A DNA stretch of 64,000 nucleotides, from the NCBI GenBank assembly GCA_001179505.1, contig CDMY01000473.1:5680-69679 (forward strand), written 5' to 3'. Both the position numbers and the translations under genes were made by a program. The DNA is from Vitrella brassicaformis CCMP3155. Its lineage: Eukaryota; Protista; Chromerida. This document shows positions 1-64,000 of the stretch, piece after piece; positions within the stretch are counted from its first letter, which is position 1, and the number at the start of each line of letters is the position of its first letter. Below the pieces are notes generated by a model. That model was not told the origin of the DNA. It saw only the letters and a list, made by a program, of their open reading frames with translations, and searched no databases.

Positions 1-3000
1 TCAACTTCCAGAAGGACAGTTGGCGAGCCAGCGATATCATACTGGGCAAGCAGGGATGAGAACAAACGAGGAGAACTAGCGGCATGCGGCGTGAAAGAAG
101 ATTATTTACCTCTTCTCTTTGCAAGGTGATGGTGCTTTTCCTCTCCACGGCCTCAAGAGTCACAGCGATAATGTCCTTTCGCTCAAGAGTCTTGGCTTCC
201 TCCCAGTGCTCGATTGGGATCTCCTTTCGCACACCGTGGGAAAGAGAGACAACACCAAGACCTGACAAGACAGAGAGAAAAGTTGAAGACATGTAAGAGA
301 AATAAACAGATGAATCGAAACATCTGAAAGGAGCTTACAGGCGATTTGCCTGATGCGAGCTTCTTTGATGGCAGGTTCTGGAGTCAAGAGCATGAAAAAC
401 AAAGAGCAAGCACGTACCGCCGAAAGAAGAGACGCATACACATGTGCAAGCACGTGGATTGATGAACGCAAATGTGCACCGACCGGACCGGCCCCCCGAC
501 AGCCAAATCCCCCACACAGCATAGCGTAGCGTAGCGTACCCTCCTCGGCTGGTGGCGCCGGCTTGCCCACTTCTGGCTTGGGCGGGAGGGAAATGTCGTA
601 ATCACCCGGCGGCACTTTCATATTGGGCTGCTTTATCACGATCTCTCCATCGACGATGTCAAACTAACCAACCAACCAACCAACCAGCGAGCCACAGGCA
701 GACAGCCATCGAGTCAATCGAGGGATGGTGAGCCAGGGAAGGGGCTTTGCATCTGTGTGTCTCTGTCTATGTGTGTGTGGTGGTTGGCTATTAACTAAGG
801 ACGGACTCACATCTTGGGGTCTGTGCAGGGGGATCTCGTGACCTTCTTTGTCTTCCAAGGTAATCTCATCGACCTCCTCCGGGGCCACGTTGGGTGGCAA
901 AGGCACGCGTGGCGATTCGCTGTCCACTGGGTGATGGCCCAGGTCTGCATGAAACCAATGCACACACACAGACAGACAGACAGATCGATCGCACATACTC
1001 ATGCATCTGCCTCAACAGCAGGTGTCTTGGTCTGTGTGTCGATGTGTTCGTATGTGTGTGTACCTTCTTTGGGCGGAGGGGGCGGCCTCGCTTCGGGCGG
1101 TGGGACCTCGATGGTAATGTCATACTGTGGCGGGAGGGAGCGAGGGAGCACGTTCGGGGGACAGGAATGTGAAGCAATGCGCTAGCAGCTTGTTGGCCTG
1201 TCTGTCTGTCTGTCTCTATGTATGTTTCTGTATGGATATGTGCGTGTGTGTGATCTATGTATCCATGTATCTTACGTCGCCGGGCGGGAGTCTGTCGTTG
1301 GGCTTCTTGATGACGACCTCTCCATCGATGACGTCGAATTCATCGGGGCGCGTGAGGTGGATCGTGTCGCCCGTGTCTTTGTCCTCGAGAGTGATGCCGT
1401 CGAAGTCCTCAGGCGGCCTCTCGGCCAGATCGGGCGGCAGCGGCAGATGGTCGGGCTTCTCCGGGTCGATGGGGTGAGTCCCCAGGTCTGTTAGTGACAG
1501 ACATACATAGACAGATAGATAAATGGCAAAGGAATGGGGCCGTACACACAACCAAATCCCCCACACAGCATAGCGTAGCATAGCGTACCCTCCTCGGCTG
1601 GTGGCGCCGGCTTGCCCACTTCTGGCTTGGGCGGGAGGGAAATGTCGTAATCACCCGGCGGCACTTTCGGATTGGGCTGCTTTATCACGATCTCTCCATC
1701 GACGATGTCAAACTAACCAACGAACCAACCAACGAGCCACAGACAGACAGCCATCAAGCCAATCGAGGGATGGTGAGCCAGGGAAGGGGCTTTGCATCTG
1801 TGTGTCTCTGTCTAGGTGTGTGTGGTGGTTGGCTATTAANNNNNNNNNNNNNNNNNNNNNNNNNNNNNNNNNNNNNNNNNNNNNNNNNNNNNNNNNNNNN
1901 NNNNNNNNNNNNNNNNNNNNNNNNNNNNNNNNNNNNNNNNNNNNNNNNNNNNNNNNNNNNNNNNNNNNNNNNNNNNNNNNNNNNNNNNNNNNNNNNNNNN
2001 NNNNNNNNNNNNNNNNNNNNNNNNNNNNNNNNNNNNNNNNNNNNNNNNNNNNNNNNNNNNNNNNNNNNNNNNNNNNNNNNNNNNNNNNNNNNNNNNNNNN
2101 NNNNNNNNNNNNNNNNNNNNNNNNNNNNNNNNNNNNNNNAGTGACGCCGTCGAAGTCCTCAGGCGGCCTCTCGGCCAGATCGGGCGGCAGCGGCAGATGG
2201 TCGGGCTTCTCCGGGTCGATAGGGTGAGTCCCCAGGTCTGTTAGTGACAGACATACATAGACAGATAGATAAATGGCAAAGGAATGGGGCCGTACACACA
2301 ACCAAATCCCCCACACAGCATAGCGTACCCTCCTCGGCTGGTGGCGCCGGCTTGCCCACTTCTGGCTTGGGCGGGAGGGAAATGTCGTAATCACCCGGCG
2401 GCACTTTCGGATTGGGCTGCTTTATCACGATCTCTCCATCGACGATGTCAAACTAACCAACCAACCAAACAACGAGCCACAGACAGACAGACAGCCATCG
2501 AGTCAATCGAGGGATGGTGAGCCAGGGAAGGGGCTTTGCATCTGTGTGTCTCTGTCTAGGTGTGTGTGGTGGTTGGCTATTAAGGACGGACTCACATCTT
2601 GGGGTCTGTGCAGGGGGATCCCGTGACCTTCTTTGTCTTCCAAGGTAATCTCATCGACNNNNNNNNNNNNNNNNNNNNNNNNNNNNNNNNNNNNNNNNNN
2701 NNNNNNNNNNNNNNNNNNNNNNNNNNNNNNNNNNNNNNNNNNNNNNNNNNNNNNNNNNNNNNNNNNNNNNNNNNNNNNNNNNNNNNNNNNNNNNNNNNNN
2801 NNNNNNNNNNNNNNNNNNNNNNNNNNNNNNNNNNNNNNNNNNNNNNNNNNNNNNNNNNNNNNNNNNNNNNNNNNNNNNNNNNNNNNNNNNNNNNNNNNNN
2901 NNNNNNNNNNNNNNNNNNNNNNNNNNNNNNNNNNNNNNNNNNNNNNNNNNNNNNNNNNTCCTCCGGGGGCACGTTGGGTGGCAAAGGCACGGGAGGCGAC

Positions 3001-6000
3001 TCGCTGTCCACTGGGTGATGGCCCAGGTCTGCATGAAACCAATGCACACACACAGACAGACAGACAGACAGATCGATCGCACATACTCATGCATCTGCCT
3101 CAACAGCAGGTGTCTTGGTCTGTGTGTTGATGTGTTCGTATTTATGTGTGTGTACCTTCTTTGGGCGGAGGGGGCGGCCTCGCTTCGGGCGGTGTCGGCT
3201 GCTTGTAGACCAATTGAAGCGCATATTGCTTGGATTGACTTATTCTCCCGTCCTTTAGCTCTGCCGTCAGCTTGCCGTCCTTCCTTTCGTACGCAATCTG
3301 AAGCAACACGTACATGTTCAAACGAACAAACGAACGAGCCAAAGAGTGAGCGAGTGAGTGGTCGACTGAGCTCGGCCGAGTGCACACATCGACCGACCAA
3401 GGACAGATAGGATGTGCAGTACTTTACTTTACTTGCCTGCCACTTCTGTATGCGTGTGTACATGTGTGTATATATATGTGTGTATATGTGTGTGTATGTG
3501 TGTACGCACGTACGTTGGTGACTGTGAATTTCTTGGTGCCGTCCTTGGGCGTCAGGGCAATGCCTTGGACCGTGGAGGTGTCGAGAGTGAAAGGCAAGGT
3601 GACTCTCAGCTTCCCTGTGTCGGTCGGTTGAGAAGGTGGCCCCGGGACGTCTTCAGTTGGTGGAGGGCCTCGGCCTGGCTTGAATACCAATCGCGAAGAG
3701 TACCGCTGGCCGCTCTCGATGCGATTATCGTTCAGCGTGATCGTCAGCCGCGACACACTCACCGAGAACTGCACTCATCAGCCACACACACACACACACA
3801 CACAAAGAGACACGCATATGTACACGTAGACACAAACACATGTACAGCCATACATACACACACAGCCAAACAATACAGTACAGACAGACAAACAGACAGA
3901 CAGACAGACGGACAAGAGCGTCCATCCGTGCTCTCTCTGCCTGTCGTCCCTATCTCAGCCAGCCAGGCAGGCATCGAGCCCCTATCGAGCCAGCAGGCTG
4001 GCCAGAATACGCAGACGTATACATACAGACACAGACATGCCTTCTTGACTGTGAACGGCTGTTGCTTGCCGCCAATGGGTGTGAGGACAACGTCGTCGAT
4101 GGTGTTGGGCTGCACTNNNNNNNNNNNNNNNNNNNNNNNNNNNNNNNNNNNNNNNNNNNNNNNNNNNNNNNNNNNNNNNNNNNNNNNNNNNNNNNNNNNN
4201 NNNNNNNNNNNNNNNNNNNNNNNNNNNNNNNNNNNNNNNNNNNNNNNNNNNNNNNNNNNNNNNNNNNNNNNNNNNNNNNNNNNNNNNNNNNNNNNNNNNN
4301 NNNNNNNNNNNNNNNNNNNNNNNNNNNNNNNNNNNNNNNNNNNNNNNNNNNNNNNNNNNNNNNNNNNNNNNNNNNNNNNNNNNNNNNNNNNNNNNNNNNN
4401 NNNNNNNNNNNNNNNNCAATCTGAAGCAACACATACATGTTCAAACGAACAAACGGACGAGCCAAAGAGTGAGTGAGTGAGTGGTCGACTGAGCTCGGCC
4501 GAGTGCACACATCCACCGACCGACCAAGCATAGATAGGATGTGCTGTACTGTACTTGCCGGCCACTTCTGTATGTGTGTGTACATGTGTGTATATATGTG
4601 TGTATATGTGTGTGTATGTGTGTACGCACGTACGTTGGTGACTGTGAATTTCTTGGTGCCGTCCTTGGGCGTCAGGGCAATGCCTTGGACCGTGGAGGTG
4701 TCGAGAGTGAAAGGCAAGGTGACTCTCAGCTTCCCTGTGTCGGTCGGTTGAGAAGGTGGCCCCGGGACGTCTTCCGGGGGGGGTGGAGGACGGACTCCTT
4801 CCTTGAACACCAATCGCGAAGAGTACCGCTGGCCGCTCTCTATCCTGTTGTCCTGAAGCGAGATCGTCAGCCGCGACACACTCACCGAGAACTGCACTCA
4901 TGAGCCACACACACACACAAAGAGACACGCATATGTACACGTAGACACAAGCACATGTACAGCCATACATACACACACAGCCAAACAATACAGTACAGAC
5001 AGACAGACAGACAGACAGGCAAGAGCGTCCATCCGTGCTCTCTCTGCCTGTCGTCCCTATCTCAGCCAGCCAGGCAGGCATCGAGCCCCTATCGAGCCAG
5101 CAGGCTGGCCAGAATACGTAGACGTATACATACAGACACAGACATACCTTCTTGACTGTGAACGGCTGTTGCTTGCCGCCAATGGGTGTGAGGACAACGT
5201 CGTCGATGGTGTTGGGCTGCACTCCGGGCGCCAGAGGAACCTCAAGGGCGCCCTTTGTCGTGGACTCACCCTCGCCGCCCTCCATCTCCGCGGGAGGTTG
5301 TGCTGTGGGCGCTTGCGGGATGTATCCTTTCTTGAATACTGCTTTGACCCTATACTCCTGCTTCTCCTTGAGATCAGGATCAAAGATGAGCACACCATTT
5401 ATCCCCGCTTCTGTCTTTTTCTGAAACTGAAACAATAGAATCGACAGTCGATTGCTCTCGTCTTCTACGCATAGTACCGTTTTGATTCTGAGCGTTTTTT
5501 CTGTCTTTTCTGCTCCCATCGACAGCACAATAAATTGATCGACTGCCTCAATGTCTATTCTTGGTGGGATCAAGACGGACAGCTCGCCCCCCACATCGCA
5601 GCGAAAAATGCCAATTCGTTCAAGGGGAGCCAATGAGGTGCCACGTTTCAAGATGATCTTCAGGGTGTATGTCTGCCCCTTTATTATGTTATTTGATGCC
5701 ATCTGGGCAACGTGTACTCCCATTTTTGTCTTTATCTTGAACTGAGATACAACAACGGTGGCATGAGAATTTTCCTTGTCTGAATGCAACCTCTCCTTTC
5801 AGTCTATGTAGCTTACCATGGTGACTGAAAAGAGTAACCCAGCTTCTTTTTGGTTGTTTGGTACCAAAAACAACCTCTCGATTACATCTGGGGACACATC
5901 TGGCGGCAGCGGAATTACAATAACTCCATCTTGTTCAGCAGTCTCTTTGCCTCCTTTGTGTATCTTCAAAAGCTCAGAACCCTCTTTCAGTACGACCTTG

Positions 6001-9000
6001 ATCCCATAGGTGACGTACTTCTTGATGCGTTCGTCTGAGATGGACACCTTGGTAATACTGTTCTCGTAAGTCACCTCAAACTGTCGACATGTAGACATAG
6101 ACAAGAGCTGTTTGCAGCGATGTATAGCCAGCCTCATACTGTCCTCACCTTGTGTGCGTTGAACGCGCTTTCATTCGTCCTAGGAGTCAGCACAAACGTA
6201 TGGATAGCCGGCATCGGTCGCTCCATCACGGTCGGGATCATTAGAAAGACCTCAAGCTTTCCACCTTCAGCTGCCCTTGCTTCAGGTCCGGAGAGTGTCG
6301 TCTTGTTTGGATGAACACCCGGTTTAAGCCTTGTTTCAGTCACATAGCTGTGGCCCGCCTTGATTTCTTGATCATATAGTGAGAAAGTGAGAAGGCCTTC
6401 GTCTTGCTGCCCTCTCTGGGTTGTCTTGTTGGTTTGCAGAAGGACCGCCACACTTCGTTGCGGACCGAAGGAAAATTGACAAGCGACAAATTCGGCACAG
6501 CAAGCCCTCTAGATGAAGAATGTGCTGCTTACCGTCTTGGACTCGAATCGGTTTCCTCGCTTCTCCGTATCTTTGAGTGCAAACGATGCAACGTCGTCCT
6601 TGTAGATGCCCTCAGGCAGACGCTCTTTAAGAGCGCCGTCCTTCTTTGCGGTATAGTTGCCGCATGCAATCCACACAGTCCCCTTTTCTGATAGTATAGA
6701 CAGAGAAGAAGCGATGGTTTCAGCTTTGAATGCAATGCAAAGGCCTACTCTGATCCTCTATTGCCTCCAGCACTTCCTCTATTGTCTCAGTGATGTTCTT
6801 TGCTGCAGCAGCGACAGCAACAATAGCTCTCGTAAGCAGACGACATGCAATGTATTTTGGGTAACGGTGAGTGAAGAGATGTCTCACGGTCAAGTCCGCG
6901 TACAATGAAGCCAAACAGTGCACCGAAGAGGTGGAGCAGTTGTTGGACTAGCAAAGCTCTGGTCGAATACAGCGAAGAGTCGTACGTCTCCTGACAGCGT
7001 TCATACACGCACACAGACAGACAGACAGACACACACACACGTGTGACATTAGTTGTTGGTTTCACTTTAGTCACTTGTAGCAGGTGTCGCCTTAGCAGGG
7101 TCTGCTTGGAGCTGAAGCCAAGAAGCCGCCTTCTCACTTTCGCGAAGTCTGTGGAAAGGGTCTGGTTCATCCTCTGCACCCCACTTGCTCCTCCTTTCAT
7201 AGGCTTGGAGCACTCTTTCCTGTTCCTCTGCTGTCGAAGAAGTGACGGAGGGTCCAGGAGAGCTGGGAGTAGGGTAGGGCGGATGTCCGCTAAGACACAG
7301 AGAAAGTGCCGGGCCCAAATTCCGAATATACTCGCCGGCAGGGCCCGGAAAGTCGCCAACCGAGGAAAACTCCACGGGATGGCCACTTTGGTCGATCGAA
7401 GAGAAGCTAATGAAGGGGCTTAGCTGGGTGAGGTTCATCTTGGTGTGGCGTGGGTTAATGCGCAGCGGCTTGCGGAGCTCGATAGCGTTGAAGCACATAC
7501 CGTTAAGGCGGCACGTGTCTGATCGTGAGCGAGAGCAGGTGAAAGGCAACGTCTTGCTCCTGTGTGCAACTAGAGTACCTTTTGTCATGCCGAGAGCTCG
7601 AGCTCCTTGCGTCCCTGATTGGAAGCCAAGCAGAAACGGTCTCGTGTGTACTCGTAATATCCATCTTGTCTACCTTCAGAGAGATTTCTCCAGACAGCTA
7701 AAGGCAAGTAGTCAGGCGTCACTGATCCCGCCAGCATGTCGATGGCACGCTCCCAGCCGATCTGTACGCCTGCATCGCGATGCGGCTCGTGGACGAGTTG
7801 TGCAATCGTGCCAGACTCAGGTGGGATGCTCTCGCTGAGTCCGACTTCCGAGGTCGCGCTCTTTTTTGGACGAGTGACCATATAGATCAGGCCTCCGTGG
7901 GGACCGATTTGGCGAGCATACTGAGACTTCAGGAATTGATCGCCATGAAAGTGCACAAAAGGCCCATGTTCTCTAGAGGCAGGCACAGTGGACAGACACG
8001 ATATCTGCAATACCTGGAATGGAAACTGTGTCTCCTTACTTGATCAAAGACGGACACACGTCTCCGTTCTTGTCGCACTCAACGGAGGCCTCAAGAGTGC
8101 CGAACCCACCGCAGCTCATCGAGCGCCATCGCTGAATGCGCGACACGCTGGGACCGACTGAGACGAGATCCATACTCGTCTCGTTAGCCACGTAAAGACC
8201 CATCAGATTCTTGATGCCCCACAGCGGCAGATGAAACAGAGGATTGTATTCATCTATAGACAAAAGAAGCAGGTACCATGCAATCAATCGCATTTGTACA
8301 ATCGAAGGCTTGCCAACGTTCCTACCACTCGGCTGGCACTTTGGCATTTCGCCTCTCCAAGTTCCATCTTGTTGGCAGATAATCGTTGATTCCGTAGCCT
8401 TGAACATCCCCGAGCAGCACAGGGCTACTCGTGAGCCACTGGCAAAGCCTTCATCGCTGACGGGGCCCTCAACACGGTAAAAAAAGCCATTTTCAACCTC
8501 AGGCACAGGGCAAGCGGCTGAAACAATGCACATATCGGGGTGCTTGGCCGAGCATTTGAGCGTGTCGTGTCTCTCATTACGCAGGCACGTCGGTCGCAAG
8601 CCTTCCTCGTCTGGCTTCCATTTTCCCTTCGGGTCGGCGGTTGTGGAACCCGGGAGCTCATTGCAGGAATACATAGTGCCGCCCGTCTGAACCAGACACA
8701 CAGATATGCCCCCATTCTCCATTCACCAAGCTGCGGACAATCTCTGCTTTACCAGGACGTATCCCGTCTTGCATTTCGGTACGACAATGTCGTGCAGTCG
8801 ATAGCGATTTTGAGCCGGCTCTATCACCTCAACATTGGTCAAGTGCGGCACGCCTCCGCACGGACCTTTCGCCTTCTTCACGATATCCAAAACCTCTGCA
8901 AACGCAAAAGAGGACGCCAAACAATGCGCAAGCCAAGGATACACCTGCCCATGGAGTGTTGTCTTTCTTGACCGAATCTACCATGCGATTCCATTGACCG

Positions 9001-12000
9001 CTGTTCATATTTGAAGACGGACGGGTCGGGTGTCAGAGTTGCCCCCTCTCCTTCTCTGCCGACGCACGTGACGCGCCCGACGTGCTCGAATGGCGTCAAC
9101 TTCCCGCGGTCACACCATGGAATGAGGATCGCCCCATCACCGACCGTGCTTCTTGCCGGCGCGACTGTTGCATTGTGAAATTCGTAGTGGCCCCTGAGTA
9201 GCCAGGGCACAACACATTCGAGCGGCGGGGCTGCAGAAAGCCAGAGTTGCAAAAAAAGCAAAGGTGTCCGAGTCTGCTCTTGATAGGCGCTTTGTCGTCC
9301 TTACACCAAACGCAAGCTGGCGTTTTGTCATCGTACGAGGTATCCTCTTGGCACTTGAGTATTCGTTTGCCGTAAAGGACATAATTAGGAGGACACTCAA
9401 GCACCACAGTCGTGTTGATTCGCATGCTCATGCCCTGCGCTACTCGCGGGGCGATGTATGGCTTGCCGAGGCCTGGGTCGACTGGGTTGGCCGGAGGAGC
9501 ACACTTTCCAGTCAGCGACACTGCATATGAGGGGCACAGACGGACAAATGTGCAAACGGCACGCTCAGCGCAGGGCAATCCGCTTCTCTGTCCTGTTGCC
9601 GTACCGCATGATGGTACGTATGCCTGTTGTCCATTCAGGTCGACAAAGTAGTGGTTTGGCCCCTCTGTGGTAGTACTTACGCCCATACCCGAGTACAGGC
9701 CCATAAGTACGTCAAGCAGCCCCTTCATGGTCTCCTGTTCCTCGCTCTTGGGTGGCGCGACGCCAATGCAAGTCAACACCGCCGACAGATGAGGCTCCAC
9801 TTTGAGACCGCCAGGACATTGCAGATAGACTTTGGTGCCTGTGACCACGGGCCGATGAGCGACGCGGAATGTCATGTGTTTGGTGCTTTCGATCTCGTCC
9901 ATTGGACAGATCCCTGGTAGAGACGCAGACGACCCAGCCAGTGGCGTGAGCTAATGTGTGTTGACCTGTCTTTTACCTTTGCACACTGGGAATTTGCCTC
10001 GAAATGTTCCGGTGTCTCCCGAGCACGATATCTTTTTGTCACCTACAAGCGCTGTATTGTTCGGACACTCGAACTGAATCTCATCCCCTGGCTCGAAGAA
10101 GGGGTCTGAAAAGATGAGGCGAGGGATGCTCTCGCCCACGCTGACGTAAGGGTACTCAGGCATGCGACACGGCTTCTGGACAACTGCAGATAAGATAGAG
10201 GGCCGAACATGGACGAGGGAGGCATGTATCACAAGAAATATAAACTACTGGCGCCTCGCAGGCTTACTTATGCATGACGGGACCTCTTTTTGTGTGGGAT
10301 AGAACTGCCACCGGCCATCCTCACGGCAGAGCGTCCGATCCGGTGCACCTACATACACGACAAATGGCACGGATGTATGCTATGTAATCTGTGGTCCTAT
10401 CACCTTTCGGCCATGAGGTGCCTGGCGCTGTACATCGGAATGTTGCCTGCGACCCTGATGTGATGCCGTCGTAGTCGACCGTGCCATTGACGGGGACAGG
10501 AGGTGGGCCGCAACTGACTGCATATACATATGATGAGCAGGAGCAGAAACACAACAAAGGAGGAGAATATCAATCAAGACAGCCATCGATCGACTGCTCC
10601 AGTGTCTCGATCGATTTTTGTCACCTGTCCTCAGGAGCGTGAAGGGATCTCCTGGCTTCTCGTGAAAGGTCTTTCCAATGCGCTGTATATCGTCATCGGT
10701 GAGCGCACGCTGGTACATGAGAATTGTCCGGATTCTGGTCTCCCGCAAGCAGTGTGCCGCCTGGCTGCCCTCGAGCATGTGTGTCTCAGGTCTGTTGTCG
10801 TCACTCGAGGCTGCGGGAGGCTTGACGCGACACCCAAGATCCAGAAAGCCACGCTCAACGGCCGTCGGGTTTACCCAGTCTGAATCTTTGGGCCTTGTGA
10901 GCAACAACTTCCCGTTTCTGTCAAGCAGGGAGAAACAAGTGGGCAAACGTGGAGGGATGGACGACGGATGACGCTATCGCCTGCTCACTTGAATATCTGC
11001 GTTTTGAAGTCGCGTCGTCGGATGGCCCATACCTCCCACTCATTTAGAATGGGTTGATTTGTGGCCTCGTGGCGGACCATTCCAAGCCGGGGGAGTTCCT
11101 TTGGTGGCGGTCCACCCACTGTGTCATACCCCATAGTCTCGAGCAGAGCCTGCTCAGGGTTATCAGCCGCCTCTTGTAGCGAAACGACATTTGCGAAACT
11201 CTCGGCTGCGAGTGCTGGGTTGGGGGAGCCCTGCGCGATCTCCAACCGGCCACTAAGGAAGGTGCACAAAGCAGAGCAGACGACAAGCAGCGGTTCTTTC
11301 GACAATTGTGTGTGCACCCATTTATGAGCCTACATACATTGGGCTTTCGGGCTCTACGGTGAGCTGAATCTCCCAGTTTGCTTTGAATTCACCTCCAGTC
11401 CAGCTCAGCAGGACTTGCGTGAGATGTGGTGCCGATGCAACAGCCTCTTCGTCTTCTTCTCCAGGCTGTGTCGCGTTCATCCGCGGCGGCCACTTCACAT
11501 GGAGAATGATAGTTATATCGCCTCTCGCAAACAAACGGTAGAGCAAATGGCTTGTCATCCATGAATCCTCTTTGAAATATATGGAGTTGGTCGATCTGAG
11601 CAGACGGACGGAGCCATGCAGTGCAGTGTTCGGACTTTGTTTGAATGTGTGGACTCTCTTTTGGCCTTCTTTGCTTGCCTATCGTAGAAGGGCGCATTTT
11701 TAGAGTACGGCTGACTGAAGTCGCCAAACCATCTCCTGCAATCTGATCCCCTCAAGTCGCTCCAAGAAGTGACTCGCTCGCCAAAGGGCCACTTGGCGGT
11801 TGAGACGGAAAAATGATACGCTGAGTAAGCGCCAACCAGCCCCTCGCATGGAATTGTCAGGTGCTGGGGGCATAAATCGCCTATGGCGCGGTCAACGGAA
11901 GAAGGGAGAGGCAAAAGACGTGTTTGACAGCAAGACACGAAGTGAGCAGCAGCGTGAGAGACCTACTCTTGGGTGCAATCCAATCGAATTGCCCAATTGC

Positions 12001-15000
12001 CTGCAGCAGGCGATACCCATCAGTCAAAGCAGCTGCCTGCTTTCCGCCCTCGTTTTTTGTCATCTCACCAGCCACGACACCGATTCTCTTGTATGCCACA
12101 TTTCCCTACATCCACGCAAAACAAGAGGAAAAGACATCTTGGCGGAAAGTCTTTCTCTTCTATATCCAAGCGTATATTGCCATCTACCGATCACTGCATC
12201 TTTCTTCTTGAACGAAGATCCTGTGTGTCAGAAAACGAGAAGCACATGTCAATCAATATGGACTTCTCTGGAGTTGTGCATATTCACTGACCGAGCATAA
12301 TCACTGCCTCTGTTCTTGATGCGGAGCTCTGGTGGTCACAAGAAGGTAACAAGGAAAACGGATGCCTCAGGATGTATGCCTCAGTCGTACAGAGGGAGGA
12401 CATGACTTAAATTGTCTGCTTACGGCATGCATCTCCTCCTCTGAATGTTATGATGCTCATGAAGACCCTGTTGTTAGCGATGTTGCCACCATATGAAATC
12501 CGGTACAGCCTGTGGTTCACACGGACGCCCTGCCAGACAGAGCGAGACATATAGATATTTAGATACGCGTCGCTCCTACTGACACTGTCTTTGCAGGGCA
12601 CGTACCGTGTATCCTCCATTTATGGGCACGCTGTCTGTGGGCGTAAGCAGCTGCGATTTGATGGGCTGGGAGAAAGCTACCCAGCCAAGAACTGGACGAG
12701 AGCGCGAGAAGCTACTTGCAAATGCAATGCAGTTCTTGCCCTTTCCTTTTCCTGCCTTCATTGAACTCGCGCATATCACGACGGTCTCTAAACCCGGAAC
12801 CCATGGTCTCGAGAGCGACCTGACAAATAAATGAGGCGGGAAAGAAGACAAGTAATGAATCCACACTGTCCGTCCGACGCCAAGGCCGCATTCAAATTAC
12901 AGACATGGAAGCCTCTTGTGCCGATGCGATGCTTCTCGCTGACGCGAGGGTGCACGAAACGTCGACCGCTATTATCTGTTTGGACCTGCAATTAGACAAG
13001 AGGCACAGGACGAAGAGGCATGATGGATCCACTAGATTTTGGCCTGACTGACTTGCACGACAACGATTGGCGGCTCAGTGAATGCTGCTTCAATGGGAAA
13101 TGTCACATACGTCCACTTCCGATTGCCCGCAAGCACCTTTCCAGCTTGATCAACCACAGAGAGAAAGCCAAAGAGAGAGCTGTCTTATCGATCCTGTCTT
13201 ATGTTTGTCAGTTCTACCTGCAACTGTTATTCCCTCGGGGAGAGTCGGCATTGTTGTGGCAAGGTGTCTGTGCACGCCACTCTCAACGACCTGGCAAAAC
13301 GGAAAACGGTAGAGTGCAGAAGCAGAAGCAAGCTCTGTGAGTGATTCCATGCTCGAGCAAGCCTCTCACCAGCCAGTCGATCGGCGTTCGGATGTGCCAC
13401 TGGTCCCTGGAAACACACGAAGGAAGCGTGAGGAAGACACGCGCTACAGCCCAGATGAGACAACCGTATTCGTGCAACGTCGACGCACCTGCAGGGGAAT
13501 GGCTCGTCCAATCTCATCTCGAAAGCGCCTGGATAGGACGGCAGACACATATGTTGAGAGTGACTGCAACTCACATGGCTCACCTGATCTGACGTTCTGC
13601 AATCGGACAACGGCCTCTTGGCCTCCACGCATGTCGGGGACACCTCCAATAACGACCTTCCAAATACAGAGGAAAGACACTTCAAAACACCGCCATGTGT
13701 CGTCGGATCATTCGTGTGCCTACCGGATCACTAAAGTAGCTGTTGGTCTTGACCGTCAGCCAATTTCTGGTATGTGTCACCATTCTGCCGACCTCTATCG
13801 GAAACTGAACACCGGATGCTGCATGCATGACCGTGGAGACACATACGCACAGAGCCTTCACTCATTGCTATGTCAGCTTTAGTACCGTCCCAACAGGCGG
13901 TCCTCGTGGGCTTCCATTTCTCAAGCTCCTTGAAGGCGTAAGGGGCCTCGGTGCGCGCACGAACCTCAGGCGGAAGGATCTCGAGCTTGACGCTGACTCG
14001 CCCGCTAGGAAGCTTGTCATTGGGCTGGACCACCAGGCCATCAGGGGTCACCTTGAACTGAGCAAGCGACGGACAGACAGATACACAATGACCGAGTGAA
14101 TGGATGAACGAATAACGTCGTGAAAGATGCGATCAAGACCAGTCTTGACTTATGCACTCGCTTGTTGTGTACCTACCTCGGCTGGCGGCCTCAGCACGTA
14201 CGTGTCTCCAGTCTCAATATCGGTCAAGAGAATGCCCGTGATATGTTCTGGCGGAATGTCCTTCAGGTGGGCGGGCAGCGGAAGTGTCACGGCAGTGTAC
14301 TTGCTGAGGAGGTGGTCGCCCATATCTGAATAATTCATTCGCAGGCAGATTGACGATTGAGTGAATGTGGTCACGACACATGTGGATTGATCGAATATGG
14401 CCTTGTATGTGTACCTTCTTCCCTCGGGCCTTGTGGCGGCGGCTGCGTGCCTGCCTCTGCAGTTTTGGGAGGCTTCACCTCCACCTTGACGTCGTAGTCT
14501 CCGCTTGGGACCTTGTCATTTGGCTTGATGACGATTTTTCCATCTTCGGTCACCTCCACCTGCACGCCGGGCCAACGTGTGTGTGACACTGCGTGTCGAT
14601 ATGTCTTGCTGCTTTCTGTTTCTTGTTCCTCCATACTTCATCAGGCGGTGTCAGTGTTATCTTGTTGCCTTGATCGTCCTCCAAGGTCACCCCCGTGAAG
14701 TCCTCTGGCGGCCTGCCAGTGAGCTCTGGCGGCAAGGGCACTTCAGCGGGCTTTGTGTTGTCCACCGGGTGGCGGCCAAGGTCTTCCTCGCTGGGAGGTG
14801 GCGCTGCCGGCGGCGGCTGTGCGCCTGCCTCTGTGGGCTTGGGAGGTTTCACCCCCATTTTGACGTCGTAGTCTCCGCTTGGGACCTTGTCATTTGCCTT
14901 GATGACGATTTTTCCATCTTCGGTCACCTCCACCTGCACGCCGGGCCAACGTGTGTGTGACACTGCGTGTCGATATGTCTTGCTGCTTTCTGTTTCTTGT

Positions 15001-16421
15001 TCCTCCATACTTCATCAGGCGGTGTCAGTGTTATCTTGTTGCCTTGATCGTCCTCCAAAGTCACCCCCGTGAAGTCCTCTGGCGGCCTGCCAGTGAGCTC
15101 TGGCGGCAAGGGCACTTCAGCGGGCTTTGTGTTGTCCACCGGGTGACGGCCGAGGTCTTCTTCTTTAGGAGGTGGCGCTGCTGGCTTTGGCCTCAGACCG
15201 ACCTTTACATCGTAATCGCCCTTCGGCACATTGTCGTTCGGTTTTATCAAGACCTCTCCTTCGTCCGTCACCTCAAACTGCATGTATGCAGTTACACATA
15301 GATACACATGCACGGCCAGGAAGAGAAAATGTTTTGGGATCGACTTGCTCTGTTACTTTGCGGCTTACGTCGTCAGGGGACAGCGTTATCTTGTTGCCGT
15401 CTTTGTCCTCGAGCGTCACCTCGGTCACGTCTTCTGGTCTGGTGTCCTTCAGCTCAGGTGGCAGTGGGACTTTTGATGGCTTGTCGGCCTCCAAGGGATG
15501 CTTCCCGAGACCTGTAAGCAGGAGACCGATAGGCGGACAGACAGACGCACCGAACAAAGGCATCCGTCAGTCAATCCCTGGCCTGTCTGTGCACACCATA
15601 CATCGGAGCCGGCTTGCTTACTCTCTTCTCTTGGTGGTCCTCGCGCGGCCTCCTCCGGCGGCTTGACCTCGACGGCCACATCATAGTCTCCTCCAGGCAG
15701 ACGGTCGTTGGGCTGGCTGATCACCAGCTGCCCCTCGTCATTGACCGTGAACTCATCGGGCGGCCGCAGGACGGTTGTCTGGCCCGTTTCTTTGTCTGTC
15801 ATGACGACGCCCGTCACGTCTTCCTTCGATTTGGCCTTCAAGTTGGGCGGGAGCTCGATGTTTGTCGGCTTGTCGTCAGCTATCTTCTTCTCTCCCAGAT
15901 CTGCACCACCACCGCACACAACCGCCGTGCTGTGGTTGTGTGCGTGGGATTCATTGCAGCGCCTGGGTTAGCTTGCTGTTGGTTGGCTTGCCTTGTGTTA
16001 TCGGTGGCTGTGTGGTCGTCTCTGGCTGTGGCGCTCTCGTGGGCGGCGGCTGTGTGGTCGTCACGAGCACCCAGTCCCGCAGGTCATAGGGCCGCATCTC
16101 GTGGCTCTCCGCCTCCGTTTCCACAAACGACACTGCATGATCGAGAGGAGAAATCACACAATTGAAGGGCGGCGACAATCCTCATTCCTCGCCCCGGAGG
16201 TACCTTCGCCATGGCTATGGAACGGCGCAGGGTGTGCTGGTGCCTGAGGGAACATACAGAAGCGCATCGTGCGGCCGTGCGCCAATGGATCTCCTCCCAT
16301 TTACCCTGTTGCCGGCGAAGAAAGACCACCAGGAAGCATCGACGCTTCCGACGCACAGGAATGTGAGGATTGTTGCTGCGATGAGCGAGGGGCGCCAACG
16401 CGCATTGCAAAAACTCTCCAT
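1..16421 (-). CDS. Giant multi-exon secreted/surface protein (signal peptide, novel ~80-aa repeats, LamG-like, sushi/CCP array, more repeats); 3' end lies beyond the window; may be 2 or more genes
   Basis: ATG at 16421 begins MESFCNARWRPSLIAATILTFLCVGSVDA (signal-peptide-like). Minus-strand exons with GT-AG ends occur throughout 110-16421, and the same module (DLGxHPxDxxKPxxVPLPP...TLED...ITL.PPDE / FEV..G.+VIK.PND++P.GDYD) is found at both 13.8-15.9 kb and 0.1-3.1 kb. Not every junction was resolved, so single-gene status is uncertain. Confidence 0.6.
540..3130. repeat. Near-identical tandem exon+intron duplications (~0.75-1 kb units) interrupted by two N gaps
   Basis: Segments 540-800, 1589-1838 and 2328-2582 are almost identical including introns. 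800-1075 matches 2583-3160, and 1400-1590 matches 2140-2330. Confidence 0.9.
3295..5222. repeat. Tandem duplication (~1.12 kb unit) of two exons plus introns
   Basis: 3295-4116 is nearly identical to 4416-5222 and is separated from it by an N gap. Confidence 0.9.
8300..10520 (-). other. Sushi/CCP (short consensus repeat) domain array, about 6-7 modules
   Basis: Examples: CPVPEVENGFF...CCSGMFKATESTIICQQDGTWRGEMPKC; CRMPEYPYV...IQFECPNNTALVGDKKISCSGDTGTFRGKFPVC; VVLECPPNYVLYGKRILKCQEDTSYDDKTPAC; CGPPPVPVNGTVDYDGITSGSQATFRC. These match the C-P...C-Y/F-L-G...C...W...P-C CCP pattern. Confidence 0.85.
10600..10930 (-). other. LamG/concanavalin-A-like (pentraxin-type) domain C-terminal motif
   Basis: IRTILMYQRALTDDDIQRI resembles the I-x-Y-x-RAL-x-x-EI end motif of LamG-like jelly-roll domains. 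Confidence 0.5.
13750..15900 (-). other. N-terminal array of about 5 novel repeat modules, including a 374-bp exact exon+intron duplication
   Basis: DLGEKKIADDKPTNIELPP..., DLGKHPLEADKPSKVPLPPEL... and DLGRHPVDNTKPAEVPLPPEL (twice). 14500-14770 is nearly identical to 14874-15144. Confidence 0.85.
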
Positions 16422-16671
16422 TGTTGCGATGGAAACTCCGGAGGGCACTGCCCTCACAGAGCGGTGCGATAATCTGCAGGGCATTGCGCCACTGCAATGC
16501 GATGAAGAACTGCACGCGTCAGTCTCCTATTGGACTTTGAAATACTGAAGACAAAAAAGGTCAGGCTGGGGGCGCAGTGGGGGCGAGATCTGAAATGAGC
16601 TCGCAGACCTTAGTTCCCCCTCTCTCTTTCCCTTCTCAGCAGAATGCTGTGAACCTGAGCCTCGTTCCAGT
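16422..16671. promoter_or_regulatory. Short divergent (bidirectional) intergenic region
   Basis: Only 250 bp separate the minus-strand ATG (16421) and the plus-strand ATG (16672). Confidence 0.5.
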
Positions 16672-19600
16672 ATGCTTTTCGTCGCCGCCGTCAGCATGAG
16701 TCTCTTCATTGCTTCCGGTGCGAGCGTGCTGACTCACCACTTCCCAAATGCCGTAGCGGCGTTCCTAGAGGCGCCAGCGTCCAACGCTCTCCTCAGGTGT
16801 TGAATGGGTGTCACAGATCTACGCCCTCTGGATGCATGCTTCGTATGCTTGGTTCCTTCTCCTTTTGGTGTGTATGTATGTGCTGCAGGCACTGTCCGTC
16901 TTCTTCGCTGCTTCGTGTCCGTCGGCACCGCGATGCCCTTCGTGCTACAAACGGCACTGGTCAGTCACAGCACACGACACACACGACACACAAGCTGACA
17001 GCCGACACACGAACATCCTCGACTATCCATTTACGTGTGCGCGTGCGTTGCAGACGCCGTCCTGGCCCCTCCCTCTGACACAGACACCGACACGCCCACG
17101 TCCGTCGACATCGACGCCACCCTGACAGGCCTCAAGACGTCCCTTCGACGATACGGAGGCGAGATCATCCAACCCAACACACCCGGCGTCATCCAGGCGT
17201 ATGACGACAAAGGCAATGATGATGGTGCTGGTGGGCGTGAGGAAGAGCAGCCGTTCGATGAGGACGGCTTGCGTGAGGAGGTGCTGGGTGCGTCTGGCGG
17301 CCTGTCGCTGACCGATGTGGCGAGGGAGCGGAGGGGGGTGAATGAGGCTCCCGCTGGGGCTGCTGGTGGGGGAGGGCCTGCAGGCAACGACACTGCTGCT
17401 GGAGGTGAGGAGTACCTCTCGCCCATGGGGCTGGACTGGGAGAGGGCATTTAGTCTCGTCGACGAACAACAAGGTAGGTGAGTCACTCGAGGGCATGACC
17501 GTTCGTTCGTTCTGCTTGGCGTGTGTGTTAAGCCGTTGCTCATTTCGGCGTGTGTGTGGCAGAGATCGACCCGATGCTCGTTGCCTTCAACGCGGCGCTG
17601 AGTGCGTTCGATCGGCAGGGTCGGGGCAAAGAGGCCATGGAGGCCGTCAAGGTACGTCAACCAGCCACGCACACACACACACACAGTGTGATGATTCGTG
17701 TGTGTCTGTGTGTGTGTCTGTGTGATTGGTTCGTTCAGGAGATGTGGTCAGTGGGTGTGAAGCCTGACATGGTGACCTACACGGCAGCCATGTCGGCGTG
17801 CTGCAAGGCACACATGCCACAAGAGGTAGGTACAGCTTCATGGCCGCCTGAATGACCATCGCTCGTTCGTATGCGTGTGTGCGTGTGTGTGTGTGTGTGT
17901 GTGAGTTCAGGTGAAGCAGCTGCAGGAGTGGATGAGTGCTCAGGCGCTGAAGCCCGACGTGGTCATCTACAACATCATGCTCGAGTCGGCCACACACGGT
18001 GTGCACAAGTGCGATGGATGGATGCCATCGCCCGACGAATGTGTGTGAGCTGTGCCGCGAGTCTGGGTGGTGTGTGTCTGTGTGTGCAGACAATGACTGG
18101 GTGGGTGCGGCGAGCCTCTACGAGGAGATGAAGAAAGACCCCACGCTTGAGCCGACTGAACTCTCATACCTGCACATACTCACGTACACCCACACACAGA
18201 GAGGGAGAGGGGGAGGGGGAGGGAGAGAGCAACAACATGGCCTTGTTTCTCTGCGCTGTGTGGTGTGGTGTGATGTGATGCCTGCAGTGTGATGGACAGG
18301 GCAGAGCGGCCTGATCTCGCAATCCAGTACCTCACAGACTACCAAGCCGCTTTCCACAGGTAGGTAGGTACCTTCACAGCCACACACACACACACACACA
18401 CACACGTGTGCGCTGATCTCTGCACACCCAATTGCGTCATGTTTTACTGTCATTGCAGGATGACCCCCGCCGTGCTGAATGCGGTGCTCAGCTCGCTGGC
18501 CAAGTCGGGGTGGCTGACGGAAGCTATGGATATTTGGCAGAGGGTGGTGGGGGGCGACGGTGAGACGGCAGATGCCACCACTTACAGGCTCATGCTCATG
18601 TAAGGAGAGAGGGTGGCTGAGAGCACACCGTGCTCTCATCTCTGTCTGTCTGTCTGCCTCTTTCTAGTGCGTGTGTCAACGCCCGGTCGCCTGACATGGC
18701 CGAGGAGATCTGGGAAGGCTTCCAAACGAGCCAGGTGAGCTCACCACACATGTGCACCACCCATCCCCTTGTCTGTGGCTGGATGGATGTATGGGTCAGC
18801 ATTGGGCCCAGCGCGACGCATCCCATTTTCTCTACGCCCTGCGGGCCGCCGCGATCGGGGGAGACTTCGAGAGGGTGAGTGAGTGGAGGGAGGGTGACCA
18901 CACAGCACAACACACCTCCACACCCCACGGTGCGTGTGTGCGGCGTGTGCAGGCGTATGAGCTTATGTCAGGCATGCAAGACCACGGCCTGCAGGCGGCC
19001 ATCTCCCATTTCGAAGCCCTCATACAAGGCAACGCCCACACCACAGCCCACACACTCCACTTGACACCGCACCCATTCTCATTCTCTCTCTGTCTGTGGA
19101 TGCTGCAGCGTGTCGAGAGGCGGGGGAGTGGCGGGGCGCATTGCAGGCCCTCCGGCGGCTGTCGGCCGCCCGCATGCCGCCCACCCCCGCCATGTATGAG
19201 GACGTCATGGCGGCGTGTGCACGAGTTGGTGACTGGGAGCCCCTCCTGGGCATCTTCTCGGAGATGACCAAATCGTCCGGCCTCTCGCCCACGCCACTCA
19301 CCGTCCACTATGCCCTTGACGCCTGTTTTCGGCTCGACTAGTGTGTATGCCACACACAACGTTGCCTCTTCATATGTTCTGTGGAGGCGTTTGTTATTGT
19401 GTGTGTGTGTGTGTGTGTGTGTCAGTGCGCGTGATGCAGGTCAGCTGGTGCAGACGGCCCACGAGAGGCGGCTGACTCTGCTGCCGTCCACCCTGACGCT
19501 CATCGACAAGTGGCGGGAGCGCTCGCCCGACGTCCTGAGCGACGACATCATGCCCCCTCAGTTGCTCGAGGCACAGAGGAGGAGGCGTATCGGTGGTGGG

Positions 19601-20263
19601 GGTGCCGGCCCTCAGCCCATGCCCCCATCTCCATCACCCTCACAGCCGGAGCCTGCGGCAAGATCCACCCCACCCGAAATGACGCAGGGTGATCGTCGTG
19701 ACGAGAGAGGTCCTCCACGACAGCCGGAGAGGCCGCAAATGAGGCCTGCGGCACCGCCACAACCACCCCCACCCCGACCATCAAGACTCCCCCCTCCTGC
19801 TGCTGCCCCCCTTATCCGCCCTACAATGTCGCTCCCCTCCCCACCACCCCAGCCGATGCCCGGGATAGAGCGGCGGACAGAGGAGCCACCGGCGACTACA
19901 CCTGGTGTTAGTGAAGGCGAAGGCGGTGATGCGTTGACCGAGCTGGAGAGGATGCTGGCGAGAGCCAAGATGGGACAGCCTCTCGGACCGATGTCTGCTC
20001 CACCATCGGGTGACGACAAGAGTGCTCCTAGTGGTGGTGGCGGCGGTGCAGATGAGTGGGAGAGGCAATTGGATGATTTGGTGGCCCAGGCCGCCCAGGA
20101 GACAAGGAACGAGATGTTGCGGCAGAAAGAGGAGGCTAGAAAAGGGTCAGGGGAGGAGCCGCCCTCACCCCCACCACAACCACCACCAGCAGCAGTGCCT
20201 GATGGGGCGATGGACGTGCACCGCGACCCGGCTGCCAGGCTTCGCTTCCCGAGACTCGGTTAG
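16672..20263 (+). CDS. Pentatricopeptide repeat (PPR) protein, probable organelle (plastid)-targeted; about 14 exons
   Basis: PPR motifs VAFNAALSAFDRQGRGKEAMEAVKEMWSVGVKPD, MVTYTAAMSACCKAHMPQE, VVIYNIMLES, AVLNAVLSSLAKSGWLTEAMDIWQRV and AMYEDVMAACARVGDWEPLLGIFSEM. Exons 16672-16796, 16889-16959 and from 17054 join in frame. The C-terminus is Pro-rich. Confidence 0.9.
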
Positions 20264-21311
20264 GGTGGGTGGTTGGGTGTTTATATTGCATAGGTTTGTG
20301 CGTGTTTGTGTGTGGGTGTGGTGTGATGTGATCTGATGAACGATACTCTTTGCACAATGGACCTCTGAATAAAAAGCACGAGCACAGCACACACACCCGT
20401 CTGGCGTCGCAGTGCCTGCCTTTGCAGCTCACACGACCGGCCGGCCGGCCGGCCGGCCAGCAGGTGATGCGTGCAGGCAGGTGTCTATTCGTCAATAGCC
20501 TGCCTAACCTGCCTACACACACACACACAGCCCTCTCTCCCCCACTCTCTCTCCTTACACCATTCACTGCTTCCGTGCTTGCTGCGTCATATATCTCTCT
20601 CTCTGTCTGCCGTTGTGGGGCTTCTCTGTTGGCCGCCGCAACATGGGACGCACGAGAGCGTTCAAGCCCCGAATGTCAAGAGTTGCAGCAGCAAGCCGAA
20701 GCGATCATAACTGCAGTCAGTGTGGCAGCACTGCCACACGAGAAGCAAGCCTTATCTCGTTCTGTCTGTTTCCTCCCTCCTGTCTCTCTTGTCCTGTCTT
20801 TGGTGCTGCATTCGTTGCATTGGCCTGGATATGGCGTCATGGTGACTCGGTCTCGCGCCCATGACGTGCAACGGACGAGCGCATTTAAACCTCGCCCGTG
20901 GGACGTCATCTGCTAAGAGACCAAGTCAGCAGAACGACCACGAGATCCAGGAAGCAGCCCGGCCACAATCGAAAAGAACGGCAAAATAGTGCCACGGTTG
21001 ACACGACAGACGGATGGATGGATAAAAGACCCACACACACACGCCCCTCTCTCTCGTGCGTCGGTCTTTCTTACGTACGCAGCCACACACTTACACACAG
21101 AAAGACAGACAGACAGTATAGCCCCACAATGCATTCAATGCCGGCACACACGCAGAGCAGACAGAGACCCAACTGACTGACTGACTTGAATTACCTGCCT
21201 ACCTATCCCCCAACCACCCCTCGCCACGACAGCCAGCCACAACAGACCAGCCACAATAGCCAGCCAGCCACAGCAGCCCAGCCACACCAGGCAGGCCATG
21301 TACACCAGTTA

Positions 21312-22526
21312 TCAATAAAGCTTCAGCGACAGCGTCATCACAGCCTACACCACATCACACAACACAACACAACACACAAACAACACATTTCCCGCCCATC
21401 CGCCACCCCGTGTGTCTGAGTGAGTGAGTGAGTGGATCTCCCCGCCACCTACCGTCAGGTGTCCCAGTTCCTCAGCGGACACCTCGTGCTTCCCATTGGG
21501 CACCACGTCGAAGGTCGCGTTGATGCCCCGCTGCCCCAGCATCTTCTTGAGCTTCTCGCCACACCCGGGAGGCGCCACCGTGTCGTTGGAGCCGTGCAGC
21601 AAAAACAGCTTCGAAAACTTGGCTGAGGGCGAGGTGGCCTTCTCGGCGAGAATGTCCAGAACCTTGCCGGGCAGCACCTGCATCCCGAAGCAGCACACAC
21701 CGCCAATCGCCACCTGCAGGAACACACAAAGGAAGAAGACACACTCAGGGGTGGCTGGGGTGGCTGGTGGAGATGGTTGTGGGTGTGGGTGCGGTTAAAG
21801 AAATACATCGAGTTGGGTGAGTGCGGTGAAAAGGGCGATGAGCGCGCCCTGGCCGACGCCGCCGAGCATGAGCTTCTCGGGTTCCTGTCGGTTCTCGCGC
21901 AGCTCACGCTTGATCAGCTGCGCCACCAACGCACAACTCTCCTCGATCTCACCTACAGGCAGACACACAGACACACACACAAGAGGTATATGTGTGTGTG
22001 TGTGTCTGTGTGTGTGTGTCTGTGTGTATACCGAGCGCCTGGAGCTCTTCGAGTTTGAGTTTCTCGTCGAGTGACCCGCCGGATCCGCCGCTATTGGACT
22101 TGGCCGCGGTGGTGTCGAAGAGGAAGTCGCCACACCACCAGCTCGGGTCCTCCTGCACACACATCATGCACACCGTAGTGGCAGGACCTGCCTGTTGTGT
22201 GCGTGCGTGTGCGTTGCGTGTGCTGCCTGCGGTGGGGTGACGGTGGGTGGCGCACATACGTCAGTTCCGACTGTCTTGGGTGCTGACGGGATGACCACCT
22301 TGACGTGCTCCAACACCTCATCCCTTCACACACACACACACACAGGGAGTGGAGTGGTGGTTTCGTGTGTGGTGCTGTGCTCACGAGTCGGCTCGGCTCG
22401 CTTACTTGCTGAAGGACCGCTTGAAGAGCGAGAGGTACTCGTCGGGGATCTGGCCGAAGTCGTGCAGCCACACCAAGGTGGCCTTCTCGTCGCCCGCTGA
22501 CTCACACTCGACAATGTGCAGACCTG

Positions 22527-22558
<32 letters not shown>

Positions 22559-25464
22559 CAAGGCACACATCATGCGTGTCTTGCCTCTGAGATGAGAGTG
22601 TGTGTGTGCGTCCTTCCTGACCTTCGAGAGTCTTCTTGATCTGCGTCTCGGGGATGTTCTGTGCAAACAGGGACTCCTCCAGCTCCCTGCATCCACACAC
22701 AAACCAGCACACAAACACGTCCATCCCTCCATCCATCCATCCACTCATGCCGCGCCGCGCTCACTTGCTCTTGATGGCCTTGTTCTTCTCCTCGGCGGCC
22801 TTGGCCTGCAGGCCGGCTTCCTCCTCCTGGATGGTCGGCACAGCCAGCAACGGCTTGGCGATCCGGCCCTTCTCCGTCAAAAACTTCATAGCAGACTGCA
22901 CACACACACACACACGCAGGTGGACAGATGCACACAGCAGAGAGTGCGGTGGGGTGGGGGTGGGATGGCTGGCTGACCGTGATATCGGTGAGGGGGAACT
23001 CTCGTGTCTGGATGGCGAGCTTCTTGTTGTCGATGAGCTTGGCGAAGGACTCCAGGTTCTCAACCATTCTAGATAGAAGCAGACACCACACCACACCCAA
23101 CACCACACACACGTGTCGTGTCGTCATCCAGCCGCCAGTCACTCTCTCTCTCAGACGGAGGGGACAGACAGACTGACAGACTGACTTGGTTTGGTTCCTG
23201 CCGGACTCCAGCCATCGATTGAGGTAGAAGCTCTCAACCTTGATCTCAGAACTGCAGTCAGTCAGGCACCGTCCCACGTGTGTGAGTGACATTCATTATC
23301 TATCTCTCATATGTGTCGGTAGGTACCTTGCTTACCTGACGAGCATGTGCCAAGGGAGCTGGAAGGGCTGGCCGGACATGCCGCCGTAGACCACCACACG
23401 CCCACCCACATCGAGCGCCTGCGTCAGCTTGGCAGTGCTCGTGCTGCCCAACACGCAGTCCAGAGCCATCTTGGGCAGAGCCGCACCCTGCAGTCAGTGC
23501 AATCAGACAATGAGAGGGAGTTGGGTTGGTGCCTTGCCTTGCTCACTCACTGACCTCAGCGAGCAGTCTGTGTCTGATGGGGTCATCTTCGGCGAACACA
23601 CGATTGGCGCCCAGCTCGTGAAGATGCTCAACCAGCGTCTCGAACGACGACTCGCTGTGACGACTGCACACACACCACACCACACATCCAAATGAATTCG
23701 CATCCGCGACTGTGTGTGCGTGTGAGTGTGGGTGTGGGTGTGGGTGGGGTACCGACCGTACCGGATGACGGCAATGGGTCTGAAGCCGATGAGTTTGGCG
23801 AGCTGGATGACCAGCTGCCCCACCAGCCCGTTGGCTCCGTTGACGACCACGCCGTCGCCGGGCTGCAGGCTCTCGGAACACAGGTCCACCAGACGGTAAG
23901 CTGCACACACACACACATGGAGAAACAGAGATTCGCGCGTGCGCGTGGGCGTGTGTGTGCCCGCAGCTTACCGAGGTATAGTTCCTTTGCGAGTGCGGCA
24001 TATTCGATGGGGATGAGTTCCTGGGGTATCTTCAGGAGGTCCCTCTCGCGCCACACGGCCGCCACCTGCCAAGTCCCCAGGGTGTCCTTCAGAGGCACCA
24101 CCCAATCGCCCTCGCGCAAATCCTTCACACCGGGGCCGACCTTCTCAACCACAGCCACACCCTCTGCACACACACACACACAGATTGGTTTTTTGGGTGC
24201 GGCGGAGGGCGCGGAAGGCTCACCAGAGCCGAGGATGGTGCGGTCTCCGGCGATTGTGCCGTAGTTGTAGGCGGCACTGGTGTGGCCGAGTGGGAGGGCG
24301 CTTGTTGTGCTGTCCTGGTGCCAGCTGCGCAACACGTCCTCGCCAGCACTGATGCGATTCATCCACACCACCAGCCACACACACACATGAGATGAGATGA
24401 GCACATCACTACACTCAGAGAGGCCTGGCCTTGCCTTCTGTCTGTCTCTCCCTTCCTTACGCCATGAGAGTGATGTCATAGGGGTTGACGGCCGCATATC
24501 TGATGTTGACGAGCACCTCGCCCCACTCCAGCTCGGGCCTCAGCTTGACCGTGATGGTCTCGCACAGCCTGGAAGGGTCGTCCATGACGTCGCTCCGCTT
24601 GCTGATCTTGATGTCCTTCCGGCGAACCACCTTCTGCGTCGCGTGCCGGCACCGGTGCGGCACCGTCTCGTAGGACGTCTTGCAGGTGCCCAGACGATCC
24701 AGAATGATGTCGTCCGTTATCAGCTGACATAACAATGGGCAGACAGACAGGAGCCAGGCAAGGCGAGACAAGGGAGCAGAGTGTGCGGTTCGAAGTGGGG
24801 ACAAGTAAGGGTAGAGAGGAGAGGACGTGTGTACCGAGTCCTTCTGGTTTCTGGATCTGAGCCACTCCTGGAAGCCCTCCTCGTGGGTCTGGTCGCCCTT
24901 TGGCCGCACCAGCCGCTCGGCCACGTCGATGACGTTGGCGTCCGACGCCTTGTCGCCACCGCCGGCCTTGCCGCCCTTGCCCTTGCTGAAGCTCTCCATG
25001 AACTCCTCCTCAGCCGACCTGACCGCACGGCCGGTCTTGTCGTAGTGGGCACGGAGCTTGCCGTCAGACAACACCTGGGGGACACACAGACAGAGAGACG
25101 GAAGGGGATTGTGTGTGTGTGTGTGTGTGTGTTGGGTGGTGGCGTGGATTGTCTGGCAGTGCAGTTCCCGACCGACCTCATAGGCCTTGTTGATGTTTTG
25201 GAAGACGGTGGGGTCTCCGCCCTTGTCCGGGTGCTCCTTGACCGCCTTCTGCCGAAACGCCTGGAGGGTACACACACAACACACAACACACCACACGCAG
25301 CGCAACACGCACACACAATGCACTGCACCACATGCGAGGCGATGCAGCCTTCTCATCTCAGCCTGGCTCGTGTCTGTCTGACTGACCTTGCGGATCTCGG
25401 CGAGGGGGGCGGTTTTGTCGACGCCGAGGACGGCATAGAGGTCCAGATCTCCTTGGCCAGACAT
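21312..25464 (-). CDS. Fusion protein: DnaJ J-domain + MECR-like trans-2-enoyl reductase (MDR family) + phospholipase/carboxylesterase (Abhydrolase_2)-fold domain
   Basis: J domain: DLYAVLGV...HPDKGGDPTVFQNINKAYEVLSD...YDKTG. MDR: VNPYDI, GSEGVAVVEKVGPGVKDLREGDWVVP, AYRLV, NGANGLVGQLVIQLAKLIG, VVYGGMSGQP. Hydrolase: ATLVWLHDFG, VKVVIPSAP, LGGVGQGA, LHGSNDTV, GKHEV. The junctions checked are in frame and the stop TGA is at 21312-21314. Confidence 0.85.
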
Positions 25465-26112
25465 CCTATCCTCACTCACACACCTGCTTCAGTCGAGATA
25501 TATGCCGCTCCTTGCTGCACAACCGCAACCACACAGGGACGAGCAGATCTGTGTGGCGGACTCGGTTTAGGCAGGGCAGGCAGGAGACTGACTGACTGAC
25601 TCAGTGCGGGTGTGACAGTGTACTGTACGGGGGATGTAAGCGTTGCCACTGCCGACTGACTCACTGAGTCTGCTTTTCAGCAAGCGATGACGGGAGCCAC
25701 GAGCCCTTCCCTCCGTCTACACGGCGGGCGAAGATCTGCTCTCGAGTTTTTTTCTCTCCTGCGAGCTCTTGAGGTCGCCTGCGAGCTGAGCTTGCAGAGC
25801 AGCGAAGGATCTGGGCGCCTTTATCTCCTCAGCGCTTCCTTAGACACGCCTCGGGTGCGTCTGCGCTGTGTCGCACCTTATCGCCAATTATCAACCTTCT
25901 TATCCACGTCAACGGTCGCGAGCGTTGCATGACCTCGAAGGGTGCTCGGGGGAGCGGCGCGCGAGGAGGGGCGATGGCGGGCGCCACAGCGCACACCACC
26001 CAAGTATTTGCGCGCAGGTGACGGACTGACTGACCCGCGGCCGGCCGCAGACGACAGACAAGACCCAACGAAGTATTTTCCGCCCGTCCGTCATCCTTCG
26101 GAACAGAGGAGG

Positions 26113-29100
26113 ATGGTGTGCGGCGCGGCGCCCGGCCGCTCTCCGGCACCAGCAGAGAGGAGCCGGCATTGCGGCAAGGAGCGGCCCTCTCAGCCCGCCC
26201 ACCCTGTGTGTGCTGGTGGTGGTGGTGGTGGCTGTGCGGCGGCGCCATTTAGTGCGAGCAGCAACTTGAAGAAGCGGCGGCTTCTGCAGACGGCTGGTGA
26301 GAGGCCTGCCGCCTCGCCGCCTGACCGACATGGCCGACAGACAGCCCGGAGAGGCGCGGCGGTCAGCTGTGGGGATGGGGGTGGCGGTTTGGGTGAGACG
26401 GGGGAGTCCGAGTGTCTTTCTCCAGACTATGACGACGACCGGCCGGCGAGAGCAAAAACGCGGCCTCGGCCTCGCCCGCAGAGAGGAAGAATGTGCTGCT
26501 CACCCTCGCGCCAATCCGACCCTCCCTTCCCCGTGAGATCCTACGATGACGACCAGAACGGCCTCTCTCACCGGCCATCATCCCGTGTGTGTGCTGATCA
26601 TCTGCTGACGGGATCCCCCCACCGCTCCCCTGTTGCCTCCCGCCGACACACACACTCTCGGCAGCTGAAGCGACGGAGGCTGTTGTGGGTGGTGACATGT
26701 CTGCTTGGCTTGCTGCTCTGCTGGTGGCCGCCCTTCTTGGCGGCAGTGGGGGGCCAGCATAATCCAGGGCCGCCCGACGATGGCTCTGAATGGTGGGAGG
26801 GAGAGGATGGCGGAGAGGGAGAGGGCGAGGTGACGACGCCGCCCCCGATCGACTCGCAGATGTGCGTGTCGCCCCCTGCGACGAACTGCAACGCTCTCGA
26901 CGGCATCGACAAGTCGCGCAATCCCTCGTACGACCTCACCTGCCCCGGCCGGGACTGCTTCAAGTCATTCTGCTGCCGATACGAGATCGACAAGGACATC
27001 CTCACCCTGCTGGAGGACGACAGTGGCGAGCAGCACGATGATGAACACGAGCACCAGCGTCAGTTCCAGCACCACCAGAGGAGGTGTCAGGAGGTGGAGG
27101 ACTGCTTTGCGGTGGAGGGCGTGGCTGTGGAGCGGAACCCCAGAAGGGACGTCGAGTGCCGCGAGGGCAGCGACGGCTGTGTCGGCAGCTTCTGCTGCAG
27201 GTACGAGCTGCTAGGGAGCAATGGCGCTGCCACGGAGGCCGCAACGCCCAAGACCATCGACGGTGAGGCGAGCCAACCGAGCGAGCACCGAATCAAATCG
27301 TGTGTACATCGACCCTCCCTCCCTGTGTGTGGGGTGTGTTGTGGTGTGTGGTGTGGTGTGCAGAGGGGTTACATTTGGATGGGTCTCTCGGGTGTGACGC
27401 CAAGGCAGACACAGACCAAGACGGCACACCCGACTGCCAGGGTCAGATAACACAACACAACACAACACAACACATCACGACACAGCCACTTGAACACGGG
27501 CATGGCATCCATGTCCTCTACACATGTGCCTGCCTGCCTGCCTGTGTGACGCCAGACGGCTGTCCGCTGGACCCTGTCAAAGTGGAGGGCGGCAGGTGCG
27601 GCTGCGGACACGACGACTTCGACCCCAAATGCGGATGGCAACGTACGCAACACCCACACACACCCTCCCTCCCAAGACACCCCTTCCAACGCCCTTGCTC
27701 CTCTCCTCTGCTCTCGTGTGTGTGCCCACAGCTGCCCTCGGCGCCTGTTTTGACGGAGGTCGTGACTACGGAGGCGACTACGTCCCGCAGTACCACCCCG
27801 TGGGCGCGTGGAGCCCCCCCCTGTCCGGCAGGGTCCCCTCCTCGCCAGAGGAGTGCCAGGAGGAGTGCCGGCAGCACCCATCCTGCCTCTCCTTCTCCTT
27901 CTCCTTCACCACCACCCACGGGTGCTTCCTCAAAGCCGACCCCGCCAGCAACGCCACCGAGAATGCCGCTGTGGTGTCCGGCCCCAAGAAGTGCACCGGG
28001 GCGGGCCACGCCTTCCAGTGCCCCTCGTCCATCCCCAATGGCTGGTGCCAGCAGCTCTGCGAGAAGACCCCGGGGGGCGTGCGGTGCAAGTGTGTGTGCA
28101 TCTGCGAGAAGGGCTACCAGCTGTCGCTGTCGTCGGTGTCGTCGGTGGAGGGCGGGGACACACAGGATCCTGACCATGACTCTTCCTCCACTGTGTCGGC
28201 TCTGGGACGCCTGGACGGCTTGGAGTGGCCGTCATACCGCCGTCGAGGGCTCGGCGAGGCGGCTGGGGGCGGGGGCGGTGTTGCCGTGTCGCGTGCCTGC
28301 GTCGGTAAGTCGGGGAAGGTGGGCGTGATTGGTTTACTTAGTGTGCTGTGCTGTGCTGTGTTGCCTTGTGGTGTTTTGCCTTGGCTTACTTCCTGGGTGA
28401 CATGCCATGCCCCACAGATGTGGACGAGTGCGCGTTGGGGTCGTCTTGGTGCAGCGGTGGCTGCAACAATACCAAGGGAGGCTACGACTGCTACTGCGAC
28501 CCGCCACTGCTCCTCGACAGCGACGGCAAGACCTGCAAAGGTCGGTCACACAACACAACACGAACCACACACTGACTGACTGACTGACACATACGCAACA
28601 CAACACAACACCCACAATGGCAGCCATCCGTCCTCTGCCTGCCGTCTTGATGCTCGTGTGTGTGTGGTTTGCAGATCCAGAGGGCTCACAGGAAAGGGAC
28701 CCCCCCACCACCCATCAAGACAGCAACGACACAGGGAGGAGCGGTGCAGCCGAGCTGGAGTCAGAGGACCCACCCCCCCAGCTGTCCTCCCCCGACCCCC
28801 CCTCGCCCCCCGCTCCCGCCTCACCCCATGTGTCAAGCGTCCANNNNNNNNNNNNNNNNNNNNNNNNNNNNNNNNNNNNNNNNNNNNNNNNNNNNNNNNN
28901 NNNNNNNNNNNNNNNNNNNNNNNNNNNNNNNNNNNNNNNNNNNNNNNNNNNNNNNNNNNNNNNNNNNNNNNNNNNNNNNNNNNNNNNNNNNNNNNNNNNN
29001 NNNNNNNNNNNNNNNNNNNNNNNNNNNNNNNNNNNNNNNNNNNNNNNNNNNNNNNNNNNNNNNNNNNNNNNNNNNNNNNNNNNNNNNNNNNNNNNNNNNN

Positions 29101-31789
29101 NNNNNNNNNNNNNNNNNNNNNNNNNNNNNNNNNNNNNNNNNNNCCCCTCGCCCCCCGCTCCCGCCTCACCCCATGTGTCAAGCGTCCACACGTCCACCTG
29201 CATCGCCTGCTGCTGCCAGTGGATGCAGGCCGACGTCCACTGGGGCTCGCAACTGCCGCCCAAACCCTCCCCAGAGATCAGATTCTTCCGTCTGGTGCCG
29301 GAGTTCTACCCCTCCATCGCTCACCTCAGCTACTTCGGCTTCCCGGAGGTCTATGACGTCTCGGCATCGGCCAGCAGCGGGCACATGGAGGTCTGTGAGC
29401 TGCAGTTGCTCGCGGCGCAGTCGGCGCCCAACAGCACGGCCACAGCGGACCTCTGCAGCCTCACCACCCACTTGCCCCCAAACACAACAACGCGGTTCTC
29501 AATCTCTGCCTACTCAGAGGGCGGGCCCGGCCCACCGGCCTACACCGAGTGGATCTTCACCCAGGCCCTCAGGAAGCCTGCCGTCAACGTGACGGTCGCG
29601 GCACAGCCGGGCCGCATTGAGACGGGGCAGACGGTGTCCGTGACGGTGTCCTTTGCGAAGCTGGGAAGCGAGCAGCTTTATGTGAGCGAGCTGGCGGCCA
29701 TGGGGCTGACGTCGCTGCATCTCGTGGCCCTCGCTGAGCCGGAGAGTGGGTGGTACCTGGCGCGCCACCACGACCTCATTGCGCACTGGTGGGGCGGCGC
29801 GTCTTCGTGGCACCAGCTGCCGCAATCCGCCATCCGCCACCTGATCGACCAGAACCCACACACGGTGTGGAAGGCGCACGACCCCTGCGACCCCTCCCTG
29901 CCGCCCTCCTCCTCCCTCCGTCCAGTGCCGCCCCTGCCAGCCAAAGCCAAAGAGGTCTCGGCCAACAGGCAGGCACCTGCCGGGCTGCGGCTGGTGTTCG
30001 GGCGGCCTCTGTGTCTCCGGGGTGTGGTGCTCGAGTGGTATGCGCACGCACAGCCGCAGCTGGTGCGGCTGGAGGTCAAGGCGGCCATCAGCCCGTCGTG
30101 GTTTCCGGTGTCGGCGCAGAGCGGAGCGCGGCGGTGCGATGGCGACAGGAAGGATGAGCTGCTGTTGCCGGAATACCTGATGGGCCGGGTGAGTGGAGTG
30201 GGGAAGCACACGGAGAGAGACAGACAGACAGACAGACACATATAGGGAGACACACACACATCTTCCCTCTCTCTCTCTCTCTCTATGGTTTATTAGGTTG
30301 AGGCCATCCAGCTGTACTTCGCCCACACCTGTGCCTCATCCCACTCGTCGACCACCGGTGGGGGCCACTCCCGCTGCGCCGACGACTCCTCCAGCAGCCA
30401 CCAGCCCTTCTCATTCGCTCTTCGCAACATCAAACTGGAGGAGTGCGCAGCCGAGCTCGGCAGCTGGTCGCTCCCCCTCCCCACCACATACGCCGCCGCC
30501 AGCAGCAATGGCAACGGCAGCAGCGCCAATGCCACGGACGAGGAGGCGTTGGTGCCGATCGAGCGGCTGCAGGAGAACCCCGTGACGGTGAATGTGACGG
30601 TTGGGACCATCGACACGTGGCGAGTGCTGTTCCGCATCCGGCAGCCGCCTGCGCATCTGCTCTTGGCCAACATGGGGGCGGGGGAGGGCAATGTGGTGAC
30701 GGTGAAGCCTACAGAGGGGCGGGTCATACCAACCTACCCTCCTGTGGTCAGCAGGGAGGGAGAAGGAGAACAGACAGACAGACAGAGAATACCGCTCTCA
30801 TGACGTCGATGTGTGTGTGTGTGTGGTGTCGTGATATATATATATGTGCAGGATGATCTGCCGATGGAGGATGAGCTGGAGATCACCGAGGGGTATGAGA
30901 GCGTCGAGCATCCGCGGCTGGAGGTGTCTCGGGACAGCCAGCCGCTCAAGGGCTCCCTCGTGACAAAGGTAGCGTAGCGACAATCACCACCTCAATGCAT
31001 TGAAATGAGGGAGTGCGCGTGTACTTATTGCCTTGGATTGCCGTGGTGGGGTGGTGCGGTGTTGTTCAGGAGCGTGACTCGTCGGCGCTCGACGCCTCCT
31101 CGCAGCACATCGGTGTGGTGCTGGGCATCCTGATCCCGGTCACCCTCGTCACCATCGCCTTCATCCTCCTCTCCGCCTACAGACACCACCCCTGCGTCAC
31201 CAAGACTCGTTCCTCCATCACCTCACTCCTACGAGAGCGGGGCCTCCTCCCCGCCACCATGGCCGACTCACCAGTGCCGTCATCCCTCCCGTCGACCTGC
31301 CAGACCACCATTGTCGACACACACGGAGGCATGACTCACCACCACATGCCGCCGCCGGCGATCGTCGCGTTGCCAGAGGCCAGCAGCGACTCGGGCGGGG
31401 GCAAGAGCAGCAGAGGGTTCCAGAGGCTGGGGCTGGGGAGGGGCCGTGTGTCGATAGTGGAGATCCCCAGCTCTCGGGGCGGGGTGGACCACCCCGCCAA
31501 TACGCAGCAGCCGGTGACGGCCGTGCGTCTGCCACCGGTGCGGCACTTCACCCTTTCCCACGGGTGGTTCCCTCAGGTGGGGGGGCCGATCGGGGGGTAT
31601 GGGTTTATCGGCACGCAGCTGACGCCGATAGCCGAGGAGGAGATTGGCGAGGGTGGTCAAGGGTGTTGCGGGAAGAAAGATGGCAGCCACATGGACCTGC
31701 GGCAGCCCGACGGTGACCGTGCGAGCGAAGAGACTGGGGAGGGGGATGGCGATTGCGACGAGGGCGAGAAATCCCCTTTGACCATCTGA
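26113..31789 (+). CDS. Multi-domain type I membrane adhesin-like protein (Cys modules, TSP3-like, PAN/apple, EGF, cbEGF, FN3, discoidin/F5-8-like, TM, cytoplasmic tail)
   Basis: Hydrophobic segment RRLLWVVTCLLGLLLCWW. DTDQDGTPDCQ/DGCPLDP.K...CGCG. PAN: EECQEECRQHPSCLSFSF...GCFLK...VVSGPKKC. cbEGF: DVDECALGSSWCSGGCNNTKGGYDCYC. FN3: LPPNTTTRFSISAYSEGGPGP. LIDQNPHTVWKA...LRLVFGRPLCLRGVVL. TM: IGVVLGILIPVTLVTIAFILLSAY. The start codon is uncertain and there is one N gap. Confidence 0.8.
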
Positions 31790-33253
31790 TGCGACGCTTA
31801 ACGCTTGACGCTTGACTGACGCCTTGATGCTTGATGGCTTGATGCGCTGCATGGTGTGGTGGATGGGATGGACGAGGCGAGGGGAGTTTATGTGTATTAT
31901 ATATCTTGTGGTGATGCTGCTGCTGCTGCTGCCGTGTGTTGGTGTCTTGTGCCATTCATTGTGCCATTCGTGGTGTTGGCCTGCCTGCCTTGTTGAAGGA
32001 ATCTGTGTGCTGTGCGTGCTGTGCGTGTGTGGATTGGATGGGATTGGCTCGGATTGTGGACCATTGATTGATTCTTTTGTCACTGGATGTCTTTTTGGCG
32101 CTGCGTTTGCGACCCTTTGTGAGCGGACGGATGGATGGACGAATGGATGGCATGAGCGTGGTCCTTTTATGAGTCGGTACCTGTAGGTAGGCAGGCAGGC
32201 CAGCAGCAAAGACGAGGGCGGTTTTTTCTTTGTGACGGCTGGCCGGCTGCTGGGAGGGGTGGGGGAGGGGCTGCTGCTCAGGTAGTAGTATTTTTCCATG
32301 CGTGTGTGGCTGTGGTGTGTGGGTGTGTGTGGGTGAATTGCATTGCGTGATGAATGCGACAGATGACAGGTGCGACGGTACGGTCGGTGCGCTTCGTGGG
32401 GATTTTCTCTCTGCCTCGGTTGGGACCCTCCCCCCTGTCTGTCTGTTGGTTGGTTGGTTGGCTGGCGTCTTGTGACAATACACACACACGCATTGCATTG
32501 CATTCGCTCACTCACTAACTCTTGCCCTTATTGGATTCGTACGACCGACGCCTGGCGCCTGACTTTTGCCCTGTGTGATGTGTGTGGTGTGTTTTGTGTG
32601 GTGTGTGTGTGAGGGTACAGTCGCTAGCCATAAAGTAGGTAGCCTGTCATATGTGCCTCTCTCTGTCTCTCTGTCTGTGTCTCTGCCTGCCTGAATGAAG
32701 TCCTTTGCCTGCCGGTGATGCGTTGGGTTGGGTTGGGTTGTGTGTGGAGCGAGGGGGAGACGTACGTTGTGGAGGTTGGTTGGGCTGTGTTGGCTGCTGC
32801 GAAGGGCGGGCGGGCGACTGGGGCGGCGCGGCGAGGGGGCATACATACATACGTTTTGATCAACCAGCCAGCCAACCAAGTAACTAAGTAAGTAATAGTC
32901 CCGGCAGGGCAGGGCGGTGGGTGTGTATGGTCCGTCGGGTCGGTAGGGGTACCGAAGTGAGGATGGATGTGTTGTAGCTAGCGTAGCCTCTGTCTCCTTA
33001 TCTTATCGTGTGTGTGTGCGTGTGTGTGTACTCTACGTGCGTCCTGAGTCTTTTCCGTGATTGCCTGGCTGCCTACATGACGGATGGAGTGAGTGAGTGC
33101 ATGGAGGCACAAAACGGATGGCCCCCCGCCCCTCTCCTTATGTGTATGTGTATGTGTGTCTGTATCTGTGTGTGTGTGTGTACCTTACCTTCTGTGTGTA
33201 ATAGCTAACACGTACCATCACGACCATTCAGTGTACTGTGCAGCCCTCTCTCT

Positions 33254-33284
<31 letters not shown>

Positions 33285-33459
33285 CATTGTGCATATCAGT
33301 CCATATCTGCGTGCCTCCCTCCCTCGCTCCCGTATCCATTTAGCTGTGCCCCCCTCTCCCCGTGTGTGTGTGTCTGTGTGTGCGTGTGTGCGCATAACTA
33401 ACCAACACGCCCATACGCACACAAGACACACGGGAAGGGCTGATGGCAAAACGGCAACC

Positions 33460-33492
<33 letters not shown>

Positions 33493-34310
33493 CCGACGAA
33501 CGAACGAACACAGCAAGGAACTATTTGTCCAATCATTATCCTCAGCGTGAGGGATTCACTGAGTCCCCCCTCCCCCCCACTGTTTTCGGCAGACAGGCAG
33601 GCAGGCCACCCCCTCCCCTTGTTTGATCAACCAACTCACGCACGTCGGATCATTCTTTTGTTGGTTCGCTGGTGTCTCTACCCACCCACATACCTACCTA
33701 CCAGGGGCAACACACACGTACGCTAGAATGAGGCAGGGAGGGGAGGGAGGGAGGAGGGGGCGGGTGGGAGGGCTGATGGGGGGATGGTCCTCCCTCCTGA
33801 CTTGAGTGTGCGTGCATGTGCGTGTGAGTGACATGTGCAGCAGGTCCCTTCGACGATCTTCCTACCTAGCAACACTAGCACTAGCTGCCGGAGGCCAGCC
33901 AGTCGGTCAATTCGTGTGGGAGCTCGTGTGATGATGGTTGTGTGTGTGTGTGTTGTGCGTGTGTGTGGATATCATATCGTTAAGTGGCCTAAATGACGAC
34001 GACTGACTGACTGATTTGACTGACTGACTGACTCTTGCTGCGTGCTGCTGCCTGCTGCTGTGTGGTGCTGCTGCCTGACAGACAGACGGCCAGACGTGTG
34101 TGTATTCTTATCTATATAACTACTACCATTAACGCCTCAATTCATCCAGTCGCTCTTCGCTCATTGTCAGTCAGTCAGTGTCCCCACCCACAGCACAGGT
34201 CGTCACACCGAGAAACCGCACTCATATACACACACAGACGACACACAGGCGGCCACACACCGCCACGCCACGCTACAACAGCACCTCTGAAAAGAAGATC
34301 TCTCTTTATG

Positions 34311-35486
34311 TCAGCCTGGCTTTGCCGCACTCTGCTGCCCACCACTGGCACCAGCGCCAGCAGAGGCAGCAGCAGCGACAGGCAACCACGCCGACGTGAG
34401 CAGGCCCCACTGAGACGTCCACCCCTCGCCCCTCTGATGATACCGATGCCACACACACACACCCACGATGGTAGCAGCCCCGCCGCCCACCAGCAGCACC
34501 GTCCACCCCCCCATCCGCAGCAGCCATGCGGCCTTGCTCCTGTCCAGCCCCACCACACCCAACGCACGATCGAGAGCAAGCTCCTTGATGGCCTCCGACA
34601 GCTGCTGGTCGTCGATACCCAAAGTCAGCTTGTTGACCGGCCGCCTGTGACGGGGCTTAGACGGCACAAGGGCGAGAGAAGGCGGCGCTTGTTCGTCGTC
34701 TGTCGGTGGTGCTGTGTCCCATGGGAGGATGGTGTCGCGCCGAGAGGGGCCGGGGTCGCTCCGTTGAGAGGGGCTATCTGAGCCACTGTCATCATCTCGA
34801 TGACGATGCCTGCTCACCGGCAGACGGGCAGAGGAATGCGGCCGAGCCCTCGTTGTGTCAGCCAAGTCAGGCTGGGCAGCTGCAGACGAAGACGTTGATG
34901 TCGAAGGGCCGTTGAGCAGATGCATGGCAGCCGGTGGCTCCATCAACGTGTGTGCTCTCGTAGCGACGTGATGCCGATGGTGCTGGTGCTTGCTCTCAGC
35001 CGCCTCGATGCGGCTGGTGCCGTAGTAGAGCCGCGACGCATAAGGCGGCATCAGGCCGAGGACGCCCTTGTGGGTGAGCGTCTGGTAGAGCTCCGGCGCC
35101 CTCTCCTGAATGGCCCGCTTGAGCTCCTGTTCGTCATGCGCCATGTAGAGCAGCGCCACGACGGACGACAGGTGGTTGCTCTGGGCGAAGGACTGCTGGA
35201 TAATCTCATACAGCGTCTTCTCCTCCAGGATCTCATGCACGCTCTCAGGCAGGTAAGTCGCCATGCCCCTCCGCTTGACGGTCCTCCATGCGAGGTCTCC
35301 CAGACATCCCAGGCCGATGGTGAAGCAGCCGAGCATCACAAGCACGTCCCATCGGAAGAAGGACAGCACCAGTAATGACCCGTAGATGGCAGAGAGGACC
35401 AGAGCGGCCATCCCGACCTGGTATTGAAGCCGTTCGTTTGACGCTGTCGCATCTGGCGCTCTCCTAGCACCGTTGCGGCTTGTCAT
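34311..35486 (-). CDS. Intronless hypothetical multi-pass membrane protein (~391 aa)
   Basis: Long uninterrupted ORF with two N-terminal hydrophobic helices (MAALVLSAIYGSLLVLSFF; VLVMLGCFTIGLGCLG) and a C-terminal one (WTVLLVGGGAATIVGVCVW). First ATG is at 35486. Confidence 0.75.
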   Translation of the reverse strand: MTSRNGARRAPDATASNERLQYQVGMAALVLSAIYGSLLVLSFFRWDVLVMLGCFTIGLGCLGDLAWRTVKRRGMATYLPESVHEILEEKTLYEIIQQSFAQSNHLSSVVALLYMAHDEQELKRAIQERAPELYQTLTHKGVLGLMPPYASRLYYGTSRIEAAESKHQHHRHHVATRAHTLMEPPAAMHLLNGPSTSTSSSAAAQPDLADTTRARPHSSARLPVSRHRHRDDDSGSDSPSQRSDPGPSRRDTILPWDTAPPTDDEQAPPSLALVPSKPRHRRPVNKLTLGIDDQQLSEAIKELALDRALGVVGLDRSKAAWLLRMGGWTVLLVGGGAATIVGVCVWHRYHQRGEGWTSQWGLLTSAWLPVAAAASAGAGASGGQQSAAKPG

Positions 35487-35749
35487 GTCCGCTGACACAG
35501 GCTTGTGCGTCAATTCTCTCCAGCTAGTGTCGTGGGATGAAATCGAAAGAACCCAGCAAGATAACGAAGAGATTACACCCCTTCCGATTCCTTCTCCTCA
35601 CGTTTCTCCTCCCAAGCTGTCGGCTAGAGAGAGGTTTCACGGAAGCCCGAAAGACAGTGATTGGAGCATGGCGACGACAGAGGGGTGCACAGCCCGTTGA
35701 AGCCACAAAACAGCACTCCGATCCATAGCTTTCGCTGCTTGGTCGCACG

Positions 35750-36006
35750 ATGGCTGCCAGTGCCGCCGCCCAGGTGAGAGAAGAGGGAGCTGCAGGCCAG
35801 GCAAATCCCTACATCATGACGGGAATCACTTGTGCTGTCTGTGTGTGGCTTGTCATTCGGTTTGGTGCAGATGAGCGCATTGATACGGGAGCAGCTGCTT
35901 GCCCCGGGTAGAGGGCTATCGGATGAAGCAGGCTCAGGTATCAGCTGACCAACACACCAACCAACTCGTCCATTCCATGCGGTGCATCCAAAGCTCAACG
36001 GCTGCT

Positions 36007-36038
<32 letters not shown>

Positions 36039-37746
36039 CAGGTCAACAGCTGCATCGACCAACTTCTGCAGATGGACACCGCAGCGTCGATGGCACCACT
36101 GGTGCGGCAGGCTGCCAAACACACCACACACCACAAAGCCCTCTGTTTGTCTGTGGAGTCTACTTTGCTTGGCGTCGCTCTCGTCGTGTTGATTCATTCG
36201 TCAGATGGTGGCCAAGGTGAGTCGTCAATTTGCTGCTGTGTCCGACCTGCTGGCCGAGTTGGCAGAGACCATCAACTCGACCATCGCACTGACAAGACAT
36301 CGCCGCACACAGGTGAGTGGGGGAGTGACCACAGGCAGGCACAAACACAAGACCCACACTGATGTGGTGTGCACCTCTTATGTCCTGTGTGTGTATGTCC
36401 TTCTGTCTGTGTGTCATCAGGCGCGACGGTTGCACATGACTGACATCCCTGCCAACCCCATGAGCATCATCATCGCACTGTCTGACCTGACCGCCGTCGC
36501 CCACCTCAAGTCGACAGCCCGGCCCATCAGAAATGCCCTCCGGCCGATCGTCCGCCGCCTTCGGCTGCCGAAGGCCATCGAGCGGGCGGGGGTGGGCGGT
36601 GTGGTGCAGTTCGACGATCAGCTGAGCCACGGCGATGTGATGAAGGCCATGTGGGTGGTGGAGGAGGAAGGCGAGGGCGCCTGGCGGGAGGTGAGCGACA
36701 CACTCAGAGTCGCCGAGCACTGCGGCAATTGCCAGCTGCCGGTCACTGTGGGTGCTGCGGATCTGCAGACACACGCCACCAAGGCGGTAAACACGACACA
36801 CAGAAGAGGCAATCGGTGAGCTGCTGGATGTGTGTGTTGGCTGCAGGACTTCCTGGCGCTGCCCCGTTTCTGTGCGCAGTGGATGGTCGTCGGCCGCAAT
36901 GTGGCCTTCCGCCGCCCCACCGGCCAGCAAGACGGCACACTCGAGCTTTTCCGCCACAACAACAACGAGATTCGCGCCATCCGCAATCAGCCCAACTTCG
37001 CCATCACCATCAAACCGCCCCTCCCCCTCCCCAACCGCCCAGTCCATCCCTTCTCGCAGCACCCCTTCACCCACCACGCCAAGCCACACGACCCGCCCGC
37101 CAGCAACCGCATCGTGTGGCAAAGCGGTGTGGGCTGGGCGACGGTTGGCGTCAACAACGGGACTGTTGACGTATTGGCGAGTTCCATGCTGAAGCATCTG
37201 ATCCTGCATCACCGGGTGCGGGCTGTGGGCGGCTTCACCGACTCGCCAACGGTGGTGGTTGACCGGTGAGTGGACGAACGGCACGCAATGAGAGGGCGAA
37301 TGACTATGTGGTGCGCTATTGATGTGTGTGTCAGTCGTGTGCGGGGTGGCCACGTCGACCGCATCATGACTCGATCGCCACATACGCCCACCGACGGATG
37401 CTCAAGCGTGTTGACATGGGAGCGGGCCGATGGGGTCTGTGGGCAGGCGCATCTGCTGACGTCATCCAACGACCAGTTCATCGCATGGATTTCCTTCGAC
37501 ATCTCCCCAAACAACAACCAGAGCGGTACGCATACACATTCTCAGCACATCCTCATGCTGTCGTGTCGTTTGATCATCTGCTCTTGTCTGCGTGCAGTGG
37601 AGGTGACCATCTGTACCTTCGAGGCGCCGGCAACGGGTGTCCCCCATGACGCGCCCTTCGCACAGCGGTTCCCCCGGACGGCCGCCAAGGTGCGCCGCAT
37701 CCTTGGGCCGACCGCAGCCATCATCCTGGACGGCCAGGCGCCTTAG
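35750..37746 (+). CDS. Lineage-specific repeat-family gene, copy 1 (possible F-box-like motif); +1 frameshift in exon 2, possibly rescued by ATG at 35923
   Basis: Eight exons are homologous to copies at 58.8-60.8 kb and 61.3-63.3 kb (MAASAAAQ / MSALIREQ / VNSCIDQLLQMD / MVAKVSRQF / ARRLHMTDIPANPMS / DFLALPRFCAQW / ...LDGQAP*). Exon 2 is 67 nt versus 66 nt in copy 2. Confidence 0.7.
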
Positions 37747-38849
37747 ATCAGGAAGGTGAGAGGGTCACACACGCAATGGGATGATGATGCGCGTGTGTGT
37801 TTGTGTCTGTAGAGACTTGTCTCCTTCGTGTTGTGCAGTTGCTCTGACAAGCTGCATGTTGTGAGGAGAGGGCCGTTCAAGGTGACTGTCGCGTAGCGTA
37901 CATGAGGATGAATGAGGTGGACAAATCGTTGAGACTCTGACTCGTGTTAGTTGGCATCCAAGCTGTGTTTCTTGTGCCATCCACACACACACACACACAC
38001 ACATACACACACACACGCATGCACGGCGTGTACCGCTCCGCTCACTCCACTCGTCCACCTCTTCCATATCCCCCGTCCCCCAAAACCCACCCACCCTTTA
38101 GCTAGTGGGTATGCGCACACAGAAAGGGACACACACAAGGCAGTTGTGTGGTGCATTAATGTGCGGCGCCACGAGAGATTGCGATCCGTTGATTCGTCCG
38201 GTCACTTCGCACGTTTGTCCAGCCACGCCATCAGCTATGGATGCATTACACATTCGGTCCAGGCCTGTGAGGGGGGGGAAGGGGGGGAAGGGGATGTGTC
38301 AATTAAACTCTCACACACAACAAAACACAACACGCCGCACGGACACACAGACAGGGGCCGAAAGTGACAAAGAGAGAGAAAAGGAAGCCGATGAGCCCCA
38401 CCGTCACACACACACGCACATCCGATCTGCCCACTCGCCAAGTCACAGGAATGTACTTACATAGCTTCCCCAAGCCCCCTTTCTCCCTCAACTAATTGGA
38501 ACCGTCGGCTGGTACTCTACCGGGCGTGGCGACAGTCCCCGCCATATCCTTCCTTCCACTTCTTTGTGCAGGCGAGGCCCGTCCCGGACACTGATTTGCG
38601 GGCGCCGAGGCCGCCCGCCACCTGCAAAGGGGTGAATTGACGCAACAAACACTGTGGTGAGTCGTGCACGTGGGTTCCGTTTACGGGAGGGCGAGGCTGC
38701 GGCCAGGTTTCTGCGTTCCGTTATGTAACGCCGGCGTTGTCCGCGGCCGTTTCGAGCTCTGCCAAAGCACGGCCTTGCTCTCTTTCGTCGACTTCGTGCT
38801 TGTCCTTTGTTGCTTCTCTCGTCTTCTCTTCGCCGACATCACTTCCACG

Positions 38850-39503
38850 ATGCGTTCGTCTCTGGCTTCTCCCGCCTTGGCCGCCCTGCTGCTCGTCATC
38901 TCTCCAGCACGTGAGCCACGACGATGCGTACAGTCAGCCCCTCGCGCAGGACACCCACCTCTCACTTACGTTGTGGGTCTCCCCCCCGTGTGTCTGTTCC
39001 CTTTGTGTGTGGTGTGTCTGCGTGTGCCTTCAGTGTTGCTGTGCGCGCCCGCCCCGGCCCTCACTCGCTACCTCCAGGACGACACCGACAAGGCGCCGAA
39101 AGGGGCAGTGAAGCCTGGCAACGACGAGAACAAGCAGCAGCAGCCGCCCAAGCTAGGCGACCACAAAGCCAACGACAACGGCAAGAAGGAGGGTCCGAAA
39201 GGAGCGGTGCCCAAGCAAGACAAGAAGCCTGACGACAACAAGAAGCAGCTTCAGCCGCCCGCCGGGAAGCAGCCGCCCAAGCCCGACGGGAAGGAGGAGA
39301 CTCGCCCTGTCCACGGTCCCGGCGTGTGCGACACCACCAAGGGCAACTGTGGCCCCAGACAGACTCCCATCAAGGGCAAGGGCAAGGGCAATCCTGGCAA
39401 GGGCACCGGCAAAGGCAAAGGCAAGGGCAACAAGTCTCCGCCCAAGGACGCGCCCAAGGAGCAGCCGAAGGGTGATGCAGGAGACAAGCAAAAGACGGCT
39501 TAG
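38850..39503 (+). CDS. Small secreted Lys/Pro/Gly/Gln-rich low-complexity protein (2 exons, ~176 aa)
   Basis: Exon 38850-38910 (MRSSLASPALAALLLVISPA) joins in frame to 39034-39503 (LLLCAPAPALTRYLQDDTDKAPKG...GKGKGKG...KQKTA*). Confidence 0.75.
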   Translation: MRSSLASPALAALLLVISPAREPRRCVQSAPRAGHPPLTYVVGLPPVCLFPLCVVCLRVPSVLLCAPAPALTRYLQDDTDKAPKGAVKPGNDENKQQQPPKLGDHKANDNGKKEGPKGAVPKQDKKPDDNKKQLQPPAGKQPPKPDGKEETRPVHGPGVCDTTKGNCGPRQTPIKGKGKGNPGKGTGKGKGKGNKSPPKDAPKEQPKGDAGDKQKTA

Positions 39504-40478
39504 GGGAGGGGAAGAGGGAGCCTAGAGGGGCGGGAGAGCCATGATGTGTGTTTCGTCACACAGCGAGGGCTGGCCCGCCCGCAGGTAGGCTAGCTAGTTT
39601 CCTTTCACAGGTAGAAAAGGTGTGTAGCTTCGGTGTGAGTATGTGTGGCCCACTCGCAGGTAGGCTGACTAATTTTCGTGGGCACGGTTGAGACAAGCAG
39701 AGAGAGATGATCATATGTGATGCGATATGAAGATGCCCGGCCCCTCCCTGTCAATGTGCGTGTGGGTGTGAGTCGTCTGTCGGTCTGTCTGTCCGTCCGT
39801 CTGTGTGTGTGTGCGTGTGTGTGTTTGGTCTGTCTACATAATGTGTTCATTGCAGAAGGGTGGGGTGGGGTGCAACAGGTAAGTGTGTATCGATGTTTTG
39901 GGAGGACAGAAGAGACCCAGACAGACACAGAGAGCCGAAATGGGCCACTAAGGTGCACGAAACGATGGGTGTGAGTGACTCGTGGGAGTGTGATAGAGGA
40001 CAAAGCACATAAACTCACAAGGTTAGCGCAAGTCTCGTCCTGTTTCACATGGATCCACCACTGCACAAACCACGCCACGAATGCACGTACTGCTCTCTCT
40101 CAACACATTCATTCAACGCAAGCAACACAAGCAAGATACATCACCCAGACAGCGGAGCCGCCCACCAGAACAAATCACATCACAAGTGCACACGCCACAC
40201 CCATTCCCCGGCCACGTGGTCCATTGCACTGCACGTCGGTGCGCATCATGGACCACACACGGGGAAAACACCACACCACCGGCAGCACTACACAGGCAGG
40301 GAAAACATAAGACACAGCCGCCAGCGGGACGGTCCACCACTGGTGTGTCGTGCATTGCATGGGATGACTGTGGGTTGAGGACCTCCAGAGCACGCGACGA
40401 GTCACGCAAAACCAACCTGGCGAGGAACAGAGGGAAAGAGGGGAGAGTGGCCATATCTGACCACTCGATGCTCTCCCG

Positions 40479-40510
<32 letters not shown>

Positions 40511-41558
40511 TCCTTACCTAGCAATCAGGTTGCTCAAGTTGTATGGCGCTTTCCAGCCGACTGATGGCCTCAGTTTTAGGGATACCGTCCTCGAGAGCGC
40601 GGCCCCAGGATTGGGCTGGCTGAATGTTGACCGATACAACCCTTGAGCGGCATCCTTGTCATCGTTGGCATGGTGCGCATCAATTTGTTCTTGTCAAAGC
40701 GTCACGAGCTTCCCAGCCAACACCGTCTGCAAGAAACGACACACACACACACACACACAGCATCCAAACCTGCCGCGCACAAGCTGGACAATGACTCTCC
40801 CCCTGTCCACCTGGTGAGCTTTAGCATACCAAACCCGCCCCAACTGGCACACACACAAGGCCCTCTCTGTCAGTGATGTGTGTGTGTGTGGAGTGGAGTA
40901 TCTGCCTCCAAGCTCACAGCAGAAAAGGTGCGAATGCCATGGGTTGGCGCTCAGCGCATCGACAAGTCAACCATCACCACACGAGCCTGACCGCACATAG
41001 TGAATCATGATGAAAGAGATGGAATGGTTTTGCTTGCTCTCAAAGCTTGCTTCGCGCTCTGTCTGCCCTCACCACTCTGTGGCTGAGCGGCGTCTTGCGA
41101 ACACCACCAACTCCAGCACATCCGTCAACTCATGGAAGTCGCTCAGATCTCCGCTCATGACGACTGAAGAAATCCAGCGGCGCACGCCTCGGTCAGAGAG
41201 AGAGCGGTTAAAGCGCCGCGGCGAAAGATCTGCAAGCTCAAAAAAAACTCTGCGAGCTTGGAATTTCGAACCAGAAGGCAGACGTTTTTGCCTCTCTGCC
41301 ATCAGAAAGCGCAGCAGTACAGTACCATATCTGCTCTCCTTGATTGCGAGTCTGCGAGAAGCGAGGCACACGGTTGTTCTCTTCTCTCGCAACCAAGAGT
41401 CCTTATCCCTCACGCGACGCGGAGTCTCACCAACTCGCTGAATCAGCTTCCCATCTAGCAAAGCAGGGGCGGCACCAGCCAACTAACACAGCACACGGCC
41501 AGGCAGGACGTTTCGGTGCGACAAGCGACGCCCTCGCAGCAAGGCCTTCCTGATCAGG

Positions 41559-43671
41559 ATGGGTCAGGGAGAGTCTCAGCCGACGGAGCCCTTCACGCCG
41601 CCAGACGACAAACACCGCAAGCAACTCCTGCGCAAGCTCGGCATCGAGAGCCACTATGTGCGGCCGCCGCCCGTCGTGCAGCAGGAGGCGCCGGACCGGC
41701 TGGAGCGCATCTACACCACACCGCCGGCCGGGGAAAAGGCCGAGAAGGCCACACAGGGCGACTTTGAGATGAACATTCTGGACCTGAGGAGCAAGGATGA
41801 CTTCAGGGTCAACTACCTCAAGAAACTCTCCTACAAGTGAGTCTGAGTCGTGTGGTGCGACGTGATGTGGAAATGCAGGACGGCGCAATTTCGTTTGTGT
41901 GTGTGGGTATGTGTGTGTGTGCAGCCAGGTGTGGGTGCCCAACGCCAGGAAGGCTCCGAGGCACCAGACAGGTATGAGCCCACAGGTGTTGTCTCAGTCG
42001 CTGACTCATGTGTCGACTCGCCCACTCCTGTGTGTGTGTGTGTGTGTGTGTATGACGTCCCTCGTTGACTCACTCAGTGATCATCTTCGATTGGGACGAC
42101 ACGCTGCTGTGCACGTCATACCTCAACCTCAGGGGCGACGAGAGCCACCCCAACACACGCAAACAACTCGACAACATCGCTAACATTGGGGTCAGGCAGC
42201 GGACCGGAAACACCACAAAGACAGACACACACGTGAGTGTAGCAGGACGTGTGTGTCTTGTGTTGTGTTGTGTTCAGCGTCATTTGCTGGAGCTGGCGAT
42301 GCGGCTGGGTCACGTGTTCATCATCACCAACGCCATGAGCGGGTGGGTCGAGTACTCGTCGCAGAAATACATACCCTCCATCAAACAGCTACTCGACAAC
42401 GGAATGTGAGCATCGCTCAGCACCACCCACCACACACACACGCGCACCCACCCAGCCACACGTGTGTGTGTGTGTGTGTTGTGTTAGTGGCGGGAAGAAG
42501 ATCAAGATCATCTCAGCGCGCGGCAACTATGAGCACCGATTTCCCGGACAGTACCAGGAGTGGAAGGTACCTTCCCTACCCACACCACACCCGCCACTCA
42601 CCCACTCACGCAGAGGGCTTACCTGGCTGGCGCCCTAACTGCGTATGGCATCATGTGTGCAGATTCAGGCGTTCTTGGAGGTGCAGCGTGAGCTCAATGC
42701 GGAGATCATCACCAACCTCATCTCACTAGGTCAGTGCCGCCAGACAGCAAGCAGACCACACATCAGCACACATGGGCACACAACGCTGTCCGTCGGTCTG
42801 TCTGTGTGTGTATACGCCTTTGCAGGCGATTCCAACATCGAGATGGATGCTGTTCACATCATGGGCAAGTAAGCCCGACACACAGACAAGGCACACGCCT
42901 CAAAATGCAACCTCTCCCCACCTCACTGTCTGCCTGCCTGTGTGATCCTGTGTGTGCAGGGAGTTTTCTCAGGCGTTGATCAAGACCATCAAATTCCGAG
43001 AGAACCCCTCACCCGACGAGCTGGTGAACACACGCAACAAACCAGACCGGAGAGGGCGACGTCCGACCCCACCTGTGTCCCCGTCTCAATCTGTCTGTCT
43101 GTGTGTCTGTCTGTCTGTGTGTCTGTCTGTCTGTCTGTGTGTCTGTCAGGCCAAGCAGCTGGAGTTGGTGGCCCAGAAGTTTGAGAAGATCTGCCTCAAC
43201 GCCAGAAACCTCAAAATCGGACTAGAACGGTAACCAACACACACACACAACACACGCGGCCTCGCCTGACCTGTCTGTCCTGTCTGGCTGATCGAGCGAT
43301 GCAGCAAATGGGTGCACCCCAACCGCCCCAAGCCCGGCACCGAGGGCGCCGCAGCACCCAACCAACCCAACGCCACTGCTGCAGAGGGCGAGGAGCAGCC
43401 TGGATCCCAGCCGAGCACCACCCCTTCCCCTGTCCCTGTCCCTCCCCCTCTCCCCGACAACAGTGCTCCGCCGCCAGAAGCTGCCGCCCACTCTCAACTG
43501 GGCAACCTTGGCATTCACAATGCGTTTGCCGCTGCCCAGCAGCAGGAGGGGCAGGAGAGCGGCGGGGGTGTGGGTGTGGGTGTGGGACCGATGGTCAATG
43601 GCATCAAAGGAGCCGCACCTGCGGATGGTGGCGGTGGTGGTGGTGGTGGGGGCAAGGAGGCGGGCAGCTAG
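41559..43671 (+). CDS. HAD-superfamily hydrolase/phosphatase, protist DWDDT type
   Basis: Motif I VIIFDWDDTLL, motif II FIITNAMSGWVEYS, IISAR...WKIQAF and motif IV LGDSNIEMDA. About 9 exons, with an N-terminal MGQGES. Confidence 0.85.
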
Positions 43672-44963
43672 TTGAGCCGCAGGAGGGGCATGGAGGAGGG
43701 AGTCTGATTCAGTAGCTGCTGGTGGGCGGCGGGTGGGTGTTGACGGGTTGGTGCTGAGATGTAATGTAGCCGAGGTCGGATGAGTGTTGGTGTGTATGCT
43801 GCTGTCGTGCCTGCCTGTCTGTATATCTGCTGTCTGCAAATCGCCGCCTCTTCTTGGCCCCAGTTTCTTTCATCTCCTTGATCAGAACCTTCACGCGAGA
43901 AATCATGTTAGATTTGTTTCGTGAAGGTTGCCTTGGGGAGGTGAAGGATTGGGGGGCCATACATACCACAGACAGCCGGAGGGTGCTTGAGAGATGCAAT
44001 GCGAGGTGTGCGTGTGGGTGTGGTGTGTGGGTGTGGGGGTGCGCTGCACATGCATGTGGAAGATGCTGTACAGATGGATGGATGGATGGACCTGTGGTTG
44101 GCTGGCTGGCTGACGCATTGATTTGATTGGTGAGTGTTTCTCTGTACATGTACTCTTGTAATCGAATTGACCCGGATCTCCCTCTCCCTCTCCCCCTCCC
44201 CCTCCCCCTCCCCCTCCCGCCCTCTCTCTCACTCGCACTGTTTCCTCCCAAGATTTTGATCGCACTGCAGCTTCTATTCTGCTGCTGCCGCACTGCTCTC
44301 TCTCTGTCTCTCTGTTCCTCTCTCTCAGGCGGGCCAGCCAGCCAGCCGCTCGTGTGCATGTGTCGTTATTTTTGGGGCCGTTGGCCCCTCCGTGTGACTG
44401 AATCGACAAGTGACCACGATTGACGGGTGAATTGAAGCTTACGTGTGAATGTCTGTGTCACATTGGTGCGTACGAGAAAGGTCATGCAGCATGAGCAATA
44501 CGTCAAGTCGTTCTTTCTCCTCAGACAGGCGCGTCCACGCACACATGTACCATGGCTGACGCAGACAACAAACCCCAGACCTCTCTTTAGAAACCACGCA
44601 CTCGTCATGCACTCACTCCTCATGCAACACATGTGTTTGCGAAACCCCAGCCAGCGCCCGGGCCCCTCTCACTCTCCCATGAAAACTCACTCACTCACTG
44701 TGTGAGCAGAGCAGTGTATACTAAAAAATAAATACAGCAAGCATCAATCAATTGGCAATACAATAAATGCGGCAGCTCTCTCTCCCTCCGGACACACACA
44801 TGAAGCCCACTCCCGGACTCGCAGTCGAAAACCCCCTCTCACGCCCCATACATGTGCCACATGTGCCAGATGTGCTGTGGCTGGCTGCGGGCTCCAAAGC
44901 TGAGCTCCACAGCCAGCCGCACTTAGCTACTGCATACTCGAATGCCTACGCCTCTCGGCTCGG

Positions 44964-45946
44964 TCACAGGCACTCCATGAGCTTTTTTCGTGCCTTGGTG
45001 ATGTGGCCCGGCGGCAGCGACGCCACCTGGGTCTGGGCCGCTGACGATGGCTTGCCAGTGTTTTCCCTCTGTGTCTGCGTGGCCACGCCCCAATACGCCA
45101 GATAACTGAACACACACAGAGGAGGGGACGAGCACAGAATCAGACAAACGAGAACGAGAAAGGCGGTCTCTCTCTGTCTGATCTGTCTCCACCCTCTCAC
45201 TCTCTGAGGGCGCGTTTGAAACAGTCAAGGTCGTCAGCCGAGAGGAAGCGTTGCCTCATGCTCGACACCGGCACGAAGTATGCGCGGGCTTCGGAGTCGT
45301 CAGGTCCTGAGGTGTCTGGCGAAGATGTCTCACTTCGTGAGACCGACGCAGCCATGTGTGTCGTCTGACAGTCGTTGCTGCCGTCCGACAGCACAAGGGA
45401 CGTGAGCAGCACACTGGTCAGCTGCGCGCTGCCCAGAGAGCCCTCGGCCGGGATGACAGCGGGGAGAGAGCTGAAGAGTCTCTCATAGGACGACACGAGC
45501 CCGTCGACATCACTCTCTGCGTCACAGAAGACATAAGGGATGTGAGAATGAGGCCCCCACTTTGTTCTTCCCACCTGTCAGCCGGACAGCCGCGGCTTTC
45601 ATCCTCTGTACGGTCGCTGAGGGCTCCGCGCTGCCCACAAGGGGGGCGGCGAGGAGCTCACCGACCAGAAAAGGTATCTTCGGCCGAACGCAGCCTCCTT
45701 CCTCCTCCTCCAGACGGGCGAGTGTGCGACATCGCCTTCTCACGACTCTGGAACATATCGCTATGACGCTTCCGAAGAAGGAAGTGTTGCTGCACAGGTT
45801 GCAGATGGCCTCCTATCATCAACCAACACGCAGACGCGCACAGAGAGAGTCCAACGCGCTGATTGAGAACTCTTTACCTTTAAAGAGGGAGGCGGAGGGG
45901 CCGTCGCGGGCAGCCACGGGAGTCTGTCGCCATCAGCAGTCGTCAT
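44964..45946 (-). CDS. Hypothetical protein (~250 aa, 4 exons)
   Basis: Four GT-AG-bounded exons join in frame: MTTADGD...SLK | EAICNLC...AVRLT | ESDVDGLVSSYERLF...CFKRALR | DYLAYWG...KKLMECL*. No recognised domain. Confidence 0.6.
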
Positions 45947-46248
45947 CGTTGTCGAAGACCTTTCCCATTGCAGCGCCGTCGCCTGCAGACGTATCCCATT
46001 GTCTTCGCCGGTCGCGGGTTCACGGCGACGTATCCGTGGAAGCCGGCGACATTTTCAGATCGGCCCCGCCGTGGCTCGCGCCTGCAAGCCAAGCTCGCAC
46101 GGAGGCTTTTCCCCATCTCCGCCACACCTGTCAGCATCGCCACCCCACTCCGCACCCGGCGGATCTTCCCTCCCCAACCTCAAAGTAGCATTTCTCGTCG
46201 TTCGGGCGTCTCGCGGGCTGCCGCCCGTCCACCTCTTGCGGGAACAAG

Positions 46249-49200
46249 ATGATGACGCCACGTGAGTTTCGGGATCTACTGGAGCTCAGAGGCCTCGTTC
46301 ACGCGCCAGCGGTGAGAATCAGTGGCAAGAACCTGCGCGAGAAGATCCTCCGGCTGCGGAGATCAGCGTCAGGGGGGGTGCAGAGAGGTGAGCTGGCCTG
46401 TGCCACCCTGCCCGACGACCTCTGGGTGTGGCGGGACGTCGAGAGGGCCCTGGACAGGTCGGATCCTCTGTGCCAGGTGCGCGTCGTTCAGCTGCCGTTG
46501 GCACAGCCGACGGAGGAGGAGGACCTGATTGCGGTGTATGGCGGGCGAGAGGCCATCCCGAGGAGTCACAGGGTACGCAGTGATGGGATGCATGCAGCCG
46601 CATGTGTGTGGTGCGCACACACTCGGGTGTTGTGATGCGTCTGTGGGTGTGTTAGATAGAGTGTGCGGTTGCACAACAACAACCTCACCTGTGTGTTGTG
46701 TTGTGTTGTGTGTGCAGGTGCCAGTGGTGCTCGGTCAGCTGTGCGGGCAGCTCCGTCACGGCAAGGCCACCCCACCAAAGGACGTGTTTGTGCTGCACAA
46801 ACCCATCAACAACCGCGGCGCCGTATGGCTGGACTGCTCTGACCGCCGCAATGAGGTCTACTACGTCAGGCAAGGCCGTGGGTGGGACGTCAATGCTCGA
46901 TTCCACCTGGTAGGTTGGCTGTGGGTGAGATTGTGACGGTGTTGTGTGTGCACGTGTGTGTGGTGTGTGGTGTGTGGTTTCGATGCACTCAGGTTGAGGA
47001 GGTTGGTGTGGGCATCCCTGCAGTCGTCCTGACAAGCATGCCGGGCAGGCCGATCCAGCCAGGGGTGCGCCTTAGCCACACCACACACGCCCTCGCCTCC
47101 CCACGCGCACACACACGTGTGTGGTGTGTTGGCTGCGTTGGTTGTGTGTGTCAGGACCCCCTGGTTGTGGCGGATGACCACCTGTGGTTCGCACAGGGGA
47201 CAGGGGGCAGCAGCGACCTCGCCGAGCACATCCCCACACACATCACCCAACACATGCCCCTCGCCCCCCACATCGGCGGAACACCAGCCCCAGGTGTGTG
47301 AAGTGATGCCATGTGGCATCACCACACGCAGCACCATGCCTGTGTGTCGTCGCGTGCATTCCACTGCAGACAATGTCATCAAGAGCTCGTTGTGTGTGAG
47401 AGAGGATGCGGCTGTGACTGAGGCGGTGTGTGGCGATGGTGACGGTGAGGGTGAGAGTGCGGAGCCGTCTCCTGCTGTCGACCAACTCATGGGCGACCCC
47501 ACACTCTACAAGGACGAGGGCAGCAAGCCGACGGTGAGCAAAAGACTTAAGAAGACACATCCACACACACACACACACACACTCGCGCGCGACTCGTCGA
47601 CTCAGGCTGAGCTTGTGGGTGTGTCGGCGAGTGTGACTGTGCCCTCCAGCGAGGAGCCCACAAGAGACGACCACCGTGACGGAGGAGGAGGCGGCGCTAA
47701 CAGCCCCCTGACTGAGGACGGCCCAGCCTCCGACCGCTGCTCAGACTCACCCGACGACAATCGCCTGATGGACCAGTACATCCAGGAAATCGGTGCTGTC
47801 GCTCTCTGCCAGGAGAATGACCCACCAAAGGAGGAGGCCGGCAGCAGCAGCAGCGGTCTCTTCGCCACGACAGCTGCCATCGACGAGTCGTTCCGCAGGG
47901 GAGATGGCGTGTTCGTCTTCCGCGGCGCCACACCCACACCCACACCCACCACCACAGCCAGCACGACCCCCACGTCAGCCCCGAAGATGGTGGAAGGCCC
48001 GTTCGGTCCCCGCCCGGCTCGCGAGCAGCCTGTCGACGTCGGGAACCCCCGGTCGTCTCGCTACCTCAAAACCGATGCCACCTTCCAGCGCCACTCGCTG
48101 CAGCCGTCCTCCTGTCTGGTCTGCTGGGACGACTCTAACAACGTGCCCTTCGCGCGTGTGGACCTTCCCGACGGCTATGGTGTGTGGGATTGCGACATAT
48201 TCCGCGATGGCCGGGTGGGCGAGCGGCGCGGTTACGTGACGACGGTGCGGCTGCTGGTGCACCTGGCCTCCCTGGAGGCGATTTACCCTTCCGACACGCT
48301 CATCGTCCGTCGGGAGAAGCTGCTCAAGGCCTCCTATCACGTGCGCAACAACAAGCTCACGAGCCCGGTGAAAGTGACCGAGAGCTACTTCACCCTCGCT
48401 GCCACCACAGCAACCAGACGCATCAGCAGCGGCACCATCAATGACAACGCCCCCTATGTGCCATTCTCCGACTGGGCGAACGTGTGGACGTGCGCCAGCC
48501 CGGCAGCTGACAGCTTCTACCCCGCCACGGTCGCTGAGGACCCCTCTGGCCCTTTGCCACAGCCTGTGTGTGTGCCGCTTGTCGCTGAGGGGCTGTCTGC
48601 TTTGGCGCTGAATGACGGGGGAGCGGAACTGCCGGCAGATGGCGACACACCAGGTCTGCTGCCGATACCCAAGGACCACCCCATTGCCACAGCGCCGATC
48701 CGCGCCAGAACGGTGCACACGCTCGACACAAATTGCACATCAGGAAAGCGTCACTGCTTGTTTGTCTGTCTGTCTGTCCGTCTGTCAGCCGCCGCAGTGC
48801 ACCTGTTGGCCGAGCTCCCTGCAGCCGTCCCTCTTCAAGACCGACCCAGAGCACCCCCTGCCCCCCGTCAAGCGCCACTTCACCATGTACACCCTCTCCT
48901 TCACCCTCGCATCGCCCCACCCCAAAGACATGTGGCTGCGCGCCAACACGCGGCTGCCCCTGGCCGTGATGCTCCCGTGGGCCATCAAGGACACCCCAGA
49001 GGGCGTTGAGGGCCTCGTGAAAGTCCCGGCTTACTGCCCGTGGAACAACGCTGGCATGTGTGTGGAGGTGAGGGAGCAGCGGCAGGGGAGGATCGAGCTG
49101 ACGATGGACCAGATGAAGGCATTGCACGTAAGCAACAAACAGGGGACAGGGGACAGGGGGAGGGAGGGAGGGAGGGTGGGGGGCATCCATCCATCCATCC

Positions 49201-52200
49201 ATCCATGTGTGTGGATTGCAGGATTGGCTAATCCGCATGTCTGAGATGATCGACATGCGGACCTTCAGCGACTGGTCCAAGTGGGTGCCGGGCGACATGA
49301 CCGGCAACATCCCCCGGGACGCCCTCCTCCCCCCCTGTGTCTTCGTCGCCCCCCTCGTCGCCAACCAAGACACACACTCACCTGACCAACCTGACCACCA
49401 CCACCTCGACCACACCCTCCCTGCCATCGATTGGGAGCTCGTGCACGCCAGCCTTCACTACATCCACACGTAAGCACACACACACACGCACACACACACG
49501 ACACGGCATACACACGTGTGGATGCCTTTGCTCGCTCGTGTGTGTGGGTGTTTATGTGGTGCAGGTACCCCCCTGGCGAGAAAGTGTCGCTGGTGGCTAG
49601 CCGCGCGCACCTCGAGCACATGACGGGACGGCGGGAGCGGCCCCCTTACGCCACCGACCATCCTGCAGTCGACCGCGTGATGGCGGCACTCCGCAGCCGT
49701 GGGGAGCAGCCCGTGCTGATCTCGCTCATGAGCGACGATGAGACCCGCCAGTACCGATGGCTCACGTAAGCATGCCCATCTACCCACCCGACCGCCCAGA
49801 TGGAGCACGTTGAGTGTGTGTGTGTGTGTGTGGGTGTGTCAGGTTGACGGACGTCATGTGGGACACGGCGTCGAGTGAGGTCCAGGTGGAGGCAGAGGCA
49901 CAGGGGGAGGGAGAGGGAGAGGGGGAGACCATGACCATCTCGCTGCGGGATCACCTCTTGAAGCACGACATCTGGTGCGAGAGCACACACAGGCAGTGTG
50001 TCCCGTCCATTGGTGCCCATTTCTGTGCGTGTGTGGCTACATGCCATGCAGCACTGATGTCGAGTGCCCGCTCGACGGCGCCAACTTCGTCGTGCACGCC
50101 AACTTCCTCAGAGGGGTGCCTACCGCACACACACACACACACACATCAATGCCGGCCAGCTAAGCTACATGTGTTTGTGTGTGTGTGTGTGTGTGTGGCC
50201 GGTGTGTTCGGTGTCATCCATCCCATCAGGGCGGCCGCAACATCCTGGCAGAGGAGCTGCGCATCCCCGACATGTCTGTCCGTCTGGCCGACACCCTCCA
50301 CCCCCCCGAGAGCATGCTCATCATGCCCATCTCGCCGCAAGTGGTGCGTGTCACACACGCACCCNNNNNNNNNNNNNNNNNNNNNNNNNNNNNNNNNNNN
50401 NNNNNNNNNNNNNNNNNNNNNNNNNNNNNNNNNNNNNNNNNNNNNNNNNNNNNNNNNNNNNNNNNNNNNNNNNNNNNNNNNNNNNNNNNNNNNNNNNNNN
50501 NNNNNNNNNNNNNNNNNNNNNNNNNNNNNNNNNNNNNNNNNNNNNNNNNNNNNNNNNNNNNNNNNNNNNNNNNNNNNNNNNNNNNNNNNNNNNNNNNNNN
50601 NNNNNNNNNNNNNNNNNNNNNNNNNNNNNNNNNNNNNNNNNNNNNNNNNNNNNNNNNNNNNNNNCCCCTCACACAGAAAATCGTCATGTGTGTCGTGTGT
50701 GCCGTGTGTGTGGTGTCAGTTTGAGTGCCTGACGTGGGTGGCGGGCATCCTCTTCCACATGGAGACCCACGCGCGATGTATCGAGGTGCACTCCAAGCTC
50801 CTCCGCGACATGAACAATCACCTGGAGGACCGATGCCCAGCCGCAGCGGCAGCCCCACCCGTCAAGCTGCGATTCGACCTGCTTCAGGAGGCCCTCACCG
50901 CACCGTCCACCCACTCAAGGGCGGGGGGCGATGCTGCTGGTGGTGATGGTGGGGACGACCAGCAGTGGGGCGTTTCATCGGACTATCAGGCAACTCCCCC
51001 CCACCCCCCACCCGCCGCCCCACATCATCTCTCTCCTCTCCCTGGTTGTGTGTGTGGTTGGCATGGCATGGCAGAGGTTAGAGTGGTTCGGCGACATCGT
51101 GCTCAAGTTCGCGGCAGCGTACGGCGCTTTCCATCGGCTGGACGGCACCGGCCGCAACGGCACGCAGAAGGAGATGACGGTCCTGGCCAGCCAGATCAAG
51201 ACCAACGAGCACCTCAAGGCTCGCACTGACGCCATCGGACTAGGAAGCGCCCTCGTCTCACAGCCTTTCCACAAGGTAGGTAAGAAAGAAGGAGCCCTCT
51301 CCCCCTCCCTCTCCATCGAGCGTGTGCGTGCGGTGTGCAGCGTCGCCCATTGGAGGAATCCCGCCTGTGCAAGGGCAAGGCCGTCGCGCAGCGCTCCCAG
51401 GTGCTGGAGGAGCAAAGCTGGCGCAAGCACAAGACCACCGCCGACGTGATGGAGAGCGTCCTGGGCGCCGTGTACCTCTCAAATGTCCCCGACGGCGAGC
51501 GCGAGGGCAGCACGTGTGTGGACACGCACCGAGGGCTGCTCGCGGCGTTCACCTTCATTGACGCCTTTATCTCGCCGGGCTCGGCGTTCCCCTGTCTGCT
51601 TGACATGTTTCCCGAGGCGCGTGTGGCCGTGCTGAAGCATTGTCAGCCGGAGCAGCCGATTGAGCAGCTGTGGGGGTGGACCTTCCGGAGAAAGGGGCTG
51701 CTGCACAGAGCCGGCAATGAGCACTCGTGTGTTCAGGTGGGCACACACACATACCCATGCACAGGGAGGGAGGGAGAGGGTGAGAGGGGAGGACGATTGC
51801 ATATCGCTCTCTGTGCAGATCGGCGTGAGTGAGACGAATGAGACTCTGGAGTTCCTCGGCGACGCTGTGATGGAGCTCTGCATGGCCCACTACCTATTCT
51901 TCAGGAAGACCCTCCCAATGCCACTCAACACACCGACCCCTGCCCCAACGGACACAGACACCGACCTGCAGCAGCAGCAGCAGCAGGCGTTCATCAACCA
52001 GCCCACAGGCGCCCTCCCAGACGAGAAGCAGCTGACGGCCGTCAAGCAGGCTCTCGTCAACAACGACACTCTCTCCCGCAAGTTCCTGGACCGCATCATC
52101 GAGGCAAAGAGGAGCGTGGGCGGCGTGTCCATCGGCGACGTGCTGCGGGTGGGCGATGAGCACCAGCGGGCCATCCTCGACGACTGCCAGAACCGCTATC

Positions 52201-54042
52201 AGCGGTTGGGGTGGGAGGGGGTCAAGAGCCACTCGTCGGCGAGGAAGACTGTCGCTGATTTCTACGAGGCCTTGGTGGGGGCGACTTACCTGGACTGCTT
52301 CTCGCTTGAGGTGAGGGTGAGGGTGAGGGCACGACACACAGGCAGTGGATCGATCTGCTTGTGTGTGGGGCGTGCGTGATTGGGGCGATGTGCAGGAGGT
52401 GTGGCGTGTGATTCAGAAGGACTTGACTGTCGAGAGTTTGCCGATTGAGGACCCACCTGAAGAAGGGGAAGACGCCAAGGAGGTGGGCACACCGCCCCTG
52501 TAGACACACACACAGAGGCCTCGTGAATGTTTGTCTGTCTGTCTGTCTGTCGTTCTGTCAGCCGTCTGCACCGGTCGCCAAGAAAGCCCCCACGCCATCA
52601 GCCATAAGCAGCAACACAAACACAGCAGCACGGCCAACGGTGAGTCTGAGTGACCCGCGCAGCACACACGCCAGCCGACAGCCGACAAGCGATGCGTGTG
52701 CCTCCCTCCCCTGCTGTCAGGCCACTGCCAATGTGACGACAGCAGCAGCCATAGCATCATCACCCACTGCAGCAGCAGAAGGAGGGGCAGCAGCTGCTCC
52801 AGCCCCCGGCCTCTCTGCCGGTGCTGGCCCCTTCCTGCCCGCCTACGCCTTCCACACCGGTACACACAAGACACAAGACATGTTGCCATCATGCAATGCA
52901 TTCATCGTGTGGGTATGTCTGCCTGCAGATCTACCCGAGGGCGCCTTCTCCTACGCCTCGCCGTCTCTGCTGTTCCGCCCGCACAGAGGCCCCCAGATGC
53001 TGCTCGGCTACCGTCAGGAGGTGGTGGTGGTGCGCTCAGAAAACAAGGGTGACCAGCCCTTCGCTCCCTACTTCCGCGTGTGGGACTATGACCACTACAA
53101 GAAGGTGACGACACACAGATGGATGAAGCGATGCACACACACACACGCACACACACACACATGTGACACGTCTATGTGTGTGGGTGTCGTCGGTGGGTGA
53201 TAGGACAACCTTGACGACCCCAACGCGTACCTTGGCACCTGGCGGCTGCTGCTCAACCTGACGGACCTGGAGAAGGCGCCACTGCTGCCCACGGACACAC
53301 TCCGAGAGAGGCGCAAGAAACTCGCCGCCGCGTCGTAAGCATGACCCCACCGACCAAACACACCTACACCCACCCTGCAGCTTCATCCGAATGTGTGTGT
53401 GGTGCCTGCAGGTATTACGTCCTCACCGGGTCTCGGTCGGTCCCCCACCCCTGTGTGGACCTCGCCAACCTCAACACAGAGGGCCCCTCCGTGGGGCCAT
53501 ACATTCCCTTTCACCTCTGGGACGCCTCAGGCGAGACAGCCGACGAGTACTACGCCTCGTATCTGGCCTCGCCGATGCCCCACCTCCCCTGCCCAATCGA
53601 CAGGGACCCCACACTGCTGTCGCGCTATGTCAACGACCCCATTTTCGCCAAGCAGGCTGACGGGCGGGGCATCGACGAGAAGGCCGCTGAGCAGCGCGTC
53701 TTTGCCTGCCCTGAGAAGATGGTCTCCCTCAAGCGTCAGGTGGTGCGTGGCGGGGGTGCTGGTGGTGGTGGTGGTGGTGGGTCGGCAGCCGAGCAGCAGC
53801 AGCTGTCGATGGTCAATAGTGCGGATCTCGCCATAGTGTCACGGCGTCACGTGTACCCCTTCACCGAGTCGTTCCCCGCCGCGCCGTTCGATGTCGTGTG
53901 CTCGCCGCCGGGCAGCCCGCGAGAGGGTGGCGATGTGGGGCGTTTTCAGCTCCACGAGGGAGGCGGTGTGTGTGTGGATGGGTTCTGGTGGATGGACCGC
54001 AGGGGCATGTGTGGCATCAAGGGGGGAGAGGAGGACGACTGA
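46249..54042 (+). CDS. DCL: Dicer-like protein (platform/PAZ-like region, connector helix, RNase IIIa + RNase IIIb), no recognisable helicase
   Basis: RIIIa: LLQEALT...YQRLEWFGDIVLK...KTTADVMESVLGAVY. RIIIb: WTFRRKGLLHRA...NETLEFLGDAVMEL...LTAVKQALVNNDTL...KTVADFYEALVGATYLD. Platform-like ELTMDQMKALH and FVAPL...IDWELV; connector-like MPISPQ...WVAGILFHME. More than 20 exons and one N gap. Confidence 0.88.
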
Positions 54043-54161
54043 CGTGTGACGATTGATTGATGAGTGGCGACTGATGGGTGAGTGGGGCATGTTTCTGGTG
54101 ATTGATTGTTTCTGCTCGTTCGTGTGTTCGGGTCTTCGTGTGTTCGTTCGTGTGTATACCT

Positions 54162-55730
54162 CAATATATACGTCGGTTTTCCGATTTCAGATTTAAGGCG
54201 AGATGGAGGGCTCTTTGCCGCCTCGCCTTTGTCCCGTTTTTCTCTCTTCTTCCTTATGTACATACACACACTATTTGTCTCCTGGATGATGGGTGGGTGG
54301 ATGGATGGATACATTGAAGGGTGGATGCATTCGCTTCTCGGCTCCCTGAAATGCCTGACGTGTGGCGGTCTGATTGGCAGAATACCCTGCTATTTGGGTA
54401 CCCTGCCATTCAGACAACAAAAGTACAGGTATGTCAGACGAGAGCGAGAAGCGAGGCATCATGGCTGGCAGGGCGGGTGTGTGTGGGTGGGTGGGTGGGT
54501 GAGTGGATTGGATCATGCTTGGACGAAGGGCATTCTTGTGCCACCTCTCTTTCTGTCTGTAAACATATCACGGTGAGACCTTGATTGGTGTGACAGCGCG
54601 TGTGCGCGTGTTGTGCAGTGTAAGATTGTGCTTCTGTCGATGGGAAGGCGGCTGTCCTGGTCGGTGAGACGCCCAGAACAGCGACCTTCCCGACGGCGGT
54701 GCGCGGACCTACACGCACCAACACATGCACACGCTATTTGTCTCCCGGACGATCCATACTATACATACGACGACTGTTTTGTGTTGCGGATTGCAATCAT
54801 CGGATCTTGTCTGACAAACCTGACATCCGGCGGTCTGATTGACAAGGTATCCTTGCTGATGGATGCATTTGCTTCTCTGACGATTGATGGGTGGGTGGAT
54901 ATGGGAGGGTGGGTGGTCTCGGGGCATGCACGGGGCACGCTTTTGGTGGTTGGCTTTGTGTCGCGTGTGTTTACATGATATGTATACATATATACATACA
55001 CACACCCTTACATATATACATACACACATACATATACATATCTCATATATATACATACATGCTAGTGCAGGCGATTGATTCTATACATATACCTCGGTTT
55101 TCCGATTTCCGATTTCAGGCGTGGTGGGACGGGACGGCCTCTCCCACCTCGCGTCGCCTGCCTTTTGTCCCCTTTCTCCTCCTTCCTATATGCGTTTCGT
55201 GTACATACATACGTTATTTGTCTCTCTCAACTGCGGCACGCGCGCACACATGGATGGATGGATGGATGGTAAGGAAAGGGAGAAAGATCGATTTGCCTTA
55301 CAGCTTGGCACTGAAAATCATTCGCTTCTCGGATTCTGCCTGAAAGGCCTGACGTCTGGCGGCCTGATTGGCAAGGTATCCTCTTATTCGGATGCGATGC
55401 CAGTTTCGTCGTTGTATATCAGGCCCGTCAGTCAAATGGGAGTGCGAAGCAAAGCATCATGGCTGGCAGGGCGTGTGTGGGTGGCTTTGATTCCTCGGAC
55501 AAGGGACGTGCGACAGATGATATATCTTGTGCCCTCTCTCTCTCTCTCTCTCTCTCCCTGTCTGTAAACATATCACGGTGAGACCTTGATTGATGTGAGA
55601 GTGTGTGTGCGCGTGTTGTGCGGTGTAAGATTGTCCCGGCGACGGAAAGGCGGCTGTCCTGGTCGGTGAGACGCCCAGAACAGCCACCTTCCCGACGGCG
55701 GTGCGCAGACCTACACGCACCGACACATGC
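54162..55730. repeat. Degenerate tandem repeat (about 2.5 units of ~600 bp), unknown function
   Basis: Shared blocks recur: cggtttccgatttc (54175, 55095), ggcggtctgattg (54363, 54829, 55358), atcatggctggcagggcg (54458, 55455), and tgtaaacatatcacggtgagaccttgattg...gtcggtgagacgcccagaacag...cctacacgcacc (54558-54720, 55563-55721). Confidence 0.8.
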
Positions 55731-55905
55731 ACAATGAGGGTTCGGTCACTGACAAGGCTTTGGCCAATGGACAATATGTCTGATTGATTCGTCGAAAAAA
55801 CGGTTAACGTCAGTGACATGTTTGTATGTACACATTTCGCAATCACATAGATAAACAGAACAAACCCGGCGGCACCACACACAGTCCCTCCTGTGCTATG
55901 CTATG

Positions 55906-58302
55906 CTATGCTGCCTGCATGAGCTTGCCCTTCTTGTCGAAGGCGTTCTTCTGGTACACCAGCACCAACGAGTCCCTCCCCCTCCCTCCGAGTCCCCCAT
56001 CATTGCCCTCCTCACCCCCACCCCCTCCCCCTCCCCCGCCTCTCTTCTTGCCAGCCTGCCACCACTCAGAGGGCAGCGGGTCAGCAAACCGCACCTTGAA
56101 CTTGCCCGAAGTCCCGAACGCGCCCTCGATGACGCCCACGTGCTTGGACGGCTCGTGCGTCACCCGCAGGCCCACAAACTGGCTGATGTCGGTCTCCTTC
56201 TTGAACAGGTCCTTGCCGATGACGCAGTAGCCGTCCTCTGTGACTCTGTCGACGTGGCCCGTCTTGACTTTGGGCTTCAGCACACGGAGGGAGGACATGG
56301 GGACATCGGTGTCGCTGATGGGCGTGAGAAGGCGGCCGAAGAATGCCAGGCGGCAAGAGGGCGAGTGGGCGTCCAGATCGAACTTGGAGCCCATCAGCAG
56401 ACTGCCCAATGGACACTGCACCCACCACACAACACGCAACACACACACAGGGCAGAACGGCATGTGTGTGGATCATCCACCGCCCCATCGACGGCCCACC
56501 TGCACGGGCTTCTCGAAGTGCAACAGGCAGAAGAACAGCTCAAACTCGGCTGCATCGACCACCGCCCCCCCATCTCCACCGCTCTCCCCCCCCACGCCCC
56601 CAGGCGGCCTCTCTGCGGGCAGTTCGTCAAGGTGGTCATACAAGAGCGACACGTCCAGTGTGTCGGGCCACGCCGCGGCTTTCTCCCGCACCAGCAGCCC
56701 CACACCAAGCGCAGAAGGGTTCGACACTGACGCGGGCGAGAGGCCATCATGGCAAGGGGAGGAGGAGGGAGAGGGGGGGTGGCCATTGGCGGCTGATGGT
56801 GTGTTTGCTGTTGGTGTGGTGGGTTTGTTCTTCCTTTTGAGTCCGAAGAAGTGGACGTTGGCCATGACGGTGGTGTGGCCGATGGTGCAGTGGAACTTGG
56901 CCTTGCTGCGCACCTGACACATGAACACACAACAGAGACGCATTCATCACATCAAGCTGTATATGTGTGAGCGAGTGGCGCGTGCCGTACCTGTCCTTTG
57001 AAGTATTTGATTCGCTGCACGACGGCCACACACGAGGTCAGGGTGGGCAGGGGCGCGCCCACAGACGTCACCATCCCACGCTCCTGACACACGAAGACAC
57101 ACACGGCCATATACACAACATCGACTCCACAGCGCGCCGAACAATCGACATATATCCGGCGACTGACCAGCTTCTCGCCTCCGATGGCCGGGACGCAGAT
57201 GGACACACGGTCGCCGTGCGACGCACAAGGGAGGTCCTGCTTGAAACTCTATACACACGCACACACATCACCACGATCACCCACCCCACCCCACCCATGA
57301 AGTATACTCCTCCTTGCCACATCTTGTCACACCTGAATGGTCCTGACGCGTGTCTGCACTGCGTGTGGGTAAATGACGATATTCTGGCCGACCTCCAGCC
57401 GCCCCGACAGCAGTGTCCCCGTCAGCACGGTGCCCTTGCCCTTCAGAGGGAAGGAGTGGTCGTACACCATGTGCATCGGAGCCGATGACGAGGCGGCATC
57501 GCTCGCACTCGGCCGCCTAGGGGGGTGTCGCCTGACGGTGTCGACCATGGTGTTGATCAGCGATGCGATGCCGATGGGCTCGGCGAGTCGAGTGACGTCC
57601 TGCTCCGCACCTGACATCCATCCATCCATCCACACACATGGCGGGCAGACAGACACACGTGTGTCTGATTGAGAGTGTGAGAGAGAGTGTCTACCTGGGT
57701 TGGCAGATACGGGGAGTATGGGGACATCGCTGCCGAACAGAGTGCGGCCGAACACCTGCTTTCGAAGCCCTGTCGTCAGCTTCTCCAGCTGGCATACACA
57801 CACACACACACATCGAGAGATGGCAGCCCGGCCCTGGTGTGTGCCCACCTGGCTGTCATACCTTCTTATGCCTCTGCTCCTCTGGAATGAGGTCGACTTT
57901 GTTGAGCACGACCACCACGTGCTGCGCCAAGATCTCGGCAATTACCAGGCACTCCTGCGTCTGTGTCTGCACCCCCTTGGTCGCGTCAATCACCAGCAGC
58001 ACCAAGTCGATGATGTGCGCCCCCCCAATAATGGTCTTGATCAGCGAGGCGTGCCCCGGACAGTCCACCAAGCAGAACTGCAGCTCCCTCTCCCTCTCGT
58101 CAGCAGCCTCATCGGCACCCACAGTGGTCTTGACAAAGAAGGCAGAGAAGCCGAGGTCGATGGTGATGCCTCGTTCCTGCGACTGGGGGTGTTTGTCGAG
58201 GGCTGCCGTGGACGTCACGCGGCTGAGCGCCCGCACGAGGCTGGTCTTGCCGCTGTCGACGTGACCCAGCACACCCACGTTGACATTCAGCCGACGAGCC
58301 AT
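55906..58302 (-). CDS. EEFSEC: Selenocysteine-specific translation elongation factor (eEFSec/SelB)
   Basis: NVNVGVLGHVDSGKTSLVRALS...AALDKHPQSQERGITIDLGFSAF, LVDCPGHASLIKTIIGGAHIIDL, NKVD, DHSFPLKGKGTVLTGT, KAKFHCTIGHTTVMA, CRLAFFG, GVIEGAFGTSGKFKVRF and the C-terminal LVYQKNAFDKKGKLMQ. Confidence 0.95.
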
Positions 58303-58787
58303 CGGGACGGAACCGTGCAGATCTGTCGACACACACACAAATGCATATGCCTATCGATGACCGTCGGCGTCAGGGTGTCCGTGCGCCCCTCACACTCACT
58401 TGTGGAAGATCTGACCTCGGTGTCGGGCGGCTGCTTGTCAGATGACAACCTGCAGATCAGATGGATAAACAGGAGGATACATCAAGTGCATGTGGAGTCT
58501 GTTGCACATCCGTGCCATCATCATACATACACACTCACGGCAGATCTGCGCTGCACTTTGCCGAACTCTACGTTGATCAAGGCCGTTGCCGCCTCCCTGC
58601 AATCTGGCAGATGAGATCCGCCACCCCTCTCAAGACAGCAGACTGCGAGCTCAAGCCAAAGTCAGGTCGCAATCGGCGCGAGTCAAGGAGCAAAGAGAAT
58701 GTAGCATGGCGACGACAGAGGCGTGCAGGGTCCGTTGACGCCACAAAACAGCACTCCGATCCATAGCTTTCGCGACTTGGCTGCACG

Positions 58788-60790
58788 ATGGCTGCCAGTG
58801 CCGCCGCCCAGGTGACAGAGAGGGAGCTGCAGGCCAGGCAAATCCCTACATCATGACGTGAATCACTTGTGCTGTCTGTGTGTGGCTTGTCGTTCGGTTT
58901 GGTGCAGATGAGCGCGGTGATACAGGCGCAGCTGATGCCCCAGGTAGAGGGCTATCGGCTGAAGCAGGCTCAGGTATCAGCTAACCAACACACATACCAA
59001 CTCGTCCATTCCATGCGGTGCATCCAAAGCTCATCGGCTGCCTTGTGTGTGTGTGGTGTGCAGGTCAACAGCTGCATTGATCAACTTCTGCAGATGGACA
59101 CCGCAGCTTCGATGGCACCACTGGTGGGGCAGGCTGCCAAACACACCACACACCACAAGGCCCTCTGTGTGTCTGTGGAGTCTACTTTGCTTGGCGTCGC
59201 TCTCGTCGTGTTGATTCATTCGTCAGATGGTGGCCAAGGTGAGTCGTCAATTTGCTGCTGTGTCGAACCTGCTGGCCGAGTTGGCAGAGACCATCAACTC
59301 GACCATCGCACTCACAAGACATCGCCGCACACAGGTGAGTGGGGGAGTGACCACAGGCAGGCACAAACACAAGACCCACACTGATGTGGTGTGCACCTCT
59401 TATGTGCTGTGTGTGTATGTCCTTCTTTATGTGTGTCATCAGGCGCGACGATTGCACCTGACTGACATTCCCGCCAACCCCATGAGCGTCGTCATGGAAC
59501 TGTCTGACCTCACCGCCATCGCCCACCTCAAGTCGACAGCCCGACCCATCAGAAATACCCTCCGGCCGATCGTCCGCCGCCTTCGGCTGCCGAAGGCCAT
59601 CGAGCGGGCGGGGGTAAGCGGTGTGGTGCAGTTCGACGATCAGCTGAGCCACGGCGATGTGATGAAGGGCATGTGGGTGGTAGAGGAGGGGGGCGAGGGC
59701 GGCTGGGGGGAGGTGGCCGACACAGTGAGAATGTCGGAGCACTGCGGCTATTGCCAGCTGCCGGTCACTGTGGGTGCTGGAGACCTGCAGACACACGCCA
59801 CCAAGGCGGTAAGCACGATACACAGAAGAGGCAATCGGTGAGCTGCTGGATGTGTGTGTTGGCTGCAGGACTTCTTGGCGCTGCCCCATTTCTGTGCCCA
59901 GTGGATGCTCGTCGGCCGCCGTGTGGCCTTCCGCCGCGCCAACGGCCAGCAAGACGGCACACTCGAGCTGTTCCGCCACAACAACAACGAGCTCCGGATC
60001 ATCCGCAATCAGCCCAACTTCACCATCACCATCAACCCACCCCTGCCCCTCCTCAGCCGCCCCATCCATCCCTTCTCGCAGCACCCCTTGACCCACCACG
60101 CCAAGCCACACGACCCGCCCGCCAGCAGCCGCATTGTGTGGCAGAACGGTGTTGGCTGGGCGACGGTTGGTGTCAACGACGGGCATGCTTTCGCATCGGC
60201 GAGTTCCATGCTGAAGGACTTGATGCTGGGTCACCGGCTGTTGGTTGTGGGCGGCTGTTGGTTGTGGGCGGCTTCACCTACTCGCCGACAGTGGTGGTGG
60301 ACCGGTGAGTGGATGGACGGCACACAATGAGAGGGCGAATGGCTATGTGGTGCGCTATTGATGTGTGTGTCAGGCGTGTGCGGGGTGGCCACCTCGACCG
60401 CATCGTGACCCAGTCGCCGCACACGCCCCTCGACGGATGCTCGGACGTGTTCACACGGGAGTGGGCCAATGGACTTTGTGCGCAGATGCATGTGCTGACG
60501 ACGTCTGCCGACCCATTCATCGCAGGGATTGACTTTGTTATCCAGCCAGGCAACAACCAGGACGGTACGCACACACATTCACAGCACATCCTCATGCTGT
60601 CGTGTCGTCTGATCGTCCGCTCCTCTCTTGTCTGCATGCAGTGCGCGTCACAGTCAGTACCACCGAGGTGCTAGCAGCAGGTGTGGCCACTGATGCGCCC
60701 TTCGCCCAGCGGTTCCCCCGGACGGCCGCCAAGGTGCGTCGCGTCCTCGGGTCGATAGCAGCTGTCGTCCTCGATGGCCAGGCACCGTAG
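58788..60790 (+). pseudogene. Repeat-family copy 2; 17-bp tandem duplication frameshifts exon 6
   Basis: ctgttggttgtgggcgg occurs twice (60238-60271) where copy 3 has it once, so the frame shifts from HRLLVVGGFTYSP to ...GGCWLWAASP. Confidence 0.75.
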
Positions 60791-61279
60791 CTACAAAGTG
60801 AGAGCCCCGCAGATGATGCAGACATGCATCTGATGTGAATGCACAAGACGCCTGCGTGTTGGTCTCTGTCATGCAGGATGGTCGTTTGGCTCGAAGGATG
60901 ACCGGCTTGACTGGGCGGCTGACTGGCTGGCTGGCTATTAGTGGGATAGTGTGTATGCAAGTTGGCTGCATGTGGTGCGTCCGGCCGAATGGGATGGGCT
61001 CATATCCGTGGAGTGGACGCGTGTCTGTGCAGACAGACAGACGGGTGCATGCGCGTGAAATCCATCCGTGACAGAGATGGAAGGCACAGGGATGCGCGAG
61101 CCATTCACAGCTGAATCCGCATGCACTACAGTCAGCAAAATACGCACACGACACTGCCAGCACGCTGGCCCTCTCTTCAACACGTGCAGCCTGCCGATGT
61201 GCCTGCGCCATCAATATACGGACAAACATCAACACACATGCGCATCATCATGCCATCGTGTGGCTCTCACCTTCATGGT

Positions 61280-63299
61280 CTAAGGCGCCTGGCCATCAAG
61301 CACGATGGCTGCGGTCGGCCCGAGGACGCGACGGGCTTTGGCGGCCGTCCGGGGGAACCGCTGGGCGAAGCGGGCGTCATGGGGGACACCTACTGCTGGC
61401 GCCTCGGTGGTACTGACTGTGACGTGGACTGCATGTAGACAAGAGCAGAGCAGATGATCAGACGACACGACAGCATGATGATGTGCTGTGAATGTGCTGT
61501 CAATGTGAATGCGTACCGTCCTGGTTGTTGCCTAGGGGGATGACAAAGAAAATCCATGCGATGAATGGGTCGTTGAATGAAGTCAGCAAATGCTGCTGCC
61601 CACACCACCCACTGGCCACCTCGAATGCCACCACGTCCGAGCATCCGTTGAGGGGCGTGTGCGGCGATTGGGTCATGATGCGCTCGAGGTGGCCACCCCG
61701 CACACGCCTGACACACACATCAATAGCGCACCACACAGCCAATTTGCCCTCTCATTGTGTGCCGTCCATCCACTCACCGGTCCACCACCACTGTCGGCGA
61801 GTAGGTGAAGCCGCCCACAACCAACAGCCGGTGACCCAGCATCAAGTCCTTTAGCATGGAACTCGCCGATGCGAAAGCATGCCCGTCGTTGACACCAACA
61901 GTCGCCCAGCCAACACCGTTCTGCCACACAATGCGGCTGCTGGCGGGCGGGTCGTGTGGCTTGGCGTGGTGGGTGAAGGGGTGCTGCGAGAAGGGATGGA
62001 CGGGGCGGCTGAGGAGGGGCAGGGGTGGGTTGATGGTGATGGCGAAGTTGGGCTCGTTGCGGATGGCGCGTAGCTCGTTGTTGTTATGGCGGAGCAGCTG
62101 GAGTGTGCCGTCTTGCTAGCCAGTGGGGCGGCGGAAGGCCACACGGCGGCCGACGAGCATCCACTACGCACAGAAACGGGGCAGCGCCAAGAAATCCTGC
62201 AGTCAACACACACATCCAGCAGCTCACCTATTGCCTCTTCTGTGTGTCGTGTTTACCGCCTTGGTGGCGTGTGTGTGCAGGTCTCCAGCACCCACAGTGA
62301 CCGGCAGCTGGCAATTGCCGCAATGCTCGGCGACTCTGAGTGTGTCCGCCACCTCCCCCCAGCCGCCCTCATCCCCCTCCTCCACCATCCACATGCCCTT
62401 CATCACATCGCCGTGGCTCAGCTGATCGTCGAACTGCACCACACCGCCCACCCCCGCCCGCTCGATGGCCTTCGGCAGTCGAAGCCGGCGGACGATCGGC
62501 CGCACGGCGTTGGTGAAGTGGCGGGCTGTCGATTTGAATCGGCCGATGGTGTTCACGTCAGAGGCTGCGACGATGATGCTTATGGGCTCAGCGGGAAGGT
62601 CCGAGAGGTCCGTCGGTGTGGCCTGATGCCACACAGCAATGCCATGCACACGCAATACATGTGGCGTCTCGTTGTGCGTGTCTTGCTTGTGCCTGCCTGC
62701 AGTCACACACCTGCACGTGGCCATCGGTATGGTTGTTATGTGTGGCAGAATTGTTCGGCTCATCACCTGACAACGACACAGACACACACAAGGGCGTGGT
62801 TGCGTGTTGGTGTCCCATTCTCCCTTACGAATGTGTGTGTCGGCTCACCCTCCTGTGCTGTCTGTGCGATTACGGTCTCTATTATGTGCGCCAGCTCTGC
62901 CAGATGGTCGGCCGCAGCAGTGAGTTGACGATTCACCGTGGCCACCACCTGACGAATGAATGAACAGAACAAGAGCAACACCAACCGAAGCATGACACGC
63001 ACAGAAGCCATTGTGTGGTTCTGTGTGCTGCCTGGCACCCTGCACGCACCTGTGTTGGCAGCTGAGTAGAGTCCATCTGTGAGAGCCGTGTGATCTGTGT
63101 GTTTGCCTGCACAACATATATGCCACCACAAGCAGCACCAGAGGCAAGCAACCGACCGATGTGGATGGACTGCAGTAACGAATGTGTGAGTGAAGTGTCG
63201 GTTAGCTACCTGAGCCTGATTCATCTGAAGGCATCCTACGATCAAAGGCGTGAACTCAGGCTGCGGCAAAAGTTGCTCACGCAGACGCATCGCAATCAT
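61280..63299 (-). pseudogene. Repeat-family copy 3; two in-frame TAG stops, exon 1 not found
   Basis: Exon 6 reads DFLALPRFCA*W (62164-62166) and RRPTG*QD (62116-62118), where copies 1 and 2 have CAG. Homology ends near 63360. Confidence 0.8.
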
Positions 63300-63605
63300 C
63301 TGCACCACACCGACCGCAGGACAACACAGACAGCGCAGCACATGATTCCCGTCACACTTTGTGTCAGAATAGGGGGGAGAGAGTCGGGGAGAATGGTGAA
63401 GAGAGGATCTGCCGGGCGGTCAGTCCCGGATAAAGGATTAAGTCAATGCAACGTAAGGTCTGTGGATTTTGTGGAGAGTCCACGTAGGACATGTAGTATG
63501 CGTCAGTCCATCCTGTCTGACGTCCTGTCCGCCATGGCCTGTCTCATGGAACGGACAGACTCAACAGCCGTCCTGTCTCACAGATCAGTGGATCGTCGGT
63601 CTATG

Positions 63606-63627
63606 AACCCTAGACCCTAAACCCTGG
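63606..63627 (+). repeat. Three degenerate telomere-like (CCCTAAA-type) units / telo-box
   Basis: aaccctagaccctaaaccctgg. Confidence 0.35.
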
Positions 63628-64000
63628 ACCGACTTGCACTTCTGACACCCCCTCTCAAGTCGGTGCAGAGTTAGGACATGAATCTCCATAAAACTATAAC
63701 TGAAACTCCGCGCGTGAGGTCTTCGCCACCTTGAGATCTGCACATAGGAGCCCTTCGCAAGAAGAAAGATCAGAAAGAAACGCGTCCAAGGCCATCAGAG
63801 GGGCGCAAGGACAAGAGAAGCATAGTGAAGCCGCAGATCCAGATAGCGGACATCACCATCGGAGAGAAGCGAAGGAGTGCTCCAGTGCAACCTCAAGCAA
63901 GTGGCTAAAACCACACAAGCGAGATAAACACTTCATGACAAGTTCTGCCTGCCTGTTATCCTCTGACTCAGGTACTCGTGTGCCTCTCTGCCCAGCCCCT

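What the first reader, a model, noticed from the sequence alone, without database searches (positions are those of the whole stretch)
21312..25464. J-domain + enoyl-thioester reductase + thioesterase-fold triple fusion
Seen: one spliced ORF contains an intact HPD J-domain, a full MECR/Etr1-like MDR reductase and an acyl-protein-thioesterase/carboxylesterase-fold domain. The reductase-to-hydrolase link (...QIKKTLE-G-LHIVECESAGDEKATLVWLHDFG) splices in frame. Knowledge: J-domains recruit Hsp70, MECR reduces enoyl-ACP/CoA, and Abhydrolase_2 enzymes (APT1/LYPLA) act on acyl thioesters. I know no characterised protein with this architecture. Inference: a chaperone-coupled acyl-processing module resembling a stand-alone ER+TE piece of a FAS/PKS, or a lipid-sensing co-chaperone.
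Basis: partly seen in the sequence, partly recalled or inferred. Interest (0 to 1): 0.8.

Follow-up and report, generated by a model that had tools for sequence, protein, structure and literature searches.

The report
J-domain, reductase-like, dead-esterase fusion
The alga Vitrella brassicaformis makes one spliced protein that joins an Hsp70-recruiting J-domain to a fatty-acid-reductase-like domain and an esterase-like domain lacking its catalytic serine; relatives share the design, databases already list it, and nobody has studied it.

Summary
Window 21312-25464 (minus strand) holds a 19-coding-exon gene with GT-AG introns throughout. It encodes 825 aa, identical to NCBI CEM15887.1 / UniProt A0A0G4FQ05 of Vitrella brassicaformis CCMP3155. 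Two MMETSP transcript contigs contain the spliced CDS letter for letter. Spliced contigs from four further runs carry both domain junctions, including the splice that removes an in-frame TGA after the reductase. All three Pfam domains pass their cut-offs (DnaJ, ADH_N/ADH_zinc_N, Abhydrolase_2).

The architecture is not unique. J + MECR-like + Abhydrolase_2 proteins occur in Chromera, in two apicomplexan-type transcriptomes and in two dinoflagellate-like transcripts. The J + MECR-like core (about 500 aa) is widespread in green algae.

- The esterase nucleophile is Gly in Vitrella. It is Ser only in Chromera.
- MECR's catalytic Tyr is kept in Vitrella but lost in most relatives.
- MECR's Trp311 is never kept.
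- HPD, a linker motif and the NADPH-binding signature are conserved.

The best reading is a cytosolic class-C Hsp70 co-chaperone that uses enzyme-derived domains as ligand- or client-binding modules. It is not an ER+TE piece of a FAS/PKS. No paper on it was found. The scan also noted this same stretch in an overlapping window, not on other DNA.

The parts
21312..25464 (-). Coding region of the gene (19 coding exons, 825 codons plus TGA). Exons: 25464-25387, 25260-25177, 25074-24835, 24723-24461, 24348-24224, 24163-23972, 23900-23762, 23663-23555, 23487-23336, 23251-23186, 23068-22978, 22895-22765, 22686-22622, 22523-22406, 22323-22260, 22152-22032, 21952-21807, 21713-21453, 21344-21312.
   Evidence: model. 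(identical to P0079/CEM15887.1). (exact match to cDNA contigs L004/L005). (splice joints in four runs).
25629..25752 (-). 5' UTR exon (at least this much). A UTR intron follows at 25628-25515, then 50 nt of UTR (25514-25465) that carry an in-frame TGA at 25491-25489, 9 codons before the ATG.
   Evidence: mapping of cDNA 1-174. (upstream in-frame translation has a stop). So there is no N-terminal targeting extension.
25039..25443 (-). J-domain (residues 8-66, split over exons 1-3). The HPD codons are at 25233-25225.
   Evidence: Pfam DnaJ 8.8e-18, profile positions 1-63 of 63. HPD is invariant in 37 of 37 family members. The AF2 pLDDT here is above 90.
24847..24888 (-). Family-specific linker motif T-H-E-E-G-F-Q-E-W-L-R-S-R-N (residues 117-130). 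The family consensus is S-H-T-x-G-F-E-A-W-x-R-x-R-G.
   Evidence: It is nearly invariant across green algal and alveolate members. No Pfam family covers it. The AF2 model shows a helix at 118-127, but confidence is low.
22842..24648 (-). MECR/Etr1-like MDR domain (residues about 160-531, exons 4-12). Features: the alveolate-specific insertion (residues 223-246; 223-248 = 24347-24270), the Tyr94 equivalent Y251 at 24263-24261, the NADPH-binding signature N-G-A-N-G-L-V-G-Q at 23841-23803, and the Trp311 equivalent Y470 at 23226-23224.
   Evidence: The best PDB sequence match is human MECR, 1.6e-41 for the single sequence and 1.2e-60 for the profile. The best Foldseek matches are 1zsy/7ayb/2vcy with TMt 0.81-0.84.
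22762..22764 (-). In-frame TGA formed by the donor of intron 12 (AA|GTGAGC). Splicing removes it. Retaining the intron would end the protein after the reductase-like domain.
   Evidence: Sequence. The joint 22685>22764 is present in all four runs. The stop is absent from cDNA L004/L005.
22623..22832 (-). Charged helical connector between the reductase-like and hydrolase-like domains (residues 535-578, end of exon 12 plus exon 13). It carries the conserved P-T-I-Q-E-E and L-F motifs.
   Evidence: The AF2 model shows helices 535-565 and 570-578. The motifs are conserved in orthologues.
21315..22521 (-). Abhydrolase_2 (APT/LYPLAL1-like) domain, residues 580-825 (exons 14-19). The GxSxG position is Gly713 (21854-21852). 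Asp772 lies in 21596-21579 and His804 in 21494-21480.
   Evidence: Pfam Abhydrolase_2 1.2e-12. PDB LYPLAL1 3u0v 3.7e-10, with Ser aligned to Gly. Foldseek matches APT1, APT2, LYPLAL1 and carboxylesterases at about 1e-10. Atlas structural neighbours are all Abhydrolase_2. RNA and DNA letters agree (table 3: none).

Best explanation
This is a real, expressed gene. It belongs to a conserved family of class-C (type III) J-domain proteins, which are Hsp70 co-chaperones. The N-terminal J-domain has an intact HPD motif. It is followed by a family-specific motif (SHTxGFEAWxRxRG), then a domain derived from the mitochondrial 2-enoyl-thioester reductase MECR/Etr1. In myzozoan alveolates, a charged helix and an APT/LYPLAL1-fold alpha/beta-hydrolase domain follow. 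The protein has no targeting peptide, so it should act in the cytosol or nucleus and not in mitochondrial fatty-acid synthesis.

Shown here: the fusion exists in mRNA; it is conserved; and the Vitrella hydrolase domain lacks the serine nucleophile, so it cannot work as a canonical serine thioesterase.

Inferred: the J-domain stimulates Hsp70 ATPase. The two enzyme-derived domains act mainly as binding modules. The reductase-like Rossmann fold would bind NADP(H) and possibly an acyl-thioester. The dead hydrolase pocket would bind a ligand or client. These modules would decide where, when or on what Hsp70 is engaged. Residual enoyl-reductase activity in Vitrella itself is possible, because its Tyr is kept, but reductase activity is not the conserved function of the family.
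For: - Gene and mRNA.
- Domains: all three are above Pfam cut-offs. Human MECR matches at 1.6e-41 and LYPLAL1 at 3.7e-10. Structural matches agree.
- No DnaJ_C or zinc-finger hits, so class C.
- Conservation: the triple architecture occurs in Chromera Cvel_4507 (934 aa), TSA GHVS01026202 (832 aa), an MMETSP transcript (843 aa), a Logan transcript (837 aa) and, in part, Selenidium (771 aa). J+MECR-like proteins occur in many green algae.
- Residues: HPD is present in 37 of 37 members, the linker motif is near-invariant, and the cofactor signature (G342, D343, N348, G355, Q360) is conserved. The Tyr94 equivalent is present in only about 14 of 34 members. The Trp311 equivalent is never Trp.
- Hydrolase nucleophile: Gly (Vitrella), Asp (GHVS), Ser (Chromera), Gly and Gly (dinoflagellate-like). 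His is kept in all five.
- An in-frame stop lies 9 codons upstream of the ATG in the mRNA, so there is no presequence.
- Precedent: Euglena complex I subunit NDUEG3 is an MECR-like protein without the catalytic Tyr, and no reductase activity was detected in the Eg-CI sample (PMC10884005).
Against: No biochemical data exist for any member. Y251 and the NADPH motif are intact in Vitrella, so its reductase domain could still be an enzyme. Y251 lies in a loop modelled at pLDDT below 50, so its placement in the active site is unverified. Chromera keeps a full Ser-Asp-His triad, so the hydrolase domain may be active in some lineages, and the ancestral fusion could have been enzymatic. The alignment around the Tyr loop is gappy, so the Tyr counts are approximate. 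The cytosolic location rests only on the absence of an N-terminal extension.
Confidence: 0.6

Rival explanations
1. This is a chaperone-coupled bifunctional enzyme. The MECR-like domain reduces enoyl-thioesters, the hydrolase domain releases the acyl chain, and the J-domain brings in Hsp70.
For: Vitrella keeps the Tyr94 equivalent (Y251) and the NADPH signature. Asp and His of the hydrolase triad are kept. Chromera has a full Ser-Asp-His triad. MDR+esterase fusions of consecutive enzymes exist elsewhere: the Atlas holds ADH plus S-formylglutathione-hydrolase clusters, though this is only a lead.
Against: The nucleophile is Gly in Vitrella and absent in 4 of 5 orthologues. The dinoflagellate-like members also lose the Asp. 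The catalytic Tyr is missing in Chromera, GHVS, Selenidium, the dinoflagellate-like members and many green algae, and Trp311 is never conserved. No ACP domain or phosphopantetheine site is present. So no lineage examined keeps both active sites intact: Vitrella has the Tyr but no Ser, and Chromera has the Ser but no Tyr.
Confidence: 0.2
2. This is a gene-model or assembly artefact: two or three adjacent genes (J-protein, MECR, esterase) were wrongly merged.
For: An in-frame TGA sits exactly at the end of the reductase exon (22764-22762). An ATG-initiated ORF overlaps the next exon. RNA contigs also merge this gene with the downstream convergent PPR gene, which shows that contigs can bridge genes.
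Against: The TGA lies inside a GT..AG intron that is spliced out in every run examined and in both cDNA contigs. The reductase homology begins upstream of any internal Met in exon 4, so it needs the J exons for a start codon. Complete single ORFs with the same domain order exist in independent transcriptomes of other species. The connector exon carries conserved motifs.
Confidence: 0.02
3. The gene produces two products by regulated intron retention. The spliced form is the triple fusion. Retaining intron 12 uses the donor-embedded TGA to make a green-alga-like J+reductase protein of 557 aa.
For: The stop codon is built into the donor, so retention truncates the protein cleanly after '...AIKSK', at the point where the green algal proteins end. 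Selenidium has two transcript isoforms of 464 and 780 codons in one 90% cluster.
Against: No retained-intron contig was seen among the pieces listed, but contigs drop rare variants and the reads tool was capped at one call. The position of the TGA may be coincidence.
Confidence: 0.12

Closest known systems
Human MECR / yeast Etr1p (mitochondrial 2-enoyl thioester reductase, MDR superfamily)
   Same: It is the best sequence match (1.6e-41 single, 1.2e-60 profile) and the best structural match (TMt 0.81-0.84). It has the same GroES-like plus Rossmann layout, a similar NADPH signature (N-x-A-N-x-x-V-G-Q against N-A-S-N-S-G-V-G-Q), and in Vitrella a Tyr aligned with Tyr94.
   Different: There is no mitochondrial presequence; a J-domain sits at the N-terminus instead. 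The Trp311 equivalent is Tyr (Asn or Ser in green algae). A 24-aa alveolate-specific insertion lies next to the Tyr loop. The Tyr is not conserved across the family.
LYPLAL1 / APT1 / APT2 / bacterial carboxylesterases (Pfam Abhydrolase_2)
   Same: Same fold and family (Pfam 1.2e-12; LYPLAL1 3.7e-10; Foldseek about 1e-10). The Asp and His of the triad are in place.
   Different: The GxSxG serine is Gly in Vitrella, and Asp or Gly in 3 of the other 4 orthologues. A roughly 40-residue low-confidence insertion lies at residues 640-670. The domain is fused behind a reductase-like domain instead of standing alone.
Class C (type III) J-domain proteins
   Same: An N-terminal J-domain with invariant HPD and a basic helix II. 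There is no G/F region, zinc finger or DnaJ C-terminal domain. The rest of the protein is an unrelated module presumed to give specificity.
   Different: In the papers I could search, I found no characterised J-protein whose partner module is an MDR reductase or an Abhydrolase_2 fold.
Euglena gracilis complex I subunit NDUEG3 (MECR-like, PDB 8iuf_E3)
   Same: It is the next-best PDB sequence match after the true MECR/Etr1 enzymes (1.1e-23 single; 3.3e-33 profile). It is a documented MECR-like protein that lacks the catalytic Tyr and serves structurally, and no reductase activity was detected in the Eg-CI sample (PMC10884005).
   Different: NDUEG3 is a mitochondrial complex I subunit. No J-domain match to it was seen here. 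The Vitrella protein has no presequence.
FAS/PKS ER-TE didomain
   Same: Both combine an MDR-type enoyl reductase with an alpha/beta-hydrolase fold that follows it.
   Different: PKS ER domains match far more weakly (CurF 1.5e-9, 3slk 6.5e-8, against 1.6e-41 for MECR). The hydrolase belongs to Abhydrolase_2, and no Pfam hit to the FAS/PKS thioesterase family appeared. There is no ACP, and the nucleophile is missing.

Membership tests
J-domain proteins (Hsp40), class C | J-domain fold of about 65 residues matching Pfam DnaJ | tested here: met
   PF00226 8.8e-18, profile positions 1-63 of 63, residues 8-66. The AF2 model shows helices at pLDDT above 90.
J-domain proteins (Hsp40), class C | HPD tripeptide between helices II and III | tested here: met
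   H36-P37-D38, invariant in 37 of 37 family members.
J-domain proteins (Hsp40), class C | No G/F region, zinc-finger or DnaJ C-terminal domains (this separates class C from classes A and B) | tested here: met
   No PF00684 or PF01556 hit in P0079 or its orthologues, whereas true class A proteins in the same search carry them.
J-domain proteins (Hsp40), class C | Stimulates Hsp70 ATPase | not testable with these tools
   This needs a biochemical assay.
MECR/Etr1 2-enoyl thioester reductases | MDR fold without zinc, closest to MECR/Etr1 | tested here: met
   The best PDB matches by sequence and by fold are MECR and Etr1p.
MECR/Etr1 2-enoyl thioester reductases | Catalytic tyrosine (Tyr94 human, Tyr79 Etr1p) | tested here: inconclusive
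   Y251 aligns with Tyr94 in Vitrella. However, it lies in a pLDDT<50 loop and is absent in Chromera, GHVS, Selenidium, the dinoflagellate-like members and many green algal members.
MECR/Etr1 2-enoyl thioester reductases | Trp311 (human numbering) in the substrate pocket | tested here: not met
   The aligned residue is Tyr470 in Vitrella. It is Asn, Ser, His or Cys elsewhere and never Trp. That this residue is critical in MECR is my recollection of the literature on human MECR (Chen et al. 2008), not something tested here.
MECR/Etr1 2-enoyl thioester reductases | NADPH-binding glycine-rich signature | tested here: met
   N-G-A-N-G-L-V-G-Q aligns with N-A-S-N-S-G-V-G-Q. N348, G355 and Q360 are invariant or near-invariant in the family. 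Binding itself was not tested.
MECR/Etr1 2-enoyl thioester reductases | Mitochondrial targeting presequence (role in mtFAS) | tested here: not met
   The protein starts 7 residues before the J-domain, and the mRNA has an in-frame stop 9 codons upstream of the ATG.
Abhydrolase_2 serine hydrolases (APT1/2, LYPLAL1, carboxylesterases) | Alpha/beta-hydrolase fold of the Abhydrolase_2 type | tested here: met
   Pfam 1.2e-12. Foldseek and Atlas neighbours are all from this family.
Abhydrolase_2 serine hydrolases (APT1/2, LYPLAL1, carboxylesterases) | Nucleophilic Ser in GxSxG | tested here: not met
   The site reads G-V-G-Q-G. Gly713 aligns with the Ser of LYPLAL1 and of two bacterial carboxylesterases. 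The RNA shows the same letters as the DNA.
Abhydrolase_2 serine hydrolases (APT1/2, LYPLAL1, carboxylesterases) | Catalytic Asp and His | tested here: met
   D772 (H-G-S-N-D) and H804 (G-K-H-E-V) align with the family's Asp and His.
FAS/PKS ER-TE module | Carrier protein domain and a FAS/PKS-type thioesterase domain in the same polypeptide | tested here: not met
   No Pfam hits other than DnaJ, ADH_N, ADH_zinc_N(_2) and Abhydrolase_2 at E<=0.01.

The most novel reading that the evidence does not exclude
The J + MECR-like family is found in green algae and myzozoan alveolates, and possibly in haptophytes with a SAM domain. It could be a metabolite-gated Hsp70 co-chaperone. In this reading, the reductase-derived Rossmann pocket senses NADPH/NADP+ or acyl-thioesters. 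In Myzozoa, a catalytically dead acyl-protein-thioesterase fold would act as a reader of acyl chains or acylated clients. Hsp70 action would then be coupled to redox or lipid state, or directed at lipidated proteins.
Probability: 0.2. Interest if true: 0.7.

Novelty: new variant of a known kind. Interest (0 to 1): 0.4.

Why it matters
J-domain proteins give Hsp70 its specificity, and most class-C members outside model organisms have unknown partners. This one pairs the J-domain with two enzyme folds whose active sites are lost in a mosaic pattern across lineages, while the J-domain, a new linker motif and the cofactor signature stay fixed. That pattern suggests enzymes recruited as binding modules.

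There is also an annotation point. UniProt names these proteins 'enoyl-[acyl-carrier-protein] reductase'. That name is probably wrong as a functional label for many members. They lack a presequence, the Trp311 equivalent is never Trp, and many lack the catalytic Tyr. The label could therefore mislead reconstructions of fatty-acid synthesis in chromerids, dinoflagellates and green algae.

The family is absent from the hits for well-studied apicomplexans. Its biology would therefore have to be worked out in algae or chromerids.

Tried and rejected
1. Alternative exon-5 acceptor at 24276. It removes a 24-aa insertion and aligns gap-free with human MECR. I rejected it because all four RNA runs and both cDNA contigs use 24348, and the insertion (G-E-D-x-L-x-S-W/Y) is conserved in alveolate orthologues.

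2. Separate genes with the TGA at 22764-22762 as a true stop. Rejected.

3. A very long 3' UTR or a fourth domain, raised because RNA contigs run about 1.8 kb past 21000. The cause is a convergent PPR gene whose transcript overlaps in assembly.

4. Pfam on single exons gave only sub-threshold hits, because the exons are short. The whole database protein was needed.

5. Searching the hydrolase domain alone for stand-alone relatives (133-422 aa) gave nothing. The search is word-limited, so this blank is uninformative.

6. Whether the diatom complex I 'unknown protein 1' (B7G395, 500 aa, MECR-like) belongs to this J-family. Neither HPDK string was found in the supplements I searched, the listed peptides look unrelated by eye, and the authors describe its function as not reliably predictable from sequence comparisons. 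I did not pursue it.

7. A link to Symbiodinium BiP interactors (PMC12880724). Irrelevant.

8. The species behind TSA GHVS01026202 could not be resolved from the eLife paper text.

9. Literature searches by architecture and by accession found no study of the family.

No reads-tool refusals occurred. Read laying was given 4801 letters.
Full report
**What is in the window**

On the minus strand between 25464 and 21312 I built a 19-exon coding model directly from the sequence. Every intron is GT..AG and 60-126 nt long, and the frame is continuous for 825 codons to a TGA. The translation is identical, residue for residue, to database protein P0079. P0079 is NCBI CEM15887.1 / UniProt A0A0G4FQ05 of Vitrella brassicaformis CCMP3155. 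The window matches contig CDMY01000473.1 of assembly GCA_001179505.1.

**Transcript evidence**

Two MMETSP transcript contigs (L004, 6230 nt; L005, 4184 nt) contain my spliced 2478-nt CDS letter for letter at positions 175-2652. Independently, Logan contigs from four runs in three studies laid on 21000-25800 show CT..AC joints on the plus strand, which are GT..AG on the gene's strand. All 12 listed joints of that kind coincide with predicted introns; six further joints were not shown. They include:
- 24723>24835, which joins the J-domain exons to the reductase exons.
- 22685>22764, which joins the last reductase exon to the connector exon.

One 4537-nt record runs through the CDS from the 3' UTR to within about 40 nt of the ATG.

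The second junction is the critical one. The donor of intron 12 (AA|GTGAGC) creates an in-frame TGA that would end the protein after the reductase-like domain if the intron stayed in. All four runs and both cDNA contigs have it spliced out.

The RNA also settled a point where I was wrong. An alternative acceptor at 24276 gives a gap-free alignment to human MECR, but the transcripts use 24348. The 24 extra residues are conserved in alveolate orthologues.

The mRNA has a 5' UTR intron (25628-25515) and an in-frame stop 9 codons before the ATG. The protein therefore begins 7 residues before its J-domain and has no room for a signal or transit peptide. RNA contigs that continue about 1.8 kb beyond 21000 are explained by a convergent PPR gene whose 3' end overlaps in assembly.

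**Domains**

| Region | Pfam on the whole protein | Other evidence |
|---|---|---|
| J-domain, residues 8-66 | DnaJ 8.8e-18 | HPD at H36-P37-D38 |
| Reductase-like, residues about 160-531 | ADH_N 6.8e-08 (202-287); ADH_zinc_N 2.6e-11 (354-473) | Human MECR 1.6e-41 single, 1.2e-60 family profile; Foldseek TMt 0.81-0.84 |
| Hydrolase-like, residues 580-825 | Abhydrolase_2 1.2e-12 (681-814) | LYPLAL1 3.7e-10; then carboxylesterases, SOBER1, APT2 |

All Pfam hits are above their curated cut-offs. PKS ER domains score only 1e-8 to 1e-9 against the reductase-like region. For the hydrolase-like region, a domain-only model and an Atlas shape search return only Abhydrolase_2 proteins. The full-length model (mean pLDDT 81.7) also shows a long charged helix (535-565) between the two enzyme-like domains.

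**Catalytic residues**

In three independent PDB alignments, the GxSxG serine of LYPLAL1 and of two bacterial carboxylesterases aligns with Gly713. The Vitrella site reads G-V-G-Q-G. The catalytic Asp (D772) and His (H804) are retained. RNA and DNA agree at this site (table 3).

In the reductase-like domain:
- Tyr251 aligns with MECR Tyr94.
- The NADPH signature is preserved.
- MECR Trp311 aligns with Tyr470.
- Tyr251 lies in a loop modelled at pLDDT below 50.

**Relatives**

An exhaustive HMMER scan of 1.84 billion representatives, followed by a profile search, found the same triple architecture in five other sources:
- Chromera velia Cvel_4507 (934 aa).
- TSA GHVS01026202 (832 aa, complete ORF; species not resolved here).
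- An MMETSP transcript (843 aa) that closely resembles a Fugacium kawagutii model.
- A Logan RNA contig (837 aa).
- Selenidium pygospionis (771 aa), where the hydrolase part is only partial.

The J + MECR-like core without the hydrolase (about 470-650 aa) is common in green algae. It occurs in Chloropicon, Chlorella, Micractinium, Gonium, Pleodorina, Chlamydomonas eustigma, Helicosporidium, Picocystis, Prasinoderma, a pedinophyte and Mesostigma. It also forms a 354-member cluster in marine samples. The Atlas adds a haptophyte cluster with DnaJ + ADH_zinc_N + SAM_1, which is only a lead.

A quick ML tree separates green algae (support 96), the chromerid/apicomplexan-type group (98) and the dinoflagellate-like pair (100). 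Neither alveolate group nests inside the green algae, and the careful tree search did not finish.

**Pattern of conservation**

Across 37 members:
- HPD is invariant.
- A motif between the J-domain and the reductase-like domain (SHTxGFEAWxRxRG; T-H-E-E-G-F-Q-E-W-L-R-S-R-N in Vitrella) is almost invariant and matches no Pfam family.
- The cofactor-binding signature stays conserved: P-G-D, then N-x-A-N-S-x-V-G-Q.
- The Tyr94 equivalent is present in only about 14 of 34 sequences that cover the loop. Those are Vitrella and a subset of chlorophytes. Chromera, GHVS, Selenidium and the dinoflagellate-like members lack it.
- The Trp311 equivalent is never Trp.

In the hydrolase domain:

| Lineage | Nucleophile | Asp | His |
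|---|---|---|---|
| Vitrella | Gly | kept | kept |
| GHVS | Asp | kept | kept |
| Chromera | Ser | kept | kept |
| Dinoflagellate-like (two) | Gly | Asn | kept |

No lineage examined keeps both active sites intact. Vitrella has the Tyr but no Ser. Chromera has the Ser but no Tyr.

**Interpretation**

Several elements are under uniform constraint: the J-domain, the linker motif, the nucleotide-binding fold and the overall folds of both enzyme-like domains. Catalysis is not under uniform constraint. I therefore read the protein as a class-C J-domain co-chaperone of cytosolic Hsp70 whose specificity modules derive from an enoyl-thioester reductase and an acyl-protein-thioesterase-type hydrolase.

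Shown here: the fusion, its expression, its conservation, the missing nucleophile and the absence of a presequence.

Inferred: Hsp70 stimulation, NADP(H) or acyl ligand binding, and a non-catalytic role.

A precedent for MECR-like proteins that lack the Tyr and serve structurally is Euglena complex I subunit NDUEG3. It is the next-best PDB sequence match after the true MECR/Etr1 enzymes (PMC10884005).

The domain families are wrong for that, there is no carrier domain, and the hydrolase is dead.

**Novelty**

The gene model and its three Pfam domains are already in NCBI, UniProt, MMETSP and EukProt. UniProt labels the protein 'enoyl-[ACP] reductase'.

I found no paper that studies it, by architecture or by accession. 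A paper on chromerid fatty-acid synthesis lists a different, plastid FabI-type enoyl reductase and does not mention this protein. It is best classed as a new, uncharacterised variant of a known kind, the class-C J-proteins. As a by-product, the automatic enzyme name is probably misleading.

**Limits**

- All RNA evidence comes from assembled contigs, which cannot rule out minor isoforms such as intron-12 retention.
- The Tyr-loop alignment is gappy.
- The blank search for stand-alone relatives of the hydrolase domain says nothing.
- Absence from core apicomplexans rests only on their not appearing among the hits.

Noticed in passing
window 21345-25386 (introns of the gene): 17 of 18 coding-region introns hold (GT)n or (CA)n runs of at least 3 units. 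In 5 of them a (GT)n run abuts the acceptor directly (GTGTGTGTGTGCAG), and a sixth ends in AAG. This may be a general trait of Vitrella introns or a splicing signal.
   Followed up: partly
window 22762-22764: The donor of intron 12 embeds an in-frame TGA. Retaining the intron would therefore yield a J+reductase protein that ends where green algal orthologues end.
   Followed up: partly
window about 16700-20260 (plus strand); L003:15202-18769: A convergent 816-aa PPR-repeat gene lies about 1 kb downstream. Transcript assemblies (L004, Logan contigs) merge it with this gene, which implies overlapping or abutting 3' UTRs.
   Followed up: partly
window 24457-25479 (minus strand): A 340-codon ORF reads straight through introns 1-3 without a stop. 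This looks like chance. It was useful as a stop-free reference for searching.
   Followed up: yes
P0002 / P0080 (Selenidium pygospionis transcripts): Two transcript isoforms of the orthologue, with ORFs of 464 and 780 codons, fall in one 90% cluster. The longer one degenerates into an L-T-R-L-T-S repeat inside the hydrolase region, which suggests a frameshift or a chimeric 3' end.
   Followed up: no
Atlas cluster, row 1: A 96-member cluster of DnaJ + Abhydrolase_2 proteins (representative 856 aa) is labelled 'Viruses 87%, Uroviricota'. This is probably a taxonomic mislabel of marine eukaryote contigs, but I did not check it.
   Followed up: no
Supplement of PMC12854811 (Phaeodactylum proteome): Protein B7G7H8 is named '3R-hydroxyacyl-[ACP] dehydrase (Fragment)', yet its best Arabidopsis hit is a DNAJ N-terminal domain protein. 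It may be another J-domain fusion to a fatty-acid-synthesis-type fold. I did not examine the sequence.
   Followed up: no
PDB 8iuf_E3 against P0079:150-575: Euglena complex I subunit NDUEG3 is the closest solved non-MECR relative of the reductase-like domain (1.1e-23). Foldseek aligns 485 columns, more than for MECR itself. Any relationship beyond the MDR fold was not examined.
   Followed up: partly
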